Shown here piece after piece: positions 1 to 64,000 of a stretch of DNA of 64,000 nucleotides. The DNA is taken from sequence record PZ386966.1. The stretch is one strand, 5' to 3'. Under the pieces are notes generated by a model. That model did no database searches, was not told where the DNA came from, and saw nothing but the letters and a program-made list of their open reading frames with translations. Source of the stretch: a phage. Position numbers and translations under genes: made by a program. Each line of letters opens with the position of its first letter. Positions within the stretch are counted from its first letter, which is position 1.

Positions 1-1602
1 ATGGACTTAAATGCTGTTAAGCAGAAGCGAGTGGAAGATGTTAGGAAAGTCCTAGCTGGAGAGTTGGGGCTTTCTGATGAAGTAAAAGAAATTATCAAAT
101 CATTCGGTAAAGACCCCTCTAAATTCCTTCCAACTCAAATTCTGACTTTATTAAGATACACACCAGACCAAGTTCGCCTTATCTTTAAATTGATGACTGA
201 TAAGAACTATGTAGCTCCTCAGCCGGGTTCTCAAGAGGTCTTTTTAAACACTAATGCTGACTTGGTTCTCTATGGTGGTGCTGCTGGTGCTGGTAAGACT
301 GCTGCATTGTTAATGGACTCTTTAAGATTCATTGAAGACCCTAACTATAATGCTGTGTATTTCCGTCGAAACACAACACAGCTACAAGGTGGTTTATGGC
401 CTGCTGCAAAGAAACTATTTGGTAAGTTTGGTGGGATTCCTCACGAGCAGAAAATGACTATTACATTCCCTTCTGGGGCGACTATCAAGTTTACCTACCT
501 AGAACTTGAAAAGCACGCTGAAGGTCATCAGGGTATTGAATACTCAGCTATTTACTTTGACGAAGGTACGCACTTCTCTGCTTCACAGATTTCATACCTA
601 CAGACTCGTCTACGTTCTGGGGCTGAAGGTGATTCATACATGAAGATTTCTATGAACCCAGACAGAGACCATTTTATTTACGATTGGGTAGAGCCATTCT
701 TAGATGAAGAAGGTTACCCAGACCCTGAAAAGTGTGGTCGTATTCGTTGGTATGTAATGAATGATGGTGTTATGGTTTCTGATTGGGAGAGAGACAAGAT
801 TCTTGAAATGTTTCCTCTTGAGATTCCTCAAACATATACATTCATCTCTGGTACGATTGATGATAACCCAATTCTTGACTTCTTAGAACCTAAATATCGT
901 GGTAAGTTGGAAAACAACACCCCTGTAAACGTTGCAAGACTTCGTTTCGGTAACTGGAAGGCTCGTGCAGAAGGTTCAAACTATTGGCAAAGACAATGGT
1001 GTGAAATTGTTGATTCACTTCCAGAAGATGTATTCGATGTCAGAGCATGGGACTTAGCAGCAACTTTACCATCTGAGATTAACCCTAATCCAGACTGGAC
1101 AGCAGGTGTTAAGATGGGTAAATCTAAAAAAGACGGTTGCTATTATATCATTGATGTAGTAAGATTTAGAGATAGACCCTCTGGAGTCGAAACACAAATT
1201 AATTTGACTGCTGAAAGTGACGGTAAGCGAACTGGTATTTTTATCCCTCAAGACCCAGGCGCTGCTGGTAAATCCTACGCAACATCCCTCATCAGGAAAC
1301 TTGCCGAGAAAGGTTATCGAGCAAGGGCTAAACCAACAAATAAAGATAAAGTTACCCGATTTGCGGGGTTTTCTGCTGCTTCTGAAGCTGGACTTGTAAA
1401 AGTCTTGAGAGGTAGTTGGAACGAAGCTTACTTCCAAGAACTTGAAGGTTTTTGTGGTGATGGTAAAACTAAAGATGACCAAGTGGATGCTACCAGTGAT
1501 GCTTTCAACAGTCTTAACGAAGTTAAATTATTCAAGCCACCATCAATGGGTGCTCACACAGACTTAGTGAGAGGAAACCCATATGAGGGGCTTAGACGTT
1601 GA
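1..1602 (+). CDS. terminase large subunit
   Basis: Walker A-like 'YGGAAGAGKT' near N-terminus; first gene of the structural module, followed by portal. ORF starts at window position 1, so the N-terminus could be truncated. Confidence 0.7.
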   Translation: MDLNAVKQKRVEDVRKVLAGELGLSDEVKEIIKSFGKDPSKFLPTQILTLLRYTPDQVRLIFKLMTDKNYVAPQPGSQEVFLNTNADLVLYGGAAGAGKTAALLMDSLRFIEDPNYNAVYFRRNTTQLQGGLWPAAKKLFGKFGGIPHEQKMTITFPSGATIKFTYLELEKHAEGHQGIEYSAIYFDEGTHFSASQISYLQTRLRSGAEGDSYMKISMNPDRDHFIYDWVEPFLDEEGYPDPEKCGRIRWYVMNDGVMVSDWERDKILEMFPLEIPQTYTFISGTIDDNPILDFLEPKYRGKLENNTPVNVARLRFGNWKARAEGSNYWQRQWCEIVDSLPEDVFDVRAWDLAATLPSEINPNPDWTAGVKMGKSKKDGCYYIIDVVRFRDRPSGVETQINLTAESDGKRTGIFIPQDPGAAGKSYATSLIRKLAEKGYRARAKPTNKDKVTRFAGFSAASEAGLVKVLRGSWNEAYFQELEGFCGDGKTKDDQVDATSDAFNSLNEVKLFKPPSMGAHTDLVRGNPYEGLRR

Positions 1603-1609
1603 TAGCTAG

Positions 1610-3085
1610 GTGAGAAGAATGGCAGATATTACAGAAACACAAGAAAGCTTACCACCATTTAGAATGGGTGAAGTAGGTTCTTTGGGTCTGAAGGTTAAGA
1701 ATGGAAGAATCTATGAAGAACCTCGTCAGGCACTAAGGTTCCCTGAAAGTATTAAAACTTTCCAATTAATGATGCGTGACCCTGCTGTAGCAGCATCTGT
1801 AAATATTATTAAGATGTTTGTCAGAAAAGTCAACTGGAGATTCGTACCTCCAAAGGGAAAAGAGCAAGACCCTAAAATGCTTGAAAGAGCAGACTTCTTT
1901 AATTCTTTAATGGATGACATGGAGCATGATTGGGCAGATTTTATTAACTCTGTAATGTCATTCTGCACTTATGGGTTCTGTGTTAACGAAAAAGTTTATA
2001 AGAAACGTCAGGGTAAAAAAGGAAAGTACCAGTCAAAATTTGATGATGGTTTAATCGGGTGGGCTAAATTACCAATCAGAAACCAGTCAACACTTGATAA
2101 GTGGTATTTTGACGAAGACTTTAGAAAAGTTACTGGTGTTAGACAGAATCTGAGAAATGTTTCACATATTGCTGGAGCAATTAATCTTGGAGAAAGACCT
2201 CTAACAAGAAAGCTTCCACGAGCTAAATTTATGCTGTTTAAGTATGACGATGAATATGGAAATCCAGAAGGGCGTTCACCATTACTTAATGCTTATGTAC
2301 CGTGGAAATATAAAGTACAGATTGAAGAGTATGAAGCTGTTGGTGTTTCAAGAGACTTAGTAGGTATGCCAAAGATTGGTTTACCACCAGACTATCTGGA
2401 TGAAAATGCAGAGCCTGAAAAGAAAGCCTTCGTACAATACTGCAAAACTGTTGTTAATGATATGATTGCTAATGACAGAGCGGGTTTAATCTGGCCTAGA
2501 TATATCGACCCAGATACTAAAGAGGATATCTTTGAGTTCTCATTAGTTTCTAGACAGGGTGCTAAAGCATACGATACAGGTTCTATTATTGATAGATATT
2601 CCAAGCAGATTATGATGGCATTCATGTCAGATGTTCTTGCTATGGGTCAGTCAAAATATGGTTCATTCTCTCTTGCAGATTCTAAGACAAGCCTATTAGC
2701 AATGTCTGTAGATATTCTGCTGAAGCAAATTAAGAACGTAATTAACCGTGATTTAGTTGCACAGACTTACGCTCTTAATATGTGGGATGATGAAGAACAT
2801 GTACAAATCACATATGATGATATCGAAACTCCAGACCTTGAAGCAATTGGTTCTTATATTCAGAAGACTGTTGCAGTAGGTGCTTTGGAAGTTGACAAAG
2901 AGCTATCTAACAAACTTAGAGAGCATATTGGTCTTCCTCCTGCTGATGAGTCTCAGCCAGTATCTGAAAAGCTTTCTCCAAATAGCCAAAGCCGTTCAGG
3001 AGATGGTTATAAGACCGCTGGAGAAGGTACTGCAAAGACACCTTCAGCGAAAGACCCAAGCACAGCAAATAAGGCAAATAAATAA
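1610..3085 (+). CDS. portal protein
   Basis: 491 aa ORF immediately after terminase; position and size typical of portal; acidic/basic C-terminal tail. Confidence 0.5.
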   Translation: MRRMADITETQESLPPFRMGEVGSLGLKVKNGRIYEEPRQALRFPESIKTFQLMMRDPAVAASVNIIKMFVRKVNWRFVPPKGKEQDPKMLERADFFNSLMDDMEHDWADFINSVMSFCTYGFCVNEKVYKKRQGKKGKYQSKFDDGLIGWAKLPIRNQSTLDKWYFDEDFRKVTGVRQNLRNVSHIAGAINLGERPLTRKLPRAKFMLFKYDDEYGNPEGRSPLLNAYVPWKYKVQIEEYEAVGVSRDLVGMPKIGLPPDYLDENAEPEKKAFVQYCKTVVNDMIANDRAGLIWPRYIDPDTKEDIFEFSLVSRQGAKAYDTGSIIDRYSKQIMMAFMSDVLAMGQSKYGSFSLADSKTSLLAMSVDILLKQIKNVINRDLVAQTYALNMWDDEEHVQITYDDIETPDLEAIGSYIQKTVAVGALEVDKELSNKLREHIGLPPADESQPVSEKLSPNSQSRSGDGYKTAGEGTAKTPSAKDPSTANKANK

Positions 3086-3585
3086 TGGCTGAAGTTATCT
3101 CTATTTCAAATGCTACACGAGTGCATTCGTATAGGGGTGTTCTTATCATTACTGATAAGTTATCTGTAGAGGCTGGCTCAAGGGTCAGCCTTTCAGGTTA
3201 TGTTAGTGATGGTGGAACCTCTGACGTTTTCACTATTTGCAGGTTACTTGATGCACCAATGAGTGGAAAACCGTTTATTTCAGGAAATTGTAGTGAAATT
3301 GTTAAAATTCCATTTGACAGTTCATGCCTTTTGGGTGTAAAGTTATATAACTGCGAGAATAAACGTATCAATGTTAATAGCATTGAAGCCGCTTTCATTA
3401 CCCTCGATACTGCATTTCAATCTCCAATGACAGTTAATAAAGAAACAAACAGACTTGAATACATTTTTTCACAAAATGATTACAAAGTACTTGTCAAAGG
3501 CAAAGTATATGATATGATTGTAAATGTGGTAGATGAATCTGGTAACCATTCAACAGTCCTTAAACAAAAAGTAAGGTTTAATTAA
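3085..3585 (+). CDS. hypothetical protein (beta-rich, possible accessory capsid/Ig-like protein)
   Basis: Start overlaps portal stop (ATGA-type coupling); no catalytic motif recognised. Confidence 0.4.
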   Translation: MAEVISISNATRVHSYRGVLIITDKLSVEAGSRVSLSGYVSDGGTSDVFTICRLLDAPMSGKPFISGNCSEIVKIPFDSSCLLGVKLYNCENKRINVNSIEAAFITLDTAFQSPMTVNKETNRLEYIFSQNDYKVLVKGKVYDMIVNVVDESGNHSTVLKQKVRFN

Positions 3586-3917
3586 TGGGAACATTAACTA
3601 TTGATGGTAAGAATAAAATCCTCGCCACGCTAACCCCAACGACTATTATTTTACACAATGTAGACCCAACGGCAGACCCTACAGCAAATAAGGTTACTCA
3701 GCCAGTGGCTATTTATTTTTCTGAACCGGATAATGGCTTAATTGCCTCAGAAGACACAGTTAACATTACTGTTCCAGCTTCTGCAACGGTCTCACACTAT
3801 AGCTTGTGGGATGCTAACGATAAATGCGTGGCAACTGGTGCTCTTAGCAAACCTCAATTCTTTGCTGAAGAAGGTATCTATGTTATCTCTTCAGTCTCTG
3901 TAGATTTAAACAAATAG
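3585..3917 (+). CDS. hypothetical protein (beta-rich)
   Basis: Translationally coupled to the upstream ORF; no motif recognised. Confidence 0.4.
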   Translation: MGTLTIDGKNKILATLTPTTIILHNVDPTADPTANKVTQPVAIYFSEPDNGLIASEDTVNITVPASATVSHYSLWDANDKCVATGALSKPQFFAEEGIYVISSVSVDLNK

Positions 3918-3928
3918 GGTGAGTAAAA

Positions 3929-5275
3929 ATGAGTTCGAATATCTTCAGACTTGCTGATAGATTATTCAACCAACCTTTACTAGCCACTGAATCATTAGCT
4001 CACTCAGCAGCAACTTATGTGAATAACAGATTGCTGGGTGATGTCCAAGCAGCAGTAAACTTTGATAAACCTAAAGGTGAAGCAAGAAGTCTTTTAAAAG
4101 TAAAAGATGACATTGCTATTATCCCTATTATGGGTGGTTTAACCCATCGTATGACATTCATTGATGCAATGTGCACAGGTGGTTTAAGCTCTTATGAAGG
4201 TTTACGTAGAGGCTTTGACGAAGCTTTAGCAGATGAGTCAATCAAGACTATTGTTCTGCACATTGATTCTGGTGGTGGTGAAGCTTCAGGTTGCTTTGAA
4301 TTAGCACGTCACATCATGGCTTCAAGAGGCCAAAAGAAAATTATTGCTTATGTAGATGAGTTCGCTTGTTCCGCTGCATATGCTCTTGCATCTTCTGCTG
4401 AAGAAATTATTGCATCACCAGATGCAGATGTTGGTTCTATCGGTGTAATCATGGTTCATCAGGAATTAACTAAGGCATTTGAAAAGAATGGCGTAACAAT
4501 TAACGTCATCAAAGCTGGTGAGTTTAAAGGTATGGGTTCACCATTCCAAGCACTTTCAGAAGAAAGCAAAGAAAGACTTCAAAAGAGAATTAATGATACC
4601 TACGCAACCTTTACAGGTTTTGTAGCTGAATCTCGTAATCTCTCTGAAGAAGCTGTAAAGAATACTGAGGCGAATGTTTATTCTGCTCAGGAAGCTCTTG
4701 AACTTGGTTTAATTAACTCAATCATGTCTCAAGATGATTTCTTAAATTACTTACAAGGTTCTGAAGAGGCTCCTGTAAGTTTAAACGTTAACAATTCAGG
4801 TGAAGAAATGACTGAACAAGAAAAGCAAGAACTAGAAGCTTTGCGTCTTCAGGTTGCTCAAATGAAAGCTAAAGAACAGGAAGCTGCTTTGTCAGATTTG
4901 ACTAATAAGATTTCTGCTTCTGCTGAAGCTTTTGGATTTGATGCAAAAGAAGCTGCAACGACTATTTTAGGTGCTGGTCTTGACAACCCTCTGAGTGTTC
5001 TGTTTATGAATGCTATGGAAGGTGCTAACCAGAAACTTAATGAAACTATCGCGTCCCACGCTTCTGCAATGGAAGAAAAAGAATCAGAAATTACCAAGCT
5101 GAAAGAAACTGCTGGTGCTGTTCTTGAACATTCCAACGCTATGGAAGAAGTGGGTAATGACGGCGAAGCTGATTTAGTTGAAGAAGAAAAAGAACCAGCT
5201 AAGAATGCTTACGAAGACACCGCTGAACAACGCAAACTGGCTCTCCAGAATGCTCTAAAATCTCTTATCAAATAA
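3929..5275 (+). CDS. prohead protease (S49/ClpP-like) fused to coiled-coil scaffold-like C-terminus
   Basis: 'DSGGGEASG' and 'CSAAYALASS' resemble S49 (SppA/lambda gpC-type) motifs; C-terminal half is E/K/A-rich coiled-coil like a scaffolding domain; sits between portal and capsid genes. Confidence 0.6.
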   Translation: MSSNIFRLADRLFNQPLLATESLAHSAATYVNNRLLGDVQAAVNFDKPKGEARSLLKVKDDIAIIPIMGGLTHRMTFIDAMCTGGLSSYEGLRRGFDEALADESIKTIVLHIDSGGGEASGCFELARHIMASRGQKKIIAYVDEFACSAAYALASSAEEIIASPDADVGSIGVIMVHQELTKAFEKNGVTINVIKAGEFKGMGSPFQALSEESKERLQKRINDTYATFTGFVAESRNLSEEAVKNTEANVYSAQEALELGLINSIMSQDDFLNYLQGSEEAPVSLNVNNSGEEMTEQEKQELEALRLQVAQMKAKEQEAALSDLTNKISASAEAFGFDAKEAATTILGAGLDNPLSVLFMNAMEGANQKLNETIASHASAMEEKESEITKLKETAGAVLEHSNAMEEVGNDGEADLVEEEKEPAKNAYEDTAEQRKLALQNALKSLIK

Positions 5276-5286
5276 GGAACACAATA

Positions 5287-5664
5287 ATGGCATATCAAGG
5301 TTTTACTAAGTTAGGTAAAAGAGAACCTCTGAATGATATCATTCTTTGGGAACAGGTTACCCCAACAGGCCACTCTCGTAAAGAGTACACCCCACAGGCA
5401 TCTACAGAATATCGTGTAGGTGAGGTTCTGAAGGCAGACGGTACTAAAGTTACAGCAGGGCAAGAAGCTCAGGCTGATTCGGTATGTATCGTTAACTTCT
5501 ATGCAGACCTGCAACTGTCTTACCACGGTCAGTTGAAAGTTGTTGGTATTTACCGCGACGCAGAACTAAAAGACCTGCTTACTCTTGAGTCAGGTGTTGA
5601 TGCTGCCGCAGTCAAGACAGCTCTGGCTGCTAAAGGTATCGATTTCGTACCAACTGGCCTGTAA
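5287..5664 (+). CDS. hypothetical head protein (possible decoration protein)
   Basis: 125 aa ORF between protease/scaffold and major capsid gene; assignment by position only. Confidence 0.3.
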   Translation: MAYQGFTKLGKREPLNDIILWEQVTPTGHSRKEYTPQASTEYRVGEVLKADGTKVTAGQEAQADSVCIVNFYADLQLSYHGQLKVVGIYRDAELKDLLTLESGVDAAAVKTALAAKGIDFVPTGL

Positions 5665-5697
5665 TAACAATAATAAGACATTCTGGAGAATTTTACA

Positions 5698-6801
5698 ATG
5701 TTGACTAATTCTGAAAAAAGCAGATTTTTCCTTGCTGACCTGACTGGTGAAGTCCAGTCTATCCCAAATACTTATGGGTATATTTCCAACTTAGGTCTGT
5801 TCCGTTCAGCACCAATCACCCAAACTACTTTCCTTATGGATTTGACTGATTGGGATGTTAGCTTGCTTGATGCGGTAGACCGTGATAGCCGTAAAGCAGA
5901 GACTAGCGCACCTGAGCGTGTTCGTCAAATCAGCTTCCCAATGATGTACTTCAAAGAAGTTGAAAGCATTACTCCTGATGAAATTCAGGGTGTACGTCAG
6001 CCAGGCACTGCAAACGAACTGACTACCGAAGCTGTAGTACGTGCTAAGAAGCTGATGAAGATTCGTACCAAGTTCGATATTACTCGTGAGTTCCTGTTTA
6101 TGCAAGCTCTGAAGGGTAAAGTTGTTGATGCTCGTGGTACTCTGTATGCTGACCTGTACAAGCAGTTCGACGTTGAGAAGAAGACTGTTTACTTCGACCT
6201 TGACAACCCTAATGCTGACATCGACGCTTCTATTGAAGAACTGCGTATGCACATGGAAGACGAAGCTAAGACTGGCACTGTAATCAACGGTGAAGAAATT
6301 CACGTAGTTGTTGACCGTGTATTCTTCAGCAAGCTGACTAAACACCCTAAGATTCGTGATGCCTATCTTGCACAGCAGACCCCACTGGCTTGGCAACAGA
6401 TTACTGGTTCTCTGAGAACTGGTGGTACTGACGGCGTTCAGGCTCACATGAACACTTTCTACTACGGTGGTGTTAAGTTTGTCCAGTACAACGGTAAGTT
6501 CAAAGACAAGCGTGGTAAGGTTCATACTCTGGTGAGCATTGATGGTGCTGGTGCAGAGGTTGGTGTAGGACACGCTTTCCCTAACGTTTCTATGCTGGGT
6601 GAAGCAAACAACATCTTCGAAGTGGCTTATGGCCCATGCCCTAAGATGGGTTACGCAAATACACTTGGTCAGGAACTGTATGTATTCGAATACGAAAAAG
6701 ACCGTGATGAAGGTATTGACTTCGAAGCTCACTCTTACATGCTGCCATACTGTACTCGTCCTCAGTTGCTGGTAGACGTTCGTTCTGACGCTAAAGACTA
6801 A
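5698..6801 (+). CDS. major capsid protein
   Basis: 367 aa ORF directly after protease/scaffold; strong RBS context; size and position typical; recalled similarity to lambda gpE-type capsid proteins is unverified. Confidence 0.6.
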   Translation: MLTNSEKSRFFLADLTGEVQSIPNTYGYISNLGLFRSAPITQTTFLMDLTDWDVSLLDAVDRDSRKAETSAPERVRQISFPMMYFKEVESITPDEIQGVRQPGTANELTTEAVVRAKKLMKIRTKFDITREFLFMQALKGKVVDARGTLYADLYKQFDVEKKTVYFDLDNPNADIDASIEELRMHMEDEAKTGTVINGEEIHVVVDRVFFSKLTKHPKIRDAYLAQQTPLAWQQITGSLRTGGTDGVQAHMNTFYYGGVKFVQYNGKFKDKRGKVHTLVSIDGAGAEVGVGHAFPNVSMLGEANNIFEVAYGPCPKMGYANTLGQELYVFEYEKDRDEGIDFEAHSYMLPYCTRPQLLVDVRSDAKD

Positions 6802-6822
6802 TATTCTTAAGGAGGGTTATGA

Positions 6823-7272
6823 ATGTGTTATACAGGCGACCCAGCCAATAACCCTCTTGATAGAGTAAGAATCCTCTGCACAGACACCAATAATGACGAA
6901 ATTCTTATTGAACAGTCTGTGCTAGAGTGGTTCTACCTAGAATCTGGAAAGGATGAAAAGAAAGCAGCCATCAAAGCTCTTAAATATTTACTCTTTCAAG
7001 TAGCCAAGATGGGAGATGAGAAGGTTGGTGGTGTTTATTTACGTAACTCTTCCAGATTCAAGTCTCTGAAAGCTGTTTATGACGACCTTGTTAAAAGCTC
7101 TGTTTCAGGACTACCCTATGCAGGTGGTATTAATCAGTGTGATATTGACATGCGTCGTCAGAATCCTTGCTCTGTCAAGAAATACACAGAATATGGTGAT
7201 GCTGCCAGATACGAAGGCAGAGATTACTGCAACCGTGTTAATGGCGTATTTATTATCGAGCGAGATGAATAA
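6823..7272 (+). CDS. hypothetical structural protein
   Basis: Co-directional ORF with RBS 'aaggaggg' upstream; no motif. Confidence 0.4.
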   Translation: MCYTGDPANNPLDRVRILCTDTNNDEILIEQSVLEWFYLESGKDEKKAAIKALKYLLFQVAKMGDEKVGGVYLRNSSRFKSLKAVYDDLVKSSVSGLPYAGGINQCDIDMRRQNPCSVKKYTEYGDAARYEGRDYCNRVNGVFIIERDE

Positions 7273-7754
7273 TGGTTAAAAGGGTTATTCACCCCGCTAG
7301 AGCAAAATTAGTCGGGGCTATGAAGAACTTGCAAACGGCTAATGCTCAAGTTGGGTATTTTCAAGAACAAGGTCAACATAGCTCTGGTTTTTCTTATCCT
7401 GCTTTAATGTATTTACAAGAAGTTATTGGAATCCCTTCAGCTTCTGGTAAAGTATATCGTAGGTTGTTTGAAATCACTATGATGCTAAACAAACAGACCT
7501 TGTTAGAGCAGACTAAGAAGAATCTATATAAGCAACTTAGCAGTCTCAACACAGACCCTTCAAATACCTTAGAAGCATTTGCAAAGAATGCTCAAAAGGT
7601 AATTAAAAGAGGTTTTGGTAATTCTGCTATCCTCCCTCCTAACGCACCTTCCACAGTCAAGAAAAAAGGCTTTAATGCACCTCTTGTTGAGACAGGTGAC
7701 TTAAGGGATAGCCTTGCTTATAAAATTTCTACTAAGAAGGGTATTAAGAAATGA
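7272..7754 (+). CDS. hypothetical head-tail connector/completion protein
   Basis: Position between capsid and sheath genes; start overlaps upstream stop. Confidence 0.35.
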   Translation: MVKRVIHPARAKLVGAMKNLQTANAQVGYFQEQGQHSSGFSYPALMYLQEVIGIPSASGKVYRRLFEITMMLNKQTLLEQTKKNLYKQLSSLNTDPSNTLEAFAKNAQKVIKRGFGNSAILPPNAPSTVKKKGFNAPLVETGDLRDSLAYKISTKKGIKK

Positions 7755-8152
7755 GACTCTTAAACAGACACAGCTTTGTAGTAAAGCGTAAAGTCTCTGA
7801 AGACGGTTATTATAATGATGATGGTGATTGGGTAGCTTCACAAGATATTGTAGAGGTTAACTGTAAAGGTAATATCCAGCCATATATCAAAGGTTCTGTA
7901 AAGAATGGTACACAGATTGCTTTACCGGAAGGTATCAGGCTTACCGATACAAGAATCCTGTATACCACATATAAACTTAGAACTTCAGATGATGTAGAGT
8001 GGAATGAGTCTGATATTGTTATGATTGATGGTCATGAGTATGAAGTATTTATGACTATGGATTGGTCACAGCAATTAGCCCATACATCCCATTATGAATA
8101 TATCATTATTAGAAGGGATAAAATGAATGCAGTTAGAAACAGCAGAACTTGA
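7751..8152 (+). CDS. hypothetical head-tail joining protein
   Basis: Position; overlapping start (ATGA). Confidence 0.35.
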   Translation: MRLLNRHSFVVKRKVSEDGYYNDDGDWVASQDIVEVNCKGNIQPYIKGSVKNGTQIALPEGIRLTDTRILYTTYKLRTSDDVEWNESDIVMIDGHEYEVFMTMDWSQQLAHTSHYEYIIIRRDKMNAVRNSRT

Positions 8153-8726
8153 AAAAGGTCTAGTTAGAACCTTAGTGGGTGTTATTGGTCACAGATTAGC
8201 TCGTGATAAAAATAATAGGCCAAACGTAATTAGAGCTTACCCTTCTGATAACTCAAATGACAAAGGTTTAAAACCTGACCAGCCATTTATCACTGTATAT
8301 TGTCAAGATGCTGCAACACCTTATGGTTGGGTTCTTGATAAGTTTGTTGAGGATGATGTAGTTTGCTACAGAATTGCTTTTCAGATTCCAGTATTAATTA
8401 CGGTGAATGGTAAAGGTGCTCACAGTATTATGCTTGAGCTTAAACAACGATTAGAGATGAGTTCAGTCAGAGATTTAATCCTTGAAGAAACAGGAGCTAC
8501 AGTATTAGACACTGGAGCTATCCCGAATGACTATACTTATCTCAATACAGATTTCGAAAATTCTGCACCTCTTGTTGTAACTCTTGTAAAAAACTCAGTC
8601 CTGAAGGATGAACGTGGAAGTATTATTGAACGTGTCATTGTTGATGGTGAGTTGGTTTATGAAGAAGGACAAGAGCCACCAGAATATACTATCCATCTAG
8701 ATGTAGACTCCAAAGGGGTAAAATAA
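8127..8726 (+). CDS. hypothetical tail completion protein
   Basis: Position upstream of sheath gene. Confidence 0.35.
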   Translation: MQLETAELEKGLVRTLVGVIGHRLARDKNNRPNVIRAYPSDNSNDKGLKPDQPFITVYCQDAATPYGWVLDKFVEDDVVCYRIAFQIPVLITVNGKGAHSIMLELKQRLEMSSVRDLILEETGATVLDTGAIPNDYTYLNTDFENSAPLVVTLVKNSVLKDERGSIIERVIVDGELVYEEGQEPPEYTIHLDVDSKGVK

Positions 8727-10079
8727 ATGTGGAATCCAATTGTTAATGTAGATATTACATTGAACACCGCAGGAACTACAAGAGAAGGTTTTGGTTTGCC
8801 ACTATTCTTAGCTTCAACAGATAACTTTGAAGAAAGAGTGCGTGGTTACACTTCCTTAACTGAAGTTGCTGAAGATTTCGATGAGAATACTGCTGCATAT
8901 AAGGCTGCTAAACAACTTTGGAGTCAGACTCCTAAAGTAACTCAGCTTTATATTGGTAGACGCGCTATGCAGTACACTGTATCAATTCCTGATGCCGTTA
9001 CCGAAAGTACAGACTACTCAATTACTGTAGCTGCTGGCGGTGGAATTTCTCAACCATTCCAGTATACAGCACAAAGCTCAGATACTGCTGAGGTAGTTTT
9101 GCAACAGTTTAAAACACAGATTGAAGCTGACCCAACAATCAAAGATAAGGTTTCTGTGAACGTAACTGGTAGCAATGGTTCTGCCACAATGATTATTACC
9201 AAAGCTGGTGATAATGACTTTGTGAAAGTAACAACCACAGCACAGACTGTATATATTGCAAGTACAACTGCCGATACAGCATCAACTGCTCTGGCAGCTA
9301 TCGAAGCTTATTCTACCGACTGGTATTTCATTGCAGCAGAAGACAGAACTCAACAGTTTGTCTTAGCAATGGCTTCTGAGATTCAGGCTCGCAAGAAAAT
9401 CTTCTTTACAGCTAACTCTGATGTAACAGCCCTGCAAGGTACAGAATTAGCCAGTGCAAATGATGTTCCAGCACAGCTTGCTAAGAATATGTACACTCGT
9501 ACAGTTTGCTTGTGGCATCACGCAGCAGCAGAAGATTACCCAGAGATGGCATACATTGCTTATGGTGCTCCGTATGATGCAGGTTCAATTGCTTGGGGGA
9601 ATGCTCAGCTAACTGGTGTGGCAGCTTCTCTACAACCATCTAATCAGAGACCTCTGACAAGTATTCAGAAGTCTGCTTTAGATGCACGTCACTGTAACTT
9701 TATTGACCTTGATGGTGGTGTTCCAGTGGTTCGTAGAGGGATTACTTCTGGTGGGGAATGGATTGATATCGTCCGTGGTGTTGACTGGTTAGAATCAGAC
9801 CTGAAAACTTCTCTGAGAGACTTGCTAATTAACCAGAAGGGTGGTAAGATTACTTATGATGATACTGGTATTACCCGTATTCGTCAAGTCATTGAAACCT
9901 CTCTGCAAAGAGCAGTCAACAGAAACTTCCTGTCATCTTACACAGTTAATGTTCCTAAAGCCTCTCAAGTTGCTTTAGCAGACAAGAAAGCTCGTATCCT
10001 GAAAGACGTTACCTTCGCAGGTATCTTAGCAGGGGCTATCTTGGATGTTGACTTGAAAGGTACAGTGGCTTACGAATAA
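8727..10079 (+). CDS. tail sheath protein
   Basis: 450 aa ORF followed by a ~150 aa ORF, two small ORFs and the tape measure gene: the canonical sheath-tube-chaperone-TMP order of contractile tails. Confidence 0.5.
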   Translation: MWNPIVNVDITLNTAGTTREGFGLPLFLASTDNFEERVRGYTSLTEVAEDFDENTAAYKAAKQLWSQTPKVTQLYIGRRAMQYTVSIPDAVTESTDYSITVAAGGGISQPFQYTAQSSDTAEVVLQQFKTQIEADPTIKDKVSVNVTGSNGSATMIITKAGDNDFVKVTTTAQTVYIASTTADTASTALAAIEAYSTDWYFIAAEDRTQQFVLAMASEIQARKKIFFTANSDVTALQGTELASANDVPAQLAKNMYTRTVCLWHHAAAEDYPEMAYIAYGAPYDAGSIAWGNAQLTGVAASLQPSNQRPLTSIQKSALDARHCNFIDLDGGVPVVRRGITSGGEWIDIVRGVDWLESDLKTSLRDLLINQKGGKITYDDTGITRIRQVIETSLQRAVNRNFLSSYTVNVPKASQVALADKKARILKDVTFAGILAGAILDVDLKGTVAYE

Positions 10080-10094
10080 TAGAGGTAAATTGGA

Positions 10095-10541
10095 ATGGCT
10101 ATGTATCAGCAATATTCCCCTAAAGACGTTGTATGTAGCTGGAATGGTATTGCCATTGAAGGCTTTGCCCCAGACTCATTCTTACGTCTACAGAGAACAT
10201 CACCACTAGTAACACCAGTTGTTGGTGCAGGTGGTCAGGTTGCTCTGACAAGAAATGCAGACAAGACAGGTACTATTGAGATTGAGTTAATGCAGACCTC
10301 TCTCTCTAACCAGATGCTTTCTGCAATTCAAGCTAAACAAGACAATATGGAACTTGAAGAAGATATCTCTTCTAACTTCGTAATCTACGACCCATCAGGC
10401 TCTGTTCTGGCAACTGGTATTAACGCTTGGTTGCAGGAGTTACCACAGATTGAACTTGGTCGTGACCAGAACTCTAAAACTTGGATTTTTGGTTGTGAGA
10501 AGTTAGACTACACTTCTACAATTCCAGCGTCAAGTGTTTAA
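10095..10541 (+). CDS. tail tube protein
   Basis: 148 aa ORF after sheath, followed by a strong terminator as is typical of highly expressed sheath/tube pairs. Confidence 0.5.
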   Translation: MAMYQQYSPKDVVCSWNGIAIEGFAPDSFLRLQRTSPLVTPVVGAGGQVALTRNADKTGTIEIELMQTSLSNQMLSAIQAKQDNMELEEDISSNFVIYDPSGSVLATGINAWLQELPQIELGRDQNSKTWIFGCEKLDYTSTIPASSV

Positions 10542-10553
10542 TAAATCCTATAA

Positions 10554-10588
10554 GGGGGAGACTTTAAAAGGTCTTCCCCTTTTTTGTT
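10554..10588 (+). terminator. rho-independent terminator
   Basis: Hairpin 'ggggagac...gtcttcccc' followed by 'ttttttgtttctttt'. Confidence 0.6.
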
Positions 10589-10614
10589 TCTTTTAAAAGT
10601 ATTAAGGAATCACA

Positions 10615-11013
10615 ATGAAAACAGAATCTAGAGTAATTAATGGTAAGAAAGTAAATATCGTTCTGCTTGGGGCAAGAGATGGTATTAAGATGTCTATGAA
10701 GTTGGGTAAAATTGTTGTTCCAACTTTTGCACAGATGCTGTCAAGTCTGACTGACAAGGGTAAGAAAGAAGCTCCGACGGTTCCATTTAAAGAACTTGTT
10801 GAAGCTTGTTTTGACAGAATTGAAGAAATTAACCTTGAAGAGATGGCTACCTTATTATTTCAAGGGGCAACTGTTGACGACTTCCCACTTAATATTGATA
10901 CGTACTTCCAAGCAAACTACGGTGAGTTTATTGATTACTTAGCATTTGCGCTGGAGGCAAACTTCGGAAGTTTTTTCGAAGCAAGCATTTTCAAAAGCCT
11001 AACTTCTCAGTAA
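10615..11013 (+). CDS. tail assembly chaperone (position-based)
   Basis: Small ORF between tube and tape measure genes. Confidence 0.35.
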   Translation: MKTESRVINGKKVNIVLLGARDGIKMSMKLGKIVVPTFAQMLSSLTDKGKKEAPTVPFKELVEACFDRIEEINLEEMATLLFQGATVDDFPLNIDTYFQANYGEFIDYLAFALEANFGSFFEASIFKSLTSQ

Positions 11014-11015
11014 AC

Positions 11016-11254
11016 ATGGGTAACACTCTACAGACACCACTAACTGATGCTGCTGTAGAGGCAACCTATGAAGAAGCAGACGAGATGAAATTTGTGCTTG
11101 CTATTTATGGTATGGAAGGGTGTAAAGAAACACTTGACCAACTCTTTGCTATGACATTCTCTGATTTATTATCATTGAGACAATTTCTTGAGATTCAGAG
11201 GTCGTATAAAGAGGAAATTGCTTACAACGAACTTAGAAGAGCAGGAAAAATGTA

Positions 11255-11255
<1 letters not shown>
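11016..11255 (+). CDS. hypothetical protein (possible second chaperone ORF)
   Basis: 79 aa ORF directly upstream of the tape measure gene; no overlap with the previous ORF, so no frameshift is inferred. Confidence 0.3.
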
Positions 11256-19253
<7,998 letters not shown>

Positions 19254-19255
19254 TA

Positions 19256-20422
19256 ATGGCAGTAGGTGAAATTCAAATTAGTGCCTTGCCTCAAGCAGCC
19301 TTACCAATTGACCTTAGTGATATCTTCCATCTTAAGCAGGGTATTGAGGATAAGAGATGTACTCTTGAGCAATTACTTGCTCCACACTCAAGCCTAAGAA
19401 ATAACCCCCACGGTGTTACTAAAACACAGATTGGTTTAGATAATGTTATTAATGCTCTTCAGTTAGTTGCTGCAAATAACTTATCAGACATTACTAATGT
19501 TGATGAGGCAAGAGCAAATCTACAGATTATGTCTTCAGAAGAGGTTAATAGCCTTATTCAACAGCATATTAATGATAAGAGTAATCCACACAATACAACT
19601 AAAGCACAGGTTGGTTTAAGTAATGTTCAGAACTGGACAACATCCAACCTTTATAATGAAGATGCAGATAAGTACGCTACAGCAAGAGCAGTAAATAACT
19701 TGTACAAGGCTGTTCAGGCTTCTTATCCAGTAGGTACTATCCATCTCTCTATGAATCCTGCAAACCCCTCTACATATTTAATTTGTGGAGGTACTTGGGA
19801 GTTAGTTTCAAGAGGAAGAGCACTTGTAGGTTATGATAGTGCTTCTAGGCCAGTTGGTAGTAACTTTGGCTCAAGTAGTATTAGCTTATCTAGTAACAAC
19901 CTACCATCACATAGCCATTCAATCTATCTAACTGGTGGTGGGCATACTCATGGTGCTACTATTACTATTGATGGCTTTGATTACGGCAATAAGAGCACAA
20001 ACAGTTTCGATTATGGAACAAAGACCACTAATAGCACTGGTGCTCACACCCACTCAGTGAGTGGTTCAACAAATACCACAGGTAATCACACACATACTGT
20101 AGGTGGTCGTTACGGAGGTGACTCTATTGGTGGTAAACAACGTGTTCAGGTCTCAGGGACTGCTCAGGTTTCCAGTGTAGCTGGTGACCACTCACACACT
20201 ATTAGCGGTTCAACAAATACCACAGGCAATCACCAACACACTGTTGCAATTGGTGCTCACACGCATACTGTTGCAATTGGTGCTCATACCCATAAAGGCA
20301 CAGTAACTTTGCAGTCATCTGAGCATACTCACTCAGGTACTACAGGCACTACAGGTGCTGGTCAAGCATTTAGCGTTGAACAACCATCCTTTGTGGTTTA
20401 TGTATGGCAAAGAACCGCTTAA
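19256..20422 (+). CDS. tail fibre protein with fibre repeats, collar domain and His-x-His C-terminal module
   Basis: Repeats 'NPHGVTKTQIGLDNV' and 'NPHNTTKAQVGLSNV' (phage fibre repeat type); collar-like 'YPVGTIHLSMNPANPSTYLICGGTWEL'; C-terminus full of HTH/HSH triads. Confidence 0.65.
   Translation: MAVGEIQISALPQAALPIDLSDIFHLKQGIEDKRCTLEQLLAPHSSLRNNPHGVTKTQIGLDNVINALQLVAANNLSDITNVDEARANLQIMSSEEVNSLIQQHINDKSNPHNTTKAQVGLSNVQNWTTSNLYNEDADKYATARAVNNLYKAVQASYPVGTIHLSMNPANPSTYLICGGTWELVSRGRALVGYDSASRPVGSNFGSSSISLSSNNLPSHSHSIYLTGGGHTHGATITIDGFDYGNKSTNSFDYGTKTTNSTGAHTHSVSGSTNTTGNHTHTVGGRYGGDSIGGKQRVQVSGTAQVSSVAGDHSHTISGSTNTTGNHQHTVAIGAHTHTVAIGAHTHKGTVTLQSSEHTHSGTTGTTGAGQAFSVEQPSFVVYVWQRTA
20240..20293 (+). 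repeat. 27-bp perfect-frame tandem duplication inside tail fibre gene
   Basis: 'actgttgcaattggtgctcacacgcat' followed by 'actgttgcaattggtgctcatacccat', encoding TVAIGAHTH twice. Confidence 0.8.
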
Positions 20423-20472
20423 AAATTCTTTTACAGGGGGCTGTATAGCCCTCTTTCTAGAGGACAAAAATA

Positions 20473-22809
20473 ATGGCAGATTACAAGTTGAGTGAATTAA
20501 ACTCAATCGATACAATCCGTTCAGATGACCTTCTTCATGTCAGGGTTAAAAAGAGACCTGAAATGCTGGGTGATGAAGACCGTCGAATGACCTATCAAGA
20601 TTTCTTAGCATCTTTTAAGCTTGAAAGATTTGTTCAGATTGCTGGTAGTACTATGACTGGTGACTTAGGGATTGTTAAGTTACTTTATGGTGGTAAGGCA
20701 GTATTTGACCCAACAGGTTCTTCTGAGATTACTATGGGGGATGTTTTAAAGACTTTTAAACTTAATGCAAATGGTCTTAAACTAACTATTGCAGATGCTT
20801 CAAGGTCAGCAACTGTTTATCATACTCTGAATAAGCCAAGTCCTAATGAGCTTGGTATGAGAACTAATGAAGAGAATGACGCAAGATATGCAAGACTTGC
20901 TGTCACAAACACATTCTCTGGGACTCAGCAAATTCAAGGTGATGCTAACTTACTTCGCCTTAGAAACCAAAATGCAAATAATGCACAATATATTGAAGGT
21001 GTAGACCTAGATGGTTCGGCTAGATGGTGGGTCGGTATTGGTCGCAATGGCGGTGATACAGTAAACCTGTATAACAACAAATACGACTCAGCCTTGACTG
21101 TTGCAAGTAATATTTCTGTTAATAAATCTTTAGTAATCACTGGTCAAGTCCAACCCTCTGATTTCTCTAACTTAGATGCTAGATACTTTACTCAGACAGT
21201 TGCTAATCAGAGATTTGCACAGTTAGCTGGGGATAACACTTTTACAGGTGCTAATACTTTCACTAACCTTGTTGTTAAGAAGAACGCTAATGCTCTTACT
21301 TTGCAGAATACTGATGCAAGTACACCACTTTACATTCTCGGTAAGAAGTCTGATGGAACAAATAAATGGTATGTTGGTACAGATTCTGAAGATACACGTC
21401 TAAACATTTATAACTACCTTACAGGTTCGCAGGTTTCACTAGGTACAACTATTGGTATCAATAAAACCGTGCAAATCACTGGGCAGGTTCAACCCTCAGA
21501 TTTCTCTAACATTGACTCTAGATATATTCCGGCAGCAACATTAAGTACAATTGCAAGAACTAATGCTACCAACACATTCTCTGCACGACAAGTTATTAAC
21601 TCTGATGGTGAAGCTCTTGCGCTAAGAGCAAAGACTACCTCGTCATTGTTCATTAGAGGTCTTGCTTCTGATGGAACTAATAAATGGTATGTCGGTAATG
21701 GTGGTGCTAATGACGACTTAAGTCTGTTTAACTTCAAAACAGGTAAATATATTTCCGTTAGTTCATCAATCGTCATGAATGCCACTTTAGCAATCACTGG
21801 ACAGGTTCAACCCTCAGATTGGTCTAACTTAGATGCCAGATATTTTACCCAATCAGCAGCTAATCAGAAATTTATGTATGCAGGCTCTACAGGAACAGCT
21901 AGTGAAGTAGGTGATAACAAAGGTGTCGCTTGGAATGCTAAAACTGGTCTGTATAATGTTACAAGGTCTAATGGAGGTTCAACACTACTTGTTTTCCAAA
22001 TGTATCAGGGTTCAAGTTCTACTCCTTCTGCTCAATTAAAATTCGACTACAGGAATGGGGGATTTTGGTACAGGTCATCAAGGGACGGCTTTGGTTTTGA
22101 AGAGGGCTACACACAGATTTATACAGAAAAGTATAAACCAACCCCTTCAGCTATCGGTGCATACACTAAAGCAGAAACTGACCAGAAGATTGCACAGGCA
22201 GTAAGTGACTCTACAGACCTTAATAAAATCTATCCAGTAGGTATTGTAACGTGGTTTAACAGTAACGTTAACCCTAATACAGCACTTCCTGGGTTAACTT
22301 GGACGTACCTGAACAATGGTGTAGGTAGGACAATCAGGGTTGCAGCAGCTAATGGTTCAGATGTTGCTACAACTGGAGGTTCAGATTCTGTTACGTTAGC
22401 AGTTGGAAACTTACCTTCACACACTCATAGTTTCTCTGCGACAACCTCCAGCTTTGACTACGGTACTAAAACCACTAACACTACTGGTGCTCACACCCAC
22501 TCAGTGAGTGGTTCTACTAACAACACTGGTGCTCATACACATACAGTTGGTGGTCGTTATGGTGGTGACTCTATCGGTGGTAAACAACGTGTTCAGGTAT
22601 CAGGTACTAATCAGGTATCTAGCTCTGCTGGTGACCACTCACACACTGTATCTGGTACTGCTGCCTCTAACGGAAACCATGCTCACACAGTTGGTATTGG
22701 TGCTCACAGCCATACAGTGAGTGGTAACACTGGAGGTACAGGTTCTGGTTCAGCATTTAGTGTAACTAACCAGTTCTATAAGCTGATGGCTTGGGTAAGA
22801 ACTGCTTAA
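20473..22809 (+). CDS. long tail fibre protein with triplicated internal domain and His-x-His C-terminal module
   Basis: Three ~110 aa repeats each ending 'ITGQVQPSD(F/W)SN(L/I)D(A/S)RY'; collar-like 'YPVGIVTWFNSNVNPNTALPGLTWTYL'; C-terminal ~90 aa about 80% identical to the C-terminus of 19256-20422. Confidence 0.65.
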   Translation: MADYKLSELNSIDTIRSDDLLHVRVKKRPEMLGDEDRRMTYQDFLASFKLERFVQIAGSTMTGDLGIVKLLYGGKAVFDPTGSSEITMGDVLKTFKLNANGLKLTIADASRSATVYHTLNKPSPNELGMRTNEENDARYARLAVTNTFSGTQQIQGDANLLRLRNQNANNAQYIEGVDLDGSARWWVGIGRNGGDTVNLYNNKYDSALTVASNISVNKSLVITGQVQPSDFSNLDARYFTQTVANQRFAQLAGDNTFTGANTFTNLVVKKNANALTLQNTDASTPLYILGKKSDGTNKWYVGTDSEDTRLNIYNYLTGSQVSLGTTIGINKTVQITGQVQPSDFSNIDSRYIPAATLSTIARTNATNTFSARQVINSDGEALALRAKTTSSLFIRGLASDGTNKWYVGNGGANDDLSLFNFKTGKYISVSSSIVMNATLAITGQVQPSDWSNLDARYFTQSAANQKFMYAGSTGTASEVGDNKGVAWNAKTGLYNVTRSNGGSTLLVFQMYQGSSSTPSAQLKFDYRNGGFWYRSSRDGFGFEEGYTQIYTEKYKPTPSAIGAYTKAETDQKIAQAVSDSTDLNKIYPVGIVTWFNSNVNPNTALPGLTWTYLNNGVGRTIRVAAANGSDVATTGGSDSVTLAVGNLPSHTHSFSATTSSFDYGTKTTNTTGAHTHSVSGSTNNTGAHTHTVGGRYGGDSIGGKQRVQVSGTNQVSSSAGDHSHTVSGTAASNGNHAHTVGIGAHSHTVSGNTGGTGSGSAFSVTNQFYKLMAWVRTA
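20940..21850 (+). repeat. three in-frame ~330-bp direct repeats within fibre gene
   Basis: DNA motif 'atcactgg.caggt.caaccctc.gatt..tctaac' recurs near 21136, 21475 and 21793; coordinates approximate. Confidence 0.6.
22454..22725 (+). repeat. shared His-rich fibre-tip module (copy 2; copy 1 at about 20006-20300)
   Basis: Near-identical DNA and protein ('FDYGTKTTN.TGAHTHSVSGSTN.TG.HTHTVGGRYGGDSIGGKQRVQVSGT.QVSS.AGDHSHT') in both fibre genes. Confidence 0.75.
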
Positions 22810-22816
22810 TCCCTTG

Positions 22817-22845
22817 TTGACTGATTGTTAAGATGGTGTTAATAT
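22817..22845 (+). promoter_or_regulatory. sigma70-like promoter candidate
   Basis: 'ttgact' then 17 bp then 'taatat', followed by inverted repeat aagatggtg/caccatctt (22834-22875). Confidence 0.35.
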
Positions 22846-22888
22846 TCTTTATGGGTATTCTCACCATCTTGGCTGATGAGGTGATTAA

Positions 22889-23086
22889 ATGCCTACAATC
22901 CTAGCAATTCTCCTAAAAAATCTAGGTAGTTTCTTCTGGAAACTCATTTTATCCCTTCTGAGTGAATACATGATTGAGAAAGTGTTCTTTAGGCTTGCAA
23001 GATACCTTGCGAGTAAAACAGACACACCTATTGATGATGAGTTCGTAGATAACTTAGAAAAAGCTTTTAAGGGGGAGAATAAATGA
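22889..23086 (+). CDS. small membrane protein (holin-like candidate)
   Basis: 65 aa with hydrophobic N-terminal segment; sits after the tail fibre genes. Confidence 0.3.
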   Translation: MPTILAILLKNLGSFFWKLILSLLSEYMIEKVFFRLARYLASKTDTPIDDEFVDNLEKAFKGENK

Positions 23087-23454
23087 AGTGGCTAGAGGAA
23101 GCTTTTAAAAATAATATTGGTGCAATTGTAGTTGGTATTTTTAGTGTTATTGGGATGTATACCACCATGCAAGTTTCGGATGGTAAACAAGAAGTGTCTA
23201 TCACAACAAAGTTACAACAGCTAGATAATTATTCCAAAAGCAATTATTCAGCTATTCGTGATTTACAGTCTGATATGAGGCTGCTTCAGCTAGGGATGGA
23301 GAACCAGAAAGTCCAGTTAGAGAATGTTAAGGGAGAGAACGCAAAACTTACTAAGACTCTTGATAAATTCTCTGATAGTGTGAACAATCTGGCTCAATCA
23401 GTATCAGCCCTCCAAGCTATTACTGAAAAGAACACAAAGAATACTGAAAAATAA
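23083..23454 (+). CDS. membrane-anchored coiled-coil protein
   Basis: N-terminal TM helix 'IGAIVVGIFSVIGMY' then Q/L-rich coiled coil. Confidence 0.4.
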   Translation: MKWLEEAFKNNIGAIVVGIFSVIGMYTTMQVSDGKQEVSITTKLQQLDNYSKSNYSAIRDLQSDMRLLQLGMENQKVQLENVKGENAKLTKTLDKFSDSVNNLAQSVSALQAITEKNTKNTEK

Positions 23455-23462
23455 AATTTTAA

Positions 23463-23490
23463 GGCTCCTTTTTACGGGAGCCTTTTTGTT
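23463..23490. terminator. bidirectional rho-independent terminator
   Basis: Hairpin 'ggctcc ttttta cgggagcc' plus T-run, between convergent gene blocks. Confidence 0.6.
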
Positions 23491-23491
23491 T

Positions 23492-24391
23492 CTACTTGCC
23501 TACTGACAAAGGTGCTTCAATCTTTCCTGCATGTTGGTAGTTACTAATTCCACCGATAAAGTCACTTGCGGTAAGATGTTTCAGGTCACTTAAAGTATTA
23601 AGTTGTAGACCAATCTCAAAAGTTGGTGCATGGAACTCTTCATTGTTCATCAGTTCATAAACCTGCTTCATATGATTCTGATAAATCTGAGTATCCCCAA
23701 AGACACCTATCAAGTACCGTGGAGTGTATCCAGTCATCTTACAAAGAACTTCCAGAATAAAACCATAAGATGCAATATTAAACGGAAGTCCTAAAAAGGT
23801 GTCTACTGAACGCTGATACCACTGTAAGTCAACTTCACCCTCGTTAGTAATATAAATCTGAAACAGAACATGGCAAGGTGCTAGAGCCATTGAGTTTGCT
23901 GCAATATCTGCTGCATTCCAAGCATTCACAAGCATGTAACGGTCTGTGATATCACCCTTCATCTTCGTTACTAAGGTCTCTAGCTGGTCTACAACACAAC
24001 CGTTATGACCTTCAAAGTTTCTCCACTGAACTCCGTAGATTCTTCCACCTGCATCTTCTAACCAATCTTGTTCAGAAGAATAGTTAGAGCTTAACCAACG
24101 TTTAAAATCATCTGACCAGATAGTCCAGCGTTCCCCATCATTTTCATCCCAAGTGCGATAACGGAGTTCGCCAAGTTTATTCTCACCATTCAGGAACCAT
24201 AAAGCTTCCCCAATAACTTGCCGTGTAAACACCTGTTTAGATGTTAAGAGTGGGAAACCAGTACGCATATCAAAACGAAACTTAGGTGGAGCAAATGCAG
24301 AGATAACATCTCCAGTTCGTGTAGTACGCAGTTCACCGACTGATAAAACATGGTTCAGGATATTTTTGTAACTTGTATCTGCTTGTGACAT
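23492..24391 (-). CDS. thyA: thymidylate synthase
   Basis: 'ALAPCHVLFQIY' (active-site PCH), 'YQRSVDTFLGLPFNIASY', 'GDTQIYQNHM', 'YGVQWR'; Asn in 'PFNIA' indicates dUMP specificity. Confidence 0.8.
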   Translation of the reverse strand: MSQADTSYKNILNHVLSVGELRTTRTGDVISAFAPPKFRFDMRTGFPLLTSKQVFTRQVIGEALWFLNGENKLGELRYRTWDENDGERWTIWSDDFKRWLSSNYSSEQDWLEDAGGRIYGVQWRNFEGHNGCVVDQLETLVTKMKGDITDRYMLVNAWNAADIAANSMALAPCHVLFQIYITNEGEVDLQWYQRSVDTFLGLPFNIASYGFILEVLCKMTGYTPRYLIGVFGDTQIYQNHMKQVYELMNNEEFHAPTFEIGLQLNTLSDLKHLTASDFIGGISNYQHAGKIEAPLSVGK

Positions 24392-24392
24392 A

Positions 24393-24938
24393 TCAAAAGT
24401 GTCCTTTTACTTGTGGAACATAAATTTCAAAAGTTGCTTTACCATCCTCTGATGGTTTTGACTGTACCTTTGTAAATACACGGTTATCATACAGCTTCTC
24501 AAAGAAGTTTTCAAAAGGTAAATGCACAGTGACCTCTTCAGTAACTTTATGGAAAACAGTATGGAACACTACATCAGCATACGGTAAAGCATCGACAAGG
24601 ACACCTGCACCACCAATTACAAAGACATCTTCATCAATAGAGTTATCAAGATACTTCAAAAATGCTCCAAATGACTCTTTACTGGCTTTAGCATACATTA
24701 CATCATCTTTGCCAAAGTCTATGCCTAAGTATGGTACAGAATTTGTTAAGATGAGGTTTGCACGTTCTGGTAAAGGCTTACACCCCAGAGTCTTGAAAGT
24801 CTCATTACCCATCACTACTAAGTTATTTTTAGTGAGTTTCTTAAACTCTTGCATGTCCTGTTTATGTCGAGGCCACGGCATACCAGTTGGAGTACCAAAC
24901 TCCCCATTTTCACCACTTGCAAAGATTAATTTAATCAT
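24393..24938 (-). CDS. frd: dihydrofolate reductase
   Basis: 'MPWPRH', 'VVMGNETFKTLG', 'PLPERANLILT', 'VIGGAGV' match DHFR motifs; adjacent to thyA. Confidence 0.6.
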   Translation of the reverse strand: MIKLIFASGENGEFGTPTGMPWPRHKQDMQEFKKLTKNNLVVMGNETFKTLGCKPLPERANLILTNSVPYLGIDFGKDDVMYAKASKESFGAFLKYLDNSIDEDVFVIGGAGVLVDALPYADVVFHTVFHKVTEEVTVHLPFENFFEKLYDNRVFTKVQSKPSEDGKATFEIYVPQVKGHF

Positions 24939-25195
24939 TTTGTAAATCCTTTCTTAATGAACCAGTTGACGACACTCTTCACAACTTTACTACGATGGTA
25001 GATAAAATGTGGAGATGGTTGGTATGAACCATAAGCCCAGAAAGCGATAATTTCATTACACCCTGTGCATCGGGTACTTTCTTCAGCAATATGACCGTTG
25101 ACTATTTCACTTACCTCACCTTGTAAGTCTGTACACCCACAATGTGGACATCGGATAGGTGTTCCATCAGACTCATAGCAGTGTTCAATTTTCAT
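24935..25195 (-). CDS. zinc-ribbon protein
   Basis: 'CPHCGC...CTGCNE' four-Cys arrangement. Confidence 0.4.
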   Translation of the reverse strand: MKIEHCYESDGTPIRCPHCGCTDLQGEVSEIVNGHIAEESTRCTGCNEIIAFWAYGSYQPSPHFIYHRSKVVKSVVNWFIKKGFTK

Positions 25196-25711
25196 TTATT
25201 TAACCTCAAAAACTGGCTCAAGAGCCAATATAAAGTCTACACAGTCATCTTCTTCATCCAGAATACCATCAAAGTTCTTAGGAACGAAGTCGAAGAGGCT
25301 CATAACAAAACAGTCAGAAGTGACCCTGATAGTCCCTCCAATGTTCTCTACAGTCAACACTGTACGACTTTCTTTTACCTCCCTCAGAAGATTACTCACA
25401 AAGTCATCTAAGAAGTACTTCATCAGTGACTTAAAACCTTTAGGGTAATCTGTACCAGAGTATGTTTCAATCTGAGGTACAAGCTTAACATTTATACTAG
25501 TCTTTGTTAAGAATGCACTAGAGAACATACTATCAGGTAGCTTACAAACAGTCTTTCCAGTACCTTCATGTTCAATCTCAACAAAACCAGCTTCGTCGCC
25601 ACATGTGACTATTTTAAAAGATGCTTCATTCTCATGCTGCGAAGCCATAAACTTTTTGAGCATCACTTTAAGGAAATCTGCATGAGCATCTTGTAAGAAG
25701 ATATCAATCAT
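25196..25711 (-). CDS. hypothetical early protein (acidic)
   Basis: 171 aa ORF in leftward operon; no motif. Confidence 0.4.
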   Translation of the reverse strand: MIDIFLQDAHADFLKVMLKKFMASQHENEASFKIVTCGDEAGFVEIEHEGTGKTVCKLPDSMFSSAFLTKTSINVKLVPQIETYSGTDYPKGFKSLMKYFLDDFVSNLLREVKESRTVLTVENIGGTIRVTSDCFVMSLFDFVPKNFDGILDEEDDCVDFILALEPVFEVK

Positions 25712-25724
25712 AGTTAATCACCTA

Positions 25725-26084
25725 TTATGGGAACAGACACTTAATGTCATCGTTTTTGAAAACGAAACTTGTGTAGTTATGACCATCAACATCCAGCCAA
25801 ACAGCCTGAACATCTACACCATCAAGATTTTGGTAAAGCTCTTTGATGAAGTGGTCTTTTACAATCTGACTGCTAGTTGTTTCCAACTTAATGTTAGAGA
25901 TTGCTGAACCTACAGCCATATAGCCCATGACACGTTTCTTCTCAGTATGCTTAATCTTACCATCTTTGTAAGCCATAATGAGATTGGAAAGAATCTTTAC
26001 ACCATAATACTTCTCAAGGTGAGTAGGTACACCATAAAAGCCTAATGCAAAGTTTTCAGAGTGGATAATGTTTTCACGTTTCAT
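25725..26084 (-). CDS. hypothetical early protein
   Basis: 119 aa ORF; no motif. Confidence 0.4.
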   Translation of the reverse strand: MKRENIIHSENFALGFYGVPTHLEKYYGVKILSNLIMAYKDGKIKHTEKKRVMGYMAVGSAISNIKLETTSSQIVKDHFIKELYQNLDGVDVQAVWLDVDGHNYTSFVFKNDDIKCLFP

Positions 26085-26085
26085 A

Positions 26086-26415
26086 TTAATCTGCCAACCT
26101 TAAATTGAAATTAACACCAAATTTTTCACATACTTCCAACATATACTCAAGGGAGACGTTACCAGTGAGGTGGATTATGTTGGATACACGAGCCTGAGAG
26201 ATACCACAAATTTTAGCAACTTGCTCTTGAGAAAGACCTCTGGATTTAATCTCTCTCTTAAAACGATGTGCAACGAAGTCTCTCATTTCGTCTACATCCA
26301 TTGGACAAATATAACTCTCCATTTCAGCCTCTCTATCAGCCTCCCAATCATCTTGTGGGGCATAAGGGTCAAAGACCTCATTCATCTTTCTTCTTCCGTT
26401 TGCGTGAAGTGTCAA
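26086..26415 (-). CDS. Xre-family helix-turn-helix protein
   Basis: 'LSQEQVAKICGISQARVSNIIHLTGNVSLEYM' is a classic HTH_XRE pattern; acidic N-terminus. Confidence 0.5.
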   Translation of the reverse strand: MTLHANGRRKMNEVFDPYAPQDDWEADREAEMESYICPMDVDEMRDFVAHRFKREIKSRGLSQEQVAKICGISQARVSNIIHLTGNVSLEYMLEVCEKFGVNFNLRLAD

Positions 26416-26590
26416 TCAATGAATCTATGTTTGTAGCCCTAACCTTTTCACGTTCATCGTTAAGATAATCATCAAGAGCCTTTTCAATCTGTGAATCATC
26501 TTGACAGATAACTGTAAAGATTGTAAAGCCGTCTGTATCATCAATTATCTTACCATAACCGCTTCTGGGATGTAACTTTTTAAGAGCCAT
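26378..26590 (-). CDS. hypothetical protein
   Basis: 70 aa ORF overlapping the start of the HTH gene; weak. Confidence 0.25.
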   Translation of the reverse strand: MALKKLHPRSGYGKIIDDTDGFTIFTVICQDDSQIEKALDDYLNDEREKVRATNIDSLIDTSRKRKKKDE

Positions 26591-26591
26591 A

Positions 26592-26975
26592 TCAAATACC
26601 TGTGCAACTTCTGTTTTCTAAGAAATACTCAACACCATACATAGCTTTTTGCATCAAATCTTCTTTAAACTGGATACGGTGGTTGAGCATAGCCTGTACA
26701 TCAATATCATCACGGTGTTTCTCTTTAATATTTGCAGATTGCAGGAAATACTCTGCAAGAACGTGATACTGATAGTCAGTTACCTTATCAGTCATCTCTG
26801 TCAAAGATTCTTCAGAGATTGGTTTAAGTAGCTCACCATTAGCTAGAGCAACACCTTTTACAATCTGGCAAGTGTCTTCTGGAACACCTGATAAGTCCAC
26901 ATTTGGGAGTTCTGTTGCATTGACTGGTAAATTCATTGCCATAACCATTGCAGCAGCTAATAAAATCTTTTTCAT
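26592..26975 (-). CDS. secreted/periplasmic protein
   Basis: N-terminal signal peptide 'MKKILLAAAMVMAMNLPVNA'. Confidence 0.45.
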   Translation of the reverse strand: MKKILLAAAMVMAMNLPVNATELPNVDLSGVPEDTCQIVKGVALANGELLKPISEESLTEMTDKVTDYQYHVLAEYFLQSANIKEKHRDDIDVQAMLNHRIQFKEDLMQKAMYGVEYFLENRSCTGI

Positions 26976-27259
26976 AATGACCTCAAAGTTATATTGAATT
27001 TTGTATCACATTGAGTATAAAAATAAGCTATAACACCTGACTTGTCAACAGACTTTATAGCTTATTTGGCAGATTTTTTATAAGGCTACTACCATCCTTC
27101 CATACCAGACTACACCATGCCAGACCAGACTTCACATCACCTTACCGTGCAATACATCACTTGAAAACCCTCTTAGAAGACTCTTAAGTGATGTTGGTGA
27201 GTACCCGTTGGTTTATGCTGCTCAGTATACTCACCAAATTTTCTATGTCAACAACTTTA

Positions 27260-27403
27260 TATAAAAGTCCTGATAACTATATGCGTTACAAAACAGAAGA
27301 TTGTGAACAAGACACCCATTGCAAAGGATGTGTTCAAAAGCTTACTTGCAACGTATGACAATACAAAGACAACCAGTATAAATAGAATGACTGTACTGAA
27401 CAT
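27260..27403 (-). CDS. small two-helix membrane protein (not in ORF track, 47 aa)
   Basis: ATG at 27403 directly after ligase stop; translation 'MFSTVILFILVVFVLSYVASKLLNTSFAMGVLFTIFCFVTHIVIRTFI' is strongly hydrophobic. Confidence 0.3.
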
Positions 27404-27406
27404 AGT

Positions 27407-28543
27407 TTACTCATAATCCCTAATAACTAGCCCTACAGGAAACTGTAAAGAACCTTTACGAGTCATCTTCTGGAACTGAACAGTTAAAGGTTTCCCGATA
27501 AACTCTTCAGGATGTTCAGCAAGATACTGTTTCTTCTCGTGTGTAGTTTTCCATGAAACATCTACAAAGACGTTAGGAAGAGTCTCTACAACGAACTTAC
27601 CATGACCACGCTTATCGGTCTTTACACCAGTCACTTTAAACTCTTCAGTGTGCATCTTCTTGTGCTTAATCAAGAAGTATGAACGGTGACAACACTCATA
27701 GAAGGAGTCTTCAGAGATTGAACGGTACATTGCACCTTCAAACTTAACTTCAACCCACTTATCATGAGCTTCATCAAACTCTTCCCAAGAATTTACACGA
27801 CGAGACTTAACAGGGACAACTTTACAGCCGTCTCTAAAGTCATTCAATGGTGAAGTCTCAATAATATCTCTACGCTCAGGCCACGGCTTAGTGCTGTCAC
27901 AGATATCGTACCAGTAGAACTGGAGTAGATGTCGGTCTGGATTGTCTTCATTTTTAATCATGGAGACAATATCTTCTAAGTCCCACCCATGAGCATAAAT
28001 CTCTCCATCAAATTCATCAACGTCTTTATGGAGCCTCAACATAGTCATAATGTCAGGTGTTAGCTCAGTAGGTATTTTATAAACAGTATTCTCACGAGAA
28101 TAAGCCGTGAAACTAACTGAATCATCACCTCTTGAAATTCTACAACGTACACCATCAAGTTTTGGTTGAGCATCAGCAGGGAACTTCAGATACTTTGCAT
28201 GACTAACCTTTGCAGCATCATGAGCAAGCTGTACACCTACCTTCTCAGTACTCTGTGCAGACTCTTTTGTGTAAGCATAACCTTTACGGTCAACTTGCTT
28301 TTTATACTTAGCAGCAACTTCAAAGAGAGCTTGCTGTTCAGCGTTACGCTCATTCTTTTTACCGATGTTTTTAGGTTCTGCTGTGTACTCTTCAAACATC
28401 ATCTTGCCATTTTCTTTACCGTAGGTTGTAATAACTTTGTCACCTACAGCCACACATGACCAGACATTGAAAGAGCCATCTTTATTTTGTTTGTATAGAA
28501 TTGTCATTTTATTCCTCTGAGTGATACCAAGTATTGCAAGCAT
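27407..28543 (-). CDS. ATP-dependent DNA ligase
   Basis: Adenylation motif I 'KLDGVRC' (KxDGxR); size 378 aa typical of T7/T4-type ligases. Confidence 0.6.
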   Translation of the reverse strand: MLAILGITQRNKMTILYKQNKDGSFNVWSCVAVGDKVITTYGKENGKMMFEEYTAEPKNIGKKNERNAEQQALFEVAAKYKKQVDRKGYAYTKESAQSTEKVGVQLAHDAAKVSHAKYLKFPADAQPKLDGVRCRISRGDDSVSFTAYSRENTVYKIPTELTPDIMTMLRLHKDVDEFDGEIYAHGWDLEDIVSMIKNEDNPDRHLLQFYWYDICDSTKPWPERRDIIETSPLNDFRDGCKVVPVKSRRVNSWEEFDEAHDKWVEVKFEGAMYRSISEDSFYECCHRSYFLIKHKKMHTEEFKVTGVKTDKRGHGKFVVETLPNVFVDVSWKTTHEKKQYLAEHPEEFIGKPLTVQFQKMTRKGSLQFPVGLVIRDYE

Positions 28544-28700
28544 TACATGCGTAAAGCTCTAAGTCATTTTTATCAGGTTTATGAAAGCAGTTTGCTCCGC
28601 AGTGGCAACGAAACGGCTTTCCACCAACTGTCAGGGTGAAGGATTGAACCTTTCCATCAGGAGTTCGTACAGCATTTTTATGCTTATCTTCTTTGTTCAT
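28509..28700 (-). CDS. small zinc-binding protein
   Basis: 'CHCG...C...CNAC' Cys/His cluster. Confidence 0.35.
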   Translation of the reverse strand: MNKEDKHKNAVRTPDGKVQSFTLTVGGKPFRCHCGANCFHKPDKNDLELYACNACNTWYHSEE

Positions 28701-29002
28701 TTTCTCTTACCACCAATCTCTACGTCAACCACTTGAACATCACCAGCAACATCAAACTTATGAATGATGCTTTCCACAGTGTAAGTCCAACCATCAATGC
28801 GAACTAACTCACCTTCTCGTGGGACGATTGGATTACGTTGAGCTACAGTTGTAGTGGAGTGAACAACATCATAACAATAGATATAGTTTACTAATACTTC
28901 CATCGTGAAAACCTCACTCAATAACCGTGGTATGTGATTGACCATTTTTGCCATAGCTATAAGATGTTGTTGTTTGAGAGTTTGGACATCTGACAACAAC
29001 AA
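28697..29002 (-). CDS. hypothetical protein
   Basis: 101 aa ORF; N-terminus overlaps lipoprotein ORF, so the true start may be an internal Met. Confidence 0.3.
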   Translation of the reverse strand: MLLSDVQTLKQQHLIAMAKMVNHIPRLLSEVFTMEVLVNYIYCYDVVHSTTTVAQRNPIVPREGELVRIDGWTYTVESIIHKFDVAGDVQVVDVEIGGKRK

Positions 29003-29171
29003 TATCCCTGCTTATAGCGTCACCATTGAGTTTGTAGATTTTGCAGTCTTGCATCTCTGGAGGTAGGCTGTAAGAAGCATCTTTGTTTTCATAAGAAGGG
29101 TTGCAGCCAGCCAGAAAAATTACTCCAAGTGCAACCATTACTTTCACATGGCTCTTAATCTTATTGTTCAC
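28914..29171 (-). CDS. lipoprotein
   Basis: Signal peptide with lipobox 'FLAGC' ('MVALGVIFLAGCNPS'). Confidence 0.45.
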   Translation of the reverse strand: MNNKIKSHVKVMVALGVIFLAGCNPSYENKDASYSLPPEMQDCKIYKLNGDAISRDIVVVRCPNSQTTTSYSYGKNGQSHTTVIE

Positions 29172-29303
29172 GATAGTCTACCTCTCTGTATGTTTTTAAA
29201 TAGTGAGTGATGAGTTCTGGTAATTCACTACGTTTAACGTTTGAACGAAGAAGTGTCCAGTCAAAACCTTTACCAACCCTTCCCCAGAGACTGTACAGTT
29301 TCT

Positions 29304-29537
29304 TCATATCAACTCCAGAATATTAATACGTTCGCCCTTAAGAACTCCAGTACGGTCTCTTGCAATCTTGCCGTCAACAATAAGGATATGTGCAGCCCTT
29401 AAAGAGTCACCATTAAAACCTTTTACGAACTTGCTAGGCATCACTACAATGGACATCTCCTGAATCAACTCTGGAGTATAGCAATTATCGTGAAGTTGCT
29501 GAATAACGTCTGCAAGTGTCATTTTTGATGTCTCCAA
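29304..29537 (-). CDS. hypothetical protein
   Basis: 77 aa ORF in leftward operon. Confidence 0.3.
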   Translation of the reverse strand: METSKMTLADVIQQLHDNCYTPELIQEMSIVVMPSKFVKGFNGDSLRAAHILIVDGKIARDRTGVLKGERINILELI

Positions 29538-29728
29538 TACTCAATGTCAATAAGTTCTTGTGCAATGCTTTTCAGATTACCTTTCAAGAAAACCTTCTCA
29601 GAACCTGAAAGAGATGAATTGTCAATTAACCTGTTCATTCTCTCAAACAACTTCTGCTTACGGTTCTTAATAGTTTCCTTTGAAGCACCTTTCATCATCG
29701 CTGCATGGGTTCTTCCACGGTGGCTCAT
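29519..29728 (-). CDS. hypothetical basic protein
   Basis: 69 aa ORF. Confidence 0.3.
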   Translation of the reverse strand: MSHRGRTHAAMMKGASKETIKNRKQKLFERMNRLIDNSSLSGSEKVFLKGNLKSIAQELIDIEYWRHQK

Positions 29729-29789
29729 AAGTCCTCCTATATAAGATATAGTATAAGGTACTCTTCCATGAGCACCTTGTCAATACTAA

Positions 29790-30349
29790 TCAGTGTACCT
29801 CAAGCCAATTCTTACCAACTTTACCAGTACCAGTTACAAGCGTTTCCTCCTTAAGTCCTAAGTTTCTTGATGCCTGACCATACATCCAGTCAATCACTGC
29901 TTTAACATCTTGTGTCATCTCTTCTGGGCACTCCCAACTATTCTCATCGTGGTATGCTAGAAGCAATCTAGCACCAATGGCTGGTTTTCGACCATTCAGC
30001 TTTGTAAGACCCTCTTCACAAGTTCTTCTACAAGCGAGGTTGATAGCTTCATTCTGAACCTGACTTTCCGAACCCATGAGCAAGTAATTTAAAAGTTTGT
30101 GCGGAGATTTACACCACAACCATGCACCTGCTACCTTTACAAAACCACCCTTAGATATTGCAGCAGTCTTACCAAACACCTCTTCAAGAGCCTTCTTAGT
30201 GGCTTTGAAGTCTGCTTCCAAATTATCTATCAACTTTTTAATCTTAGGAAGGCGTACAAAGTAAGTTTGCTTAGTTAAAGCACCTTCTTCGGTTGTTGAT
30301 GCTTTAATCGTCTTGGCAAACTTCTCATCACCTGCCCCAAACAATACAT
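29790..30349 (-). CDS. DNA polymerase family A, C-terminal exon (exon 2)
   Basis: Track ORF begins at a TTG, not ATG; frame opens right after an in-frame TGA; N-terminus 'LFGAGDEKFAKT' completes Pol A motif B (T7 'YGAGDEK'); 'LLLAYHDENSWECPEE' is motif C (HDE). Confidence 0.6.
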
Positions 30350-31154
30350 CTGGTCAATACACTCGCAAGGTGTACCAGTTCTCTTATGAACTTCTCCGCA
30401 TTTCTACGGAGTGTCGGACTATATCACGTAGTAGTAATACTACCGTTGCACTTGGGAATGGTCATTAGCTTACCAACCTACTCTACTCAGTTCATACATT
30501 AAGTATGCTTTTCGATAGTCTCTGAACGTTTCTCTGTTAGGAATCTCTATAATCATGTTATTTACTCAGGTAGTCAATTGCCCTTTGCATATTATCAACG
30601 CTATCTGCAAGTAACCCTAAAGCCCTATTGCAATTGTGGCACAACATACCTCTTACTTTTCCGGTTTTGTGGTCATGGTCAACGACAAGTTTAGCTTTAT
30701 GCCGTGAACTATTCATGATAAAACCTTCACCGCCACAAATTTGACATTTGTAATCACAGTTGCGAAGTAGGTTTTCAACCTCTTCTCTTTCTAAACCATA
30801 TGTTCTCAGGTAGTAATTCTTAACTCTACCTTTCTCTCCGCAATGTGAAGAACAATAAACTTGCCTTGCTGTTCTAGGCATGAACACCTTCTCACAGCTA
30901 GGACATTTCTTAGTAAGAACCCTATGTTCTGCTCTTCTGTCAAATTTTAATACGCAACTTCTGCACCGTTTTTGATTGTATTGGTATGGTTTAAACTCTG
31001 CACCACACTCAGTACACAATCTTTCTTTGTAACCTGCCATTGTCTCTCTCCTTTGCTTTAGGAGTCCTAACAGAGACTTCGCTGCTGATTACCATATCTT
31101 TACAGACTTAGGCTTCCAGCAATTCACAACGTTTTACATGCGCCACTGACGCAT
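30350..31154 (-). mobile_element. group I intron (IA-like) interrupting the DNA polymerase gene, with HEG in P6 region
   Basis: Minus-strand conserved elements in canonical order: P-like 'aattgctggaagcc' (31111-31124), Q-like 'aatcagcagc' (31081-31090), R 'gttcagagacta' (30516-30527), S 'gatatagtcc' (30416-30425). Proposed 5' splice after a U and 3' splice after a G restore an in-frame motif B. Exact boundaries inferred. Confidence 0.6.
30558..31040 (-). CDS. intron-encoded endonuclease VII-like (HNH-type) homing endonuclease
   Basis: 'VVDHDHKTGKVRGMLCHNCNRALG' matches the T4 endo VII catalytic motif; N-terminal CxxC zinc ribbons; lies between the two polymerase exons. Confidence 0.6.
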   Translation of the reverse strand: MAGYKERLCTECGAEFKPYQYNQKRCRSCVLKFDRRAEHRVLTKKCPSCEKVFMPRTARQVYCSSHCGEKGRVKNYYLRTYGLEREEVENLLRNCDYKCQICGGEGFIMNSSRHKAKLVVDHDHKTGKVRGMLCHNCNRALGLLADSVDNMQRAIDYLSK

Positions 31155-33324
31155 AAATGCCATTTTTGGCTTTCTTACGACCTTTGCTAATTTCTTGAAG
31201 AAGATTTGTATCCTGAGTGGCTCGACAGGTCAAGATGTCTTCCTCTTTATTAAGGCTGAAGTAAATACTATTTAAAGTATGCGCATCAGTTCCTGAGTAC
31301 ACCACGTACAAGTCATTTTCCGAATCATAATGCAAATACTTGTCAATCTCTGGGTTTAGATACTGGTCAAAATGTTTGCAATAGTATCTGCCATCATCTT
31401 GTTTGACAAACTCAACCTCTTCTTTACCCTCTGTTACTGCTTTAGTGAACTCTTTATCACCCATAAAGTTACACAGCAGTACAAGTTGCGCGCTATTCAT
31501 ATCTGCTGAAACAATATTAGTTCCCTCTTCACAAGTCCACACCTCCCTCATAGGTGCTCCATAGACAGCAGCACCAGACGGTACGTTTACAATACCATAT
31601 TGTGTCATACGTCCAGTTGAAGTACCAAACACCATTGCACCAGCACTAAGGCGACCATCAGGACGAATCTGGTTCAACCATCCTTTTTCATCATCCTTTG
31701 AGTTCTCAATAGTTCTGCGTCGGTGCATCAAAGTGTAGTACTTAGCAATCTTCTGTCCAAGCTCACCTTCAATCGTATCATAAGATGATTCAGTAAGTTT
31801 TGGTGAAGTACGAATTAAGCAAGGTTCAAGTAAGTCTGTGTACTTCTTAACAGACCAGTTATGCTCAATGTACTGGACACCTTCATGTTCAACATAGCTC
31901 AAGCCACAACGCTCAACCATCTCATCCCATTTAGGATGCTTGGTAATCATCTTTTTGTTGTCTTTGAAACGACAAACCTTAACAGGACGACCATCAGAGT
32001 CTTTCTTATAGTTCCAGTCATCAGGAATCCAACCAACTGATTTCAAGTAGTCCTTCACAACAGCCACCTGAGTCATTCGAGAAACTTCAAACTCAATTGG
32101 TGTATATGGTGCATCAATCAAACCTGTGTAGCGACTTGACTCAAGTCCAAAGTGGTTAACAACATGACTGTTATAGTACTTCACAGTTTTAACTGTTTTT
32201 ACTGGCTTCCAGTCTTTGCATTTCTTACCAATCTTTGCATTCAACTCGTTGCAAATTGCACGAGCATCCTTCATTGCTACAAAACCTTCCTTGTACTCTT
32301 CGCCAGTTACAGTGTTGGTTGGTGTATAGCAATTCCGCTTTTCAATGTTAAAAATCTTTGTAGTTGGCTTACCAAATGGCTTGATTTCATATGTCTGCAT
32401 CTCACCGTTACGTACCTGCTGACGATACTTTGTCTTAGGGTACTTGGTAATTCTTTTCAGTCCATCTGCATGACCAAACGCTTCAACATACTCATTCCAA
32501 GCTTTTGCAAACTCTTCTCCAGTGACTTTACCTTTGGTCTTAATAGTTGGTGGAAGGTGTGGTTCAACTTCTGAAGCAAGCTCATTAGTCAACTTGTCAA
32601 GTTCCTTTACATGGAACTCCATAAGCTCTTTATCAGCTTTCCAACCATTGATAGCCTGTTGACTCATCCAGAAAGATGTCTCTTTAGCTCGCATATAGGT
32701 TTCATAAGTGTCTATGCCACACTTCTTTAACTTGAGATATTCATTATCCAGTGCGCGTTTAGTTTTGGCGTTAATACGGATATCTTCTACAACACGAGTG
32801 AAGATTTCTGCATTCCACACACCCCAATGTTCAATCTCTGGTTTACGGACACCAACACGAGCACCCCATGCTGCCAAGCCATGAGCACCTTTATAGCCTT
32901 TTGGAGTTGGTCTATCCATCCACTGAACACGAGACTGGATAAGAGAGTCCTGAAAGAAATTACTCCACGGCTTACATTTTGGATTATCGAAGTTCCACAA
33001 ATCAGGTGCAATATGATTGAAAACCCACCAGTCATACCCCAGACCATTATGGATACAAAGCCGTTTTGCCTTTAACGCAAACTCAATACCTTCACGTAAA
33101 CCACCCTTAATGTACTTGGTATACTTGTGACCGAGGATAGGCTCATCTGTAAAGACCCATACAGGTGGCTCCTCATCGTCAGATTTATAGTCTGCGAAAG
33201 CCATGACGTGGACTTTAGTGAACTCAAGGAGTAAACCATCAGTTTCTGTATCACCAACTAAGTGTAAGTTTTTAAAATCTACGTTTTCCATTTGTACTCC
33301 CTCTAATTCGTTAACCCCATACAT
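31155..33324 (-). CDS. DNA polymerase family A, N-terminal exon (exon 1; uninterrupted ORF runs to 31108)
   Basis: Exo I-like 'DTETDGL', motif A-like 'VSADMNSAQLVLL', start of motif B 'RKKAKNGIY'; ORF then continues into intron sequence and stops. Confidence 0.65.
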
Positions 33325-33350
33325 TACTGCAAAAAATTATAAAAAGCAAG

Positions 33351-33380
33351 TTGACAATGTACTTGACAAGGTGTTAATCT
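33351..33380 (+). promoter_or_regulatory. promoter candidate in divergent control region
   Basis: Two 'ttgaca' copies (33351, 33363) with a weak -10 'ttaatc' 17 bp downstream of the first. Confidence 0.3.
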
Positions 33381-33462
33381 TTGCGAAGTGGGTTTTTACT
33401 TAAAAGGTTACTTAACAGTTTAACTATACAGACACTTTAAAACTCTTAAAAGATTATTTAAT

Positions 33463-33503
33463 AGCTTTTAAAAAGCTTTAAAGTATAACGTATAGAATAC
33501 GTT
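33463..33503. promoter_or_regulatory. two palindromic operator-like sites
   Basis: 'agctttt a aaaagct' (33463-33477) and 'aacgtat aga atacgtt' (33487-33503) in the AT-rich gap between divergent operons. Confidence 0.4.
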
Positions 33504-33547
33504 AAGATAAAAGATTAAAACTTAATAGTTACTTAAAAGAGGCTTAC

Positions 33548-33970
33548 ATGCAGAAAATGTTTGTTCACCCAGACATAGCTGACTTTGTTAGGGCTTTGCA
33601 GAAGTTGGAAGAACTTGACATTGCTGCTCAACGGGAATATGCTCACCATCACAGGAGAATGGTTGATATACAACATGAAATAGAGTTGTCTGAAAACTAC
33701 GAAGATGACTTAAAATGCTCTGTATTTGAGCATATGAAAGATGTTGCTACAGCTAGACGTAAAGCTAAAGATACGGTTGCTTTACTAGATTCTCTTAAAA
33801 AGAGGTTGCAAAGTGGTACAGACCTGTGTAGTCTAGCGTCACTGATTAACGATGTTGAAACTTCTTGGGATAGACATTACTATCCACGTTCTGAAAAGAC
33901 GCTTGACTTTTCTTCATCTGAAAACTTAAAATGTTCTAGAAAGAAACTTAACCAACTGAGAGAGAAATAA
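33548..33970 (+). CDS. hypothetical protein
   Basis: First ORF of rightward operon; no motif. Confidence 0.4.
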   Translation: MQKMFVHPDIADFVRALQKLEELDIAAQREYAHHHRRMVDIQHEIELSENYEDDLKCSVFEHMKDVATARRKAKDTVALLDSLKKRLQSGTDLCSLASLINDVETSWDRHYYPRSEKTLDFSSSENLKCSRKKLNQLREK

Positions 33971-33971
33971 T

Positions 33972-34784
33972 ATGAATACTACTGTAGACCAAATGCTTAA
34001 AGAAAAAGGTATTGACGAAGCATTCTTAATCAATGCCGTAGAAAGCATGGCTATGATTCTTCGTGGAAACAACTATACAGAACAGTTTATTCCTGAGAGT
34101 TACAACTTACCTAAAGATAAGTCTGATAACGGTGCTTTTGCAGAACAGGTTAACATGATGTTGACAGACCATGCACTAGCTCTTGCATCTATCGCTGTTG
34201 GTGTTGATGCACTTGCTGAGTTCATTTTTTATGAAATGCAGAAGAATGACTATATCAGGATGTCAGACGAAAATAAGGAACTGTTGCTGACTCAGGATAC
34301 TGATTCCCTTATTGATACAATCATTGCATCAACAAGTGCTGTTATGGCTGCTCTTGAGAAGCGCATGGAAGAGAAGCTGTCACGATATGAAAAGCTTGAT
34401 TGGGGTGTAGAAGAGTTAACCCCACGAATCAAAGAGATTATCCAGCAAACTAAAGAGTCTTTAGAAGAAGCTGTGAAAGATGATTCTGTAGCTAATGTAG
34501 AACCACTACAGGTGAAAGTTGCTCTGATGATTCCAGCTATTTCTACAATGATGAATATCGTTGCACTAATCCAACTTTCTCAGATGTTGGGGGCAAGCAT
34601 TGAGTTCATTGAGGAGATGACTGGTGGTGTCAGTATGCAAGCAATCAATGATGTTTTGGTAAACATTGGCGCTTCAATCATTGAAGAGAAGCTACGTATT
34701 AATTTTGGTGATGATTTTGTGAAGCAAGTCTCAGCTATGGCTGAAAAAGAGCAATCACAGATTACTAGTGAACAACTGCACTAA
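33972..34784 (+). CDS. hypothetical protein
   Basis: 270 aa; no motif. Confidence 0.4.
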   Translation: MNTTVDQMLKEKGIDEAFLINAVESMAMILRGNNYTEQFIPESYNLPKDKSDNGAFAEQVNMMLTDHALALASIAVGVDALAEFIFYEMQKNDYIRMSDENKELLLTQDTDSLIDTIIASTSAVMAALEKRMEEKLSRYEKLDWGVEELTPRIKEIIQQTKESLEEAVKDDSVANVEPLQVKVALMIPAISTMMNIVALIQLSQMLGASIEFIEEMTGGVSMQAINDVLVNIGASIIEEKLRINFGDDFVKQVSAMAEKEQSQITSEQLH

Positions 34785-34801
34785 GTCTTTATAAATCTTA
34801 C

Positions 34802-34826
34802 AAGCCTCCTTAGTTGGGGGCTTTTT
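34802..34826 (+). terminator. rho-independent terminator candidate
   Basis: Hairpin 'aagcctcc ttagtt gggggctt' plus 'tttt'. Confidence 0.4.
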
Positions 34827-34845
34827 AGTAATTAAGGTAGAAAGA

Positions 34846-35589
34846 ATGAGTAAAATTATCGCATTTACTGGAAAGGCACGTTCTGGAAAAGACACCTCAT
34901 GCTCTATTGTGAAGGATATCTTAGAAGATGAGTACGGTTACAACGTTGCGGTGATGGCTTTTGCAGACAATCTTAAACTCTCTGCATCAAAGATATTTGA
35001 CCTGACTTGGAATGACCTGTACGGTGAAACTAAAGAGACACCACAAGTCTTTGACTTATCATACTATAAACTCATGCCTAAAGTTACGGAAGCTATGGAG
35101 TTCACCTTCAAAGATGAACGTTATCATATGGACTTTAAACTCTTGTCAGAGTTGACTGGGCGATTAATCATGGAACTTAAGAAGGTCGCTAAACCGACTC
35201 TATTAACGCGTCTAGGACTCAGTGAGAAGTATAAATTCTCTTCAAGACAAATCCAACAGATTTGGGGAACTGAAGTTGTCCGTAAAGTCATGGGTGACAG
35301 GTTCTGGTCTAAAGACCTTGAGAAACGAATGGTTAGATTCTTTGATGTTTGCTCACTTAGAAATGAAGAAGGTGTTGTTTTAATCAGTGACTTAAGGTTT
35401 GATTCTGAAGCTGAGTGGCTGAGCAGATTTGCACACCAAACTATTGAAGTAAAAAGAGACAATGCGGATAAGATTTCATCACACGTTTCAGAAAACGGTA
35501 TTTCCACCAAATATGAGCGTGACATTATTCATAATAATGGTACTCTTGCAGACCTTGAAAGCAAGCTAAGAGCTATCCTGAAAATTTAA
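34846..35589 (+). CDS. deoxynucleoside monophosphate kinase
   Basis: P-loop 'FTGKARSGKDT' at N-terminus as in T4 gp1 ('LSGVKRSGKDT'); similar length. Confidence 0.55.
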   Translation: MSKIIAFTGKARSGKDTSCSIVKDILEDEYGYNVAVMAFADNLKLSASKIFDLTWNDLYGETKETPQVFDLSYYKLMPKVTEAMEFTFKDERYHMDFKLLSELTGRLIMELKKVAKPTLLTRLGLSEKYKFSSRQIQQIWGTEVVRKVMGDRFWSKDLEKRMVRFFDVCSLRNEEGVVLISDLRFDSEAEWLSRFAHQTIEVKRDNADKISSHVSENGISTKYERDIIHNNGTLADLESKLRAILKI

Positions 35590-35597
35590 AAGAGAGA

Positions 35598-35798
35598 ATG
35601 AAGATGAGAGTAAAAGATAATTTCAAAGTTATTGACCATCGTTTAGTGGAACTCTCATCTCTTTCCAATGAGGTAATGATTGAACGCCTTAAGAGAGTTG
35701 AATCACGAAGGAAAGAGATTGCAGATGAAATTCATGAACTGGACAAGATTGAAAATGGATTGAAGGCAGAACTACAACGAAGAGGTGCTAATGTCTAA
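35598..35798 (+). CDS. hypothetical coiled-coil protein
   Basis: 66 aa ORF. Confidence 0.3.
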   Translation: MKMRVKDNFKVIDHRLVELSSLSNEVMIERLKRVESRRKEIADEIHELDKIENGLKAELQRRGANV

Positions 35799-37776
35799 AG
35801 GTCGTAAATTGAAAGAGGCTGGTCAGTTTATTGGTCATTGTGCATGTCCACGTTGTGGCTCATCAGATGCTGGTTCAATCTACCATCATGATGATGATTC
35901 TTATTCGATGACTTGCTTTAGTTGTAATAAAGGTTTCCCAGAGTGGGATTTTGATAAAGGACAAATCGTGAGCACTTATTCTACTGGTTCAGATAATAAA
36001 AACCGTACTTTCCGTGGAATGGATTTAGATGACGTAAAAGAAAACCTAGAAGCAATGGACTTGAAAGACAGGAAGATTCCTGCAAAAGTCCTTGAACGTT
36101 TAGGCATCAAGGTTGACATTGATAGTGACGGTGAAATTGACGCACATTTCTACCCAACTTACAAACGCAATGAAGATGGCAAACTAGAACATGTTGGCTA
36201 CCGTGTTCGTCACCGTTACCCAGAAGACCATCCAAAAGAACACCTACGTGGTAAGTTAAAAGACTTTTCAGGTGGTGTTGGAGATATCAAAGGTGAACTG
36301 GCAATGTTCGGTTCATGGATTGCTCCAGAAGGTGGCAACCGTCTATTCATCTGGGAAGGTGAGATGGAATGTGCTACAGCAATCTACATGACTTCTCTGG
36401 CAATTAAAGATAAGTCTCGTCGTAAGAATTACTGTCACGTATCTGTTCCATCAGGTGCAAACATTAAGTCTATCAAAGACAACTATCAGTACATCACATC
36501 ATTTGATGAGATTTACTTGTGCTTTGATAACGATGAAGCAGGTGCTAAAGCTACCAAAGAGGCTGCTGGTATCCTACCTATTGAGAAGGTTCGTTTATTC
36601 CAGTATCCAGAGGGTGTAAAAGACCTTAATGAATGGTGGACAAAGTTCTATAAAGAGAAAGATACAGTTCTGGAAGGATTTAAGCAGCGTATCTACAATG
36701 CACCTCGTTACTGTCCTGCTGGTATCAAGAACTTCGCAGATGGTTTTGAGGCAATGAAGAATCGTGGTCAGATTCCATTGATTCCTTTCCCAGAATCTTT
36801 CGGAGATTTGAACAGACTGACTTATGGTGGTTATGGTCTAGGTGAGATTACAACTCTGGCAGCACCATCTTCAGTGGGTAAATCAGCATACACTCGTGAA
36901 ATGATTTACACAGCTTGGAAAGATACCGATTACAATATTGGTGTAATTCCTGTAGAAGATACCTATGAAGAGTTGATGGAGATGCTCTGTGCAATCCACC
37001 TGAGCAAGCAGATTTCTGAGATTCCTTATGACGAACGTGATTGGGATGAATTGAAGGAAGCACATGCAGAACTGTCTAAAGGTCGTCGTATCCACATCGT
37101 TGACCATCAAGGTGCAATTGACCAAGATAACCTGCTGGAATTTGTTGACTATCTTGTTAATAGTTTAGACTGTAAGATTATTATTCTTGACCCTATTACG
37201 TTGGCTCTGTCACGTTCAGATACGGATGAAGAGGAAGTTTTGTCTGAACTATTGCGTCGTTGCAAACGCTACCAGTATGCACAGGTAAACGTCTGCCACG
37301 TTCGTAAGAGCGCAGGTGGTCAGAAGGCTAACTCTGAAGGTGGGGATATCTCTGAAGAGGATATTAAAGGCTCTGGTGCGTATTTCCAGATTTCTATGAA
37401 CAACATTCTGTTAATGCGTAACAAGGTTGACCCAGACCCTGTTAAGAAAAACTTGACAAAAATCAAGTTAACTAAATGCCGTCGTCATGGCAAGTCAACG
37501 GGTATTGCTGGTCATACTTGGTACAATCCAGATACAGGACGTCTCATTAAAGCATCTGGTTGTGGAGTTGATATTGATGGTGCAGCAGAGAATATTCGCC
37601 AACAGTTTGGCATTGGTGAAGCTGAAGACCATTACGATGACTCTTTGCCACATTATGAGGATGAAGTGTTTGACCGTGAGACTGGTGAAGTCTATACTGA
37701 AGAGCAGCGTCAAAGCTCAACGATTCCACCTGTATTAAGTGAGGATGCAGATGACTGCCCATTCGAAACTGAGTGA
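35785..37776 (+). CDS. primase-helicase (T7 gp4-like)
   Basis: N-terminal zinc finger 'CPRCGSSD...CFSCNKG', TOPRIM-like 'LCFDNDEAGAKAT', helicase Walker A 'APSSVGKSAYT' and Walker B-like 'IIILDPI'. Confidence 0.7.
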   Translation: MLMSKGRKLKEAGQFIGHCACPRCGSSDAGSIYHHDDDSYSMTCFSCNKGFPEWDFDKGQIVSTYSTGSDNKNRTFRGMDLDDVKENLEAMDLKDRKIPAKVLERLGIKVDIDSDGEIDAHFYPTYKRNEDGKLEHVGYRVRHRYPEDHPKEHLRGKLKDFSGGVGDIKGELAMFGSWIAPEGGNRLFIWEGEMECATAIYMTSLAIKDKSRRKNYCHVSVPSGANIKSIKDNYQYITSFDEIYLCFDNDEAGAKATKEAAGILPIEKVRLFQYPEGVKDLNEWWTKFYKEKDTVLEGFKQRIYNAPRYCPAGIKNFADGFEAMKNRGQIPLIPFPESFGDLNRLTYGGYGLGEITTLAAPSSVGKSAYTREMIYTAWKDTDYNIGVIPVEDTYEELMEMLCAIHLSKQISEIPYDERDWDELKEAHAELSKGRRIHIVDHQGAIDQDNLLEFVDYLVNSLDCKIIILDPITLALSRSDTDEEEVLSELLRRCKRYQYAQVNVCHVRKSAGGQKANSEGGDISEEDIKGSGAYFQISMNNILLMRNKVDPDPVKKNLTKIKLTKCRRHGKSTGIAGHTWYNPDTGRLIKASGCGVDIDGAAENIRQQFGIGEAEDHYDDSLPHYEDEVFDRETGEVYTEEQRQSSTIPPVLSEDADDCPFETE

Positions 37777-37846
37777 TAGTTATAAAAGAGAGGGGTTCAC
37801 ACCCTTCTTTGAAGAAAAAAGTTTAAATAAATTTCAGGAAGAGTGT

Positions 37847-37875
37847 TTGACAAAGATTGATAGGTTCTATAGAAT
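37847..37875 (+). promoter_or_regulatory. sigma70-like promoter (TTGACA-N17-TAGAAT)
   Basis: 'ttgaca' 37847-37852, 17-bp spacer, 'tagaat' 37870-37875. Confidence 0.45.
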
Positions 37876-38028
37876 GCTCTACATGAAATGTGATGGAGGC
37901 ATTGAGGTAGAAGAAAAGTTCCATCACAGTATTATCACAGTCACTATTACTATACCTCAGCATAATATTGGTTGGCTGTTTATAATGAAAGAAAATGTGT
38001 TTGAATATCAAGTATATCGGAGAATATC

Positions 38029-38178
38029 ATGAAACACTCTAAAGCATTTGAAAAAGTTTTTGGGGATTCCTTAAAAGCCACTGCTGGAAAACCAGCAAAA
38101 TACTATGAAGAAAAACGTGTAAGAACTGGAAAAACTGCACGTAAAGCAGCCTCTAAAGATAAGCACAACTTCCAGTAA
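38029..38178 (+). CDS. small basic protein (49 aa, not in ORF track)
   Basis: ATG preceded by 'ggaga' RBS; translation 'MKHSKAFEKVFGDSLKATAGKPAKYYEEKRVRTGKTARKAASKDKHNFQ'; downstream of the promoter at 37847. Confidence 0.35.
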   Translation: MKHSKAFEKVFGDSLKATAGKPAKYYEEKRVRTGKTARKAASKDKHNFQ

Positions 38179-38185
38179 TTAGCAT

Positions 38186-38214
38186 TTGACAATAGAGTAT
38201 CAACAAATTAGAAT
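38186..38214 (+). promoter_or_regulatory. sigma70-like promoter (TTGACA-N17-TAGAAT)
   Basis: 'ttgaca' 38186-38191, 17-bp spacer, 'tagaat' 38209-38214; upstream of SSB-like gene. Confidence 0.45.
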
Positions 38215-38250
38215 TGGTACTCTTCATAAATTGAGATAGAGGTTTAAATA

Positions 38251-39108
38251 ATGTCTAAAGTTGTTAAAATGAAAGCTCCGGTAGAGAAGTACAACGGTAC
38301 TGAACGTCAAACTCTGCGTTACCTGCTGAAAGATGTCTGGTTTTATTACCTGAACACTTCACCACGTCCGGGCAAAGGTAAATCTATTGACAAGAAATTC
38401 CCAGGAAAAGATTGTAACTACAGCGTGTCAATTCTGGCAGAAGACGGTAACAAGCTCTTTAAAGAGTTTACTAAGTCTAAGAAGAACCCAGAAGGTTGGG
38501 ATAAAGTTACTACTGAAGCAGTTGATGCAGATGACTTCGAAGAGAAGTTTGGTTGCAAACCACCTTTTGAAGCAGACACTTACTACATCTTGAAAGTAAG
38601 TCGTGCAGCAGCTTATAAAGATGGTGCTGTATGGACAGCTAAACAGTCATTCCCTGTTATGCTTATTGAAGAAGTAAATGGTAAGCGTGTAGCTGTTAAA
38701 CAGCCGATGAAGAAAATTAAAGCTCAAGCATCTGATAAACATGAAGATGACAAGAACTATGATGTAATTCATCCAGATATTGCAGTTGGTAACGGTTCTT
38801 TTGGTAGTGTGATTCTTTCTACTCACTTCTACACTTTTGAGAACAATGTTCTGACAAAACCTATTCAGGAACAGTTTATCATTGATACTCTTGTACCTTA
38901 CACTGGTGGTAACGGTGCTAACGGCGAACCTGAACTGGATGAAGACGAACTGGCTATGCTTGGTCTTGATGGTGTCGAAGATAACGGTGAAATCACTGAA
39001 GAAGACGCAACAGACCATAAATCTTCGAATGAGTCTGATGATGGTGATGATGAAGATTTGCCAGACCCAGATGACGAAGAAGATGAAGACTTCGATACAG
39101 AAGACTAA
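38251..39108 (+). CDS. single-stranded DNA-binding protein (T7 gp2.5-like)
   Basis: Strongly acidic C-terminal tail ending 'DEEDEDFDTED'; position next to primase-helicase and exonuclease. Confidence 0.45.
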   Translation: MSKVVKMKAPVEKYNGTERQTLRYLLKDVWFYYLNTSPRPGKGKSIDKKFPGKDCNYSVSILAEDGNKLFKEFTKSKKNPEGWDKVTTEAVDADDFEEKFGCKPPFEADTYYILKVSRAAAYKDGAVWTAKQSFPVMLIEEVNGKRVAVKQPMKKIKAQASDKHEDDKNYDVIHPDIAVGNGSFGSVILSTHFYTFENNVLTKPIQEQFIIDTLVPYTGGNGANGEPELDEDELAMLGLDGVEDNGEITEEDATDHKSSNESDDGDDEDLPDPDDEEDEDFDTED

Positions 39109-39126
39109 TCTCTAAAAGTTACTTTA

Positions 39127-39155
39127 AAGCCCTGTACTTAGTATGGGGCTTTTTC
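39127..39155 (+). terminator. rho-independent terminator candidate
   Basis: Hairpin 'aagccct...ggggctt' followed by 'tttt'. Confidence 0.4.
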
Positions 39156-39170
39156 ATATGGAGAGCCATA

Positions 39171-40217
39171 ATGGAGAAGTACACATTAACAAAACTTCCC
39201 GATTCAGTTACACATGTTTTTATTGACTCTGACAGTATTGCCTATAAAGGTGCTTGTGTAGTTGAGAAAGCAAAATATAAATATGTCAATAAACTCACAG
39301 CAGAAGAATCTGAACCATTTGATAATGCGAAAGATGCTGCAAGATGGTTAGCAGACCAGAGAATCCTTGTGGAAGAACTTGGCCTGACATTTGATGAAGA
39401 TGAATGGGAAAGACAAACTTGGAAAGAAGCTAAGAGTGAAAAAGAAGCTATCATGGCTACTCAACAGGTGCTTCAGGAATGGCTTAAGGTGGTTGGTAAA
39501 GAGAGAACTTGGGTAGGTTATTTAACAGAGAAAGGTGTGCATAAACATAAAGACATTAAAGGTCTTGAGCACCAATATCAAGGGAACCGTAAAGATGCTG
39601 TCACACCAACACACTTAGTCGCTTGTCGTGAATATCTTCTGTCAAGACCAGAGTTCAAATTGATTCTTGATGGATTTGAAGCTGACTCTATCGTTATCGC
39701 TAAAGCTGAAAAGATGGGAAAAAAGGCTGCCTTAATGAGTATTGATAAAGACCTTCGCCAAGCTGAAGGTACTTACTGCATTGATATGACCTATGAAAAA
39801 TCACCTTTAATTTTCATTGCTGATAACAACGTTGGTGAAATTTGGGATTGTCCAATAAAATCGACACCAAAAACTAAGAAGACAGTTGGTGTAGGTTTTA
39901 AATTTCTTTGTTATCAAGCTGTGGCTGGTGATAATGCGGATAATTACTTTGGTTTAAAGGGTGTTGGCAAAGCTGCTGTGATGAAGGCTCTTGAAGGGAA
40001 AACAACTTACAAAGAGTGCCTTGATGCAATTTACGAGCTATATGCTAAGAAAGACTCCTACACTTATGTATCATGGGATGGTCAAACAATTACCAGAACA
40101 CCTTTAGAATTAATGCAGCAACACTTTTTCTTAGCTTATCAGGAAAGAAATAAGAAAGACGATTTTACTTTTGATAAGTATGGGTGGACACCAAATGTTA
40201 ACTCAACAAACTCTTAA
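39171..40217 (+). CDS. 5'-3' exonuclease / flap endonuclease
   Basis: H3TH-like 'VAGDNADNYFGLKGVGKAAVMKAL'; acidic N-terminal 'FIDSDSIAYK'. Confidence 0.55.
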   Translation: MEKYTLTKLPDSVTHVFIDSDSIAYKGACVVEKAKYKYVNKLTAEESEPFDNAKDAARWLADQRILVEELGLTFDEDEWERQTWKEAKSEKEAIMATQQVLQEWLKVVGKERTWVGYLTEKGVHKHKDIKGLEHQYQGNRKDAVTPTHLVACREYLLSRPEFKLILDGFEADSIVIAKAEKMGKKAALMSIDKDLRQAEGTYCIDMTYEKSPLIFIADNNVGEIWDCPIKSTPKTKKTVGVGFKFLCYQAVAGDNADNYFGLKGVGKAAVMKALEGKTTYKECLDAIYELYAKKDSYTYVSWDGQTITRTPLELMQQHFFLAYQERNKKDDFTFDKYGWTPNVNSTNS

Positions 40218-40695
40218 AGAGTACCTGCGCTATGACCCCGAAACAGGGGTCTTTACTTGGTTAGTTGATAGAAAAGGTAAGGCCAAAGCTGGCTCAGTAG
40301 CAGGTTTGAAACACCATAGCGGTTATATCTATATAAAACTCTTCGGGAAAAGATACGCAGCACACAGACTGGCATTCTTGTATATGAAAGGATACCTCCC
40401 AAAATTTGTTGACCATAAGAATGGTATCAGGCACGACAACTGGTTCGACAATTTGAGAGAGTGTAGCAGGTCAGACAATAACTGTAATGCAGTCAAAAGA
40501 AGAGATAATAAATCTGGTGTGAAGGGTGTATATTACCACAAGCAAAGGGGTAGATGGGCTGCACAAGTCAAGCATAATAAAGTTTGCTATCATCTAGGTT
40601 TATTTGACTCTATCGCTGAGGCTGAATCAGTTGTCAAAAAGAAAAGAGAAGAACTCCATAGAGAGTTTACAAATCACGGAGAAGCTTATGAATGA
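40171..40695 (+). CDS. HNH homing endonuclease with AP2 DNA-binding domain
   Basis: 'YDPETGVFTW' N-terminal motif, HNH_3-like 'VDHKNGIRHDNWFDNLRECSRSDN', AP2-like 'SGVKGVYYHKQRGRWAAQV'; overlaps end of exonuclease gene. Confidence 0.6.
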   Translation: MISMGGHQMLTQQTLKEYLRYDPETGVFTWLVDRKGKAKAGSVAGLKHHSGYIYIKLFGKRYAAHRLAFLYMKGYLPKFVDHKNGIRHDNWFDNLRECSRSDNNCNAVKRRDNKSGVKGVYYHKQRGRWAAQVKHNKVCYHLGLFDSIAEAESVVKKKREELHREFTNHGEAYE

Positions 40696-41192
40696 TTAAA
40701 GTTAAAGGTTTTGGGAGTTGTCCAACTTATGGACATTGGGTTTCACTATGTGGTGAAGTTGACCCAGCAAAGCACTTTGGTTTTGTCTACCTAGTGTACT
40801 GCAAAAAGACTGGACAGTACTATTTGGGTAAGAAACAGCTTAATAGCGTAACCAAAAGAAAAGTTGCTGGCAAGACTCGGAAGAAGATAGTCACTAAGGA
40901 AAGTGATTGGATGACTTACGAGACTTCTTCTGAGTATATTAAAAAAGATATTGAGAGCTTTGGAAAAGAATTTTTTGACTTTTACATTATCCAAACCTAC
41001 TACACAAAAGGTGGTCTAGTTTATGGTGAAGCAAACCTTCAACATAAGTTCGATGTGATGACAAAAAGGATTGACTCGAAGCTCAGACTCTTCTACAATG
41101 CCAATATTGCAGCAATTAAGTTTATTACTAAAGAAACTTATGAAGATGCTGAAAAAAGAATCCATAAGGTAATGAAAGCAAATCGTGCTTGA
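40692..41192 (+). CDS. GIY-YIG-like nuclease (putative)
   Basis: 'FGFVYLVYCKKTGQYYLGKK' resembles the GIY...YIG core; remainder not recognisably conserved. Confidence 0.3.
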   Translation: MIKVKGFGSCPTYGHWVSLCGEVDPAKHFGFVYLVYCKKTGQYYLGKKQLNSVTKRKVAGKTRKKIVTKESDWMTYETSSEYIKKDIESFGKEFFDFYIIQTYYTKGGLVYGEANLQHKFDVMTKRIDSKLRLFYNANIAAIKFITKETYEDAEKRIHKVMKANRA

Positions 41193-41198
41193 TAACTA

Positions 41199-41462
41199 TT
41201 GAGAGAGAATAAAATGTTTAACAAAAGTAAAGCTGTGAGTCATGTAGCAAAAGTTGACAGCAAGATTGAAGAACTTGAGCGCATCCTTGCAAATGCTAGA
41301 GAGTCAATAATTAAAGAAGTTGAAGCTGTTGAGTCTCAAATGCAGCACCTAATGCTTAAGCGTCAAGAGCTACGTGAGCATCTAGAATATATTGAAACAC
41401 GAGAGCTAAAGGTTAACAAATATTTTAAGGAGTCCGAATGTTTAACTCAAGAGAATCAGTAA
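41199..41462 (+). CDS. hypothetical coiled-coil protein
   Basis: 87 aa. Confidence 0.3.
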   Translation: MRENKMFNKSKAVSHVAKVDSKIEELERILANARESIIKEVEAVESQMQHLMLKRQELREHLEYIETRELKVNKYFKESECLTQENQ

Positions 41463-42193
41463 AAAACTGGAACCTTCGTTGTGGAAACACTCAAAAGCAA
41501 CCTTACAGTAATGAGTATTGGGAATCTTTAAAATCTCAATCTCTGTGTATGCTTGAAGAAGCAAAAGAGCTTGTAAAAGCAATTGAAGAGAAAGACCCCA
41601 TTGAGACACTGGATGCTCAGGCAGATTTGCAATATGTTCTTGACGGCTTGATTTATCTGTCACAACATGACCATAACGGTGCTATGAAAGCTGTTTGCCA
41701 TAATAATGACCTGAAGTACACAGATGACTATGAAGAAGCTTTAAAACGTCTTGCAGACATTGAAAAGCGTACTGGTCAAGAGTGTATTATCAGAATGTCA
41801 GTAGTTGATGGTAAAGAGTGGTATGCTATTGTTCGTGCAGCCGATGGGAAGATTATGAAGCAATCAAATCTCCCTAAAGTACAGCTTGGTGAATACATTG
41901 TAGAACTTGAAAGCCAAGAACTTTTTGTGGTAGTATCTGAGACATGCGTTATCTGCAAAGGTATTGTAGGTAGCTTAAAGGATTTGGGTGTAGATGGTTT
42001 TGTAGAAGTTAATCCAATTACCTCTAAAGCAGATAAAGACTTCTGTAAAGAGAATGGACTATGGATTGCAGATATTGTCTACTATGATGGTGAGCAGTTC
42101 CATGTAACCTCATACCCGAAACTGAATTATGATGCTAATAACCTGAAGTGCTGGTTAAAAGGGGTTGGTTATAATGGATTCACAGAACATTAA
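41438..42193 (+). CDS. MazG/HisE-like all-alpha NTP pyrophosphohydrolase domain protein
   Basis: 'LCMLEEAKELVKAIEE...LDAQADLQYVLDGLIYL' resembles the EExxE / A-D-L-L-Y helix pair of MazG-type NTP-PPases; C-terminal 150 aa unknown. Confidence 0.35.
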   Translation: MFNSRESVKNWNLRCGNTQKQPYSNEYWESLKSQSLCMLEEAKELVKAIEEKDPIETLDAQADLQYVLDGLIYLSQHDHNGAMKAVCHNNDLKYTDDYEEALKRLADIEKRTGQECIIRMSVVDGKEWYAIVRAADGKIMKQSNLPKVQLGEYIVELESQELFVVVSETCVICKGIVGSLKDLGVDGFVEVNPITSKADKDFCKENGLWIADIVYYDGEQFHVTSYPKLNYDANNLKCWLKGVGYNGFTEH

Positions 42194-42497
42194 TAAAGAG
42201 GGTGTGGCTCAGAAGAGCCACTTCTCAAACTACAATATTTCTATGACGGTGTTTATGAATGACCCGTTACTTGAAAAGTATGGTGAGACTCCAGATACAC
42301 TTCTGGATAATGAACAAGTTTTAAAAGCAGTCCTGTACAAATACGGGATTGACATTGAGAAAGAGTATTCTTTTGAAATATGCCAACACAGGAATACTTT
42401 TGGTAAAGTTGTGATGGCTCCACTTTTTATGGGTGTAGAAAGGACTGACTACGGTTGGTTATATCTAAAAAGAAACTTGGAGAAATACCGTGTCTAA
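42165..42497 (+). CDS. hypothetical protein
   Basis: 110 aa. Confidence 0.3.
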   Translation: MVIMDSQNINKEGVAQKSHFSNYNISMTVFMNDPLLEKYGETPDTLLDNEQVLKAVLYKYGIDIEKEYSFEICQHRNTFGKVVMAPLFMGVERTDYGWLYLKRNLEKYRV

Positions 42498-42828
42498 AGC
42501 AAAAAAGCTATCTTATGATGACATTATCTCAGGTGTTAAGTTAGGTGTTGACAGCATCGGACAAGACGTTAAGCACGGAGACACAGTTATGTACTGTGAT
42601 GACCGAAGAGGGAGAAGTGCAATCTTGTTTGGAAGAATTGTTTGCAAGATGCGAGGTAATTACGTTGTTGCAGACATGGATGTGAACGTTACACAAAAAC
42701 TTGAAACAATTACGGATAATAATACATCATCATGGTTCTCCCTGAACTGTATGCACACTTCTTCAGTCACAAAAGTAAGTGATAAGTTTTACGATATGTG
42801 GCAGAATGAGCAAATTTTCAAGATTTAA
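42490..42828 (+). CDS. hypothetical protein
   Basis: 112 aa. Confidence 0.3.
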   Translation: MSKAKKLSYDDIISGVKLGVDSIGQDVKHGDTVMYCDDRRGRSAILFGRIVCKMRGNYVVADMDVNVTQKLETITDNNTSSWFSLNCMHTSSVTKVSDKFYDMWQNEQIFKI

Positions 42829-42834
42829 ACTAGG

Positions 42835-42857
42835 GAGCCTCTTCGGAGGCTCTTTTC
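42835..42857 (+). terminator. rho-independent terminator (UUCG tetraloop)
   Basis: 'gagcctc ttcg gaggctc' plus 'ttttc'. Confidence 0.55.
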
Positions 42858-42874
42858 ATCTGTAGGATTCGAAA

Positions 42875-45109
42875 ATGATTAAGACAATTAAAAAATCAAA
42901 TGGTACAGTAGTAAGCTTTGACCCAGAAAGACCGAATAAGTGGGCGTCATGGGCAGATAAACATGGAATTATCTGGTCAGAAGTCACTATGGAAGCTGTG
43001 AAACGTGTTTATGAAGGATGCACCACAAAAGAGATGCACCAAGCCATGATTGATGTTTGTGTTGATAAACAAACTCAAGAGTACTCAGAGATGGCTGGAC
43101 GGCTACTTTTGGGTATCATCTACAAAGAAGCCTTTGGAGGCTTTACTAAGGTTCCTACGCTGGTTACCTTTGTTAAAAATATGGAGAGAGCAGGACTTTG
43201 GGAGAAGATGGATTATTCACAGGAAGAGCTTGAATACCTGCAAGGTTACATCGTACACTCAAAAGATATCTCTTACGGTTATGCAGTCTTGAAACAGTTC
43301 AGAGACAAGTATGGTATCCGTGATATTAAAACTGGAAGACTTTTTGAGTCACCACAGTTTATGTTTATGGGTATGGCTATGAAAGCCTTTGAGAAGCAAC
43401 CAAAGCACCGTAGACTGCAAGATGTTATCAAGCTGTACACTTACCTGTCTGACCTGAAGATTAATGCTCCTACACCTTATTTAAACGGTTTAAGAGCCAC
43501 CAAGTCAGGCTATGCGTCATGCTGTTTGATTAAGGCAAATGATACTGCTGAGTCCCTCGGTATTGCTGCAAAGGTTGCTTATGATATGACCACAAAGCAA
43601 GCTGGTATTGGTATGCTGATGGAGACACGTACCATTGGTGATGGTATCCGTCAAAATACGATTGAGCACATGGGTAAACTACCTTATTACAAGCTTGTAC
43701 GCTCATCTGTAGAGGCAAACAAACAGAAGAGTCGTGGTGGTTCAGCTAATAACTTCTACACTGCTCTAGACCCGCAGATTGAAGATTTACTGCGTTTGAA
43801 GCACCCTACAACGGTTCCTTCTAAACGTATTAATGAGATGGACTACTCATTCGGCACAAACGATTATTTCTGGCAGTGTGTTCAGTATGATACAGATTGG
43901 TTGCTATTCTCTTACAAAGATGCACCAAAACTCTATGACATGTTCTACACAGCATCTGCTGATGAGTTTGCTATGGCAGTTGGTCACGCAGTACATTCAG
44001 GAGTTAAGCACAGACGAGTCAAGGCTCGTGAAATTGCTAAGCTGTTTATTCAGCAGCGTTATGCTACAGGTCGTGTGTATCCATTCTTCACTAACAATGC
44101 AAACACACATACACCATTTAAAGAGCCTTTGAAGATGTCAAATCTTTGTATGGAAATTGTGTTGCCAGTGTATGGTTTTGAGAAAGAGACAGACCTTTAC
44201 AGAGATGATGCTGTGAAAGAGGATGGTGAGGTGGCTCTTTGCTTCCTAGCTAGTTTGGTTGCAGGGAGAATTTCAGAAGATGAATACGCTGACGTTGCTT
44301 ATTATGCTCTTGCAATGGTTGACTCCGTTATTGACCTTATGGATTATCCGTATCCGTCGATGCGTAACCATGTTCAGAAGCGTCGTTCTGTTGGGATTGG
44401 CCTTACAAATGTGGCTCATTACCTTGCGAAGAACTATGTGAACTACTCTTCACGAGCAGGTAAGACGAAGCTTCATGAACTTGCAGAGATGCACTCTTAC
44501 TATCTGCATGAAGCCTCTCTGAGACTGGCTAAAGAGCGTGGTGTTCCAGAATACATGAAGTTCACTAAGTATCCTGAAGGCTGGGTTCCTCCAAAGACAG
44601 CTAACAAGAAAATTGATGAAAAGCATGATGCAAAACTACGATATGATTGGGATGACTTAGCACAACGTATCAAAGAAAATGGTGGAATCCGAAACTCTGT
44701 ATTAGAAGCTTACATGCCTAATGAGAGTTCTTCACTAGCAACTAATACGACAAATGGCTTGTATCCAATTCGTGACTTTATTTTAACTAAAAAGTCTGCA
44801 ACTGGTAACGTACTGTTTATTGTTCCAGATTATGAAGAGTTGAAGTATGTCTATGAAATTGCTTGGGATATTGACACCTTTGATATGATTGATTGTTATG
44901 CAATTGTTCAAAAGTTCACTGGTCAAGCTATCTCTTCAGACTTCTATGTTGACTATGCAAAGTCTAAGAAGGTATCATTGTCTCAAGCTTTGAAGTACAT
45001 GATTTATGCCAACTCGGTAGGTATGAAAACCATGTACTACCTTAACAGTCGCATTGGTGTAGGTAAATCTGCACTGCAAGATGCTTATTGCGAGGGTTGT
45101 GGTGTTTAG
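42875..45109 (+). CDS. nrdA: ribonucleotide reductase class I large subunit
   Basis: 744 aa; catalytic 'NLCMEIVL' (N-C-E triad region); C-terminal Cys pair 'CEGCGV'; followed by nrdB. Confidence 0.75.
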   Translation: MIKTIKKSNGTVVSFDPERPNKWASWADKHGIIWSEVTMEAVKRVYEGCTTKEMHQAMIDVCVDKQTQEYSEMAGRLLLGIIYKEAFGGFTKVPTLVTFVKNMERAGLWEKMDYSQEELEYLQGYIVHSKDISYGYAVLKQFRDKYGIRDIKTGRLFESPQFMFMGMAMKAFEKQPKHRRLQDVIKLYTYLSDLKINAPTPYLNGLRATKSGYASCCLIKANDTAESLGIAAKVAYDMTTKQAGIGMLMETRTIGDGIRQNTIEHMGKLPYYKLVRSSVEANKQKSRGGSANNFYTALDPQIEDLLRLKHPTTVPSKRINEMDYSFGTNDYFWQCVQYDTDWLLFSYKDAPKLYDMFYTASADEFAMAVGHAVHSGVKHRRVKAREIAKLFIQQRYATGRVYPFFTNNANTHTPFKEPLKMSNLCMEIVLPVYGFEKETDLYRDDAVKEDGEVALCFLASLVAGRISEDEYADVAYYALAMVDSVIDLMDYPYPSMRNHVQKRRSVGIGLTNVAHYLAKNYVNYSSRAGKTKLHELAEMHSYYLHEASLRLAKERGVPEYMKFTKYPEGWVPPKTANKKIDEKHDAKLRYDWDDLAQRIKENGGIRNSVLEAYMPNESSSLATNTTNGLYPIRDFILTKKSATGNVLFIVPDYEELKYVYEIAWDIDTFDMIDCYAIVQKFTGQAISSDFYVDYAKSKKVSLSQALKYMIYANSVGMKTMYYLNSRIGVGKSALQDAYCEGCGV

Positions 45110-45422
45110 TTTTAACAACTATGAGGGTCGTAAAAGACCCTCTAAAAATAACTTTGGAGAGACCATGAAAGATTTAATAGAAAAACATGAGCGACCTATA
45201 TACTTGCTCCACAAGCCTCGGAAAACGATGTACTATGTGAGTAGCACAGACATGATGATAAAACAAAATGATGACTCATGGGTTGCTGGTATCTCTTACA
45301 TCTCTACAGCAGATGGTAAAATCTACGCAAGACCTTATGAGATGTTTAACAAAGAAAATTGGGAAGTTTTAGACAGAAAACAAGCCTTAGAAATGATAAA
45401 GAAAGGAGAAATCACGCTATGA
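45081..45422 (+). CDS. hypothetical protein
   Basis: 113 aa ORF between nrdA and nrdB. Confidence 0.3.
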   Translation: MLIARVVVFSFNNYEGRKRPSKNNFGETMKDLIEKHERPIYLLHKPRKTMYYVSSTDMMIKQNDDSWVAGISYISTADGKIYARPYEMFNKENWEVLDRKQALEMIKKGEITL

Positions 45423-46492
45423 TTAACCAGCACCCAATCTTTTTAGGTGGTGAGAGAAAAACTTTTGACTCACTTAATAAGCACTACCCAAAAATCTTTG
45501 AACTTTATAAACAACAAAAAGCACAAGATTGGTCAGAAGATGAGTTCCCTTTTGAACAATCACGTCTTGATTTTGAGAGTGTCCCAGCATCAATGTCAGG
45601 TGTAATGCTTGAGATTCTTAAGTGGCAATGGGAAGCAGATACTCAAGTTGCTAAGAGCTTGGCATTTGCCTTTGCACCCTTTATCTCTGATGACATTTAT
45701 GCAACTGCAATTATGAAGCAGTCTGAGATTGAAAACCTACATGCTCTTACTTACTCGGAGATTGTAAGACAATGTATTAAAAACCCTGAAACAATCTTAG
45801 ATGAGATTAACCAGAATGTTGCTGTGCAAGACCGATTAAAAACTGTGAATCGTGTTCTTGAAGAATTACTGGATGAAGGGATAAACTACCGACTGAGTTA
45901 TGTCCGTGATTCACTTCTGGACAAAGACCCTTTACACTTCCATAAAGTGATTCTGAAAGGTCTATTTGCAGTGACTGCACTGGAGGGTATATCTTTTATG
46001 GCATCCTTTGCATGTACTTTTGCACTTGATGCTCAAGATAAATTTCAGGGTATTGCTCAAGCTGTCCAGAAGATTATGCTTGATGAAATCCTTCACACTA
46101 AAATTGATATTGAAGTTTTAAAAGAAACTTTAAGAGATGATGCGTGGCAGAAAGCTTTTCAACAAATTCTTCCAGAGATTAAAGTAATCTTAGATGAAGT
46201 AGTTGAAAGTGAAGAGAAATGGTCGTATTATATCTTCTCCGAAGGACGTGCTGTAGTTGGCTTAAATACAAAGCTTCTTCATGAGTGGGTTTACTATAAT
46301 GCTGCCCCACTGTATGATATGTTTGGCATTCCCAGAGATTTTGTAGCTCCTAAAGAACCACCTTTGAAGTACATGATTAAGAAGATGGAAATTGATAAAG
46401 AGCAGAATGCTAATCAGGAGCAACAGAACGGTGCGTACCTATTGAATACTGTTGTAGATGATTTGAATAGTGGATTTTTAGAGGTTCCTTAA
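45419..46492 (+). CDS. nrdB: ribonucleotide reductase class I small subunit
   Basis: Ferritin-like di-iron protein; start set at internal Met 'MINQHPIF' (ATGA overlap with upstream stop) rather than the track's 45359. Confidence 0.6.
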   Translation: MINQHPIFLGGERKTFDSLNKHYPKIFELYKQQKAQDWSEDEFPFEQSRLDFESVPASMSGVMLEILKWQWEADTQVAKSLAFAFAPFISDDIYATAIMKQSEIENLHALTYSEIVRQCIKNPETILDEINQNVAVQDRLKTVNRVLEELLDEGINYRLSYVRDSLLDKDPLHFHKVILKGLFAVTALEGISFMASFACTFALDAQDKFQGIAQAVQKIMLDEILHTKIDIEVLKETLRDDAWQKAFQQILPEIKVILDEVVESEEKWSYYIFSEGRAVVGLNTKLLHEWVYYNAAPLYDMFGIPRDFVAPKEPPLKYMIKKMEIDKEQNANQEQQNGAYLLNTVVDDLNSGFLEVP

Positions 46493-46734
46493 TGACTTAT
46501 GTAATTTACTCCAAAACTGGATGCCCTCAGTGTGAGACTGCAAAGAATTTCGCAAAAGTTCGTGGTATTGACCATGTTGTGAGAATGTTAGGGCAGGACT
46601 ATGAACTATCAGACCTGATGGATATTGCACAGATGCCAGTTCGTCAGATGCCATTCATCATGAAAACCGATGGACAAAACCTAAAACCTGTTGGGACGCT
46701 ACAGAATTTTATGGCAGAGGTGAATAATGCTTAA
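46492..46734 (+). CDS. glutaredoxin/NrdH-like redoxin
   Basis: 'CPQC' active site in an ~80 aa protein directly after nrdB. Confidence 0.55.
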   Translation: MTYVIYSKTGCPQCETAKNFAKVRGIDHVVRMLGQDYELSDLMDIAQMPVRQMPFIMKTDGQNLKPVGTLQNFMAEVNNA

Positions 46735-46933
46735 ACGCATTTGGGAAGGTTTGGTTGTTGATGCACCAGCTATTGTGATTGGTATGCTTATTGTTAACCT
46801 ATTTACTGACTTTGAACAAGGTTCATTGTTTGGAGCCATGTTACTATGGGTTATCTTCGAAATATTAGAGATACAGTTAGGTATCACTGAAAAACTAAGA
46901 GAACTCTTTGCGAAGTTTTCTAAAAAGATTTAA
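46727..46933 (+). CDS. small membrane protein
   Basis: 68 aa, two hydrophobic segments. Confidence 0.3.
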   Translation: MLKRIWEGLVVDAPAIVIGMLIVNLFTDFEQGSLFGAMLLWVIFEILEIQLGITEKLRELFAKFSKKI

Positions 46934-46940
46934 AATGAAA

Positions 46941-46962
46941 GGGTCTCTTCGGAGACCTTTTT
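46941..46962 (+). terminator. rho-independent terminator (UUCG tetraloop)
   Basis: 'ggtctc ttcg gagacc' plus 'ttttt'. Confidence 0.55.
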
Positions 46963-46981
46963 AGCATGTAAAGGGGAAATA

Positions 46982-49126
46982 ATGAACAAAGTACAGATTA
47001 TTAAAAAGAATGGCTCACTCGAAGAACCTGATATCAAAAAAGTTTTAGCAGCAGTCACAAAGTCAGCTAATAGGATTGGGTATAAAGAACTCCCACCAGA
47101 TGTTACTCAAGCTCTTGAGTCAGCATTTATGAGGATTCTGGTAAAGTCCACTAAGCAGAATAATTTGCTAATTTCTGTAAACGATATTCACAGTATTGTT
47201 GAGGGTGCTTTGGCAGAAGTCAATCACGAAATTTATGAGTCTTACTCAACATACAGAAATTACCGTAAAGAAGTTGCTCAAAATTGGGATGAACTCTACC
47301 AGAAGACCAGAGATACACTCTTCTTAGGTGACAGAGAGAATGCTAACTTTGACAGCAGTTTAATTTCTACAAAAGGTTCAATTATTCGTGGTTACCTGAC
47401 TAAAGAAATCTTTAAACAGTACCATTTAACACCAGAGGAACTTGAAGCCATTGAAAAAGGGTTTATCTATATCCATGATTTAAGAGACCTAATTTTTGGT
47501 GGTATCAACTGTTGCCTGTTTGACATTGGTAAAGTACTGAAAGGTGGCTTTGAAATGTCTGGCATTGAATATTGTGAACCAAAGTCTGTGCTATCAGCCT
47601 TACAGGTTATTGGTGATGTAGTTCTTTCAGCAACTGCACAGCAATTTGGTGGCTTTACTTTAGCAGAGATTGATAAGGTACTTGTACCGTATGCTAAGAA
47701 GTCTCTACGCTATCATGCTGAGAAAGCAGCATCTTATGGTATTCCTAAAGAACATTACCACAATTATGTCATGGAGCAGCTACAGATTGAACTGACTCAA
47801 GGTTTCCAGTCACTTGAAATGAAACTAAACACTGTACCTTGTAGCCGTGGGGATTTTGCATTCACAACTTTGACATTCGGGTTACTTGACTCAGATATGT
47901 CCAATGAAGATAACCGACTACAATACATGATTGCAAGTACTCTCCTAGATGTTCGTATGAATGGACAAGGTAAGAGTAAGAAACCTGTTGTATTCCCTAA
48001 ACTGGTTTATATTTATGACCAGAAGAGACATAATGAGAATATCTGTCAAGGACACCTGTACAGTAAAGCCATTGAGTGTTGCTCTAAAGCAATGTATCCA
48101 GATTTCTTAAGTGTATCTGGTCATGGTGCTGTAGCAGAGGCTTTTGAGCGTTCTGGTAAGGTTATTTCACCGATGGGTTGTAGAGCCTTCTTATCTCCAT
48201 ATTTTAACGAGAGTGGAGAAGAGTTCTATGTTGGTCGTGCTAATATTGGTGCTGTATCTTTGAACTTACCAATGATTTATCAGCACGCCAAAGAGAATGG
48301 ATTAGATTTCTGGAAAGAGCTTGATAAGTACCTAGAAATGATTCGCAGCTTCCACAAGAAACGTTACGAAATGATTGCTAATATACCAGCAAGTTCTAAC
48401 CCTCTTGCATTCACACAAGGTGGTCTGTACAAAGGGAATAAGAAACCTACTGACAGGGTTGGTTGGGATATCGTGAAGTCCTTCACAGCTTCTTTTGGGG
48501 TTACTGCGCTTGATGAGCTATCTGTTCTTGCTGAAGGTAAACGACTTCATGAAGTTGGAAGCTGTAGTTTTGCATACGATGTTCTGGAATACATCAACAT
48601 GAAAACTGAAGAGTTTAAAAATGAAGACGGCTTCTTATATGCAGTCTATGGTACTCCAGCAGAATCACTTTGTGGAACTCAGCTAAAACAGTTCAGAGAT
48701 ATGTTTGGCGTTATCAAAGGTGTTTCTGATAAGGAATACTTTACAAACAGCTTCCATATGAATGTTGCAGCAGACATCTCACCATTTGAGAAGCAAGACT
48801 TAGAAGAACCATTCTTCCATATCTGTAGAGGTGGTAGAATCCAGTATGTAAGAGTAGCTAACCCAGAAAACTTATCAGCACTTAAAAGTTGTATTACGAG
48901 AGGTATGTTGAAAGGTTTCTATCAGGGACTTAACTTTGACTTAGCAATCTGTGAACATTGTGGTAACAGACCAAAGGCTGATGTTGAAGAATGTGAGGTT
49001 TGCCATTCACACGACATCTCTGTGATTAACAGGGTGTGCGGATATCTTGGGTGGACTAAGATTAAAGGTGAATCCCGAATGAATGATGCAAAAATCGCTG
49101 AGATTCGTGACAGAGTTTCTATGTAA
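46982..49126 (+). CDS. nrdD: anaerobic ribonucleoside-triphosphate reductase (class III)
   Basis: C-terminal glycyl-radical motif 'RVCGYLG' and zinc ribbon 'CEHCGNRPKADVEECEVCHS'. Confidence 0.8.
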   Translation: MNKVQIIKKNGSLEEPDIKKVLAAVTKSANRIGYKELPPDVTQALESAFMRILVKSTKQNNLLISVNDIHSIVEGALAEVNHEIYESYSTYRNYRKEVAQNWDELYQKTRDTLFLGDRENANFDSSLISTKGSIIRGYLTKEIFKQYHLTPEELEAIEKGFIYIHDLRDLIFGGINCCLFDIGKVLKGGFEMSGIEYCEPKSVLSALQVIGDVVLSATAQQFGGFTLAEIDKVLVPYAKKSLRYHAEKAASYGIPKEHYHNYVMEQLQIELTQGFQSLEMKLNTVPCSRGDFAFTTLTFGLLDSDMSNEDNRLQYMIASTLLDVRMNGQGKSKKPVVFPKLVYIYDQKRHNENICQGHLYSKAIECCSKAMYPDFLSVSGHGAVAEAFERSGKVISPMGCRAFLSPYFNESGEEFYVGRANIGAVSLNLPMIYQHAKENGLDFWKELDKYLEMIRSFHKKRYEMIANIPASSNPLAFTQGGLYKGNKKPTDRVGWDIVKSFTASFGVTALDELSVLAEGKRLHEVGSCSFAYDVLEYINMKTEEFKNEDGFLYAVYGTPAESLCGTQLKQFRDMFGVIKGVSDKEYFTNSFHMNVAADISPFEKQDLEEPFFHICRGGRIQYVRVANPENLSALKSCITRGMLKGFYQGLNFDLAICEHCGNRPKADVEECEVCHSHDISVINRVCGYLGWTKIKGESRMNDAKIAEIRDRVSM

Positions 49127-49136
49127 AACTTGACAT

Positions 49137-49175
49137 GGTGGTGTGAGTCTTGATAGGCTTACACCACCTTTTTTA
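49137..49175 (+). terminator. rho-independent terminator
   Basis: 'ggtggtgtgag...cttacaccacc' plus 'tttttt'. Confidence 0.55.
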
Positions 49176-49280
49176 TTGGATGTTAGATATGGCAGAGAAC
49201 ATCATTGGCCTATTCATAGGCTCTGTCTTACTAGGGTTCTTTTTAGGACTCTCTTATTGTGAATTAAGAGGCAAGCTAAA

Positions 49281-49481
49281 ATGTTTAAAATATCAAAAAC
49301 GTTGATATACATACTACACATAGTAATCTTCTTCTTTGGTGTTAGTGTTATGGTGTGGGGTTTCTCAGACCCACAATGGAGTTTCTCATATCATGGTCAG
49401 ATGGATTTATGGTCATGCTTCAAACCATTTTTAGGGTTAGCTATAGCATTCAGTGCATTACCAACTAAGGTGAAATTATGA
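49281..49481 (+). CDS. small membrane protein
   Basis: 66 aa, hydrophobic helices. Confidence 0.3.
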   Translation: MFKISKTLIYILHIVIFFFGVSVMVWGFSDPQWSFSYHGQMDLWSCFKPFLGLAIAFSALPTKVKL

Positions 49482-49873
49482 TTAAGTTGAGCCAAAAACA
49501 GTTAGAGTGGATTAAAGATTATGCCTCAGAGTGTGGCTCTTGCAAAAAGAATCACGTAAGATACTCAACATTCCACACGGTCTTCACATTGTATATTGGT
49601 GACAATGTTCTAAGTGATTCTGTAGAAGATAGTGTAGCATTACCTAATGAATTACTTGATAAACTAGCTGTAGTCACTGGAACTTGGTCTGAAGAAGACG
49701 GTCATGAATTATCTGACGATGTTGTCTTCTACACCCTTGAAAACATCATGAATCCAGAGTACATTATGCTAATGACTTGCGCACAAGATTGTGTACCATT
49801 ACAAAACTTTATTAAAGAGCACTGTGAAGAGTTTATTACTAAACAGGTTCCTTGTCAGGTGGTGTTTGAATGA
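49478..49873 (+). CDS. hypothetical protein
   Basis: 131 aa; Cys-containing. Confidence 0.3.
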   Translation: MIKLSQKQLEWIKDYASECGSCKKNHVRYSTFHTVFTLYIGDNVLSDSVEDSVALPNELLDKLAVVTGTWSEEDGHELSDDVVFYTLENIMNPEYIMLMTCAQDCVPLQNFIKEHCEEFITKQVPCQVVFE

Positions 49874-50169
49874 GTAAAACAATTCGAAGAAAAGGTTTAA
49901 AGAACGTTCATGGACTTTATGAGTGGAGAAATGAGGTACGGAACAGAGAAAACGCTTCAGATGTCTACTTCCATTCTGATATGATGTCCAGAAAAGGTGG
50001 CTCTTATGACTTTACAAGTCAGCCTTGTAGAGAGATTAAGCAGGCTACTAAACGTCTTACAAGAACACAAATCAGTCAGCTTTCTAAGACATCCTTCTTA
50101 GATGAAGATTTTGACATTGACAGCAAGTCTCCAAAGAAAGCTGCTCAGAGCACTTATATGTATTGGTGA
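49870..50169 (+). CDS. hypothetical protein
   Basis: 99 aa. Confidence 0.3.
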   Translation: MSKTIRRKGLKNVHGLYEWRNEVRNRENASDVYFHSDMMSRKGGSYDFTSQPCREIKQATKRLTRTQISQLSKTSFLDEDFDIDSKSPKKAAQSTYMYW

Positions 50170-50178
50170 GGTAACTAG

Positions 50179-50664
50179 ATGAATTACATGGAGATTCGAC
50201 CTTTTGATACAGCTAATGGTGAAGGGGTTCGTGTAAGCCTCTTCGTAGCTGGCTGTAAACATCACTGTGAAGGCTGCTTTAACAGGGAGTCTTGGAAGTT
50301 TAATGCTGGTAAAGTGTTCACTTACGCAAACCTCTACGGCATCATTAGGTTAATGGATGATGAGGCCATCAGTGGGTTGTCAATACTTGGTGGGGAGCCT
50401 CTGGATGATAGAAATATTCAAGAGGTGACCGACATATGCAAACGTATTAAAACCATTTACCCAGAAAAATCTATCTGGCTCTGGACAGGTTTTCAGTTAC
50501 ACGAAAAAATTCACCTAGATGTGATGAAATATGTTGACGTGGTGATTGATGGTAAGTATGATTCATCTAAACCAACAGTTAAACCATATCGTGGTTCTGA
50601 TAACCAAAACCTCTGGAGAAAAGAGTATGGGTGGCAAGGCGATTGTCAATGGCGAGCAGAATGA
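50179..50664 (+). CDS. nrdG: anaerobic RNR activating protein (radical SAM)
   Basis: 'CKHHCEGCFN' CxxxCxxC radical-SAM cluster motif near N-terminus; 161 aa. Confidence 0.75.
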   Translation: MNYMEIRPFDTANGEGVRVSLFVAGCKHHCEGCFNRESWKFNAGKVFTYANLYGIIRLMDDEAISGLSILGGEPLDDRNIQEVTDICKRIKTIYPEKSIWLWTGFQLHEKIHLDVMKYVDVVIDGKYDSSKPTVKPYRGSDNQNLWRKEYGWQGDCQWRAE

Positions 50665-50902
50665 TTATTCTGGTAAGTGGACTTACGACATCAACAAGTT
50701 AGATGCTTGGATGATTTATACGAGAGAAAAATTTGGTTCACGTTCATTATGTGCTCTTGCAACGATTGTAAAGAATGTCACGTTTGTCATTCATGAATCA
50801 GATAAGTTTGGAGACTTCTACAGGGTTCAAAATATCAGAGAAGGTATCACCCCAATAGGTATCACTGAAGAAGAACTTCATAAGTTCTGTATTAAACTTT
50901 AA
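50627..50902 (+). CDS. hypothetical protein
   Basis: Track ORF 50546-50902 trimmed to internal Met 'MGGKAIV' to limit overlap with nrdG. Confidence 0.3.
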   Translation: MGGKAIVNGEQNDYSGKWTYDINKLDAWMIYTREKFGSRSLCALATIVKNVTFVIHESDKFGDFYRVQNIREGITPIGITEEELHKFCIKL

Positions 50903-50917
50903 TGAGAGAGGCTAAAA

Positions 50918-51184
50918 ATGGGAATTTTAGGTAATATGAAAGCTGGCTTCTTGAAGGCACTGACAAAAGCAGTAGCAATTGTTTCTATGACTGGAAAGCA
51001 AGTTGGTGTAGATGCTTCAGCAGTTGCACAGGTTCTTGCAAGCCAAATAGAACAGCAGCCTTACATCCACGTTGGACGTGGTAAAGGTGGTAAGAAGCAG
51101 GCTCATCGTAAATCTGGTGCAGCAGCAATTAAACGTGCAGCTAAGAAAGCTCGTAACCGTAAACGTAACAAGAAGGCTAAATAA
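50918..51184 (+). CDS. small protein with highly basic C-terminal tail
   Basis: C-terminus 'HRKSGAAAIKRAAKKARNRKRNKKAK'. Confidence 0.35.
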   Translation: MGILGNMKAGFLKALTKAVAIVSMTGKQVGVDASAVAQVLASQIEQQPYIHVGRGKGGKKQAHRKSGAAAIKRAAKKARNRKRNKKAK

Positions 51185-51186
51185 TC

Positions 51187-51507
51187 ATGAGCAAAGTTTA
51201 TAACACTCGTAAATTGCAGATTTTCGTACTGTGCCAGTTTATGGCTAAAGAGTATAACTACTACTACTGTGGTACAGGGTTCATTAGTGACGATGATGGC
51301 TCATATCTACCATTCAAAGAAGCTGTAAAACTCTTCAATGAAGAGGAAAGCTCTAAGAAAGATATCGAAAAGGTCAAGCTAACCTATAGCAAGAAAGATA
51401 AGAAGATTATCTGCCTAGATAACTTTGTAAAAGTTACTGGAGAAGCAAAAGAGTTTATGGATGAGAGTGAGATTTCATTCACAAGCATCTTGAAAGTAGC
51501 TCAGTAA
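51187..51507 (+). CDS. hypothetical protein
   Basis: 106 aa. Confidence 0.3.
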   Translation: MSKVYNTRKLQIFVLCQFMAKEYNYYYCGTGFISDDDGSYLPFKEAVKLFNEEESSKKDIEKVKLTYSKKDKKIICLDNFVKVTGEAKEFMDESEISFTSILKVAQ

Positions 51508-51520
51508 ACAGATACTATAA

Positions 51521-51548
51521 GGGAACTGTAAAGGTTCCCTTTTTATTT
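51521..51548 (+). terminator. rho-independent terminator
   Basis: 'gggaac tgtaaag gttccc' plus 'tttttatttt'. Confidence 0.55.
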
Positions 51549-51558
51549 TGGAGATGAT

Positions 51559-52074
51559 ATGTATCTGTCAAATCTAAAACGTTCTGCTGCAATGACAGTA
51601 TTAAGACTCAGCTTTGAGGAACGTCAAGAGTTCATTGACTCCCACCAATACGACCCTTCTAACTCCAATCACATGATTCTATGGAATCGTGACAGCACTC
51701 GTGAGAGAGCACTATTCCGCTACTACCCACATTACACCATAGATAACCTGTATGAATGTTTTGTTGTGAAGAACACCATTACAGTACTCAATAAACTTTG
51801 CAGATACACAGGTAGTCAATCCTTCACATTAGGACACCACAAACCTGTTACAAAGGGTGGTGAGCATCACTGTGCAAACTGGTTTATCCAGACTAAACTT
51901 GATAACCAGAAGCAAGGAGATAACCTTCTAAGCACACCTAAGATGACCTATGAAGAGCAAGAGAAATATATCAAAAATAATATGCCAGATGTGCTTGACA
52001 ACAACTATACAGATTTGGCAATATCTCTCCTGTTGAAGTTCGAGACAGTTTATAGGGCAACTTATAATGGCTAA
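51559..52074 (+). CDS. HNH-like nuclease (putative)
   Basis: 'LGHHKPVTKGGEHHCANWFIQTKLDNQKQGDN' resembles an HNH core (HH...GG...N...N..K). Confidence 0.3.
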   Translation: MYLSNLKRSAAMTVLRLSFEERQEFIDSHQYDPSNSNHMILWNRDSTRERALFRYYPHYTIDNLYECFVVKNTITVLNKLCRYTGSQSFTLGHHKPVTKGGEHHCANWFIQTKLDNQKQGDNLLSTPKMTYEEQEKYIKNNMPDVLDNNYTDLAISLLLKFETVYRATYNG

Positions 52075-52345
52075 AGAAAAGTGGGAAATTTTACCATTAG
52101 TCAGTGAAGGTGGTAATGGTTGTGAAATGTATATGATACGGGGTCATGTTCCAGAACCAATTGCACTTGAGATGGTAAACAACTTTACAGATGGTTCATA
52201 CAAAGATTTAGGGGAACCAACTGTCAAGCAACAATGGGTTAAACCTGTACCAGACAGCACAGGTAACTGTAGTGTACTTTACCACGTTGTAGACCCTGTA
52301 AAATGCAAATCTGCAATGGCAGTAACAAACGTAACTTTTGATTGA
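52067..52345 (+). CDS. hypothetical protein
   Basis: 92 aa. Confidence 0.3.
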   Translation: MAKEKWEILPLVSEGGNGCEMYMIRGHVPEPIALEMVNNFTDGSYKDLGEPTVKQQWVKPVPDSTGNCSVLYHVVDPVKCKSAMAVTNVTFD

Positions 52346-53238
52346 GAGAGAAAACTATGAAAACTGTTATTGAAGCCGTCGTCACAGCACAAGAGAAATT
52401 CTTCCACACAGAAAAATTTAATATCATTCAATTCCCATCTGGAGAAATTGGTGGAAACTTCTCTGAAGATTTTGTTAAGTTTACTGAACGTAATGCTGGT
52501 AAGATTGACAATGTTATACTCACTGTGCAGGGGTATGACAAAGATACACTGTTTGCATTAGCTTTGGCTAAGGATGCCGTTGACAGTCTTGTTCCCCAGA
52601 AATCAGCGATGAAAACCGTTGTTTTCGGATACTTACCAAATGCTCGATATGACCGTCATATGTTCAAAGGTGATTCAGCAGCACTGAAAGTTTTTGCCAA
52701 CCTCGTTAATGCAATGGGTTTTGATGCAGTATGTGCTCTTGACCCTCACAGTAATGTTGCAGAAAACTTATTTAAGTGCTTTCAGAGCATGAAGCAAAAA
52801 GATGTTGCAGCACACTTTGCAAGTGACCCACGCATTGATTTCTTGGTAGCACCAGATGCAGGTGCAGCTAAGAAGACTGAAGATGCCGCTAAAGAGGTAG
52901 ATAAACCCTATATCACAATGTCTAAGGTTCGCAATCTTAAGACTGGAGAAATCACTGGTATGCGAGTCCTTGACGATGTTGATTTGACCGATAAAACTGT
53001 CATGATTCTTGATGATATCTGTGATGGTGGTCGAACCTTCGTGGAGGCAGCTAAACACCTACGTGAAGCAGGTGCAAAACGTGTGGAACTCTATGTAACT
53101 CATGGTATTTTCTCTAAAGGTGTTGAAAGCTTACTTGACAACGGTATTGACCATATCTACACTACAAACTCTTTAGGTGAAGCTAAAGACCGTGGCTTAA
53201 CACATTATGGCCAAGTTACTGTAGCAACCATTGATTAA
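52342..53238 (+). CDS. ribose-phosphate pyrophosphokinase (Prs)-like protein; candidate Adps of NARP1
   Basis: Phosphoribosyltransferase-type binding loop 'VMILDDICDGGRTF' and Prs-like C-terminal domain; 298 aa; directly upstream of the NAMPT-like gene. Confidence 0.6.
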   Translation: MREKTMKTVIEAVVTAQEKFFHTEKFNIIQFPSGEIGGNFSEDFVKFTERNAGKIDNVILTVQGYDKDTLFALALAKDAVDSLVPQKSAMKTVVFGYLPNARYDRHMFKGDSAALKVFANLVNAMGFDAVCALDPHSNVAENLFKCFQSMKQKDVAAHFASDPRIDFLVAPDAGAAKKTEDAAKEVDKPYITMSKVRNLKTGEITGMRVLDDVDLTDKTVMILDDICDGGRTFVEAAKHLREAGAKRVELYVTHGIFSKGVESLLDNGIDHIYTTNSLGEAKDRGLTHYGQVTVATID

Positions 53239-53246
53239 AACTTATA

Positions 53247-53267
53247 GGGGCTTAAAAGCCCCATTTT
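53247..53267 (+). terminator. weak terminator/attenuator hairpin
   Basis: 'ggggcttaaaagcccc' then 'atttt'. Confidence 0.35.
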
Positions 53268-53282
53268 GAGAGAGATTAAAAG

Positions 53283-55064
53283 ATGACTAAATCACTTTAT
53301 GCAGTACCAGCAGGTCTTAATGCAGATGCTTACAAGGCATCACATATATATCAGTATCCAGATGCTACGCAATATCTTATGTTGAACCTGACACCACGTA
53401 GTGACAAATGGTTTAACAGCCCCTTAGCAATTGATGGTGTGGTGGCTTTTGGTATTCAACGTTTTGTTAAAGATTACTTGATAGACCACTGGAACGCAAC
53501 TTTCTTTGAGCGTGATAAAAAAGAAGCAGTTGACGAAATCTTAGAAGTCATGAATGGTGTTCTGGGTAAAGATGCTATCGGTCGAGAGCATTGGGAAGCA
53601 CTTCACGACTTAGGTTATCTACCAGTTGAAGTATACGCTGTAGAAGAAGGCACAGTTGTCCCTATGCGTGTTCCGATGATTGTTTTCCAGAACACTGTTT
53701 CAGGTTTCCATTGGGTAGCAGGTTATCTGGAAGATGCTTTCTCTGCTGAGATTTGGAAGGCTTGTACCATTGCAACTATTGCATTGCACTACAAACGTAT
53801 CTGTAAGAAGTGGGCTGACCTTACTTGTGACAACGACTTGCATTTACCTTATCAGTGCCATGACTTTGCTATGCGTGGTATGTCCGGCTTTACTGATGAC
53901 GCATTTAACGCTGTAGGCCACTTAACCAGCTTTAAAGGAACTGATAGCTTTCCTGCTGTGTATACGGCTAAACGAATCTATGGACAGTCCTACCCAATCT
54001 CTGATATTGGTAGTTCTGTACCAGCCACTGAGCACTCTGTAATGTGTGCAAACATTGCTTGGGAAGGTGGTAATGAATTGATTGAAGAAGAAAGACGCTT
54101 CAAAGGTGAGTTGCAAACCTTCCGTCGCTTCTTAACAGAGACTTACCCGACTGGTATTGCAAGTATTGTTTCAGATACTTATAACTTCTGGAGAACTGTG
54201 TCAGAAATCTTACCAGCACTTCGTAAAGAAATTATGGAACGTGATGGTAAACTGGTAATTCGTCCTGACTCTGGAGACCCTGTACACATTGTCACAGGTT
54301 ATAAAGCAATCCACTTAGAGTGTGCTAAAAAGGCTTATTATGAGCACCTAAGCAAGCTGGAAGCCAGCGACACAATGTTGAATGCTGTTCTGAACATGAA
54401 GCTTGAAAACATCAACTATGGTATTGCTGGATGGCTACTGTCAGAAGGCTACGAAATGGTTGTTGACAGAGAAGACTTTGAAGCTGCTGATACGGTGATG
54501 TTGAAAGATGCTTATATGGTTGGTTCTGCAAACGTTGTAACACGCCCTGTAGCGGAGATTGATGGAGCTATTAAGACACTGTACAACATCTTTGGGGGAA
54601 CTATTAACTCTAAAGGGTTTAAGGTACTGGATGAGCATATCGGTCTTATCTATGGCGACTCTATCACGCTGGAACGTGCAAACGAAATCCTGAAGCGTCT
54701 GTATGAAATGGGTTTTGCAAGCTCTAACGTAGTGTTTGGTGTAGGCTCTTACACTTACCAGTACATGACTCGTGACACCTTTGCATTTGCTGTCAAAGCA
54801 ACTCTTGCAAGCATTGGTGGTAAAGAGATTATGCTTGCAAAAGACCCTAAAACAGATAGTGGTGTTAAGAAATCTGCTTTTGGTGGTGTAGCACCTATGT
54901 GGGACGGTGATAAGCTGAAAGCTGTAGATGGCTATGGGTTCCAGAGTTTTGCAGATGTACTTGACCACCCAGCTTGTGCCTTACGTTTAGTCTTTAGTGA
55001 CTCTGAGCAGTTCGGTTACACAACTCTTGGTGATATTCGAAATAATATTGACAAGCAGCTTTAA
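53283..55064 (+). CDS. nicotinamide phosphoribosyltransferase (NAMPT/NadV)-like protein; candidate Namat of NARP1
   Basis: N-terminal 'NADAYKASHIYQYPDAT' matches the NAMPT 'DSYKVTHYKQYP' signature; 593 aa. Confidence 0.7.
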   Translation: MTKSLYAVPAGLNADAYKASHIYQYPDATQYLMLNLTPRSDKWFNSPLAIDGVVAFGIQRFVKDYLIDHWNATFFERDKKEAVDEILEVMNGVLGKDAIGREHWEALHDLGYLPVEVYAVEEGTVVPMRVPMIVFQNTVSGFHWVAGYLEDAFSAEIWKACTIATIALHYKRICKKWADLTCDNDLHLPYQCHDFAMRGMSGFTDDAFNAVGHLTSFKGTDSFPAVYTAKRIYGQSYPISDIGSSVPATEHSVMCANIAWEGGNELIEEERRFKGELQTFRRFLTETYPTGIASIVSDTYNFWRTVSEILPALRKEIMERDGKLVIRPDSGDPVHIVTGYKAIHLECAKKAYYEHLSKLEASDTMLNAVLNMKLENINYGIAGWLLSEGYEMVVDREDFEAADTVMLKDAYMVGSANVVTRPVAEIDGAIKTLYNIFGGTINSKGFKVLDEHIGLIYGDSITLERANEILKRLYEMGFASSNVVFGVGSYTYQYMTRDTFAFAVKATLASIGGKEIMLAKDPKTDSGVKKSAFGGVAPMWDGDKLKAVDGYGFQSFADVLDHPACALRLVFSDSEQFGYTTLGDIRNNIDKQL

Positions 55065-55077
55065 AAGTATATGATAA

Positions 55078-55101
55078 GAGGCTCCTACGGGAGCCTTTTT
55101 A
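55078..55101 (+). terminator. rho-independent terminator
   Basis: 'ggctcc tacg ggagcc' plus 'ttttt'. Confidence 0.6.
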
Positions 55102-55117
55102 ATTTCTGGAGAATGCT

Positions 55118-55462
55118 ATGGACAACCTTTCCATATGGTTTAACAATAAACCTGTACAACCGAAATACTTACAAGTTGCCTATACAGACATCCTTAAAGT
55201 TCTCGGTAAAGAAAAGTTTGAAAAGTTTTGTGAAGGTATCTACAATCACCACTGCCAATTTGCTACAAAAGAAGGTATGTTTGTCATAGAACAGTTCTTT
55301 GGCAGAGACCCAGATGACTCCGAAGAGATTAGCTTTGTAATGAAATACATGATAGAGTATATTGAAAATCGTGGATTCGAAGTTAATCCTGAATTTTATG
55401 AGCATGAGGGTGTACCTTTAGCAAAAGGTTTCGATGGCATACTCATTAACTGGACTTGGTGA
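55118..55462 (+). CDS. hypothetical protein
   Basis: 114 aa. Confidence 0.3.
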   Translation: MDNLSIWFNNKPVQPKYLQVAYTDILKVLGKEKFEKFCEGIYNHHCQFATKEGMFVIEQFFGRDPDDSEEISFVMKYMIEYIENRGFEVNPEFYEHEGVPLAKGFDGILINWTW

Positions 55463-55803
55463 AAACTATGAAAATCAAAGAGATGAACATCAACATTATC
55501 TTAGAAGAACGTTGGGAAAACATTAAGAAGCCTGAAGGTGGTAAAAAGTTCCTTAACAAAATTTTAGTAGCAGCTAAAGAAGAACTGACTGGCAAGATTG
55601 CAGCAGCAATCACAATAAAAGTCTGTGTAAAAGGTCTTCCACAACATCACCAATTTGCACTTGACGAGTTTAAAGAAAGCTTCTACAATCCAAACAAACA
55701 GATGCTTGAAAGTAACTTTGCAGTATCTACAAGTATCGTCCATGACAGAAGCTTTATCCTTTACAAGAATATGAGAGGTGAGTCATGCAAGCATATTGGA
55801 TAG
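55456..55803 (+). CDS. hypothetical protein
   Basis: 115 aa. Confidence 0.3.
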   Translation: MVKTMKIKEMNINIILEERWENIKKPEGGKKFLNKILVAAKEELTGKIAAAITIKVCVKGLPQHHQFALDEFKESFYNPNKQMLESNFAVSTSIVHDRSFILYKNMRGESCKHIG

Positions 55804-55961
55804 AAATTTTACTATCACTTGGTAGTGTAGCAGTGTTTGTTTACCTTCTTTGCAAGTACTATGCAGAGTACAAGAAGTGTGACTACTGCAATGGGGAAGG
55901 GTATACAAGGGCAGGTTGTTGCCCTATGTGTGGTGGTTCTGGTAAAATGTTTAATAAGTGA
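55785..55961 (+). CDS. small membrane-anchored DnaJ-type zinc-finger protein (58 aa, not in ORF track)
   Basis: Hand translation 'MQAYWIEILLSLGSVAVFVYLLCKYYAEYKKCDYCNGEGYTRAGCCPMCGGSGKMFNK': TM helix plus CxxCxGxG ... CxxCxGxG. Confidence 0.3.
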   Translation: MQAYWIEILLSLGSVAVFVYLLCKYYAEYKKCDYCNGEGYTRAGCCPMCGGSGKMFNK

Positions 55962-55989
55962 TTTAACAGTAAACTAAGAGGAAAGTATT

Positions 55990-58356
55990 ATGCGCATGGT
56001 AAACGACCACGCAGAAGTGATTAAGAGTTCAACTTCTTTGGAGACATCTCAAGCACAGATTACAATGACACCTGAAATGTTCAGCCTTTTGAGTTCAGGT
56101 GTATACACATTCAAAGAAAGGGCAGTGATTCGTGAACTGTCATGTAACGCAGTAGATGCTCAAAAAGAAGCTGGAAAAGAGAACATCCCATTCCATGTGC
56201 ATTTACCTACTCGATTTGAGCCTTACTTTGAAGTCCGTGACTTTGGAACTGGTTTAACCCATGACAAAGTAATGAGTTTGTATCTGAACTATGGGGCTTC
56301 TACGAAGAATGACTCCAATGATTACATTGGTGCAATGGGTATCGGCTCAAAATCCCCATTTGCAATTGCTCAGTCATTCACAGTATCTAGCTATGTTGAT
56401 GGTGTTGTTAATAAGTACTCTGTTTACCTTGAGAATGGTATCCCTCAAGTAACTAAGCTTACTACCAACCCAACAAATGAACCCAATGGTTTAGCTGTAC
56501 GTGTAGCAGTTGCTGACCATCGTATTTCAAAGTTCTTTGAAGAGGCTGGTCATGTATACTCATACTTTGCTGTAAAACCAGAAAGTAACATTGTATATGA
56601 TGATGTATTAGCAGATATGAATGTCATTGCCCGTGAAGAGGGTGTTTATGATGCTATGATTCATAAGCAAAGCTGGCGTTCTAGTGGCAACAGGACAGAG
56701 TTTAATGTGGTGATGGGTAATATTTCCTACCCAGTGAACATGGAAGCATTACTTGGTGATGATTTCTTCAAAGTCTTGCCAGAGTTTTTCCGTAGGAGCG
56801 TAGACCTTGTAAACATCTACATGCCTATTGGTTCAGTGGCTATTGCAGCTTCTCGTGAAGCATTGCAGATGAATGACACGACAAAAAATGTTATCATCGA
56901 GGCTACTAAAAAGATAACTGAAGCCATTACAAAGGATGTTATCAAGAAAGTTAACAGTCAACCTACACTCATGGATGCTGCACAGGCTTATGCTGAGTTA
57001 CGTTTAAACTCACGAGAGATGTTTAATGCTGTGTGTCCAAAGCTAGAGTGGGGTGGTGTTAAGCTTGATTCTCTGGAAGAAGAATTACTAAACATTCGTC
57101 GTGGGATTATCTACGCAGAAGACGGCTCAGTCATTTATGAACGTGACGGTAAAGGTAATATTAAGGTTGATAGGAACGGGAATAATATCCCCAAAGTAGA
57201 TTACCTATACAATCCAGTTGCTTATGTCAAGTTCAACTCTTTGGAGAGTAAGATTCGTGCAACATCGCTTTCCTACACTCAAGAGGCGAGTATGTTCAAT
57301 ATCTTTGGCGCAATGCGTAAAAGTCAAATTGAACAGTTTTTGTTTGTTATAAACGACCGTCGCAATAAAAATGGTACTGAGAAGACTGTAGGCCGCAATC
57401 AGATTCTGCGTGGTGCATGTCGAGACTACGCTAACGAGTCAAGCCTGTTCCACAGATACAATGGTATTGTGTTTGTATTCTCGACTGAAAAAGAGTTAGA
57501 TGATTTAATCAACCTACATAAACTTGATAAAAGTTTGTTAAAGATTGTGAAGATGTCTGATAAGGAGCACCATTATCAGCGTAAAGAAGCTGTGAGGGGT
57601 GTTGTAAAACTCTGGAAAGCTGTTCCATCAGAAACTAAAGCTTCATACACAGAGGTGTCAGAAGACCTAGATACAATTGAAGAACCCCAGCTTTATATCA
57701 AGGCAGTAGGCGACACAGTTGATGGTGAATGTTTTTGCTCATCCCCAGAAGATGTAGCTAAAACAATTGCTAATGTTATAGGAAAAACAGTCTATGTTTT
57801 CCGAAAAGCAAATTGGAAAAAGATACCAGAAGACTGGATTGGAGTAGATGAGAAGCTATTGAATGACAGCTTAACTGATGTTCACTGGATTAATCATAAC
57901 AGGTATATGACACGTATCTATATGAATGGTGTCCTTGACCTTACAAGTAGTTGGATTATTGCCAGAAACTTTACGTTTAATAACAAGAAGATTTCTCGCG
58001 GGTATTGCTATTCACGAGATACAAACAAAACCATCTTCTTAGAAGGTAATGAGAATGCTGTTGAGGCAATGTTTGGTAAGATTCAGTATGTGGCTGCACC
58101 GTTTGCATACACTTACACTACCAGTGTTCTTCAGGATTTGAAGTCATGCCTTGACAATGATACAAAACTGTACAAAAAGATTAAGAAAGCGGGTGACCGC
58201 ATGGTTATTAAACTGACAAACTACCTTTCAAAAAGAAAACAAGAAAACTTCTTGCTTTCCCATTTAGATTGGAATAAAGTGTCACCCATCGAAGTGAGTA
58301 AGTTCTTAGGCTTTGATGTGAAGTGTGTTCCAGAAGGAACTACAGTTTACGATTAA
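55990..58356 (+). CDS. rIIA: rIIA protein (GHKL-type ATPase)
   Basis: 'RAVIRELSCNAVDA', 'RDFGTGL', 'NDYIGAMGIGSKSPF' align with recalled T4 rIIA 'RAVVRELITNMIDA', 'RDFGPGM', 'NDFIGGFGLGSKSPF'. Confidence 0.75.
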   Translation: MRMVNDHAEVIKSSTSLETSQAQITMTPEMFSLLSSGVYTFKERAVIRELSCNAVDAQKEAGKENIPFHVHLPTRFEPYFEVRDFGTGLTHDKVMSLYLNYGASTKNDSNDYIGAMGIGSKSPFAIAQSFTVSSYVDGVVNKYSVYLENGIPQVTKLTTNPTNEPNGLAVRVAVADHRISKFFEEAGHVYSYFAVKPESNIVYDDVLADMNVIAREEGVYDAMIHKQSWRSSGNRTEFNVVMGNISYPVNMEALLGDDFFKVLPEFFRRSVDLVNIYMPIGSVAIAASREALQMNDTTKNVIIEATKKITEAITKDVIKKVNSQPTLMDAAQAYAELRLNSREMFNAVCPKLEWGGVKLDSLEEELLNIRRGIIYAEDGSVIYERDGKGNIKVDRNGNNIPKVDYLYNPVAYVKFNSLESKIRATSLSYTQEASMFNIFGAMRKSQIEQFLFVINDRRNKNGTEKTVGRNQILRGACRDYANESSLFHRYNGIVFVFSTEKELDDLINLHKLDKSLLKIVKMSDKEHHYQRKEAVRGVVKLWKAVPSETKASYTEVSEDLDTIEEPQLYIKAVGDTVDGECFCSSPEDVAKTIANVIGKTVYVFRKANWKKIPEDWIGVDEKLLNDSLTDVHWINHNRYMTRIYMNGVLDLTSSWIIARNFTFNNKKISRGYCYSRDTNKTIFLEGNENAVEAMFGKIQYVAAPFAYTYTTSVLQDLKSCLDNDTKLYKKIKKAGDRMVIKLTNYLSKRKQENFLLSHLDWNKVSPIEVSKFLGFDVKCVPEGTTVYD

Positions 58357-58361
58357 AGTGT

Positions 58362-58391
58362 TTGACAAGGGGCTTTGAAGCCCCTTAGAAT
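58362..58391 (+). promoter_or_regulatory. sigma70-like promoter with hairpin in the spacer
   Basis: 'ttgaca' 58362-58367, 18-bp spacer formed by hairpin 'aaggggctttgaagcccctt', 'tagaat' 58386-58391; upstream of rIIB. Confidence 0.4.
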
Positions 58392-58435
58392 AGCCTCACA
58401 AAATGATTTATTAACTAACAAGAGAGAGTAATAAG

Positions 58436-59545
58436 ATGACTACTAAAACTAAAGCACAGATTGACGCAGAAATTTACAAACTGGTTAAAGAGGGTAAGCT
58501 GACTAAAACAGCTATTGCACAGAAATTTAACACCTCAACCCGTTCAGTCGGTCGTGCTGTAGAGCGTCATGAAGCAACCTTAAAAGGTAAGAAAAAGGTA
58601 GCTTCTAAACCAGCTACGAAGACTTTGAAGCAAGTTGCTAAATCAGTTAAAAAGAAAGCTGGAAAACCAGTTGAAAATGTTGTTAAAGAGACTGTACAAA
58701 AGGCTCCGGTAAATAAACTACACGAAGCTATGCAGAATGGTAACCAGATTGAGTATATGATTACTGGCGATTCTGTTATCATGACTTTCGGTGCAGATTC
58801 TGAAATCATTGAATCTACCCATCCGAACTATAAAGAAATCGTAATGGCTGTTGTATCCGGTGAGTATAAGAAAGCTTTCGAACTGATGAACATTCGTAAG
58901 TCTATCGAAAACTTCACTCAGGGTGCTATCACAATCAAAGGTGACAAGCTATTCTACGGTGCTGTTGAGATGCGTTCTACTCTGGTTGACCGTATTCTTC
59001 ACATGATGAAGACTGGAGATAAAGGTTTTGAACGCCTTGTGATGTTCTTCGAAAAACTGATGGAAAACCCATCTAAAGACTCTGTAGAACAACTTTGGGG
59101 CTTCGTATCTCACCTTGATGTTGAAATTGATGAAGAAGGTTACATCATTGGTTGGAAGAAAGTATCTACTCGTGAAGGCAAGCTGGTTGACTCCCACACC
59201 TACAGAGTACCTAATGATTTGGGTAACATTGTAGAAATGCCACGTTGGATGGTTGATAATAACCGTAACGTGACTTGCTCTCAAGGTCTTCATGTTGGTG
59301 CTTGGGATTATGTTCGTTGCTTCTCAGGTGATACAATCCTGAAGGTTCGTGTCCATCCACGAGACGTTGTATCCGTACCAACTGATTACAATGATATGAA
59401 GATGCGCTCGTCTCGTTATGAAGTTGCAGCAATCGTTGATAATCAACGTAAAGTGCTGAAAGCATGGGATGGCAAGACTGAAGCTTTGCATGTCATCGTT
59501 GGCACTGCTGGTGAACTCATCTCTCAACGTAAACGTGAAATCTAA
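58436..59545 (+). CDS. rIIB: rIIB protein
   Basis: C-terminal 'KVRVHPRDVVSVPTDYNDMKMRSSRYEV' aligns with recalled T4 rIIB 'KVKVHPRDVVSIPIDYNDAKMRTCQYEV'; immediately follows rIIA. Confidence 0.75.
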   Translation: MTTKTKAQIDAEIYKLVKEGKLTKTAIAQKFNTSTRSVGRAVERHEATLKGKKKVASKPATKTLKQVAKSVKKKAGKPVENVVKETVQKAPVNKLHEAMQNGNQIEYMITGDSVIMTFGADSEIIESTHPNYKEIVMAVVSGEYKKAFELMNIRKSIENFTQGAITIKGDKLFYGAVEMRSTLVDRILHMMKTGDKGFERLVMFFEKLMENPSKDSVEQLWGFVSHLDVEIDEEGYIIGWKKVSTREGKLVDSHTYRVPNDLGNIVEMPRWMVDNNRNVTCSQGLHVGAWDYVRCFSGDTILKVRVHPRDVVSVPTDYNDMKMRSSRYEVAAIVDNQRKVLKAWDGKTEALHVIVGTAGELISQRKREI

Positions 59546-59562
59546 TAAGTAATTTCTTAAAA

Positions 59563-59586
59563 GGCTGCTTCGGCGGCCTTTTTTAT
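59563..59586 (+). terminator. rho-independent terminator (UUCG tetraloop)
   Basis: 'ggctgc ttcg gcggcc' plus 'ttttttattt'. Confidence 0.6.
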
Positions 59587-59614
59587 TTGTATTTTGTGCA
59601 GAGTGCTGTATAAT
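59587..59614 (+). promoter_or_regulatory. promoter candidate
   Basis: 'tttgta' then 16 bp then 'tataat' (59609-59614); contains 'tgtgcag' motif. Confidence 0.35.
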
Positions 59615-59645
59615 TGTTGTCACGATAAACTAAACAGGAGAACCA

Positions 59646-60194
59646 ATGAAGAAATTGATTCTAGGTTTGTGCTTAATGTTTACAGCACACTTATCTTATG
59701 CAGTTGACTGCCCAGAGCTATCAATTAGCCAAAAAGTAAACATGTTAAAAGCTTACCAGTATGGTGAGAATAACATGGGTAAAGGTTGGGGTATCACTCT
59801 AGCTGCTATAGCCTTACAAGAGTCAGAGTTAGGTCTGAAGGTAGAGAATAAAAAGACACATGATTATGGTATTTTCCAGAATCACTTGAAGACTGTTGTA
59901 AAGCGTAACAAAATTAGTCCTAATGTGGCTAAAAAGAAACTCTTAAGAGACTTTGACTATGCTGCAAAGGAAACGCACAAAGAACTTGAATTTTGGACAA
60001 AGGTGCATGGTCAGCCAAAGTCAAAGAAAACTTTACAAAAAGTTTTAGCATCATATAATGCTGGGTATTCGTACAGAATCCCTAAAGCTAAAAAATATTC
60101 TCAAGATGTCTATAACAACATGAAAGTTATCGCTCAATGTGAATTTGCAACAAACATTTCTAAGGTAAATCATGAAAAAATTAAGAAAGTCTGA
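59646..60194 (+). CDS. secreted lytic transglycosylase-like protein (endolysin candidate)
   Basis: Signal peptide 'MKKLILGLCLMFTAHLSYA'; SLT-like 'ALQESELGL...YGIFQNH'. Confidence 0.45.
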   Translation: MKKLILGLCLMFTAHLSYAVDCPELSISQKVNMLKAYQYGENNMGKGWGITLAAIALQESELGLKVENKKTHDYGIFQNHLKTVVKRNKISPNVAKKKLLRDFDYAAKETHKELEFWTKVHGQPKSKKTLQKVLASYNAGYSYRIPKAKKYSQDVYNNMKVIAQCEFATNISKVNHEKIKKV

Positions 60195-60867
60195 TGAAGT
60201 ACTGTGTCATGCTTATGACTTACATCCTCATGAGTTAGGTCTTGATTCCTGTGTATGGACTCCAGAACAGTGTAGGGATTTTGAAGACACTGCAAGAGAA
60301 GTTGTATGTTCACTTGAAGAGTTTCACACATCAGAGCCAATTGTGAATGTTGTAGATAAAGAGACTGGACAAACTATAGGGGTAAGTCGTGATAGTTTAG
60401 TCATAGTCAATAAAGACCTTGTAGAAAAAGGTAACCTCATCTTAGCAGATATTGATGGTGTTCTTACAAATTTTAATCACGAAGATTGCTCAACGGAATT
60501 GACTGATGGGTCATTCTCACAGTACACTAATCTTCTTGACTCTGTAAGAGCAAAACCAACGTATGTTTTTAGTATTATTGATGCAATTGCTAATCATGCT
60601 GCCATTGGACTCTTGACAGCGAGAGGTGAATCTCAGAGAATACCTACTGAGATGTTTTTAAGGCATAACATAGAGCATGACTACATGCTTTTTATGCGTG
60701 GTTTTGGAACTAACTCTATAAGTGCAGAAAGTTTGAAAGTGAGGATGATTCAATCTTGCATTCTGCCTTACTTTAATATAGTATGTTTTATAGAAGATAC
60801 AGAGAAGAATGTGCAGAAGGTGAACAGAATCCTTCCACACATTAAAACCATGTTAGTTAAACATTGA
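60172..60867 (+). CDS. HAD-superfamily phosphatase domain protein
   Basis: HAD motif I 'LADIDGVLT', motif II 'GLLTARG', motif IV-like 'FIEDTEKN'; N-terminal ~95 aa unassigned. Confidence 0.45.
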   Translation: MKKLRKSDEVLCHAYDLHPHELGLDSCVWTPEQCRDFEDTAREVVCSLEEFHTSEPIVNVVDKETGQTIGVSRDSLVIVNKDLVEKGNLILADIDGVLTNFNHEDCSTELTDGSFSQYTNLLDSVRAKPTYVFSIIDAIANHAAIGLLTARGESQRIPTEMFLRHNIEHDYMLFMRGFGTNSISAESLKVRMIQSCILPYFNIVCFIEDTEKNVQKVNRILPHIKTMLVKH

Positions 60868-60877
60868 GAGAAAACTT

Positions 60878-61342
60878 ATGAACAATATCATTACGGTAGC
60901 ACTGGACGATACGGTAAACAAATCGGCAGTAGTTCGTAAAATGATTCAAGGTAACTTTGAAGGTAAAATTTTTCGTGCTGTTAATGTAAAAGCTGATGGC
61001 AGCATTCGTGAATATCGTGCATTGTTGAATGTTAAAAAACACGTAAAAGGTGCTGGTTCAACGACTGCACACAAAGAAAACCTGATGACTATCTATGATA
61101 TGGGTAAGGCTTCAGAGTTAGGTGCTGAAGGTATCGTTAAAGAAGGTGCTCCGTATCGCTCTTTCAATCTGGAAACTACTCTTATGCTTTCCTTTACAAG
61201 TGGTTCTAAAACAATCACTTACCTCTTTACTGATGCTGCAACGGTATCTGCTATTAAGGATAGCACTGTCAAAGCTGGCGTAGTTGCTGCTGCAAAAGCT
61301 TCTTCGATGGCTGCGAATATCCTTGCTAAAGTCCTCGGTTAA
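60878..61342 (+). CDS. hypothetical protein
   Basis: 154 aa. Confidence 0.35.
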   Translation: MNNIITVALDDTVNKSAVVRKMIQGNFEGKIFRAVNVKADGSIREYRALLNVKKHVKGAGSTTAHKENLMTIYDMGKASELGAEGIVKEGAPYRSFNLETTLMLSFTSGSKTITYLFTDAATVSAIKDSTVKAGVVAAAKASSMAANILAKVLG

Positions 61343-61354
61343 GGTTAAGATACA

Positions 61355-61376
61355 GGCTCCTTCGGGAGCCTTTTTC
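61355..61376 (+). terminator. rho-independent terminator (UUCG tetraloop)
   Basis: 'ggctcc ttcg ggagcc' plus 'tttttcattt'. Confidence 0.6.
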
Positions 61377-61394
61377 ATTTCAGGAGATTGTTAA

Positions 61395-61742
61395 ATGACA
61401 TTTAAAGAGTTCTGTCAAGCTACTTTCATAATTGTTTTCTTAGTTGGGGCAGGTGTCTGGGGGGGATACTCTTACAGAGACTACCAAGTTGCTGAAACTG
61501 AGCTAAACAATCAAAAGCTCATAAGTGTTGCTAAAGATGCTTATCAGGAAGGTTTAGTCACACTCAGCACCAATTACAAAAATGATTTGAAAGATGTGCT
61601 TGCTAAGAATAAGCATACAAAAGAGGTACTAACATATGAAAAAACTAAGCCAGAGTTTTATAATGTTTGTGTTACTGATAACTATGTCAGGGTGTTCAAC
61701 GAACAAAGTGAGCAGTACATTCAAAAACTCCCAAGTAAGTGA
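61395..61742 (+). CDS. i-spanin-like protein (Rz-like)
   Basis: N-terminal TM helix 'FIIVFLVGAGVWGG' followed by coiled-coil-prone periplasmic region. Confidence 0.4.
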   Translation: MTFKEFCQATFIIVFLVGAGVWGGYSYRDYQVAETELNNQKLISVAKDAYQEGLVTLSTNYKNDLKDVLAKNKHTKEVLTYEKTKPEFYNVCVTDNYVRVFNEQSEQYIQKLPSK

Positions 61743-61905
61743 GAGTGATAAGTACACTCAAGAGGAATCACGGTATATCATCAAAGGCAACACAGGCAGT
61801 GATGTAGCAGCAGCCCTTGAGTTCTATCGTGACGGCTTTTACCAGTGCACAATCAAAGCTAACAACCTTATTGACATGATTTTATTAGGGAATAAGCAGC
61901 AATGA
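61636..61905 (+). CDS. o-spanin-like lipoprotein (Rz1-like), overlapping upstream gene
   Basis: Lipobox 'LITMSGC'; begins inside the previous ORF in another frame and extends beyond it; longer and less Pro-rich than typical Rz1. Confidence 0.35.
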   Translation: MKKLSQSFIMFVLLITMSGCSTNKVSSTFKNSQVSESDKYTQEESRYIIKGNTGSDVAAALEFYRDGFYQCTIKANNLIDMILLGNKQQ

Positions 61906-62171
61906 CAGAGAATGAAGATACTTTTTACGTAGAAGGGTACTTACTGTTACCGCGACCAAAAGAAACTTATATGCGAATTGACTTCATACCAACCATTATG
62001 GATAATGTGATGTGTCATATCTTTATGCATGGTGTCACAGCACAGCTTAAGCATGTTGGTAAAGACTGCAAAATAAAGGTTGACACTCATCCAGAAATCA
62101 AAGAGAATCACTACACATGGTTCTTACCAGATTCTAAAGAAATCTTAGCAGTTCTTAAAACGAGGAAGTAA
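61902..62171 (+). CDS. hypothetical protein
   Basis: 89 aa. Confidence 0.3.
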   Translation: MTENEDTFYVEGYLLLPRPKETYMRIDFIPTIMDNVMCHIFMHGVTAQLKHVGKDCKIKVDTHPEIKENHYTWFLPDSKEILAVLKTRK

Positions 62172-62173
62172 CT

Positions 62174-62500
62174 ATGCAGATTAATGGAAGAGACTTTGTA
62201 GCCGTTTACTACGAGAAAGATAAAGAAGTTGGCGTAGCTCAAGTATCTTATGGTAATGGTAAGTTGTTGTATGGGACAATCGCAGTAGTCGGAACAAGAA
62301 GTGATACAAAAACTTTTAAAGACTGTGTTGACCTTCTTGAAGAATCCATCCATAATCATTGGTGTCTGATATGGATGACTGACAACGAAGTGATAGAACG
62401 CTTCAAAAAGATTGGTATCAACATTGATAGTATTGAGCATGTTGACTTATATGAGCTAACTGAGAAGGTAAACTATGAAAGTAATACTAGCCAGAGATAA
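62174..62500 (+). CDS. hypothetical protein
   Basis: 108 aa. Confidence 0.3.
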   Translation: MQINGRDFVAVYYEKDKEVGVAQVSYGNGKLLYGTIAVVGTRSDTKTFKDCVDLLEESIHNHWCLIWMTDNEVIERFKKIGINIDSIEHVDLYELTEKVNYESNTSQR

Positions 62501-62702
62501 AAAGACACGGAAAATTATCCGGTCAGCAGTATTCATTGGAAGAAATGAAGTGATTCCTTTTACAGCAAATGATGTGATAGTCTACAGGAAAAAATTAGCA
62601 TTCAGTTATTGCTTACGTGGCTTCATCTCCCAACCGTTGGAAGACTTTAAAAGCCGTTGTGGTAAAGGTATCATCATTCAAGAGGCAATTATTCATGGCT
62701 GA
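62475..62702 (+). CDS. hypothetical protein
   Basis: 75 aa. Confidence 0.25.
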   Translation: MKVILARDKKTRKIIRSAVFIGRNEVIPFTANDVIVYRKKLAFSYCLRGFISQPLEDFKSRCGKGIIIQEAIIHG

Positions 62703-62895
62703 TTTCTGCAAGAAGTGTGCAATAGAACATTTTGGTGTTGATACAGGGGACTTGAAAGGTCTCTTCACCAAAGAAGAGTTTGAAGCTGGTTCAGCTATGC
62801 CAGTTATCTGTGAAGGTTGTGGTGCAGGTTATGTAGACCATGAAGGTAACCGTGTAAAACCATCCGAAGATATGCAACGTTGGGAGCATTATTAG
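62617..62895 (+). CDS. small zinc-binding protein
   Basis: 'CKKCAIEH...CEGCGAGY'; overlaps previous ORF, so one of the two may be spurious. Confidence 0.3.
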   Translation: MASSPNRWKTLKAVVVKVSSFKRQLFMADFCKKCAIEHFGVDTGDLKGLFTKEEFEAGSAMPVICEGCGAGYVDHEGNRVKPSEDMQRWEHY

Positions 62896-62896
62896 T

Positions 62897-63682
62897 ATGG
62901 GTATTGTAAAAATCATCAATGGTGATATCTTTGCAGCATTTGATAAAGGTAAGTTTGACGTCATCGGTCACGGTTGCAACTGTATGAACCTAATGGGTGC
63001 AGGTATCGCTGATAAGATTTCTAAACTTTACCCAAAAGCATATGAGACCGATACAGAAGTTTATCTATATGCAGGCGGTATAGGTCACAAACCCTGTGAA
63101 AATTTACTGGGTAATTTCTCCGTAGCACGTTTAAAACAAGGCCGTATAGCTAACCTTTACACTCAGCTTAAGACTGGTAAAGATGCTCGATATAGTGCTT
63201 TAGAGTCATCTTTGAAACAGCTTAACAGATACTGTGAAGTCAATCAGTTGAAGAAAGTCGGGTTACCTATGATTGGTGCAGGTATCGGTGGGCTAGACCC
63301 CCAAGCCGTCACAGTTATCATCAATCAGGTGATGAAGAGTGTAGATGTGTATCTGTATGTCTATGAAGGAGAGATGTACCACAAGTTACACTCAGGTTGG
63401 GAGAACTACTGTGAACCAGAATACTTTGCAGGTGTAGCAGTGTTCACGGATAATGCAGTTACCCTCTTCAGACGAAGAAAAGGTAAGATACATCAAAGTA
63501 ACCCTCCGGTTGAAAAGATGTCTCTAAGTAACGCTCTAGTTACCCACCTGTCGAAGAGCAATCACAGAATTGCAGTAACATTTGGCAGTGATGCAGATAC
63601 TTACATCTATGCAAGAACTGATGAGGATATCGAGACAGTTTTCTCTTCGCCGGAAGTTACCTTCTTAGACGCAAAGAACTAA
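62897..63682 (+). CDS. macro-domain (ADP-ribose-binding/processing) protein
   Basis: 'INGDIF...DVIGHGCNCMNLMGAGIADKI' and 'ALESSLKQ...VGLPMIGAGIGGLDPQAV' follow the macro-domain pattern (GDI..DAIVNAAN..GGGV ... SIAFP.IGTG..G.P); ~100 aa C-terminal extension. Confidence 0.5.
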   Translation: MGIVKIINGDIFAAFDKGKFDVIGHGCNCMNLMGAGIADKISKLYPKAYETDTEVYLYAGGIGHKPCENLLGNFSVARLKQGRIANLYTQLKTGKDARYSALESSLKQLNRYCEVNQLKKVGLPMIGAGIGGLDPQAVTVIINQVMKSVDVYLYVYEGEMYHKLHSGWENYCEPEYFAGVAVFTDNAVTLFRRRKGKIHQSNPPVEKMSLSNALVTHLSKSNHRIAVTFGSDADTYIYARTDEDIETVFSSPEVTFLDAKN

Positions 63683-63763
63683 GAAACTCTGTAGAATATT
63701 CACAAGAGACTAAGCCTTTCTTATCTGGTAAATTTTTCAGGTAAGGAGGGCTTTTTTATTTCA

Positions 63764-64000
63764 GGATTGTGCAGGTAGAGTTCTGTAGAGAAATCTGTAG
63801 AGAAAATTTTGAACTCCAAAGAGAAAATTCATTTTCAAACTGTGCAGGTAATCTCCAAAGAGCTTTTTCATTTTCAAAACGTGCAGACCCCACTCAGGTC
63901 GGGCAAGAAAAATCATTTGAGAATTGTGCAGGTAGGTTTTTATAGACAGCCAGACCAACCCCTCTCCCCCTCTTACTCCCCCTCTCCCAAAGAGTCAAGA
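63764..64000. repeat. iteron-like direct repeat array plus polypyrimidine tract, running off the window edge
   Basis: 'tgtgcaggta' at 63768, 63841, 63925 (variant 'cgtgcag' at 63880); ~37-bp units 'ctccaaagag...cattttcaaa..tgtgcaggta' at 63814 and 63853; 'tctgtagag' twice; 'tccccctct' twice (63965, 63977). Confidence 0.7.

Follow-up and report, generated by a model that had tools for sequence, protein, structure and literature searches.

The DNA examined here, referred to as the window, is a 64,000-nucleotide stretch of phage sequence record PZ386966.1, and its host phage is a Felixounavirus (Felix O1-like myovirus). The minus strand of the window carries a family-A DNA polymerase in two reading frames with a third reading frame between them, which raises the question of whether these are separate genes or a single gene that is interrupted by an intervening sequence. 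The first-pass annotation of the locus gave the correct coordinates for all three frames: the N-terminal part of the polymerase at 31108-33324, a 160-residue open reading frame (ORF) at 30558-31040, and the C-terminal part of the polymerase at 29790-30344. The N-terminal part ends in ...RKKAKNGIY, followed by 15 intron-encoded codons and a TAA. The C-terminal part has a TTG start; an in-frame TGA that had been described as directly preceding this TTG actually lies three codons upstream. As argued below, a mobile group I intron of subgroup IA2 very probably interrupts the polymerase gene within motif B. Sequence comparison establishes where this element begins and ends, how it folds, that the reading frame is restored on its removal, and that it is present in some relatives and absent from others. 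The original proposal that a group I intron splits the polymerase in motif B is upheld by alleles that lack the intron or its ORF, by the scores of covariance models and the covariation of helices, and by a gap-free product of 910 amino acids.

Intron Boundaries and the Restored Polymerase

Alignment of the window with the intronless phage KhF3 shows one clean insertion of 802 nt. This alignment, together with the P1 and P10 pairings described below, places the splice points after U31149 and after G30347. The intron (30347..31148, minus strand) extends from C31148, its first base, to the terminal guanosine G30347, making it 802 nt long, not about 805 nt as initially estimated. On its 5' side, exon 1 (31149..33324, minus strand) encodes the 3'-5' exonuclease domain, motif A and the first half of motif B, and ends in ...AAA AAT GGC ATT TAT GCG T. 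The boundary of this exon was set by the alignment to KhF3 and the exon is supported by a Pfam DNA_pol_A match, with the first ATG in the ORF taken as its start, a position at which the annotated starts of relatives differ slightly. Exon 2 (29790..30346, minus strand, stop codon included) begins with UA UUG UUU GGG... (L-L-F-G-A-G-D-E-K) and contributes the second half of motif B as well as motif C (YHDE).

The ligated exon junction implied by these boundaries is ...AUUUAUGCGU|UAUUGUUUGGGG... (RNA ...UAUGCGU|UAUUGUU...), which reads ...KNGIYA|LLFGAGDEK, residue for residue as in the alleles without an intron. The spliced coding sequence, join(complement 31149..33324, 29790..30346) in window coordinates, is 2733 nt long with a single stop. 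It encodes a polymerase of 910 amino acids that aligns with its intronless KhF3 counterpart at 95.1% identity across 904 residues, with zero gaps. In the Pfam DNA_pol_A search, the spliced protein scores 59.1 bits (cut-off 34.3), compared with 18.7 and 27.3 bits for the separate halves. The alignment with T7 gp5 is unbroken across the junction, over RKKAKNGIYALLFGAGDEK, and the protein has the contiguous motif B (RxxAKxxxYxxxFG) and the motif C (HDE) that define family A. Removal of the element thus restores an intact host gene, as is expected of a group I intron.

The first-pass annotation had placed splicing after U31155 and after G30350, yielding NGIY-VLFGAGDEK. These junctions, off by 6 nt at the 5' end and by 3 nt at the 3' end, were rejected: splicing at U31155 would be without P1 pairing, and the product is one residue shorter than motif B in every intronless allele (IYALLFGAGDEK). 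The 31149/30347 junctions are preferred because they agree with the intronless sequence, allow both P1 and P10 to form, and put a U and a G at the expected positions. The P1 exon strand UAUGCGU (31149..31155, minus strand), invariant in all alleles, forms seven of seven possible pairs with the GCGCAUG strand of the internal guide sequence (31137..31143, minus strand). The resulting 7-bp P1 is closed by the wobble pair U31149.G31143. The adjoining P10 strand of the guide, CAGUG (31144..31148, minus strand), makes all five pairs with the UAUUG of exon 2 (30342-30346), and G30347 is the last base of the intron, as typical group I splice sites require.

The Ribozyme Fold

All of the helices expected of such an intron form in the window, including P1 with its U.G pair at the splice site, P3 to P9.2, P7.1 and P7.2 with their GUA linker, and P10. 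The group I core is complete in that the P3-P8 helices, the P, Q, R and S elements in canonical order, and the P3/P7 pseudoknot are all found, in agreement with the order of the four strings in the earlier description, and the match goes well beyond what chance would produce. The P element (AAUUGCUGGAAGCC, 31111..31124; this and all of the following on the minus strand) provides the 5' strand of P4 (31116-31121) and that of P5. It is followed by a P5a stem (31096..31107) that is capped by a GUAA tetraloop, which is GGAA in the allele of phage BPS17W1 and likewise of the GNRA type. The Q element (AAUCAGCAGC, 31081..31090) includes the 3' strand of P4. P6a is a 12-bp stem formed by UCUCUGUUAGGA (31065..31076) and UCCUAACAGAGA (30531..30542), and the ORF was correctly described as lying between Q and R, more precisely within the P6a loop. 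The R element (GUUCAGAGACUA, 30516..30527) is the 5' strand of P7 with its bulged A and is invariant in all related introns; the S element (GAUAUAGUCC, 30416..30425) includes the 3' strand of P7. P3 is formed by CGUUG (31127-31131) and CAACG (30444-30448), the latter continuing into the P8 hairpin (30428-30443). The intron ends with P9 (30394-30411, GAAA tetraloop), P9.1 (30378-30391) and P9.2 (30351-30377), the last being flanked on its 3' side by GAU and the terminal G30347.

Group IA2 introns are characterized by the extra helices P7.1 and P7.2 between P7 and the 3' strand of P3, with a GUA-containing linker (PMC3428280). This signature is present at 30456..30507, where P7.1 (30493-30507) and P7.2 (30456-30478) are joined by the linker GAGUAGAGUAGG at 30477-30488, and both helices covary in relatives according to a covariance-model alignment. 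P7.2 of the window contains a single U x U mismatch that was absent from the other nine Felixounavirus alleles inspected; the LinBro allele has G.U here.

In a comparison of six Felixounavirus alleles, pairing holds in 99.8% of cells, and the small number of helix substitutions are either compatible with pairing or, in P6a and P8, compensatory. Both compensatory changes convert a U-A to a C-G pair, one in the P6a of BPS17W1 and the other in P8; as 46 of 500 shuffles reach two such pairs, the variation among these alleles is too small for strong statistics. Across wider phage introns, 95.7% of cells are paired and 50 of 77 pairs show double changes in an alignment fitted to the model, compared with 34-42% paired cells when the partners are slid in the same model-fitted alignment. 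The covariation of the distant introns is taken from a covariance-model alignment, which leans towards the model; a plain MAFFT alignment was rejected, as it misaligned the P7.2-P8 region.

The comparison with the Rfam Intron_gpI model that the first-pass annotation had proposed gave a divided outcome. At the gathering threshold (50 bits for RF00028, Intron_gpI), Rfam returned zero matches in the whole window, and below it RF00028 matched on either side of the ORF with 28.1 bits (E=5.9e-5, 5' half) and 15.9 bits. The 534-nt ORF insert in P6a accounts for the missing gathering-level match. The ORF-less alleles of BPS17W1 (268 nt), Tf and Mushroom (both 311 nt) do exceed the threshold, with 62.1, 62.9 and 62.3 bits, and the ribozyme parts of the window are 93-100% identical to these alleles.

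From the behaviour of related phage introns, we infer splicing as well as endonuclease activity and homing. The whole polymerase gene would be transcribed into one pre-mRNA, in which the intron RNA would adopt the P1-P10 ribozyme fold. An external guanosine would then attack after U31149, which is positioned in P1 by its U.G pair with the internal guide sequence. The released exon 1 would in turn attack after the terminal G30347, with exon 2 positioned by P10. The ligated mRNA (...KNGIYA-LLFGAGDEK...) would encode the complete polymerase of 910 amino acids.

The Putative Homing Endonuclease

The ORF in the P6a loop (30558..31040, minus strand) encodes a protein of 160 amino acids, whose identification is based on Pfam, PHROG and core alignments. 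Its N-terminal half contains three CxxC motifs, and its C-terminal half is an endonuclease VII / DHHRN beta-beta-alpha-metal nuclease core (CQIC...VDHDHKTGKVRGMLCHNCN). The earlier description of the protein as endonuclease VII-like is supported by a match to Pfam Endonuclease_7 (PF02945, E=8.6e-20), and the endonuclease VII families of PHROG match at 3e-42. Over the CQIC...VDHDHKTGKVRGMLCHNCN stretch, the protein also aligns with the catalytic cores of Hpy99I and T4 endonuclease VII; the assignment of catalytic residues in DHHRN endonucleases is taken from the literature (PMC6083498). Judged by its domain, its conserved Asp-His-His...Arg...Asn residues and its zinc-binding cysteines, the protein is a predicted DHHRN (HNH-superfamily) homing endonuclease of the F-CphI family.

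A Shine-Dalgarno sequence, AGGAG (31048-31052), precedes the endonuclease ATG by 7 nt, and is paired in a predicted hairpin, CUCCU-AAAGCAA-AGGAG (31048..31064, minus strand). In the window, this hairpin is no better than shuffled sequence (z -0.35); analogous hairpins that contain the Shine-Dalgarno sequence have z values of -2.2 in EC6, -0.7 in Kpp-61 and -2.1 in a Yersinia phage. The predicted structure gives only a hint that the Shine-Dalgarno sequence may be sequestered in the window. A scan for sigma-70 promoters and terminators around the intron found none above chance, and there is therefore no evidence for a separate endonuclease promoter. Translated from its own Shine-Dalgarno sequence, the endonuclease would cut intronless polymerase alleles near the insertion site in mixed infections, and repair from the intron-containing genome would copy the intron in (homing).

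Alternative Explanations

The reading that competes most directly with a spliced gene is that of genes in pieces, in which a split polymerase gene surrounds a free-standing homing endonuclease and RNA is not spliced. This is how the locus has commonly been recorded: most inspected GenBank records with the intron list two polymerase coding sequences plus an "endonuclease VII" and leave the intron unannotated, and the announcement of the Mushroom genome speaks of "two genes" for the polymerase. The downstream piece can indeed be read from its TTG, but inspection of the sequence finds neither a Shine-Dalgarno sequence preceding this codon nor an in-frame ATG. The break, moreover, falls inside motif B, where the T7 gp5 alignment simply continues, and the exon ends pair exactly in P1 and P10. 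The spacer itself is a complete group I ribozyme that rises above the Rfam threshold when the ORF is absent. In its ORF-less form, this spacer of 268-311 nt has kept 93-100% identity even as the exons around it diverged, a degree of conservation that a passive spacer would not show. It thus appears highly improbable that the two polymerase frames are expressed as separate genes. A protein-level intervening element such as an intein, excised post-translationally, would also be at home in a highly conserved catalytic motif, which is a typical insertion site for inteins and introns alike. The exon 1 frame, however, is closed by a TAA 15 codons on; the endonuclease, fused to neither exon, brings a separate start codon and Shine-Dalgarno sequence; the Pfam search identified zero intein domains; and the ORF-less alleles retain only the RNA-structure sequence. 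The stop codons in the polymerase frame refute this explanation.

A group I intron could also have decayed, such that splicing is inefficient in the window genome (for instance, as a consequence of the P7.2 mismatch) and the polymerase gene is impaired or the genome defective. Consistent with this idea, the U x U mismatch occurs only in the window copy, and the window is without a gathering-level Rfam match. The latter is explained by the 534-nt ORF insert, however, and the mismatch affects a single internal position of a 7-bp peripheral helix. P3, P4, P6, P7, P8, R, S, the terminal G, P1 and P10 are identical to those of other alleles, and alleles with the identical core come from many independently isolated, viable phages. 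With both the polymerase exons and the endonuclease ORF intact, there is very little to recommend a decayed intron over a functional group IA2 intron.

Distribution and Alleles in Felixounavirus

The intron is found in about 97 of 261 Felixounavirus-type records, and 41 of these introns contain the ORF. In KhF3, Felix O1 and JohannRWettstein, the polymerase is encoded by one continuous gene, with the site reading TATGCACTGCTGTTT in KhF3 and TACGCCCTGTTATTT in Felix O1. Between the same genomes, the ribozyme segments are 93-100% identical, compared with 77-97% for exon 2 and 75-97% for the endonuclease ORF. That the ribozyme is more conserved than the exon and the ORF fits functional constraint and/or lateral spread. 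Its conservation relative to the exons and the presence/absence polymorphism lend indirect support to the predicted cleavage of intronless alleles and to homing. A search of IMG/VR for an intronless allele with the intron-type exon junction TATGCGTTATTGTTNGG returned 16 matches. These are regarded as chance matches because none lies in a polymerase, and precise intron loss or a naive target site of this type is thus unsupported.

Represented are intronless alleles, introns whose endonuclease falls into two diverged types, and introns that have lost the ORF in at least two independent events. It is possible, if somewhat short of probable, that the Felixounavirus polymerase intron is an actively homing element with every stage of the homing cycle represented within one genus. 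If true, cross-family intron transfer, endonuclease site-hopping and the competition that introns mediate among co-infecting coliphages could all be studied in one tractable natural system. The practical value of the present analysis is one of annotation, as the correct model is one spliced coding sequence instead of two polymerase genes. Several carrier phages are candidates for the biocontrol of Salmonella and E. coli, for which a mobile element that may move between co-infecting phages is of some relevance.

Comparison with Known Introns

Elements of this kind are well known, and the endonucleases of close relatives have already been listed as intron-encoded (PMC6083498). Specifically, the proteins with an endonuclease VII motif in JH2, EC6 and FSL SP-010 were named "intron-encoded" DHHRN homing endonucleases (Fang et al. 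2018, Mob DNA, PMC6083498). The introns of JH2, EC6, FSL SP-010, LinBro, BPS15Q2 and further phages share with the window the host gene, the insertion site and the ribozyme (95-100% identical), and the endonucleases of other Felixounavirus copies are 75-98% identical to that of the window at the DNA level. Nothing substantive sets the window copy apart from these introns, the P7.2 U x U mismatch being its only peculiarity. In the searchable literature, the published mention of the Felixounavirus intron amounts to one sentence; splice sites, a fold, a subgroup, an allele census, and RNA or biochemical data on any Felixounavirus intron were not found there. The window intron is one more case in which a group IA2 intron with a predicted homing endonuclease occupies the catalytic centre of a phage polymerase, and it introduces no new principle.

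The T4 td intron with I-TevI resembles the window intron in being of subgroup IA2 and in having its ORF looped out from P6a between Q and R, and possible translational control through a sequestered ribosome-binding site would be a further likeness. The td intron differs in its host gene, which encodes thymidylate synthase, and in its endonuclease, which is of the GIY-YIG and not of the endonuclease VII type.

Closer in host gene are the polymerase introns of phiI, W31, Pf-WMP3, SPO1, SP82 and Bastille, which splice in vivo and in vitro (PMC3428280). Like these, the window intron belongs to subgroup IA2, is without P2, has a GUA linker between P7.1 and P7.2, resides in a family-A polymerase gene, and carries in P6a an endonuclease ORF with its own ribosome-binding site. 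The insertion sites differ. In E. coli Pol I numbering, phiI and W31 are interrupted at 881 and Pf-WMP3, SPO1, SP82 and Bastille at 674 (PMC3428280), whereas the window site maps between Pol I codons 763 and 764, in motif B, by the KhF3 and T7 gp5 alignments made here. This motif B site is not among the three that were tabulated in the 2012 comparison (PMC3428280). In addition, the endonucleases of those introns are classical HNH enzymes (I-TslI, I-PfoP3I, I-HmuI), in contrast to the endonuclease VII/DHHRN type of the window.

A likeness that crosses phage families is found in Klebsiella phage Kpp-61 and in Yersinia phages of the Berlin/YpP-G type, whose endonucleases are 49-51% identical to that of the window over about 115 residues. 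The Berlin and YpP-G endonucleases have been named intron-embedded (Fang et al. 2018, PMC6083498). Identity of the Yersinia intron with that of phiI/W31 was rejected, the latter being located at Pol I 881 with an HNH endonuclease (PMC3428280). The Yersinia intron is inserted 11 nt upstream of the window site, after AAGACGUU, whereas the Kpp-61 polymerase is split after the same ...UAUGCGU as in the window and has the same guide sequence, GCGCAUGUAAAAC. The Kpp-61 and Yersinia introns differ from the window in the sequence of the 5' core (P3-P6) and give only weak covariance-model matches of 22-27 bits. The S element and the sequence of P9.1, on the other hand, are common to these introns and the window intron. 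Their hosts are podoviruses (Autographiviridae), in contrast to the myovirus of the window.

The polymerase locus and its alleles

The family-A DNA polymerase gene of this phage is split by a genuine group I intron of subgroup IA2, which encodes a homing endonuclease of the endonuclease VII type. Positions 29700-33400 share 95-96% identity with the Felixounavirus genomes of LNA6 and LinBro (Escherichia phages) and BPS15Q2 (a Salmonella phage), and 261 phage records, nearly all of them Felix O1-like myoviruses, match the polymerase region. The three minus-strand ORFs described in the first-pass annotation lie where it had put them: a polymerase N-part ORF (31108-33324) reading ...GRKKAKNGIY and then another 15 codons to a TAA; a 160-aa ORF (30558-31040); and a polymerase C-part ORF (29790-30344) with a TTG start, reading FGAGDEK...YHDE. 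Taken separately, the outer ORFs match Pfam DNA_pol_A weakly (18.7 and 27.3 bits, each under the cut-off of 34.3). The middle ORF, read earlier as an intron-borne endonuclease VII-like protein, is indeed matched by Pfam Endonuclease_7 (E = 8.6e-20).

The alleles of related phages settle what the insert is. KhF3, Felix O1 and JohannRWettstein have an uninterrupted polymerase in a single CDS of 906-910 aa; LinBro, Seyj1-1, VSe11, allfine and EC6 have the intron with an endonuclease VII ORF; and an intron without any ORF is present in BPS17W1 (268 nt, the form at 2456-2723 of locus L002) and in Tf and Mushroom (311 nt, the form at L003 2455-2765 and L009 415-725, all loci from other phages). In a multiple alignment, the window carries a single clean insertion relative to the intronless KhF3 gene. 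Rfam gives no match in the window at the gathering threshold, as a consequence of the 534-nt insertion in P6a: the ORF-less copies, whose ribozyme segments are 93-100% identical to those of the window, pass on RF00028 with 62.1, 62.9 and 62.3 bits against a gathering score of 50 bits. In E-value mode, Intron_gpI flanks the ORF, with 28.1 bits (E = 5.9e-5) for P3-P6 and 15.9 bits for P7-P9. The P, Q, R and S strings that had first pointed to a group I core were all located on the minus strand (31111-31124, 31081-31090, 30516-30527 and 30416-30425), and the intronless and ORF-less alleles, the latter at 62.1-62.9 bits, bear out the proposal of a group I intron in the polymerase gene.

Downstream of the polymerase, the next ORF in the window encodes a 69-aa protein (29519-29728), and no HNH gene follows the polymerase stop in the region around 29728-29790. 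Many relatives, with or without the intron, carry an HNH homing endonuclease as a free-standing gene directly 3' of this stop (L002 from 3282; L003 3307-3843; L005 3021-3548; L006 2992-3495; L007 3815-4327). Also downstream of the polymerase, a 378-aa ORF (27407-28543, minus strand) reads ...AQPKLDGVRC..., which we take to resemble the KxDG adenylation motif of ATP-dependent DNA ligases.

Predicted splice junctions and the joined polymerase

Joining 31149-33324 to 29790-30346 yields 2733 nt with one stop, which is terminal. The product has 910 aa and matches the polymerase of intronless KhF3 at 95.1% identity in a gap-free stretch of 904 residues; it scores 59.1 bits on DNA_pol_A and aligns with T7 gp5 unbroken over the junction (GRKKAKNGIYALLFGAGDEKFAKTI vs TRDNAKTFIYGFLYGAGDEKIGQIV), confirming the earlier view of a family-A polymerase split inside motif B. 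By our own mapping, using the T7 gp5 alignment and standard motif B numbering, the insertion splits codon 764 (E. coli Pol I numbering) after its first base.

KhF3 reads AAT GGT ATC TAT GCA CTG CTG TTT GGT (N G I Y A L L F G), and the window reads ...AAT GGC ATT TAT GCG T^CAGTGGCGCATG ... CCAGATG^TA TTG TTT GGG, with ^ marking each junction. With splice points after U31149 and G30347, the joined exons read TAT GCG T^TA TTG TTT (Y A L L F), a product equal in length and residues to that of the intronless alleles. The final seven exon bases, UAUGCGU, pair with GCGCAUG (31137-31143) to form P1, in which U31149.G is the wobble pair, and CAGUG, between the P1 strands, pairs with UAUUG at the start of exon 2 to form P10. 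The intron is thus placed at 30347-31148 (802 nt), limits set by the residues of the intronless alleles and by the P1/P10 pairing. Junctions after 31155 and 30350, as proposed in the first-pass annotation, give IY-VLFG, one residue short, lack P1 support and were rejected; that interpretation stands for the identity of the intron and endonuclease and fails for the exact junctions.

Ribozyme fold

For the window, helices P1, P3, P4, P5/P5a, P6, P6a, P7, P7.1, P7.2, P8, P9, P9.1, P9.2 and P10 can be written, with a GUAA loop on P5/P5a, a GAAA loop on P9, a bulged A in P7 and the ORF inside a P6a of 12 bp. P2 is missing and a GUA-containing linker joins P7.1 and P7.2, which assigns the intron to subgroup IA2 as described for phage polymerase introns (PMC3428280). 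In six Felixounavirus alleles, standard pairs fill 99.8% of the pair cells, and the substitutions seen in helices either compensate (U-A to C-G, in both P6a and P8) or stay compatible with pairing (U-A to U.G, G.U to G-C). The sole unpaired cell, a U x U mismatch, lies in the window's P7.2 (30456-30478); it is absent from the nine other Felixounavirus alleles examined, which have G.U or A-U at this position (G.U in LinBro, among the closest relatives).

Because alleles of the genus vary too little for strong statistics, a covariance model was built from them and wider phage introns aligned. These were related ORF-less introns, detected by both the covariance model and Rfam, in genes for RNA polymerase (N4-like phages ZQ2 and MIF8), terminase (Vibrio phage 11895-B1) and primase-helicase (Pseudoalteromonas phage RIO-1). 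In the wider alignment, pairing holds in 95.7% of cells and both sides change in 50 of the 77 pairs, values reached by no shuffle; slid partners bring pairing to 34-42%. Although fitting the alignment to the covariance model favours structure, the fold is secure, given the effect size and the independent Rfam scores of these loci (57-94 bits).

The endonuclease ORF

The N-terminal part of the 160-aa protein holds three CxxC motifs (residues 9, 26 and 46), and its C-terminal CQIC...VDHDHKTGKVRGMLCHNCN lines up with the core responsible for catalysis and zinc binding in T4 endonuclease VII and in Hpy99I, a beta-beta-alpha-metal restriction enzyme. PHROG endonuclease VII families match it at 3e-42. 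An AGGAG 7 nt 5' of the ATG can pair with an upstream CUCCU at the P6a tip, forming a Shine-Dalgarno hairpin (31048-31064). Its stability in the window is no better than that of shuffled sequence, and like hairpins are predicted in three diverged relatives (EC6, Kpp-61 and a Yersinia phage); there is at most a hint that it might damp endonuclease translation. No promoter-like site above chance was found upstream of the ORF.

Distribution and allele diversity

The intron is present in 97 of the 261 records and a full-length endonuclease ORF in 41. The ORF occurs as two sequence types; compared with the window, their nucleotide identity is 90-98% and about 75%, respectively. In the diverged type (window 30558-31040 vs L008 and L013), it is about 75% identical in DNA and 79% in protein, and the flanking ribozyme is 97-98% identical, indicating that the ORF is far more diverged than its carrier. 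Over the same genome pairs, identity is 93-100% for the ribozyme, 77-97% for exon 2 and 75-97% for the ORF, a pattern that would be expected of a constrained ribozyme also moving laterally.

In BPS17W1, only a short P6a is left, with a compensatory change, and Tf and Mushroom retain ...CCTAAAGCAAATAACAT.... Their 311-nt form keeps the tail of the ORF and fits a deletion between short AAGCAAA repeats, which flank the ORF in alleles such as that of Seyj1-1. Each of the two ORF-less forms seems to have lost the endonuclease gene independently. The exon junction is TATGCGT^TATTGTT in every intron-containing allele, and intronless alleles have TATGCACTGCTGTTT, TATGCACTACTGTTC or TACGCCCTGTTATTT. 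This difference may reflect the P1/P10 requirement together with co-conversion, or else cleavage-resistant target sites; a search of IMG/VR found no intronless polymerase with the intron-type junction.

Annotation and comparison with known introns

Inspected intron-containing records (H2-H30, similar GenBank records) have two DNA polymerase CDS, with exon 1 reading through into the intron, and some have spurious small ORFs within it (e.g., LinBro 2999-3115, antisense); none of them annotates an intron or a joined CDS. The main value of the finding is an annotation fix, one spliced polymerase CDS, and secondarily a well-populated natural allele set usable for studying intron homing in coliphages. 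We infer both splicing and homing in Felixounavirus. No introns are reported in the genome paper of Felix O1, and rightly so, as this phage is intronless at the polymerase site. The Mushroom announcement describes "two genes" 383 bp apart, the intron going unrecognised, and a Felixounavirus paper notes "two introns" picked up by an ncRNA scan but says no more about them. The searchable literature yielded no account of where the Felixounavirus intron is spliced, how it folds or how its alleles are distributed.

Beyond Felixounavirus, ORFs that split polymerase genes in Klebsiella phage Kpp-61 and in Yersinia pestis podoviruses share 49-51% identity with the endonuclease. Covariance-model support for those two introns is weak (22-27 bits). 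The Kpp-61 intron (PQ570679, L012 2822-3492), with an ORF 49% identical, interrupts an Autographiviridae polymerase at the homologous site (...TATATGCGT^). Like the window, it splits the gene after UAUGCGU and has the guide sequence GCGCAUGUAAAAC/GCGCATGTAAAAC, but its 5' ribozyme core sequence is its own, which suggests that intron parts may have been transferred or reassorted between phage families. The intron of Yersinia phage AKS2021HT55GU_phi (OR671234, L011 2817-3496; endonuclease 51% identical) lies in the polymerase gene after AAGACGTT, within the AKTF^IYG motif and 11 nt upstream of where the Felixounavirus intron is inserted, so that motif B has two adjacent insertion sites with related endonucleases.

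Closely related IA2 introns in RNA polymerase and terminase genes score 82-94 bits on Rfam: those of N4-like phage ZQ2 (L010 460-703), Erwinia phage MIF8 (L015 655-902) and Vibrio phage 11895-B1 (L016 603-882). The ZQ2 and MIF8 records annotate neither intron nor spliced gene; that of 11895-B1 gives the terminase as a joined CDS without an intron feature. The annotated RIO-1 primase-helicase intron (L014) has a nearly identical P1 and guide sequence (AUGCGU/GCGCAU).

The element is already recognised and of a well-known kind. The "DHHRN" family of homing endonucleases, which have the endonuclease VII motif, was defined by Fang et al. (2018), who expressly count the proteins from JH2 and EC6 (Escherichia phages) and FSL SP-010 (a Salmonella phage) among the intron-encoded ones (PMC6083498); these phages carry the same element as the window, and over the region JH2 and the window share 94.5% identity. 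The family-A polymerase genes of phiI, W31 and Pf-WMP3 likewise harbour IA2 introns whose P6a holds an endonuclease ORF, and SPO1, SP82 and Bastille have related polymerase introns; all of them have been experimentally shown to splice, and they are located at Pol I sites 674, 676 and 881 (PMC3428280).

Follow-up and report, generated by a model that had tools for sequence, protein, structure and literature searches.

The gap between the DNA polymerase gene (minus strand) and the operon for dNMP kinase, primase-helicase and RNR (plus strand) in this Felixounavirus genome (Felix O1-like, ~97% identical) would, in the reading that we prefer and to which we give about an even chance, be the divergent start region of two replication and nucleotide-metabolism gene blocks, made up of back-to-back promoters and a transcribed leader that can fold. 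The first-pass annotation of the window (the whole 64,000-nt stretch that was analysed) had described a divergent control region whose palindromes served as dimeric operator sites; the conserved start region of two gene blocks was borne out, while the operator sites were not. The gap is the same locus as the intergenic region between Felix O1 genes 96 and 97 (~97% identical). For that region, early transcription was assumed to proceed from divergent promoters, RT-PCR detected transcription of ORF96 within 5 minutes, and a sigma-70-like sequence was not seen (Whichard et al. 2010, PMC3185647). Salmonella typing, biocontrol and therapy all make wide use of Felix O1-type phages, yet the organisation and timing of their transcription are essentially unknown, and our literature search found no transcriptome, mapped promoter or mapped transcription start for Felix O1-type or Ounavirinae phages. 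What is added here is a testable promoter pair where the 2010 genome paper found none, a phage-wide promoter consensus, (A-rich)-TTGACA-N17/18-TAnnnT, and, ahead of the replication operon, a conserved leader with structure; the same module stands at two other major transcription units. These offer entry points for 5'-end mapping, for engineering of expression cassettes in these phages and for locating the replication origin. Neither the paper of Whichard et al. nor the AYO145A and ASO1A records describe the tandem -35 module or its two paralogues, and the excess of conservation, the 96-nt dyad and the covariation are likewise absent from them.

Table 1. Positions of the sequence features in and beside the gap (window numbering; arrows mark minus-strand features read right to left).
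Feature	Position	Strand	Sequence or make-up	Basis or remark
Polymerase gene start	ATG 33291->33289; ribosome-binding site 33303->33297	-	ribosome-binding site GAGGGAG	sequence; frame via codon-position conservation
Candidate promoter PL	-35 33349->33344; -10 33326->33321	-	TTGCTT, 17-nt spacer, TAATGT	conserved hexamers and spacing
A-rich block	33340..33350	+	TAAAAAGCAAG	upstream of the PR -35; invariant in 7 sequences, three genera
Promoter PR	-35 33351-33356; TGt 33372-33374; -10 33375-33380	+	TTGACA, 18-nt spacer ending TGt, TAATCT	sequence, conservation
Second TTGACA	33363..33368	+	TTGACA	12 bp after the first, within the PR spacer; invariant
Initial transcribed block (predicted)	33384..33407	+	CGAAGTGGGTTTTTACTTAAAAGG	nearly invariant across genera
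CTTWAHAG-type octamer array	33399, 33411, 33445, 33457, 33476, 33521, 33532 (span 33399..33539)	+	TTTAATAG at 33457	motif count
Imperfect dyad (putative long AU-rich hairpin)	33411..33506 (~96 nt, centred near 33458)	+	contains both palindromes	folding, covariation
Palindrome 1	33463..33477		AGCTTTT-A-AAAAGCT	perfect 7+1+7
Palindrome 2	33486..33504		TAACGTAT-AGA-ATACGTTA	perfect 8+3+8
First rightward gene start	ribosome-binding site 33537-33542; ATG 33548-33550	+	ribosome-binding site AAGAGG	sequence

Limits and conservation of the gap

As shown in Table 1, the polymerase gene was placed at the shorter of two possible starts. The mechanical ORF extends to an in-frame ATG upstream, at 33324, and the longer ORF annotated in Felix O1 and AYO145A begins from the same ATG; in six of six annotated Suspvirus and Mooglevirus relatives, polymerase starts at the position equivalent to 33291. 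Since the real polymerase start lies at 33291, the gap runs from 33292 to 33547 and is 256 bp long, and not 223 bp as first described. The AT-richness that had been reported for it was confirmed, at 72.5% AT against 60.8% for the window, and the gap holds the AT maximum of the whole 64 kb.

Identity to Suspvirus and Mooglevirus was 85-93% over 33340-33398 and 80-82% over 33399-33547, compared with only 53-63% at the third codon positions of both flanking genes in the same genera. Since identity across three genera is 80-93%, against 53-63% at third codon positions, we conclude that 33340-33547 is under selection. The 140-aa protein encoded beside the gap by the first rightward gene is itself just 62-75% identical between genera.

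Probable back-to-back promoters

Two TTGACA hexamers had been noticed in the gap as -35-like elements. Both were found, on the plus strand, and so both face right, with the second inside the spacer of the first, which counts against operators that control both operons. For the first, a true -35 role is very probable: all six consensus positions match, and the hexamer is unchanged throughout Felixounavirus, Suspvirus and Mooglevirus and retained in Kolesnikvirus and Arno162. The -10 hexamer assigned to PR, at an 18-bp spacing, carries three of the six consensus positions, A2 and T6 among them, and reads TAGTCT in Mooglevirus; a consensus promoter scanner called nothing within 33340-33380, where its threshold was not reached. 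PR belongs to a set of 17 non-coding TTGAC(A/T)-N16-18-TAnnnT sites counted over the window plus Felix O1, where about one is expected by chance (an estimate). The orientation of these sites matches that of the local genes in all but one (window position 22817, of unclear context), and the 18-bp spacer recurs in several other promoters of the family. The same 30-mer, with TTGACA-N18-TAATCT, is annotated as a promoter in the AYO145A record, and two GenBank records annotate at this place either TTGACA-N18-TAATCT or TTGACA-N16-GTTAAT, in each case by consensus matching only.

Upstream of the PR -35, the A-rich block resembles an UP element and overlaps the -35 of PL on the opposite strand; similar A-rich AAAAAAGT(G/T) blocks stand ahead of other Felix O1 TTGACA promoters. 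Downstream of the second TTGACA, inspection of the sequence revealed no -10-like hexamer at 16-18 bp. The TTGACAA repeats were rejected as leftward elements (TTGTCA in reverse complement), with no -10 element at 16-18 bp. Host sigma-70 RNA polymerase probably reads both PR and PL, and from PR it would proceed rightward from a predicted start near 33387, beginning with a block whose homologue, CGAGGGGGTTTATCTAAAAGG, follows the P22 promoter in Felix O1.

The leftward candidate, PL, was present in 13 of 13 distinct variants from three genera in the form TTGCTT-N17-TA(A/G)(T/G)GT, with a spacing fixed at exactly 17 nt while the spacer itself drifts through five different sequences. Its -35 matches three of the six consensus positions and shares DNA with the A-rich block ahead of PR, so that PR may be what keeps this hexamer conserved. 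Arno162 has TTGACC-N17-CATACT in the same back-to-back place, as read from the alignment. From PL, transcription would run leftward into the polymerase gene from a predicted start near 33314, which would give a leader of ~22 nt. Other leftward candidates lie in invariant DNA, namely TTAAGA-N15-TATAGT, annotated in ASO1A, and a scanner call at 33482->33453. A perfect TATAAT on the minus strand (33341->33336) was set aside, having no -35 at a usable distance and no conservation in other genera.

The proposed structured leader and its paralogues

Rightward transcription from PR would make the ~160 bp from 33387 to 33547 a transcribed 5' leader of the rightward operon, and not an operator field. 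Both palindromes lie within a ~96-nt imperfect dyad, which is predicted to fold as a single long hairpin, rich in AU and closed by a stem in which CTTAAC (33411-33416) pairs with GTTAAG (33501-33506). The RNA fold of 33408-33509, with boundaries chosen after the fold was seen, had a minimum free energy of -20.0 kcal/mol versus -10.4 +/- 2.4 kcal/mol for shuffles (z = -3.95), and in a GC-adjusted comparison across the genome the dyad ranked 74 among 6390 windows of the same size, only the top 1.2%. Significant folding in the leader was restricted to this sub-region; the whole 176-nt leader (33385-33560) gave z = -1.08, which is not significant, and a weak RNAalifold consensus. The same dyad fold was obtained for SUSP1 and Sf13 (z about -4), while Michonne has a different minimum-energy fold and the Kolesnikvirus leader is unstructured.

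Conservation of the pairs was examined in 14 distinct sequences, in which the 26 dyad pairs were 98% kept and the closing stem had two double-sided changes. The 3' arm is shared by alternative pairings, X:Y (33411-33416 with 33501-33506) and L:Y (33486-33493 with 33497-33504), and at two positions it covaries with both possible partners (100% and 95% paired). Pairing is also favoured by an A->G change in palindrome 1 that would yield U-G and is seen in at least two lineages. Palindrome 2 may form an alternative local hairpin that uses the same 3' arm; folded alone, it gave z = -3.4, compared with z = -0.27 for palindrome 1. With only two independent double substitutions, an RNA hairpin cannot be told apart from a DNA cruciform or from a symmetric site for a protein. 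We consider that the structure most likely acts as RNA, through RNase III-type processing, stabilisation of the 5' end, or control of translation or elongation along the long operon. The hairpin is weak and AU-rich (~22% GC), stands 25-120 nt into the leader and has no U-tract, and a terminator scan found none at this place. Rfam 15 gave no match at gathering score anywhere in the window, and a permissive Rfam search of 33200-33650 returned chance-level matches to miRNA precursors only (E >= 1). Pairing of the 5' end, GUGGGUUUUU, with the Shine-Dalgarno region was rejected when, by eye, it proved not to be conserved in Suspvirus and Mooglevirus.

Tandem TTGACA hexamers also occur at Felix O1 P41 and P22. 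All three copies, each of which heads a major transcription unit of Felix O1, have A-rich blocks upstream and then the same succession of elements, in which the tandem TTGACA is followed by a GGGTTT..CTTAAAAGG start and by a hairpin leader. The P41 and P22 leaders fold significantly (z = -3.1 and -3.3), with hairpins that differ in sequence from that of the gap and occupy the same relative place. The tandem promoter is also shared by uncultivated contigs, and megablast of two of these found no match among known phages.

Structured leaders behind divergent, back-to-back sigma-70 promoters are familiar from the early regions of phages, such as the lambda PL and PR leaders, which carry RNase III and nut sites, and the early RNase III sites of T7. 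The arrangement proposed here would resemble these in that long early operons begin with host-polymerase promoters and a structured leader that acts as RNA; it differs in that there is no sequence similarity to them, no boxA/boxB-like motif and no N-like protein, and RNase III processing is a proposal here. In architecture only, and with no claim of sequence similarity, the module also recalls the PeSL cassettes of T4-type phages, which are likewise repeated composite intergenic cassettes (Arbiol et al. 2010, PMC2839356). These consist, as the module would, of a strong sigma-70-like promoter, an AT-rich upstream block and a stem-loop, and end at the Shine-Dalgarno sequence and ATG of the next gene; the PeSL stem-loops, located in the promoter or next to it, are rich in G/C and serve as terminators or attenuators, and the cassettes border ORFans in hyperplastic regions (PMC2839356). 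The gap hairpin, in contrast, is long and AU-rich, lacks a U-tract and lies 25-120 nt into the leader, and this copy of the module heads a core replication operon. The element is ordinary in kind, and it is the second -35, the octamer array and the three-way covariation that could hold something new.

Other readings of the AT-rich DNA, octamers and palindromes

Foremost among the alternatives, and in our view unlikely, is a replication origin, at which the PR transcript or a protein bound to the CTTWAHAG octamers would open the DNA and prime replication. By analogy, this would place the gap beside T4 oriF and oriG and the T7 primary origin, which combine a promoter with an unwinding element and need no conserved dyad or covarying stems. 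As in those origins, the promoter PR runs directly into exceptionally AT-rich DNA beside replication genes, and the gap ranks first in the 64 kb for AT content over 100, 150 and 200 bp alike. The gap is also the point where coding switches strand and the minimum of cumulative GC skew, but the latter is not independent evidence, since skew here tracks gene orientation. The constraint spans the whole 150 bp, beyond the stems, and the large dyad is predicted to fold as DNA as well (33408-33509, z = -3.2 versus shuffles). Conserved direct repeats about one helical turn apart would likewise suit an origin; however, a search for helical phasing or intrinsic curvature found the Fourier power of AG, AA, AAA and TT at 10-12 bp to be unexceptional genome-wide, and the ~11-bp periodicity ranked first solely for the octamer pattern, which was chosen after the data were seen. 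Unlike the T4 and T7 origins, the module occurs three times, and at P41 and P22 it does not adjoin replication genes. No initiator protein was identified, and the literature search on a Felix O1 origin found nothing.

The octamers themselves suggest a second alternative, which we rate as distinctly unlikely, namely that a phage or host factor binds the leader by way of CTTWAHAG, on DNA or RNA, and tunes early-to-middle expression, with the dyad being incidental; a nucleoid-type protein, a translational repressor or an S1-type enhancer would be candidates. With a pattern picked after the data were seen, seven matches were counted in ~150 bp, compared with 0.12 per 150 bp elsewhere in the window (~50-fold enrichment), and many are paired at a distance of 11-12 bp. 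Every Ounavirinae genus that was examined has kept the array. Throughout the non-coding DNA of the phage, CTTAAAA and TTAAAAG exceed expectation (z about 6.5), and non-coding octamers favour the sense orientation (29 versus 12). Behind each of the three tandem promoters, octamers begin at a constant ~36-37 bp, and a 1.6-kb stretch of Felix O1 that has no genes is likewise filled with them. The copy beside the ribosome-binding site may resemble an AU-rich translational enhancer such as that in the T7 gene 10 leader. Against such a factor, the contexts are heterogeneous, with some copies being just the loops of terminators (e.g. at 53251), the words are near-palindromic and AT-rich and double as pairing partners in the hairpins, and no protein is known to bind them. 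The preferred reading, that of a folded leader, does not by its hairpin alone explain so dense and conserved an array.

The remaining alternative of substance, which we regard as improbable, is the one put forward in the first-pass annotation, in which the palindromes are operators for a dimeric Xre- or Cro-like phage regulator that represses or activates both divergent promoters. Both palindromes were located as claimed and both are perfect in the window. Since palindromes by themselves are not significant in an AT-rich gap (dinucleotide shuffles of the gap contained one with an arm of >=7 in 35% of cases and of >=8 in 14%), we relied on conservation instead. Chance is exceeded by the conservation of the gap, by the symmetric changes in palindrome 2 and by the fold of the larger dyad, and the two palindromes differ in how well they are kept. 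Palindrome 2 retained its symmetry where both arms changed together, from A-T to T-A in Suspvirus and Mooglevirus and from C-G to T-A in the Michonne group (two symmetric double substitutions), as expected of a co-evolving dimer site, although it is decayed in Arno162 and missing from Kolesnikvirus. Its half-sites, ACGTAT and ATACGT, lie 9 bp apart from centre to centre, the region is strongly constrained, and the parallel change of some direct-repeat octamers in Mooglevirus hints at recognition by a protein. Palindrome 1, in contrast, has uncompensated breaks in AYO145A, in Suspvirus and in Sf13-type phages, three lineages in all: the A->G change, which would leave a U-G pair if the site is RNA, occurs in AYO145A and SUSP1, and Sf13 and L040 have a mismatch.

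Position also argues against control of both operons from these sites. With the PR -10 ~83-124 bp upstream of them and the candidate PL -35 ~115-155 bp away (at least 114 bp), the palindromes overlap neither promoter. Each occurs once in the window, both are parts of the larger dyad, and the hairpins of the paralogous leaders differ in sequence. As for a regulator, the Xre-like protein that had been invoked was absent from the annotations and from the 16 neighbouring products, in which Pfam and PHROG searches detected no HTH, Xre-like or other DNA-binding domain, and the curated BASEL record names no regulator in this region. The first protein downstream (140 aa; phrog_4039, function unknown), considered as a possible autoregulator, has only nine homologues, all in Ounavirinae, no Pfam match and no solved structure matched by sequence; its AlphaFold2 model (pLDDT 72.7) is an all-helical hairpin, for which Foldseek gave nothing at E <= 0.001 and no DNA-binding fold was matched.

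Very improbable, finally, and drawn by analogy with the put sites of HK022, is that the three modules (33351-33506 here, with P41 and P22 of Felix O1) are cis-acting, factor-independent elements that would modify host RNA polymerase as it leaves the promoter, for which the X:Y and L:Y pairings could provide a switch, so that polymerase would read through the many intrinsic terminators of the very long Felix O1 operons. Whichard et al. (PMC3185647) left open how terminators are passed in the absence of known polymerase-modifying proteins, and such elements, if they exist, would answer that question.

Extent, neighbourhood and conservation of the divergent gap

Megablast of 32800-34100 matched 255 phage records, 214 of them at 95-99% identity, nearly all Felixounavirus (Felix O1-like) phages of Salmonella, Escherichia and Shigella. 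The locus is the gene 96/97 gap of Felix O1, and the closest known analogue is this same locus as discussed for that phage, where no obviously sigma-70-like sequence was noted by Whichard et al. (PMC3185647). In annotated relatives the leftward block is headed by a family A DNA polymerase, with ligase, DHFR and thymidylate synthase, and the rightward block runs from two proteins of unknown function to dNMP kinase, primase/helicase, exonuclease and ribonucleotide reductases. The AT-rich gap described in the first-pass annotation was present, but its true size is 256 bp rather than 223 bp: the ORF list takes the polymerase to 33324, but the gene itself begins at 33291, with an in-frame ATG preceded by GAGGGAG. 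An equivalent start is annotated in all six Suspvirus/Mooglevirus relatives (Felix O1 and AYO145A annotate a longer ORF from an upstream ATG), and the reading frame was confirmed by codon-position conservation. Nowhere else in the window is AT content as high over 100, 150 or 200 bp as within the gap.

Identity to the window was scored by region in an alignment of Felixounavirus, Suspvirus and Mooglevirus gaps. As shown in the table, most of the gap was better conserved than third codon positions of the flanking genes, and the protein encoded just downstream was only 62-75% identical; thus purifying selection acts on ~208 bp of non-coding DNA, and no less strongly than on the gene next to it. 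This constraint spans nearly every position, beyond the palindromes alone.

Several features of the flanking genes were also noted. The polymerase gene, a single uninterrupted 2721 nt in Felix O1 and AYO145A, is split in the window and in MBP4696116, and the insert is probably an intron with a homing endonuclease inside it. The immediate left-hand neighbour of the conserved gap in Kolesnikviruses is a gene for an HNH endonuclease instead of the polymerase. The second gene of the rightward operon encodes a 270-aa product widely labelled 'minor tail protein'; it had no Pfam match and is hypothetical in the curated BASEL record, and the tail label has probably spread as an annotation error. The same operon also contains an ORF for a SegE-type GIY-YIG homing endonuclease.

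Features of the gap, its surroundings and the Felix O1 genome (L016, Felix O1 sequence outside the window)
Feature	Position	Strand	Detail
Gap	33292-33547		72.5% AT
PL -10	33326 to 33321	-	TAATGT
PL -35	33349 to 33344	-	TTGCTT; 17-bp spacer
PL start, predicted	near 33314	-	~22 nt ahead of polymerase ATG
PR -35	33351-33356	+	TTGACA
Second TTGACA	33363	+	within PR spacer
PR -10	33375-33380	+	TAATCT, 18 bp after -35; spacer ends TGt
Palindrome 1	33463-33477		AGCTTTT-A-AAAAGCT
Palindrome 2	33486-33504		TAACGTAT-AGA-ATACGTTA
Imperfect dyad	33411-33506		~96 nt
Long hairpin	33408-33509		102 nt
Third codon positions, both flanking genes			53-63% identity
Gap, left part	33292-33339		55-80% identity, ribosome-binding site excluded
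Gap, middle part	33340-33398		85-93% identity
Gap, right part	33399-33547		80-82% identity
Polymerase, whole	29790-33291	-	split
Polymerase, N-terminal	31108-33291	-	
Polymerase, C-terminal	29790-30344	-	Pfam DNA_pol_A positions 219-380
Polymerase insert	about 30345-31107		
Endonuclease_7 ORF	30558-31040		160 aa, between polymerase parts
Group I intron match	30989-31125	-	sub-threshold, 28 bits, E = 5.6e-5 (permissive Rfam search)
'Minor tail protein'	33972-34784	+	phrog_4251
SegE-type ORF	40692-41192	+	Pfam PF19835, E = 1e-26
Early cassettes, two families	L016 631-717, 1231-1316, 2302-2387; and 1940-1983, 2793-2895, 3991-4057		
Octamer-rich stretch	L016 4307-5928 (NC_005282 12306-13927)		1.6 kb
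TATAAATA	L016 about 13540-13550		gene 40/41 gap
TGTGCAGG(T) cluster	Felix O1 around 8000-8420 (L016 1-423)		

Back-to-back candidate promoters and paralogous modules

Both TTGACA hexamers reported earlier were found, on the plus strand, and the first forms the -35 of PR, the candidate rightward promoter. Mooglevirus carries TGg-TAGTCT at the -10, and TTGACA is kept in Kolesnikvirus (TACATT after 18 bp) and in Pectobacterium phage Arno162 (TAGGCT after 17 bp). A scan of non-coding DNA of the window and the remaining Felix O1 genome for TTGAC(A/T)-N16-18-TAnnnT yielded 17 sites including PR, against ~1 expected by chance as estimated from base composition. All but one were co-oriented with local genes (the exception, at 22817, has an ambiguous gene context), most were immediately preceded by an A-rich block, and 18-bp spacers were seen in several. 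The PR 30-mer is carried identically as a promoter feature, placed by consensus matching, in the AYO145A GenBank record; a stricter consensus scan did not call PR, and we found no mapped transcription start for any phage of Ounavirinae in the literature. On the minus strand, the candidate PL has the hexamers TTGCTT and TA(A/G)(T/G)GT across 13 distinct variants from three genera, with a constant 17-nt spacer despite five quite different spacer sequences, as should be expected of a real promoter. Arno162 has TTGACC-N17-CATACT at the same back-to-back position. The -35 of PL coincides in part with the A-rich block preceding PR, and further consensus-level leftward candidates lie within invariant DNA.

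The second TTGACA has no -10-like hexamer downstream. The tandem arrangement, GTTGACAA-N4/5-CTTGACA, recurs at exactly two further non-coding sites in Felix O1, the gene 40/41 divergent gap (Whichard's P41) and the ORF21/22 gap (P22). CT(T)AAAAGG follows all three at a fixed distance of ~36-37 bp, and homology between the ORF21/22 copy and the window is visible over ~85 nt, including the block CGAAGTGGGTTTTTACTTAAAAGG; the gap thus carries one of three copies of a promoter-plus-leader module, each heading a major transcription unit. Exact GTTGACAA-N4-CTTGACAAGGTGTA followed by TATGAT or TACATT also occurred in uncultivated viral contigs from IMG/VR (L018, L030, L035, L051, L064, L068; L033, L045, L046, L054, L056, L073). 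The two contigs tested had no megablast match among 50,697 known phage records, and the tandem -35 design therefore extends beyond known Ounavirinae.

At P41, the head of a unit containing structural genes, the tandem promoter is directly followed by TATAAATA, the T4 late-promoter consensus. The Felix O1 early region also contains two families of near-identical intergenic cassettes repeated between small early ORFs, each a hairpin plus a promoter or ribosome-binding site (e.g. GGGGCTTAAAAGTCTGTAAAGTAAGCCCC...CCTAAACTGGAGA, TTGACACTGGTTTTTAGATAGATTAAATT...GGGGAGGGAATGACCTTCCCC), resembling PeSL, the cassettes of promoter and stem-loop found in T4-type phages (PMC2839356). PeSL is also the concept-level analogue of the gap element, which lacks its defining features (PMC2839356).

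Palindromes and the rightward leader

Both palindromes were present as first described and proved to be pieces of the larger imperfect dyad. Alone they are within chance expectation for DNA this AT-rich, an arm of at least 7 arising in 35% of gap shuffles. Their conservation in relatives was divided: single changes without compensation interrupt palindrome 1 in the AYO145A, Suspvirus and Sf13-type copies, while palindrome 2 is kept through two symmetric double substitutions, decaying in Arno162 and absent in Kolesnikvirus. As RNA, the dyad region folds into one long hairpin (-20.0 kcal/mol vs -10.4 +/- 2.4 in shuffled sequence, z = -3.95). In SUSP1 and Sf13 the fold of lowest energy has this architecture too (z about -4), unlike in Michonne (z = -2.1) and Kolesnikvirus (z = 0.06). 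With boundaries chosen after folding, the hairpin ranks 74 of 6390 among all 102-nt windows in a GC-adjusted scan, a notable though not extreme position. Across 14 distinct sequences, the 3' arm GTTAAG (33501-06) was complementary to two partners, distal CTTAAC (33411-16; 100% of cells paired) and the left arm of palindrome 2 (95%), with the same two positions altered on both sides in each pairing. This three-way covariation, comprising only two independent events, agrees with alternative pairings in RNA or single-stranded DNA, a symmetric protein site being a possible alternative. An analogous set of three is found in the leader of P41: CTTAAAAGG, followed by CTTAAAAG-C-CTTTTAAG, whose final element overlaps AAGAGG. 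Both paralogous leaders fold significantly (z = -3.1 and -3.3). Their stem sequences differ under the same architecture, which argues for structure over one shared operator.

The best-supported reading, to which we give about an even chance, is that of back-to-back host-type promoters, the rightward replication operon having a 5' leader that is structured and conserved, with the palindromes as putative stem segments of it; we hold the promoter part with greater confidence. The element is of an ordinary kind, some of its details being unexplained. A replication origin of the promoter-plus-unwinding-element type is unlikely; the extreme AT content and the folding of the hairpin region as DNA (z = -3.2) would suit it.

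Octamers, operators and other repeats

CTTWAHAG occurs in 7 copies within ~150 bp of the gap, vs 0.12 per 150 bp over the remainder of the window; copies are often paired 11-12 bp apart, and the array is kept in every Ounavirinae genus examined. That these octamers are read by a factor seems quite improbable. CTTAAAA and TTAAAAG are over-represented throughout phage non-coding DNA (z about 6.5 in an unbiased 7-mer count), sense orientation predominates, and the contexts are mixed: terminator loops, ribosome-binding-site neighbours and hairpin pairing partners. No DNA-binding regulator was found near the gap: none of 16 neighbouring products matched an HTH domain, and the curated record names no regulator for the region. 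The first downstream protein belongs to a family limited to Ounavirinae, and its model, an all-helical hairpin, gave no informative structural match.

Least probable of these four readings is the original proposal of dimeric operator sites for both operons: at 83-124 bp beyond the PR -10, on its downstream side, the palindromes cannot be classical operators for either promoter.

Outside the window, between convergent operons, a Felix O1 stretch without annotated genes is filled with the same words as the gap, as dozens of CTGTTAAG, CTTGTTAG and CTTAAAAG octamers spaced roughly 10-12 bp apart; it may serve as an origin, in packaging or as an array site for a protein, and an equivalent gap exists in BASEL phage JohannRWettstein. 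The top over-represented non-coding 7-mer, TGTGCAGG(T), has 6-7 copies vs about 0.2 expected, clustering in another repeat-rich, gene-free Felix O1 stretch.

Follow-up and report, generated by a model that had tools for sequence, protein, structure and literature searches.

A mobile HNH gene probably lies beside a fixed GIY-YIG gene at the exonuclease junction of a Felix O1-like phage

Do two nuclease genes that stand in tandem behind a phage exonuclease both move between genomes, or has one of them settled? The question is raised by the phage DNA PZ386966.1, Felix O1-like and belonging to the Ounavirinae, of which a stretch of 64,000 nt (the window) was analysed. The genes run here in the order exo, ORF A, ORF B, a small ORF and MazG. 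The first-pass annotation had described ORF A and ORF B as two tandem free-standing nuclease genes and had listed two further nuclease-like ORFs elsewhere; all of these ORFs are present where it placed them. We suggest that the locus probably combines one mobile nuclease gene, ORF A, with one fixed gene, ORF B. Nuclease folds are found in both members of the pair, and this part of the earlier description stands, whereas the mobility of ORF B does not. Overall the locus is an ordinary one, and close relatives are already annotated for the same genes. The distribution counts given below have as their denominator 302 Ounavirinae phage records in which an exo ortholog was found by database search; the counts contain GenBank/RefSeq duplicates, and further HNH alleles may lie outside this sample.

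The exo gene (39171..40217, plus strand) encodes a 5'-3' exonuclease of the FEN/RNase H-like type, with a match to phrog_107 at 6.3e-66 and a weak one to Pfam 5_3_exonuc. Its 3' end is overlapped, as noticed earlier, by a free-standing HNH_3 plus AP2 homing endonuclease gene, ORF A (40195..40695, plus strand, open from TTG 40171). Pfam finds PF13392 HNH_3 (9.8e-13; motif VDHKNG…DN…NL…DNN) and PF00847 AP2 (3.9e-08), the score of the latter, 33.9 bits, being barely over the cut-off of 33.3. ORF A is matched by the PHROG family phrog_99 ‘HNH endonuclease’ at 4.6e-75 and is labelled ‘HEase’ by PADLOC (9e-09). E-values of the nuclease matches in the window are far past chance, except for those of ORF 51559-52074 discussed below. 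Only a single ORF matches phrog_99 in a scan of the 86 window ORFs, which gave counts per family and is no complete list of homing endonuclease genes; within the 64-kb window the four nuclease ORFs are all without a paralogue. The TTG at 40171 implies an overlap of 47 nt with exo and the ATG at 40195 one of 23 nt; the ATG, which is also the annotated start in phage HY02, is more likely the real one. ORF A lies between genes, in a frame different from that of exo and outside any intron or intein.

The comparison of presence and absence in related genomes, which the first-pass annotation had proposed, reveals ORF A as a precise polymorphism with several alleles at one site. The Felix O1-type HNH allele, to which ORF A belongs, occurs in 43 of the 302 records. 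The same exo/ORF B junction carries an HY02-type allele in 18 records, a wV8-type allele in 21 and a Moogle-type allele in 6, these HNH alleles being mutually 52-64% identical, and in about 70% of records it is free of any HNH gene. At such empty sites exo overlaps ORF B (allfine, phiEa21-4 and Arno18) or abuts it (Zyzzx). Alignment of the window with allfine, HY02 and wV8 places the insertion, an exact indel of about 500 bp relative to HNH-less genomes, at approximately 40185..40687 (plus strand). Its right edge re-uses ATGAATGA, the motif with which exo ends and ORF B begins in the empty sites. The last ~8 codons of exo (…GWTPNVNSTNS*) come from the HNH cassette, while the exo of HNH-less allfine ends in …NWEPCMNED*. 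On the other side the cassette closes with the ATGA overlap at which ORF B begins, and the flanking frames of exo and ORF B are both intact. The 5' ~70 nt of ORF A, which contain a GC-rich hairpin GACCCCGAAACAGGGGTC (40234..40251, plus strand), are near-invariant across HNH alleles that are otherwise ~55-65% identical, and this stretch has short matches of 82-100% to HNH paralogues elsewhere in the genomes. Hence, judged by its distribution, ORF A appears to be a mobile homing endonuclease gene and the sole one of the tandem pair.

The flanks of the insertion are unusual as well. In sliding windows the identity to relatives drops to 0.77-0.89 upstream (39600..40190, plus strand), which we infer to be a co-conversion or mosaic tract, and to 0.77-0.93 downstream, in the 5' ~200 nt of ORF B (40696..40900, plus strand); beyond ~200-600 bp from the insert it is 0.95-1.00. 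In line with this, dS of exo is 0.22-0.70 as against 0.04-0.16 in the outer neighbours, and that of ORF B is likewise above the outer neighbours. The trough agrees with co-conversion, without proving it, and could instead reflect ordinary mosaic recombination. The flanking variants in the alignment do not consistently follow the presence of an HNH gene: wV8 (HNH-bearing) and allfine (HNH-less) have the same ORF B 5' end, and the exo 3' end is shared by the window and allfine. For this reason the HNH target site is not locatable from the flank polymorphisms of the window, allfine, HY02 and wV8. The earlier idea that nuclease genes may mark recombination hot spots fits both the allele diversity of ORF A and the identity trough around it.

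We propose the following mechanism. The ORF A cassette occupies the very junction of exo and ORF B, which are conserved and translationally coupled, and its end in ATGA would keep the translational coupling into ORF B. In a mixed infection the ORF A enzyme, with its AP2 domain supplying sequence recognition, would nick or cut nearby in an HNH-less allele, and recombinational repair would then copy ORF A together with a few hundred bp of its flanks. Such cutting and repair copying would account for a gene that occurs only sporadically, for a single site with several alleles and for the trough of identity in exo and ORF B.

ORF B (40692..41192, plus strand), the ATG of which overlaps the stop codon of ORF A (ATGA), presents another picture. 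It is a standalone SegE-type GIY-YIG nuclease domain (Pfam SegE_GIY-YIG, 1.1e-26) and a core gene of the Ounavirinae. The protein has 166 aa, and the sole domain found is PF19835 at residues 22-139. ORF B is present in 299 of the 302 records, in every genus and always directly after exo; at least 80% of it is covered in 298 of the 299 matching records, the organism breakdown is the same as for exo, five genera or groups show unchanged synteny, and no empty site was seen. Its dN/dS is 0.04-0.09, even with dS saturated. The amino-acid identity to phiEa21-4 is 61% for ORF B, compared with 55% for exo, 48% for p3877 and 38% for MazG.

Those catalytic residues that can be placed are preserved as well. 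F31-V-Y33 and Y44-L-G46 are spaced by 11 residues, like Y6 and Y17 of I-TevI. The family shows no variation in the catalytic Tyr, Tyr, Gly, Glu and Asn, and all 89 representatives have E113 and N136. R27 of I-TevI is placed by hhalign near V53-R56; the candidates for this Arg are the basic cluster K55-R56-K57 and the near-invariant R63, none of which aligns unambiguously with R27. A profile search of the PDB with the ORF B family returned nothing meaningful, and the fold comparison was therefore used: the AF2 model, compact and of high confidence, has an α/β GIY-YIG fold. NCBIfam and PADLOC gave no match for ORF B. A DNA-binding module (NUMOD3 or HTH) is absent from ORF B, while NUMOD3 occurs in 22 of 89 relatives and HTH in a few. 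About 40% of the representatives of the family are just as short, which marks the standalone form as a common and stable architecture. The ‘NAD synthetase’ label (PHROG 447) was considered as well and has no evidence in support. We conclude that ORF B is a conserved core gene, which databases mislabel as ‘NAD synthetase’ or ‘GIY-YIG homing endonuclease’.

ORF B has its origin in the same family as the Seg-like homing endonucleases, and most likely it is an active nuclease retained for a phage function. Our best guess is that it would cut DNA in a non-specific or structure-directed manner in replication, recombination or host-DNA breakdown. We tentatively go one step further and consider that ORF B may be a domesticated Seg-type GIY-YIG nuclease that, after loss of its DNA-binding module, became core to Ounavirinae DNA metabolism and translationally coupled to exo, and which might degrade host DNA or debranch replication and recombination intermediates. 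An association of such a gene with an exonuclease was not seen outside the Ounavirinae among the cyanophage and Stenotrophomonas phage homologues examined.

Other explanations of the pair have to be weighed against this. The first-pass annotation, like many GenBank annotations, took ORF A and ORF B as a tandem array of two currently mobile homing endonuclease genes. The SegE GIY-YIG family does have longer members with the NUMOD3 or HTH typical of homing endonucleases, and homologues of ORF B in T4-like cyanophages and Stenotrophomonas phages stand in variable contexts, as is typical of mobile genes. However, a gene fixed at one position in nearly all records, under purifying selection and devoid of a DNA-binding extension does not behave in this way; the distribution of ORF B largely refutes its present mobility, and we regard the both-mobile explanation as highly improbable. 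The opposite extreme, that ORF B is the dead remnant of an ancient Seg-like gene, which lost its DNA-binding domain together with its nuclease function and is merely wedged between coupled genes, would account for its C-terminal shortness relative to Seg-like relatives and for the uncertain position of the catalytic Arg. It is at odds with the five invariant catalytic residues, with strong purifying selection and a conservation across genera better than that of the neighbours, with the confident and compact GIY-YIG model and with the many family members just as short. We thus consider it unlikely.

For ORF A the alternative is immobility: the gene would be ancestral at the site and deleted many times, and the ‘alleles’ would be vertically diverged orthologues. 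The four HNH alleles indeed share their 5' and 3' ends and their position in the alignment. Yet the presence or the allele of HNH varies between backbones whose outer genes are 98-100% identical, the divergence between alleles being far beyond that of these backbones, and the outgroups sampled (Kolesnikvirus, Hafnia and Pectobacterium phages) are without ORF A. Each deletion, moreover, would have to leave exo and ORF B intact and overlapping again, every time with another C-terminus of exo. This makes the immobility of ORF A very unlikely, and we retain the combination of a mobile ORF A and a fixed ORF B.

Two more ORFs had been counted among the homing endonuclease genes of this DNA. The one at 51559..52074 (plus strand), taken for a third HNH-like gene of this kind, belongs to phrog_3500 (unknown function) and has a weak HNH-like motif. 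It has no Pfam nuclease match and matches the HNH family phrog_2214 weakly (E 2.4e-4); at least 80% of it is covered in 241 of 283 matching records, Mooglevirus and Suspvirus included. Being widely conserved and barely HNH-like, it is a conserved gene and not a mobile homing endonuclease gene.

The other, at 30558..31040 (minus strand), was correctly read as intron-encoded. It is an ORF for an endonuclease VII-type (HNH/His-Me) intron-encoded homing endonuclease (PF02945 Endonuclease_7, 8.6e-20; phrog_307, 3.2e-42) and is flanked by two PolA fragments, exon 1 of DNA polymerase A (31149..33324, minus strand, ending …AAT GGC ATT TAT GCG T) and exon 2 (29790..30346, minus strand, starting TA TTG TTT GGG…). 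Between them lies a group I intron of 802 nt (30347..31148, minus strand), inserted in polymerase motif B (…KNGIYA|LLFGAG…) and constituting an indel relative to wV8. P1 is formed by exon AUGCGU and intron GCGCAU, a U·G pair falling on the 5' splice site; the 3' end of the intron reads …AGAUG with a terminal G, and CAGUG can pair with UAUUG of the 3' exon (P10). Rfam at the gathering threshold returned nothing for the whole window, and a permissive local scan gave a partial RF00028 match over P3-P6 (28.1 bits, E 5.9e-05), partial because the ORF sits in the extended P6 loop. An ORF-less intron of 268 nt in BPS17L1/W1 reaches 63.8 and 62.1 bits, with the gathering score being 50, and is identical to the ends of the window intron at 74-75 of 77 and 183-186 of 189 positions (96-98%); this comparison is by local alignment, as global MAFFT misplaced the 5' piece. 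The predicted spliced polA, with the junction KNGIYALLFGAG, has 2733 nt and encodes 910 aa with 92.1% identity and 0 gaps to the uninterrupted Felix O1 polymerase. The intron with the endonuclease ORF is found in ~41 records; in other records polA is uninterrupted or contains the intron without an ORF. Taken together, the intron features and the gapless predicted product mark the ORF as what appears to be a true homing endonuclease gene, carried by a group I intron in polA. Of the multiple homing endonuclease genes claimed for the window there are thus two active-looking mobile ones, ORF A and the intron ORF, rather than four.

Much of this has counterparts in known systems. In Felix O1 the order exo, HNH, ORF B, small ORF and MazG is the same as in the window, with no essential difference at the locus: ORF106 (NP_944978, HNH endonuclease) is the orthologue of ORF A with 95.7% DNA identity and ORF107 (NP_944980, ‘phage conserved protein’ or ‘NAD synthetase’) that of ORF B with 97.4%. 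The window phage differs from Felix O1 in having the polA intron and in being without the Felix O1 HNH genes ORF95 (downstream of polA) and ORF128 (between prs and nadV). Six HNH genes are described in Felix O1 (PMC3185647). What mainly sets Felix O1-like phages apart from one another is the insertion or deletion of homing endonuclease genes (PMC3728262), and the traffic of these genes in this group is already published. HNH-AP2 endonucleases are noted in RB49 and phage Felix 01 (Magnani et al. 2004, cited in PMC4237383; Table 5 of PMC2993671). ORF A resembles these HNH-AP2 endonucleases and the T-even mob genes in having an HNH catalytic domain and a separate DNA-binding module, and in its sporadic occurrence between conserved genes with mosaic flanks. 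Unlike in those systems, at least four diverged alleles compete here for one junction, with 5' ends near-identical in DNA. The polA intron is similar to those group I introns of phage DNA polymerase genes that carry HNH endonucleases, I-HmuI/II of SPO1/SP82 and I-PfoP3I of cyanophage Pf-WMP3 (PMC3428280): it interrupts a highly conserved motif of a family A polymerase and has an HNH-type ORF in a peripheral loop. It differs in the Endonuclease_7-type protein in P6 and in the BPS17L1/W1 version, which is ORF-less and stands beside a free-standing HNH gene downstream of polA.

ORF B is set apart from I-TevI and the T4 Seg endonucleases (SegE family, PF19835) by the missing NUMOD3/HTH extension, and it is fixed across a subfamily, while T4 Seg endonucleases are sporadic. 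T4 endonuclease II (DenA) is a standalone GIY-YIG nuclease that nicks host DNA. ORF B has no sequence relationship to it detectable by the PDB profile search; by analogy, we hypothesise that ORF B might degrade host DNA as well. No modification of Felix O1-type DNA is known, and therefore a host-DNA-degrading ORF B would need another basis for telling self from non-self.

The current understanding of homing endonucleases is unchanged by these results, and the practical points are modest. The exo/ORF B junction should be masked in Felixounavirus phylogenies, and as a natural system it is a clean one in which to study how homing endonucleases compete and how co-conversion proceeds. The polA that GenBank annotates as two ‘DNA polymerase’ CDSs in dozens of records is one gene with a group I intron. 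Finally, hundreds of Felix O1-like genomes, many of them proposed for biocontrol or therapy, carry the ‘NAD synthetase’ or the ‘GIY-YIG homing endonuclease’ label on ORF B. If ORF B is indeed domesticated, both labels would be wrong, and competing HNH genes would land by preference at the exo/ORF B junction, both its neighbours being indispensable.

Two of the four nuclease-like ORFs that the first-pass annotation read as homing endonuclease traffic are credible mobile genes, namely ORF A behind the 5'-3' exonuclease gene and an ORF within polA; the other two, ORF B and an ORF at 51559-52074, are conserved, and the overall reading is thus half right. The claimed tandem pair was found in place: ORF A (40171-40695, + strand) follows the exonuclease gene exo (39171-40217, +), and ORF B (40692-41192, +) lies directly behind it. 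The order of primase/helicase, phrog_3877, exo, ORF A, ORF B, a small ORF and a MazG-like gene, continuing to nrdA, is that of Felix O1 ORF101-112. The 5-kb stretch around the pair has matches in 259 phage records, with Escherichia phage radambza on top (96.9%) and Salmonella phages SPT-1, PMBT20 and Felix O1 at 96.6-96.8%. The best-matching phages all belong to Felixounavirus, subfamily Ounavirinae. Felix O1-like sequence of 90-96% identity is also present in records named Staphylococcus phage SA1, Campylobacter phages A132 and A126 and Listeria phage LPML1, and in a protein assigned to Methanobrevibacter gottschalkii; contamination or mislabelling of these records is the probable cause.

ORF A matches Pfam HNH_3 (9.8e-13), AP2 barely over the cut-off (3.9e-08) and phrog_99, 'HNH endonuclease' (4.6e-75). 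It was mechanically called from TTG 40171; from ATG 40195, the start annotated in phage HY02, it overlaps exo by 23 nt. Full-length copies were found by blastn in only 43 records, and the exo ortholog in 302. The empty site, where exo directly overlaps ORF B, is seen in allfine (Felixounavirus), phiEa21-4 (Kolesnikvirus) and Pectobacterium phage Arno18, and in Hafnia phage Zyzzx the two genes abut with no ORF A between them. The same junction holds three other HNH alleles, HY02-type (18 records), wV8-type (21) and Moogle-type (6), with cores just 52-64% identical to the window allele. About 29% of records carry one of the four known alleles, a figure that counts records rather than unique phages and beside which further alleles may exist. 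ORF A is hence polymorphic as expected for a mobile homing endonuclease gene.

Alignment of the window with allfine, HY02 and wV8 resolves the insert as an exact indel. Its left edge is immediately 3' of ...TATGGGTGG, and it swaps the last exo codons (GWTPNVNSTNS* versus NWEPCMNED*). Its right edge is an ATGAATGA motif, which in empty sites holds the stop codon of exo together with the start codon of ORF B. The insert supplies the exo end and stops at ATGAATGA, and therefore both flanking reading frames remain intact. ORF A is a credible active mobile endonuclease gene. Its first ~70 nt (40195-40262) are near-identical across HNH alleles that otherwise share 52-64% identity, and are 82-100% identical to HNH paralogues elsewhere in relatives' genomes. 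They include a GC-rich hairpin at 40234-40251, GACCCCGAAACAGGGGTC followed by TTT. Gene conversion between paralogues could account for this shared 5' end, as could a regulatory RNA restraining expression of the endonuclease.

The surroundings of the insert are unusually divergent. In comparison with three other felixounaviruses, phrog_3877, most of exo and the MazG-like gene are 95-100% identical, and identity falls to 0.77-0.89 over the last stretch of exo (300-600 nt) and the opening 200 nt of ORF B. Across the three genomes exo has a dS of 0.22-0.70 and ORF B one of 0.27-0.59, versus 0.04-0.16 for the outer genes, so that synonymous divergence is several-fold higher in the block 39171-41192 than in 38251-39108 and 41438-42193. 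The block is better left out of phylogenies. This is as expected of co-conversion with homing, or of repeated replacement of alleles. It is short of proof: the flank variants in the alignment do not co-segregate strictly with HNH presence. The identity drop and raised dS support the earlier remark that such genes may mark recombination hot spots.

ORF B had been taken for a second mobile gene, and its conservation contradicts this. Its start codon and the stop codon of ORF A overlap as ATGA. By blastn it is present in 299 records, at least 80% covered in 298 of them, with the same organism breakdown as exo (Escherichia 120, Salmonella 80, Erwinia 29, Shigella 23, others). In the genomes examined it always stands right behind exo or behind the HNH insert. 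Its dN/dS is 0.04-0.09 against felixounaviruses and Moogle, and its protein identity to the phiEa21-4 orthologue (61%) exceeds that of exo (55%), phrog_3877 (48%) and the MazG-like gene (38%). Universal conservation among relatives at the same position was what the first-pass annotation itself had set as grounds for refutation, and for ORF B that ground applies: it is a core gene rather than a mobile one.

The GIY-YIG domain of ORF B is real. Residues 22-139 match the SegE domain PF19835 (1.1e-26), the AlphaFold model built on a deep alignment reaches pLDDT 93.9, and an exhaustive HMMER search gives 1298 representative clusters. Among 89 diverse aligned members G30, Y33, Y44, G46, K48, W73, Y76, S79, E113 and N136 are invariant. 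In hhalign, with the I-TevI sequence checked against PDB 1MK0 and 1LN0, Y33, Y44 and G46 correspond to I-TevI Y6, Y17 and G19, and no confident counterpart of the catalytic Arg was placed. NUMOD3 motifs occur in 22 of the 89 relatives and HTH domains in a few; ORF B consists of the catalytic domain and a C-terminal helix only, with neither module found. The length distribution of the family is bimodal: of the top 150 representatives about 40% have at most 190 aa, though fragments may be among these. More remote homologues (~30-37% identity), present in over 370 cyanomyovirus records and in a few other myoviruses, are standalone genes of ~145 aa in variable contexts unrelated to an exonuclease. 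Defence-system and NCBIfam models gave no match to ORF B. We suggest as its most likely ancestor a Seg-type homing endonuclease whose targeting module was lost, the gene then being kept for a phage function; it may nick DNA in host-DNA breakdown or in processing of replication/recombination intermediates.

PHROGs assigns ORF B to phrog_447, named 'NAD synthetase'. Nothing supports this name, the match being to SegE GIY-YIG, and members of PHROG 447 likewise show SegE GIY-YIG matches and the GIY-YIG nuclease fold. The name is probably a propagated misannotation; it has been carried over into the RefSeq annotations of Felix O1-like phages and into those of several hundred cyanophages.

The ORF at 51559-52074, also proposed as a mobile HNH gene, has no Pfam nuclease match and a weak HNH phrog match (E 2.4e-4), and is a member of phrog_3500, of unknown function. 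It is at least 80% covered in 241 of 283 matching records, Mooglevirus and Suspvirus included, and is conserved, not mobile. Nearby, within 52342-55064, prs (ending at 53238) adjoins nadV (starting at 53283) with no HNH gene between; in Felix O1 the HNH endonuclease gene ORF128 lies between the ribose-phosphate pyrophosphokinase and nadV genes. This interval is a further presence/absence site for a homing endonuclease gene.

The suggestion that the Endonuclease_7-type ORF at 30558-31040 (-; 8.6e-20), located between two PolA fragments, is intron-encoded was borne out. The window polA, intron included, spans 29790-33324 (-) and carries an 802-nt insertion at 31148-30347 relative to the uninterrupted wV8 gene. 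Joining ...TATGCGT to TATTGTTT... restores a 2733-nt ORF of 910 aa, whose product aligns without gaps to the 906-aa Felix O1 polymerase (92.1% identity). The splice junction, KNGIYALLFGAG, is within motif B. Group I features are present: U is the last nucleotide of the 5' exon, P1 forms between AUGCGU and intron GCGCAU and includes a U·G pair, G is the last intron nucleotide, and P10 pairing is possible. Rfam gives a partial Intron_gpI match over P3-P6 (28.1 bits, E 5.9e-05). The 268-nt ORF-less form in BPS17L1 and BPS17W1 scores 63.8 and 62.1 bits (gathering score 50) and matches the two ends of the window intron at 74-75/77 and 183-186/189 positions. The window intron is therefore this 268-nt ribozyme with a ~536-nt P6-loop insertion, closed by a 12-bp extension, UCUCUGUUAGGA / UCCUAACAGAGA. 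The intron with its ORF occurs in ~41 records, others having uninterrupted polA, as in Felix O1, which has no intron, or a different arrangement. The ORF is a credible candidate for an active mobile endonuclease gene.

Directly downstream of the ORF-less-intron polA, Salmonella phages BPS17W1 and BPS17L1 carry a free-standing HNH gene (intron and HNH gene at 1153-1420 and 1981-2514 of locus L010, BPS17W1, and at 1153-1420 and 1977-2489 of L011, BPS17L1). Felix O1, with uninterrupted polA, has HNH gene ORF95 in the same place. Endonucleases that act in trans on the same polymerase target, or that compete for it, are a possible reading.

The finding on the ORF A/ORF B locus is ordinary, since Felix O1 and dozens of relatives already have it, with annotation, and the movement of homing endonuclease genes in this group has been published. 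Six HNH genes and no introns were reported in Felix O1 (Whichard et al. 2010, PMC3185647). Felix O1-like phages are reported to differ mainly by homing endonuclease gene indels, frequently located between conserved genes or within them (Moreno Switt et al. 2013, PMC3728262), and for UAB_Phi87 nrdD is described as split and as carrying a homing endonuclease gene (PMC4837284). AP2 literature cites HNH-AP2 endonucleases in 'Bacteriophage Felix 01' (PMC4237383). Within an incomplete literature coverage, no publication was found that describes the group I intron of polA or treats ORF B as a core gene of Ounavirinae. Public records of intron-containing polA (VpaE1, JH2, FSL SP-012, VSe102 and others) list two 'DNA polymerase' CDSs and an endonuclease, and those inspected have no intron annotation. 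What remains of value is twofold: a polA mis-annotated as a split gene and, in ORF B, a fixed, mislabelled, predicted standalone GIY-YIG nuclease.

Follow-up and report, generated by a model that had tools for sequence, protein, structure and literature searches.

The 64-kb stretch of DNA that we analysed (the window) comes from a Felixounavirus, a phage of the Felix-O1 type. At positions 62897–63682 of its plus strand we found a 261-codon open reading frame, with an ATG start and a TAA stop in both the open reading frame list and the sequence. The gene and its surroundings are laid out as follows.

52342–53238, + strand: Adps, the Prs-like ADP-ribose (ADPR) pyrophosphokinase of NARP1 (Pfam PF00156 and PF14572)
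53283–55064, + strand: Namat, the NAMPT-like nicotinamide ADPR transferase of NARP1 (Pfam PF04095 and PF18127)
62695–62895, + strand: gene of a 66-residue CxxC...CxxC mini-protein, upstream neighbour of the macro gene, its stop codon 1 nt ahead of the macro ATG; listed as context
62897–63682, + strand: complete gene of a two-domain macro protein of 261 residues (open reading frame list; phrog_335 match over the whole protein, E 3e-113; position of the ortholog in Bas63; dN/dS well below 1)
63712–63753, + strand: terminator-like hairpin of 17 pairs followed by a T-run, closing the transcription unit that ends with the macro gene (from the sequence; relatives KT184313-16 carry a terminator annotation at this position)

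The macro gene is the final gene before this strong hairpin, and no DarT toxin gene adjoins it, the CxxC gene lying upstream and the terminator downstream. A Pfam scan of 10 upstream proteins, reaching as far as the NARP1 pair, gave no ADP-ribosyltransferase (ART-like) match. In Felixounavirus and in loci of the Michonne-like type the CxxC gene is conserved ahead of the macro gene, but not in more distant two-domain carriers; since its conservation is limited to these genera, we rejected it as an obligate partner.

A sequence-only reading of this DNA had put the gene at the end of a metabolic module, near NAD-related genes that included a "Prs/NAMPT pair". That pair is not PRPP synthetase and NAMPT. 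It is Adps and Namat of the characterised NARP1 NAD+-reconstitution operon (52342–55064), with 95.2% nucleotide identity to genes 79/80 of Bas63, the phage in which NARP1 was discovered. The placement near NAD-related genes is loosely right, but there is no contiguous module: these genes stop at 55064, and the macro gene follows 7.8 kb and 14 genes downstream (counted on the Bas63 annotation), beyond rIIA, rIIB, a PNK-like gene and the spanins. NARP1 lies ~8–10 kb upstream in every two-domain carrier that we checked. The Bas63 ortholog of the macro gene, bas63_0095, is annotated as "putative phosphatase", and some GenBank records name the ortholog "O-acetyl-ADP-ribose deacetylase" (our homolog H23). 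The macro/phosphatase annotation is already in GenBank.

A macro domain with glutamine in the lysine column

The Felix-type protein is a macro protein, predicted from sequence and model to handle ADP-ribose, fused to a small orphan domain. Its parts are the following.

62897–63367, + strand: N-terminal macro domain, residues 1–157 (Pfam PF01661; AlphaFold2 model similar to TARG1 and DarG; PADLOC and NCBIfam DarG matches, macro part only)
62966–63010, + strand: Gly-rich loop 1, residues 24–38, GHGCNCMNLMGAGIA, with the H25-G-C-N28-C motif (invariant columns in alignments A1 and A4; aligned to DarG, PhiKZ and TARG1)
63152–63166, + strand: N86-L-Y-T-Q90 motif, then a short loop of 8 residues (alignments with TARG1, DarG and PhiKZ AdfM)
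63266–63301, + strand: Gly-rich loop 2, residues 124–135, PMIGAGIGGLDP (alignments)
63368–63679, + strand: C-terminal orphan domain, residues 158–261 (models: six beta strands and a helix, preceded by a short helix or linker)

Residues 1–157 are a bona fide macro domain, an assignment far beyond chance. The Pfam Macro profile scored 32.3 bits (gathering cut-off 22), with residues 25–141 covering profile positions 2–117 of 118, and a profile of 19 homologs matched TARG1 (E 4e-11) and DarG (E 8e-9) in the PDB. The AlphaFold2 model (pLDDT 86.5, pTM 0.85) gave the same picture when compared with the PDB by Foldseek: TARG1 was matched with TM 0.81 and E 6e-10, DarG macrodomains were also matched with E about 1e-8, and target-normalised TM values to TARG1 and DarG were 0.77–0.82. 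Foldseek returned 216 PDB matches at E <= 0.001, and the 50 listed were macrodomains or designed enzymes. The profile search and structure prediction that the sequence-only reading had called for thus bear out its macro domain, and both of the Gly-rich loops that it quoted are present, the second as IGAGIGGLDP at residues 126–135.

In PADLOC (E 2.8e-13) and in NCBIfam (E 1.4e-12) alike, DarG was the one family with a significant match, in both cases over the macro part only; the NCBIfam DarG model NF048014 reached 47.5 bits against an equivalog cut-off of 250 and was covered at positions 12–153 of 338 only. The Felix-type protein shares with DarG (PDB 5M31, 5M3E, 5M3I) the macro fold, the short loop and, in outline, the two-module layout of a macro domain followed by a C-terminal domain. 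DarG, however, has NTVNC and FPTK motifs where the Felix type has HGCNC and LYTQ, and its clade is a separate one, with 100% bootstrap support.

Both Gly-rich loops are invariant in the homolog alignment, as are the polar residues H25, N28, D52, N86, Y88 and Q90 across the family, and the family signature H-G/Q-[CA]-N-C, D52, N-x-Y-[TSG]-Q is present and invariant in the Felix-type protein. Residue N28 aligns with N22 of DarG and N23 of PhiKZ gp104, which is AdfM (PMC13309987). Q90 stands in the column where TARG1 (K84), DarG (K80 in the T. aquaticus protein) and PhiKZ AdfM (K78) have their catalytic lysine, and G131 in that of TARG1 D125. We therefore rejected a DarG/TARG1-type lysine mechanism, because the catalytic lysine is swapped for a glutamine that is invariant in the family; with D125 missing as well, DarG-like chemistry should not be assumed from these alignments. 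The gene is real and under purifying selection, with a dN/dS of 0.05 for the N-domain among 17 alleles.

Among solved structures, human TARG1/OARD1 (PDB 4J5R, 4J5S) was the top match in both sequence and structure and has the same loop length, although identity is about 24%. Yeast Poa1p (PDB 6LFQ), from which the "phosphatase" and "Poa1p-like" labels were inherited, resembles the Felix type in loop 1 (HSCNC versus HGCNC). It differs in that T-S replaces T-Q, the loop is 5 residues longer and a large insertion precedes loop 2, and its sequence match is confined to the N-terminal residues 1–60.

Relatives in phages

The macro domain belongs to phrog_335, a large phage family with ~2,800 phage records. 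The two members that have been studied each disarm a bacterial anti-phage defence. Knockout of T4 Tk.4/AdfM sensitises T4 to DarTG2, a DNA ADP-ribosylating toxin, as described in a preprint in which the evidence is genetic and the mechanism inferred (bioRxiv 10.1101/2025.11.20.689424). Adpp of Vibrio phage Gary (KNV71_gp137), encoded in a NARP1 operon, is an ADPR-1''-phosphate phosphatase that counters aRES: the purified enzyme turns ADPR-1P into ADPR, it is needed for NARP1-AP to beat aRES, and mutation abolishes function (bioRxiv 10.64898/2026.01.28.702374). The two functions that the sequence-only reading had proposed, countering ADP-ribosylating toxins or processing ADPR derivatives of NADase defences, are thus the activities of these relatives.

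Tk.4 (NP_049723) is the closest characterised relative of the Felix-type protein (35% identity, 82 bits, E 3e-24). It has an identical HGCNC, D52 and NLYTQ, the same 8-residue loop, and is likewise an orphan gene with no toxin partner. However, Tk.4 is a single domain of 155 residues with GKGNW/GGGDW in loop 2, whereas the Felix type has GGLDP and an added C-terminal domain of ~100 residues, and the two fall in separate clades; at 261 residues the Felix type lies outside the single-domain ~150–160-residue format of the Tk.4 type. Gary Adpp has the same H/N/D/Q catalytic positions, and its phage also encodes Adps and Namat. It differs in that its gene sits between these two, and in having HQCNC/NVYGQ motifs, a 7-residue longer loop and a single domain of 158 residues, with just 27% identity (53 bits) to the Felix N-domain.

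Felix-type proteins form a separate two-domain clade with a bootstrap of 71–76%, and loop 2 reads GGLD[P/S/A/I] in this clade versus GGGDW in single-domain relatives. Attempts to place the clade with Tk.4 or with Adpp by phylogeny failed, backbone bootstraps being 20 or less; with these values and only 35% identity to Tk.4, the Felix clade is therefore not demonstrably nearer Tk.4 than Adpp. The loop after Q90 separates the relatives differently. It has 8 residues in the Felix type, Tk.4, DarG (two species), PhiKZ AdfM and TARG1, and 12–15 residues, or an insertion of 4–7, in Poa1p, Gary Adpp, 10/10 Adpp representatives of Table S1 of the NARP1-AP paper and the NARP1-adjacent homolog of locus L068, a rule that is built on 2 versus 5 characterised enzymes.

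Candidate substrates

We tentatively favour the reading that the gene product is an ADP-ribose hydrolase for counter-defence, a member of the Tk.4/Adpp phage macro family that acts as an AdfM-like nucleic-acid de-ADP-ribosylase. The two Gly-rich loops are predicted to bind the ADP-ribose moiety, and a lysine-independent site composed of H25, N28, D52, N86, Y88 and Q90 would hydrolyse the group on C1'' of the distal ribose. The most likely substrate would be ADP-ribose on a nucleic-acid base, because the loop is short and open, as in DarG, TARG1, PhiKZ AdfM and Tk.4, and because Tk.4 is the closest characterised relative. ADP-ribose on thymine and uracil bases is taken off by the TARG1-like class of macrodomains (PMC13036486). 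The prime candidate target would be thymine that DarT2-type toxins have modified in single-stranded phage DNA; removal of the mark would restore replication, making the protein an "orphan antitoxin" of the AdfM type. In the literature on PhageMaP, HIDEN-SEQ, NARP and DarTG we found no published phenotype of Bas63 gene 95 and no published data on Felix-like phages versus DarTG2.

A counterpoint to AdfM-like activity is that enzymology on purified protein covers a single family member, Gary Adpp, which shares the H/N/D/Q signature and acts as an ADPR-1''P phosphatase. This brings in the nearest rival, which we regard as possible though less likely: that the protein is an Adpp-like helper, which would dephosphorylate the ADP-ribose-1''-phosphate made by RES-domain NAD+ phosphorylases like aRES, after which the phage's Adps and Namat would rebuild ADPR to NAD+. 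The locus would then be a "split" NARP1-AP with its phosphatase 7.8 kb off. ADPR-1''P phosphatase activity is said to be common among active macrodomains, a statement made of viral ones, and a macro gene is present in 15% of NARP1 operons (bioRxiv 10.64898/2026.01.28.702374). The window itself carries NARP1. NARP1 alone does not overcome aRES, which has been cloned from E. coli, Klebsiella and Enterobacter, and a NARP1 phage of enterobacteria would therefore benefit from such a phosphatase. Members of the family adjoin NARP1 repeatedly in unrelated phages (Javier/Gary, L067/L068, L063), and the two-domain macro gene and Namat are syntenic across deep divergence (loci L087 and L088).

Against the Adpp-like helper, the gene lies outside the NARP1 operon, 14 genes away from it, where the authors of the NARP1-AP paper counted genes within two genes of Adps/Namat; their Table S1 holds no Escherichia or Salmonella phages (bioRxiv 10.64898/2026.01.28.702374). 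The Adpp motifs in that table are HQANC (73), HQCNC (33) and YGQ (105), with GGLD in none. The Felix-type protein has neither the long post-Q loop nor the HQxNC/YGQ motifs, and on this sequence evidence its functional tie to the NAD genes is therefore no more than plausible. Its N-domain scores are also weaker with Adpp (53–76 bits) than with Tk.4 (82 bits), the synteny with NARP1 may be mere vertical inheritance in one phage lineage, and the extra C-terminal domain is left unexplained. In the wider family, obligatory genomic coupling to NARP1 was rejected, Adps/Namat lying within 10 kb at 4/57 non-Felix viral loci. T-even phages keep the family with no NARP1 genes seen near the macro gene, which argues for a NARP1-independent role of the family.

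Unlikely, by comparison, is a hydrolase for some other ADP-ribosylated target: protein (on Glu/Asp, or bearing marks of host or phage ADP-ribosyltransferases), RNA (for example uracil- or phosphate-linked ADPr) or O-acetyl-ADP-ribose, serving counter-defence or the tuning of infection. TARG1, the top structural match, does act on protein, DNA and RNA, but RNA adenine ADP-ribosylation of the CmdT type is described as irreversible (PMC13036486). Given its very wide spread, the family may have more than two targets, and the deacetylase label of some GenBank records would fit; however, such names are transferred by homology, this reading has no experimental precedent within the phage family, and the neighbours scanned include no ADP-ribosyltransferase gene. 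Many macrodomains are readers only, and the Felix type lacks the DarG/TARG1 lysine and the TARG1 aspartate, but a non-catalytic sponge or sensor, sequestering an ADPR-derived immune signal or tethering the C-domain to ADP-ribosylated targets, is improbable, as Gary Adpp is catalytically active with the same signature and loses function on mutation, and as the invariant polar residues and the low N-domain dN/dS both fit an enzyme active site.

The choice between AdfM-like and Adpp-like activity matters beyond this gene. NARP1 came to light in Felix-O1-like phages, a group in wide use for phage therapy and phage typing of E. coli and Salmonella. The macro family was tied to specific defences (DarTG2 DNA modification and aRES NAD+ phosphorolysis) only in 2025–2026, through just two of its phage records. 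The Felix clade stands between both branches, combining a Tk.4-like active-site architecture with a NARP1 genome and an extra conserved domain. Identification of its substrate would test whether loop length, short or long, predicts macromolecular or small-molecule substrates in the family. It would also show how macro hydrolysis dispenses with the lysine of DarG/TARG1, assign a function to the orphan domain, and help to predict which defences limit Felix-like therapeutic phages.

The C-terminal domain

The sequence-only reading saw no recognisable motif in the C-terminal extension, and indeed the C-domain has no relatives in Pfam, NCBIfam, PADLOC, the PDB or BFVD. An exhaustive profile search of 1.84 billion representatives gave 12 matches and, as relatives, family members only. 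The C-domain is nevertheless conserved in homologs of 246–264 residues, at identities as low as 32%. We rejected it as a standalone or widely shared module, because the apparently standalone copies (P0032 and P0038) are truncated gene calls; giant multi-stretch matches trace to PQQ/BamB beta-propellers, in which a repeated blade motif drives the score up. A DarG-like DarT-binding domain is unsupported, as the C-domain alone matches no DarG model and has no sequence or fold similarity to that domain. Nor do the data support a DNA mimic that is always acidic or a DNA binder that is always basic, with the pI ranging from 4.75 to 9.13 among homologs.

The lineage-specific C-domain evolves faster than the macro domain and probably serves target recognition, of either the substrate or a host protein. 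Further-reaching proposals can be made, to which we give little weight. The C-domain might be a host-protein recognition module and the Felix-type protein an independently evolved phage analogue of a two-module antitoxin like DarG, one module erasing the ADP-ribose product and the other, fast-evolving, binding and blocking DarT2, aRES or another NAD+-consuming effector; or else one lysine-independent site might serve both branches, de-ADP-ribosylating DNA and feeding ADPR from ADPR-1''P into the phage's NARP1. Among the 17 alleles, dN/dS of the C-domain is 0.19–0.21, ~4x the N-domain value. At one locus (L026) the same slot is taken by a macro allele of only 41% identity, in a backbone with 98% identity in its Namat gene. 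As far as these sequence comparisons go, the faster C-domain evolution and this divergent allele are hallmarks of an arms race.

The macro gene and its fold

The window belongs to Felixounavirus (nucleotide identity of 93-95% to LF82P3, heid and KhF2, among others), and the macro gene is the last gene of its early-region transcription unit. The borders proposed by the sequence-only reading were exact, in the ORF list as in the sequence:

62695-62895: 66-aa CxxC...CxxC mini-gene, its stop 1 nt ahead of the macro start
62897..63682, + strand: macro gene, ATG start, 261 aa, TAA stop
63712-63753: terminator-like hairpin of 17 pairs with a T-run, beginning 30 bp after the macro-gene stop
63768, 63841 and 63925 (stretch 63768-63934), + strand: three exact copies of TGTGCAGGTA, intergenic, just past the terminator

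The N-terminal domain of the product (the Felix protein; macro domain, residues 1-157; C-domain, residues 158-261) is a real macro domain with intact ADP-ribose-binding loops. Both Gly-rich motifs read from the sequence are present (residues 24-38 and 126-135), Pfam Macro matches residues 25-141 with 32.3 bits (cut-off, 22 bits), and a profile of 19 homologues, run against solved structures, found TARG1 (E 4e-11) and the DarG proteins of M. tuberculosis (E 8e-9) and T. aquaticus (E 3e-7). The predicted fold bears this out: the AlphaFold2 model has high confidence (pLDDT 86.5, pTM 0.85) and superposes on TARG1 with a target-normalised TM of 0.81, as well as on DarG macrodomains, Poa1p and viral macrodomains. 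DarG was the sole significant match in PADLOC (E 2.8e-13) and NCBIfam (E 1.4e-12), with just the macro half of these models covered and the DarG equivalog level missed (47.5 versus a cut-off of 250 bits).

The basic assignment is not new, because GenBank already names the gene in relatives ('macro domain protein', 'putative phosphatase', 'O-acetyl-ADP-ribose deacetylase' or 'hypothetical protein'), and the phage macro family (phrog_335) now has characterised members. Undescribed so far is the two-domain Felix-type clade, which combines an orphan C-domain under purifying selection, a GGLD loop variant, a short loop of the Tk.4 type and a genome carrying NARP1, an NAD+-reconstitution pair. Among further matches to the macro region are two records labelled 'Campylobacter phage', which appear to be chimeric or mislabelled entries. 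The CxxC mini-protein, probably a zinc ribbon with two CxxC pairs, had no match in a Pfam search; its gene is kept ahead of the macro gene in Felixounavirus and Michonne-like phages and is missing at that position in more distant two-domain carriers.

Active site, loop length and characterised relatives

Alignments and neighbour-joining (distance-based) trees placed DarG and PhiKZ gp104 in one clade (100% support; motifs NTVN and FPTK). All other phage members, including T4 Tk.4, Vibrio phage Gary Adpp and the Felix protein, carry H-[GQ]-[CA]-N-C, an invariant Asp (D52) and N-x-Y-[TSG]-Q. Compared with DarG and TARG1, the catalytic lysine is replaced by Gln (Q90) and D125 of TARG1 by Gly, and the equivalent of DarG N22 is retained as N28. 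The two-domain proteins group in a clade apart (71-76% bootstrap), marked by GGLD[P/S/A/I] at the place where single-domain members have GGGDW; the trees attach this clade to neither Tk.4 nor Adpp, with backbone bootstraps of at most 20.

Of the two characterised relatives, each points to a defence of its own. Tk.4 (155 aa, annotated 'phosphatase; A1pp motif'; 35% identical to the Felix macro domain, E 3e-24) is the single T4 gene needed on hosts expressing the DNA ADP-ribosylating system DarTG2, and was named AdfM in a 2025 preprint, whose authors inferred, but did not demonstrate, that it removes ADP-ribose from DNA (bioRxiv 10.1101/2025.11.20.689424). A 2026 preprint reports that aRES RES-domain defence proteins convert NAD+ to ADPR-1''-phosphate, unusable by NARP1, that the Poa1p-like macro protein Adpp occurs in 15% of NARP1 operons, and that purified Gary Adpp converts ADPR-1P to ADPR (bioRxiv 10.64898/2026.01.28.702374). 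PhiKZ gp104, another macrodomain called AdfM, is a genuine DarG2-like enzyme whose catalytic residues are N23/K78, as described in a published study (PMC13309987).

The loop directly past the Q/K position is 8 residues long in the Felix and Tk.4 clades, both DarGs, PhiKZ AdfM and TARG1. It is longer, with 12-15 residues, in Gary Adpp, in 10 out of 10 Adpp representatives from Table S1 of the Adpp preprint and in L068, a family locus adjacent to NARP1; Poa1p differs by a 5-residue insertion there (sequence verified against 6LFQ). Outside operon-embedded members, just 14 of 53 family sequences have the long loop. Loop length is a testable predictor, one resting on few characterised enzymes. Motif counts in Table S1 were HQANC 73, HQCNC 33, HGCNC 13, YGQ 105 and GGLD 0, and the table holds no Escherichia or Salmonella phage. 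In pairwise comparison, the Felix N-domain scored 82 bits against Tk.4 and 53-76 bits against Adpp sequences from NARP1 operons.

Substrate and the NARP1 pair

The lysine-free polar active site is invariant and common to the Felix protein and one proven hydrolase (Adpp), and the gene is under strong purifying selection. We infer that the Felix enzyme acts at C1'' of ADP-ribose, cleaving off the group carried there. The two candidate reactions both break a bond at this carbon: one releases phosphate from ADPR-1''P, the other thymine from T-ADPr DNA. We tentatively favour reversal of nucleic-acid base ADP-ribosylation, as for AdfM/Tk.4, because Tk.4 is the closest characterised relative and the short open loop groups the Felix protein with enzymes whose ADP-ribose substrate is attached to a macromolecule; ADP-ribose on thymine and uracil is the substrate of the TARG1-like fold class (PMC13036486).

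The main rival, an Adpp-like phosphatase that would work for the phage's own NARP1, is in our estimate somewhat less likely. It would draw on Adps and Namat, which lie among the following upstream genes:

52342-53238: Adps, Prs-like Pfam domains
53283-55064: Namat, NAMPT-like Pfam domains
55990-59545: large rIIA-like and rIIB-like genes, so annotated in Bas63
60172-60867: 231-aa gene annotated as polynucleotide kinase; homologues show weak or faint HAD_PNKP matches

The 'Prs/NAMPT pair' of the sequence-only reading has such Pfam domains but is in fact the NARP1 pair, matching genes 79-80 of the Felixounavirus JohannRWettstein (Bas63) end to end at 95.2% identity. The pathway was discovered with these Bas63 genes: Adps pyrophosphorylates ADPR, and Namat joins ADPR-PP and nicotinamide into NAD+ (bioRxiv 10.1101/2024.02.11.579819). 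PhageMaP independently confirmed both as counters of Sir2-HerA. FelixO1, LinBro, ekra and BPS15Q2 match the pair in two pieces, with an HNH endonuclease gene annotated there, and a Felix-like Adps-Namat region (94.6% identity) occurs in GU169904.1, a 147-kb 'Staphylococcus phage SA1' record that is apparently chimeric or mislabelled.

The macro gene, the orthologue of bas63_0095, does not lie close to these genes, as had been supposed, but 14 genes and 7.8 kb downstream of Namat. By the Bas63 annotation, rIIA, rIIB (reported by PhageMaP as co-essential against qatABCD), an SLT-like gene, a PNK-like gene and spanins lie between; the rIIA/rIIB/kinase order is kept in the distant contigs L087 and L088. 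We found no phenotype for Bas63 gene 95 in the PhageMaP, HIDEN-SEQ, NARP and DarTG papers.

Across phages, the link to NARP1 is recurrent, not obligatory. Adps/Namat lie within 10 kb of a family member in 4 of 57 non-Felix viral loci (L029, L063, L067/L068), with direct adjacency in at least two unrelated lineages; in Vibrio phage Javier we found, independently of the Adpp preprint, a Prs-macro-NAMPT arrangement whose macro protein shares 94% identity with Gary Adpp. T-even phages have a family member and no Adps/Namat near it. In all two-domain carriers checked, including the distant contigs of homologues P0013 and P0019, Namat lies 8-10 kb upstream in the same synteny, which fits functional coupling and, equally, vertical inheritance within one phage lineage. 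The Tk.4-like and Adpp-like readings are not mutually exclusive and can both hold. A hydrolase for other substrates seems improbable, and a non-catalytic binder very improbable.

The C-terminal domain and downstream repeats

Full-length homologues (246-264 aa) reach down to 32% identity. The C-domain is modelled as a compact fold of six strands and a helix, both in the full-length protein and separately (pLDDT 78.8). That it carries no recognisable motif, as first read, held throughout: it had no relative in Pfam, NCBIfam or PADLOC, BFVD returned only its own family, and an HMM search run exhaustively over 1.84 billion representatives gave nothing beyond family members, a pair of truncated gene calls and PQQ-propeller noise. 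The propellers (PQQ/BamB-type, among P0033-P0040) match with E-values down to 2e-9, inflated by repeats of a blade-like hairpin motif, 'P-x-x-F-D-G-V-hydrophobic...D-N-x-V'; we rejected homology and judged the match convergence or noise.

Across 17 Felix-like alleles, dN/dS was 0.05 in the macro domain and 0.21 in the C-domain, indicating that the latter is functional yet evolving roughly fourfold faster. In more distant homologues, C-domain identity is 48-52%, against 75% for the macro domain and 74-76% for Namat. The pI of the C-domain ranges from 4.75 to 9.13 among homologues, which speaks against a simple role as a DNA mimic or DNA binder. In the Felixounavirus contig L026 (IMGVR_UViG_2974574300_000001), Namat is 98% identical to that of the window, and the corresponding slot, again preceded by the CxxC mini-gene, holds a divergent macro allele (10001-10780; 41% identical overall, 52% in the N-domain). 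The adjoining 75-aa gene is likewise divergent, pointing to a local hot spot of allelic replacement. The fast-evolving extra domain and this replacement suggest that a variable macromolecular partner is being recognised, which would be the C-domain's part in Tk.4-like reversal.

The TGTGCAGGTA copies past the terminator, spaced by 73 and 84 nt, are the only exact ones in the 64-kb window; counting one mismatch, 12 sites were observed where 5.0 ± 2.2 would be expected. Lying before the next small-gene cluster, they may serve as a phage promoter or as a regulatory repeat. Within the macro gene, one 10-mer, GGTGCAGGTA, at 62996-63005 and 63275-63284, encodes part of both Gly-rich loops (MGAGIA and IGAGIG); it is one base off TGTGCAGGTA, probably by coincidence.
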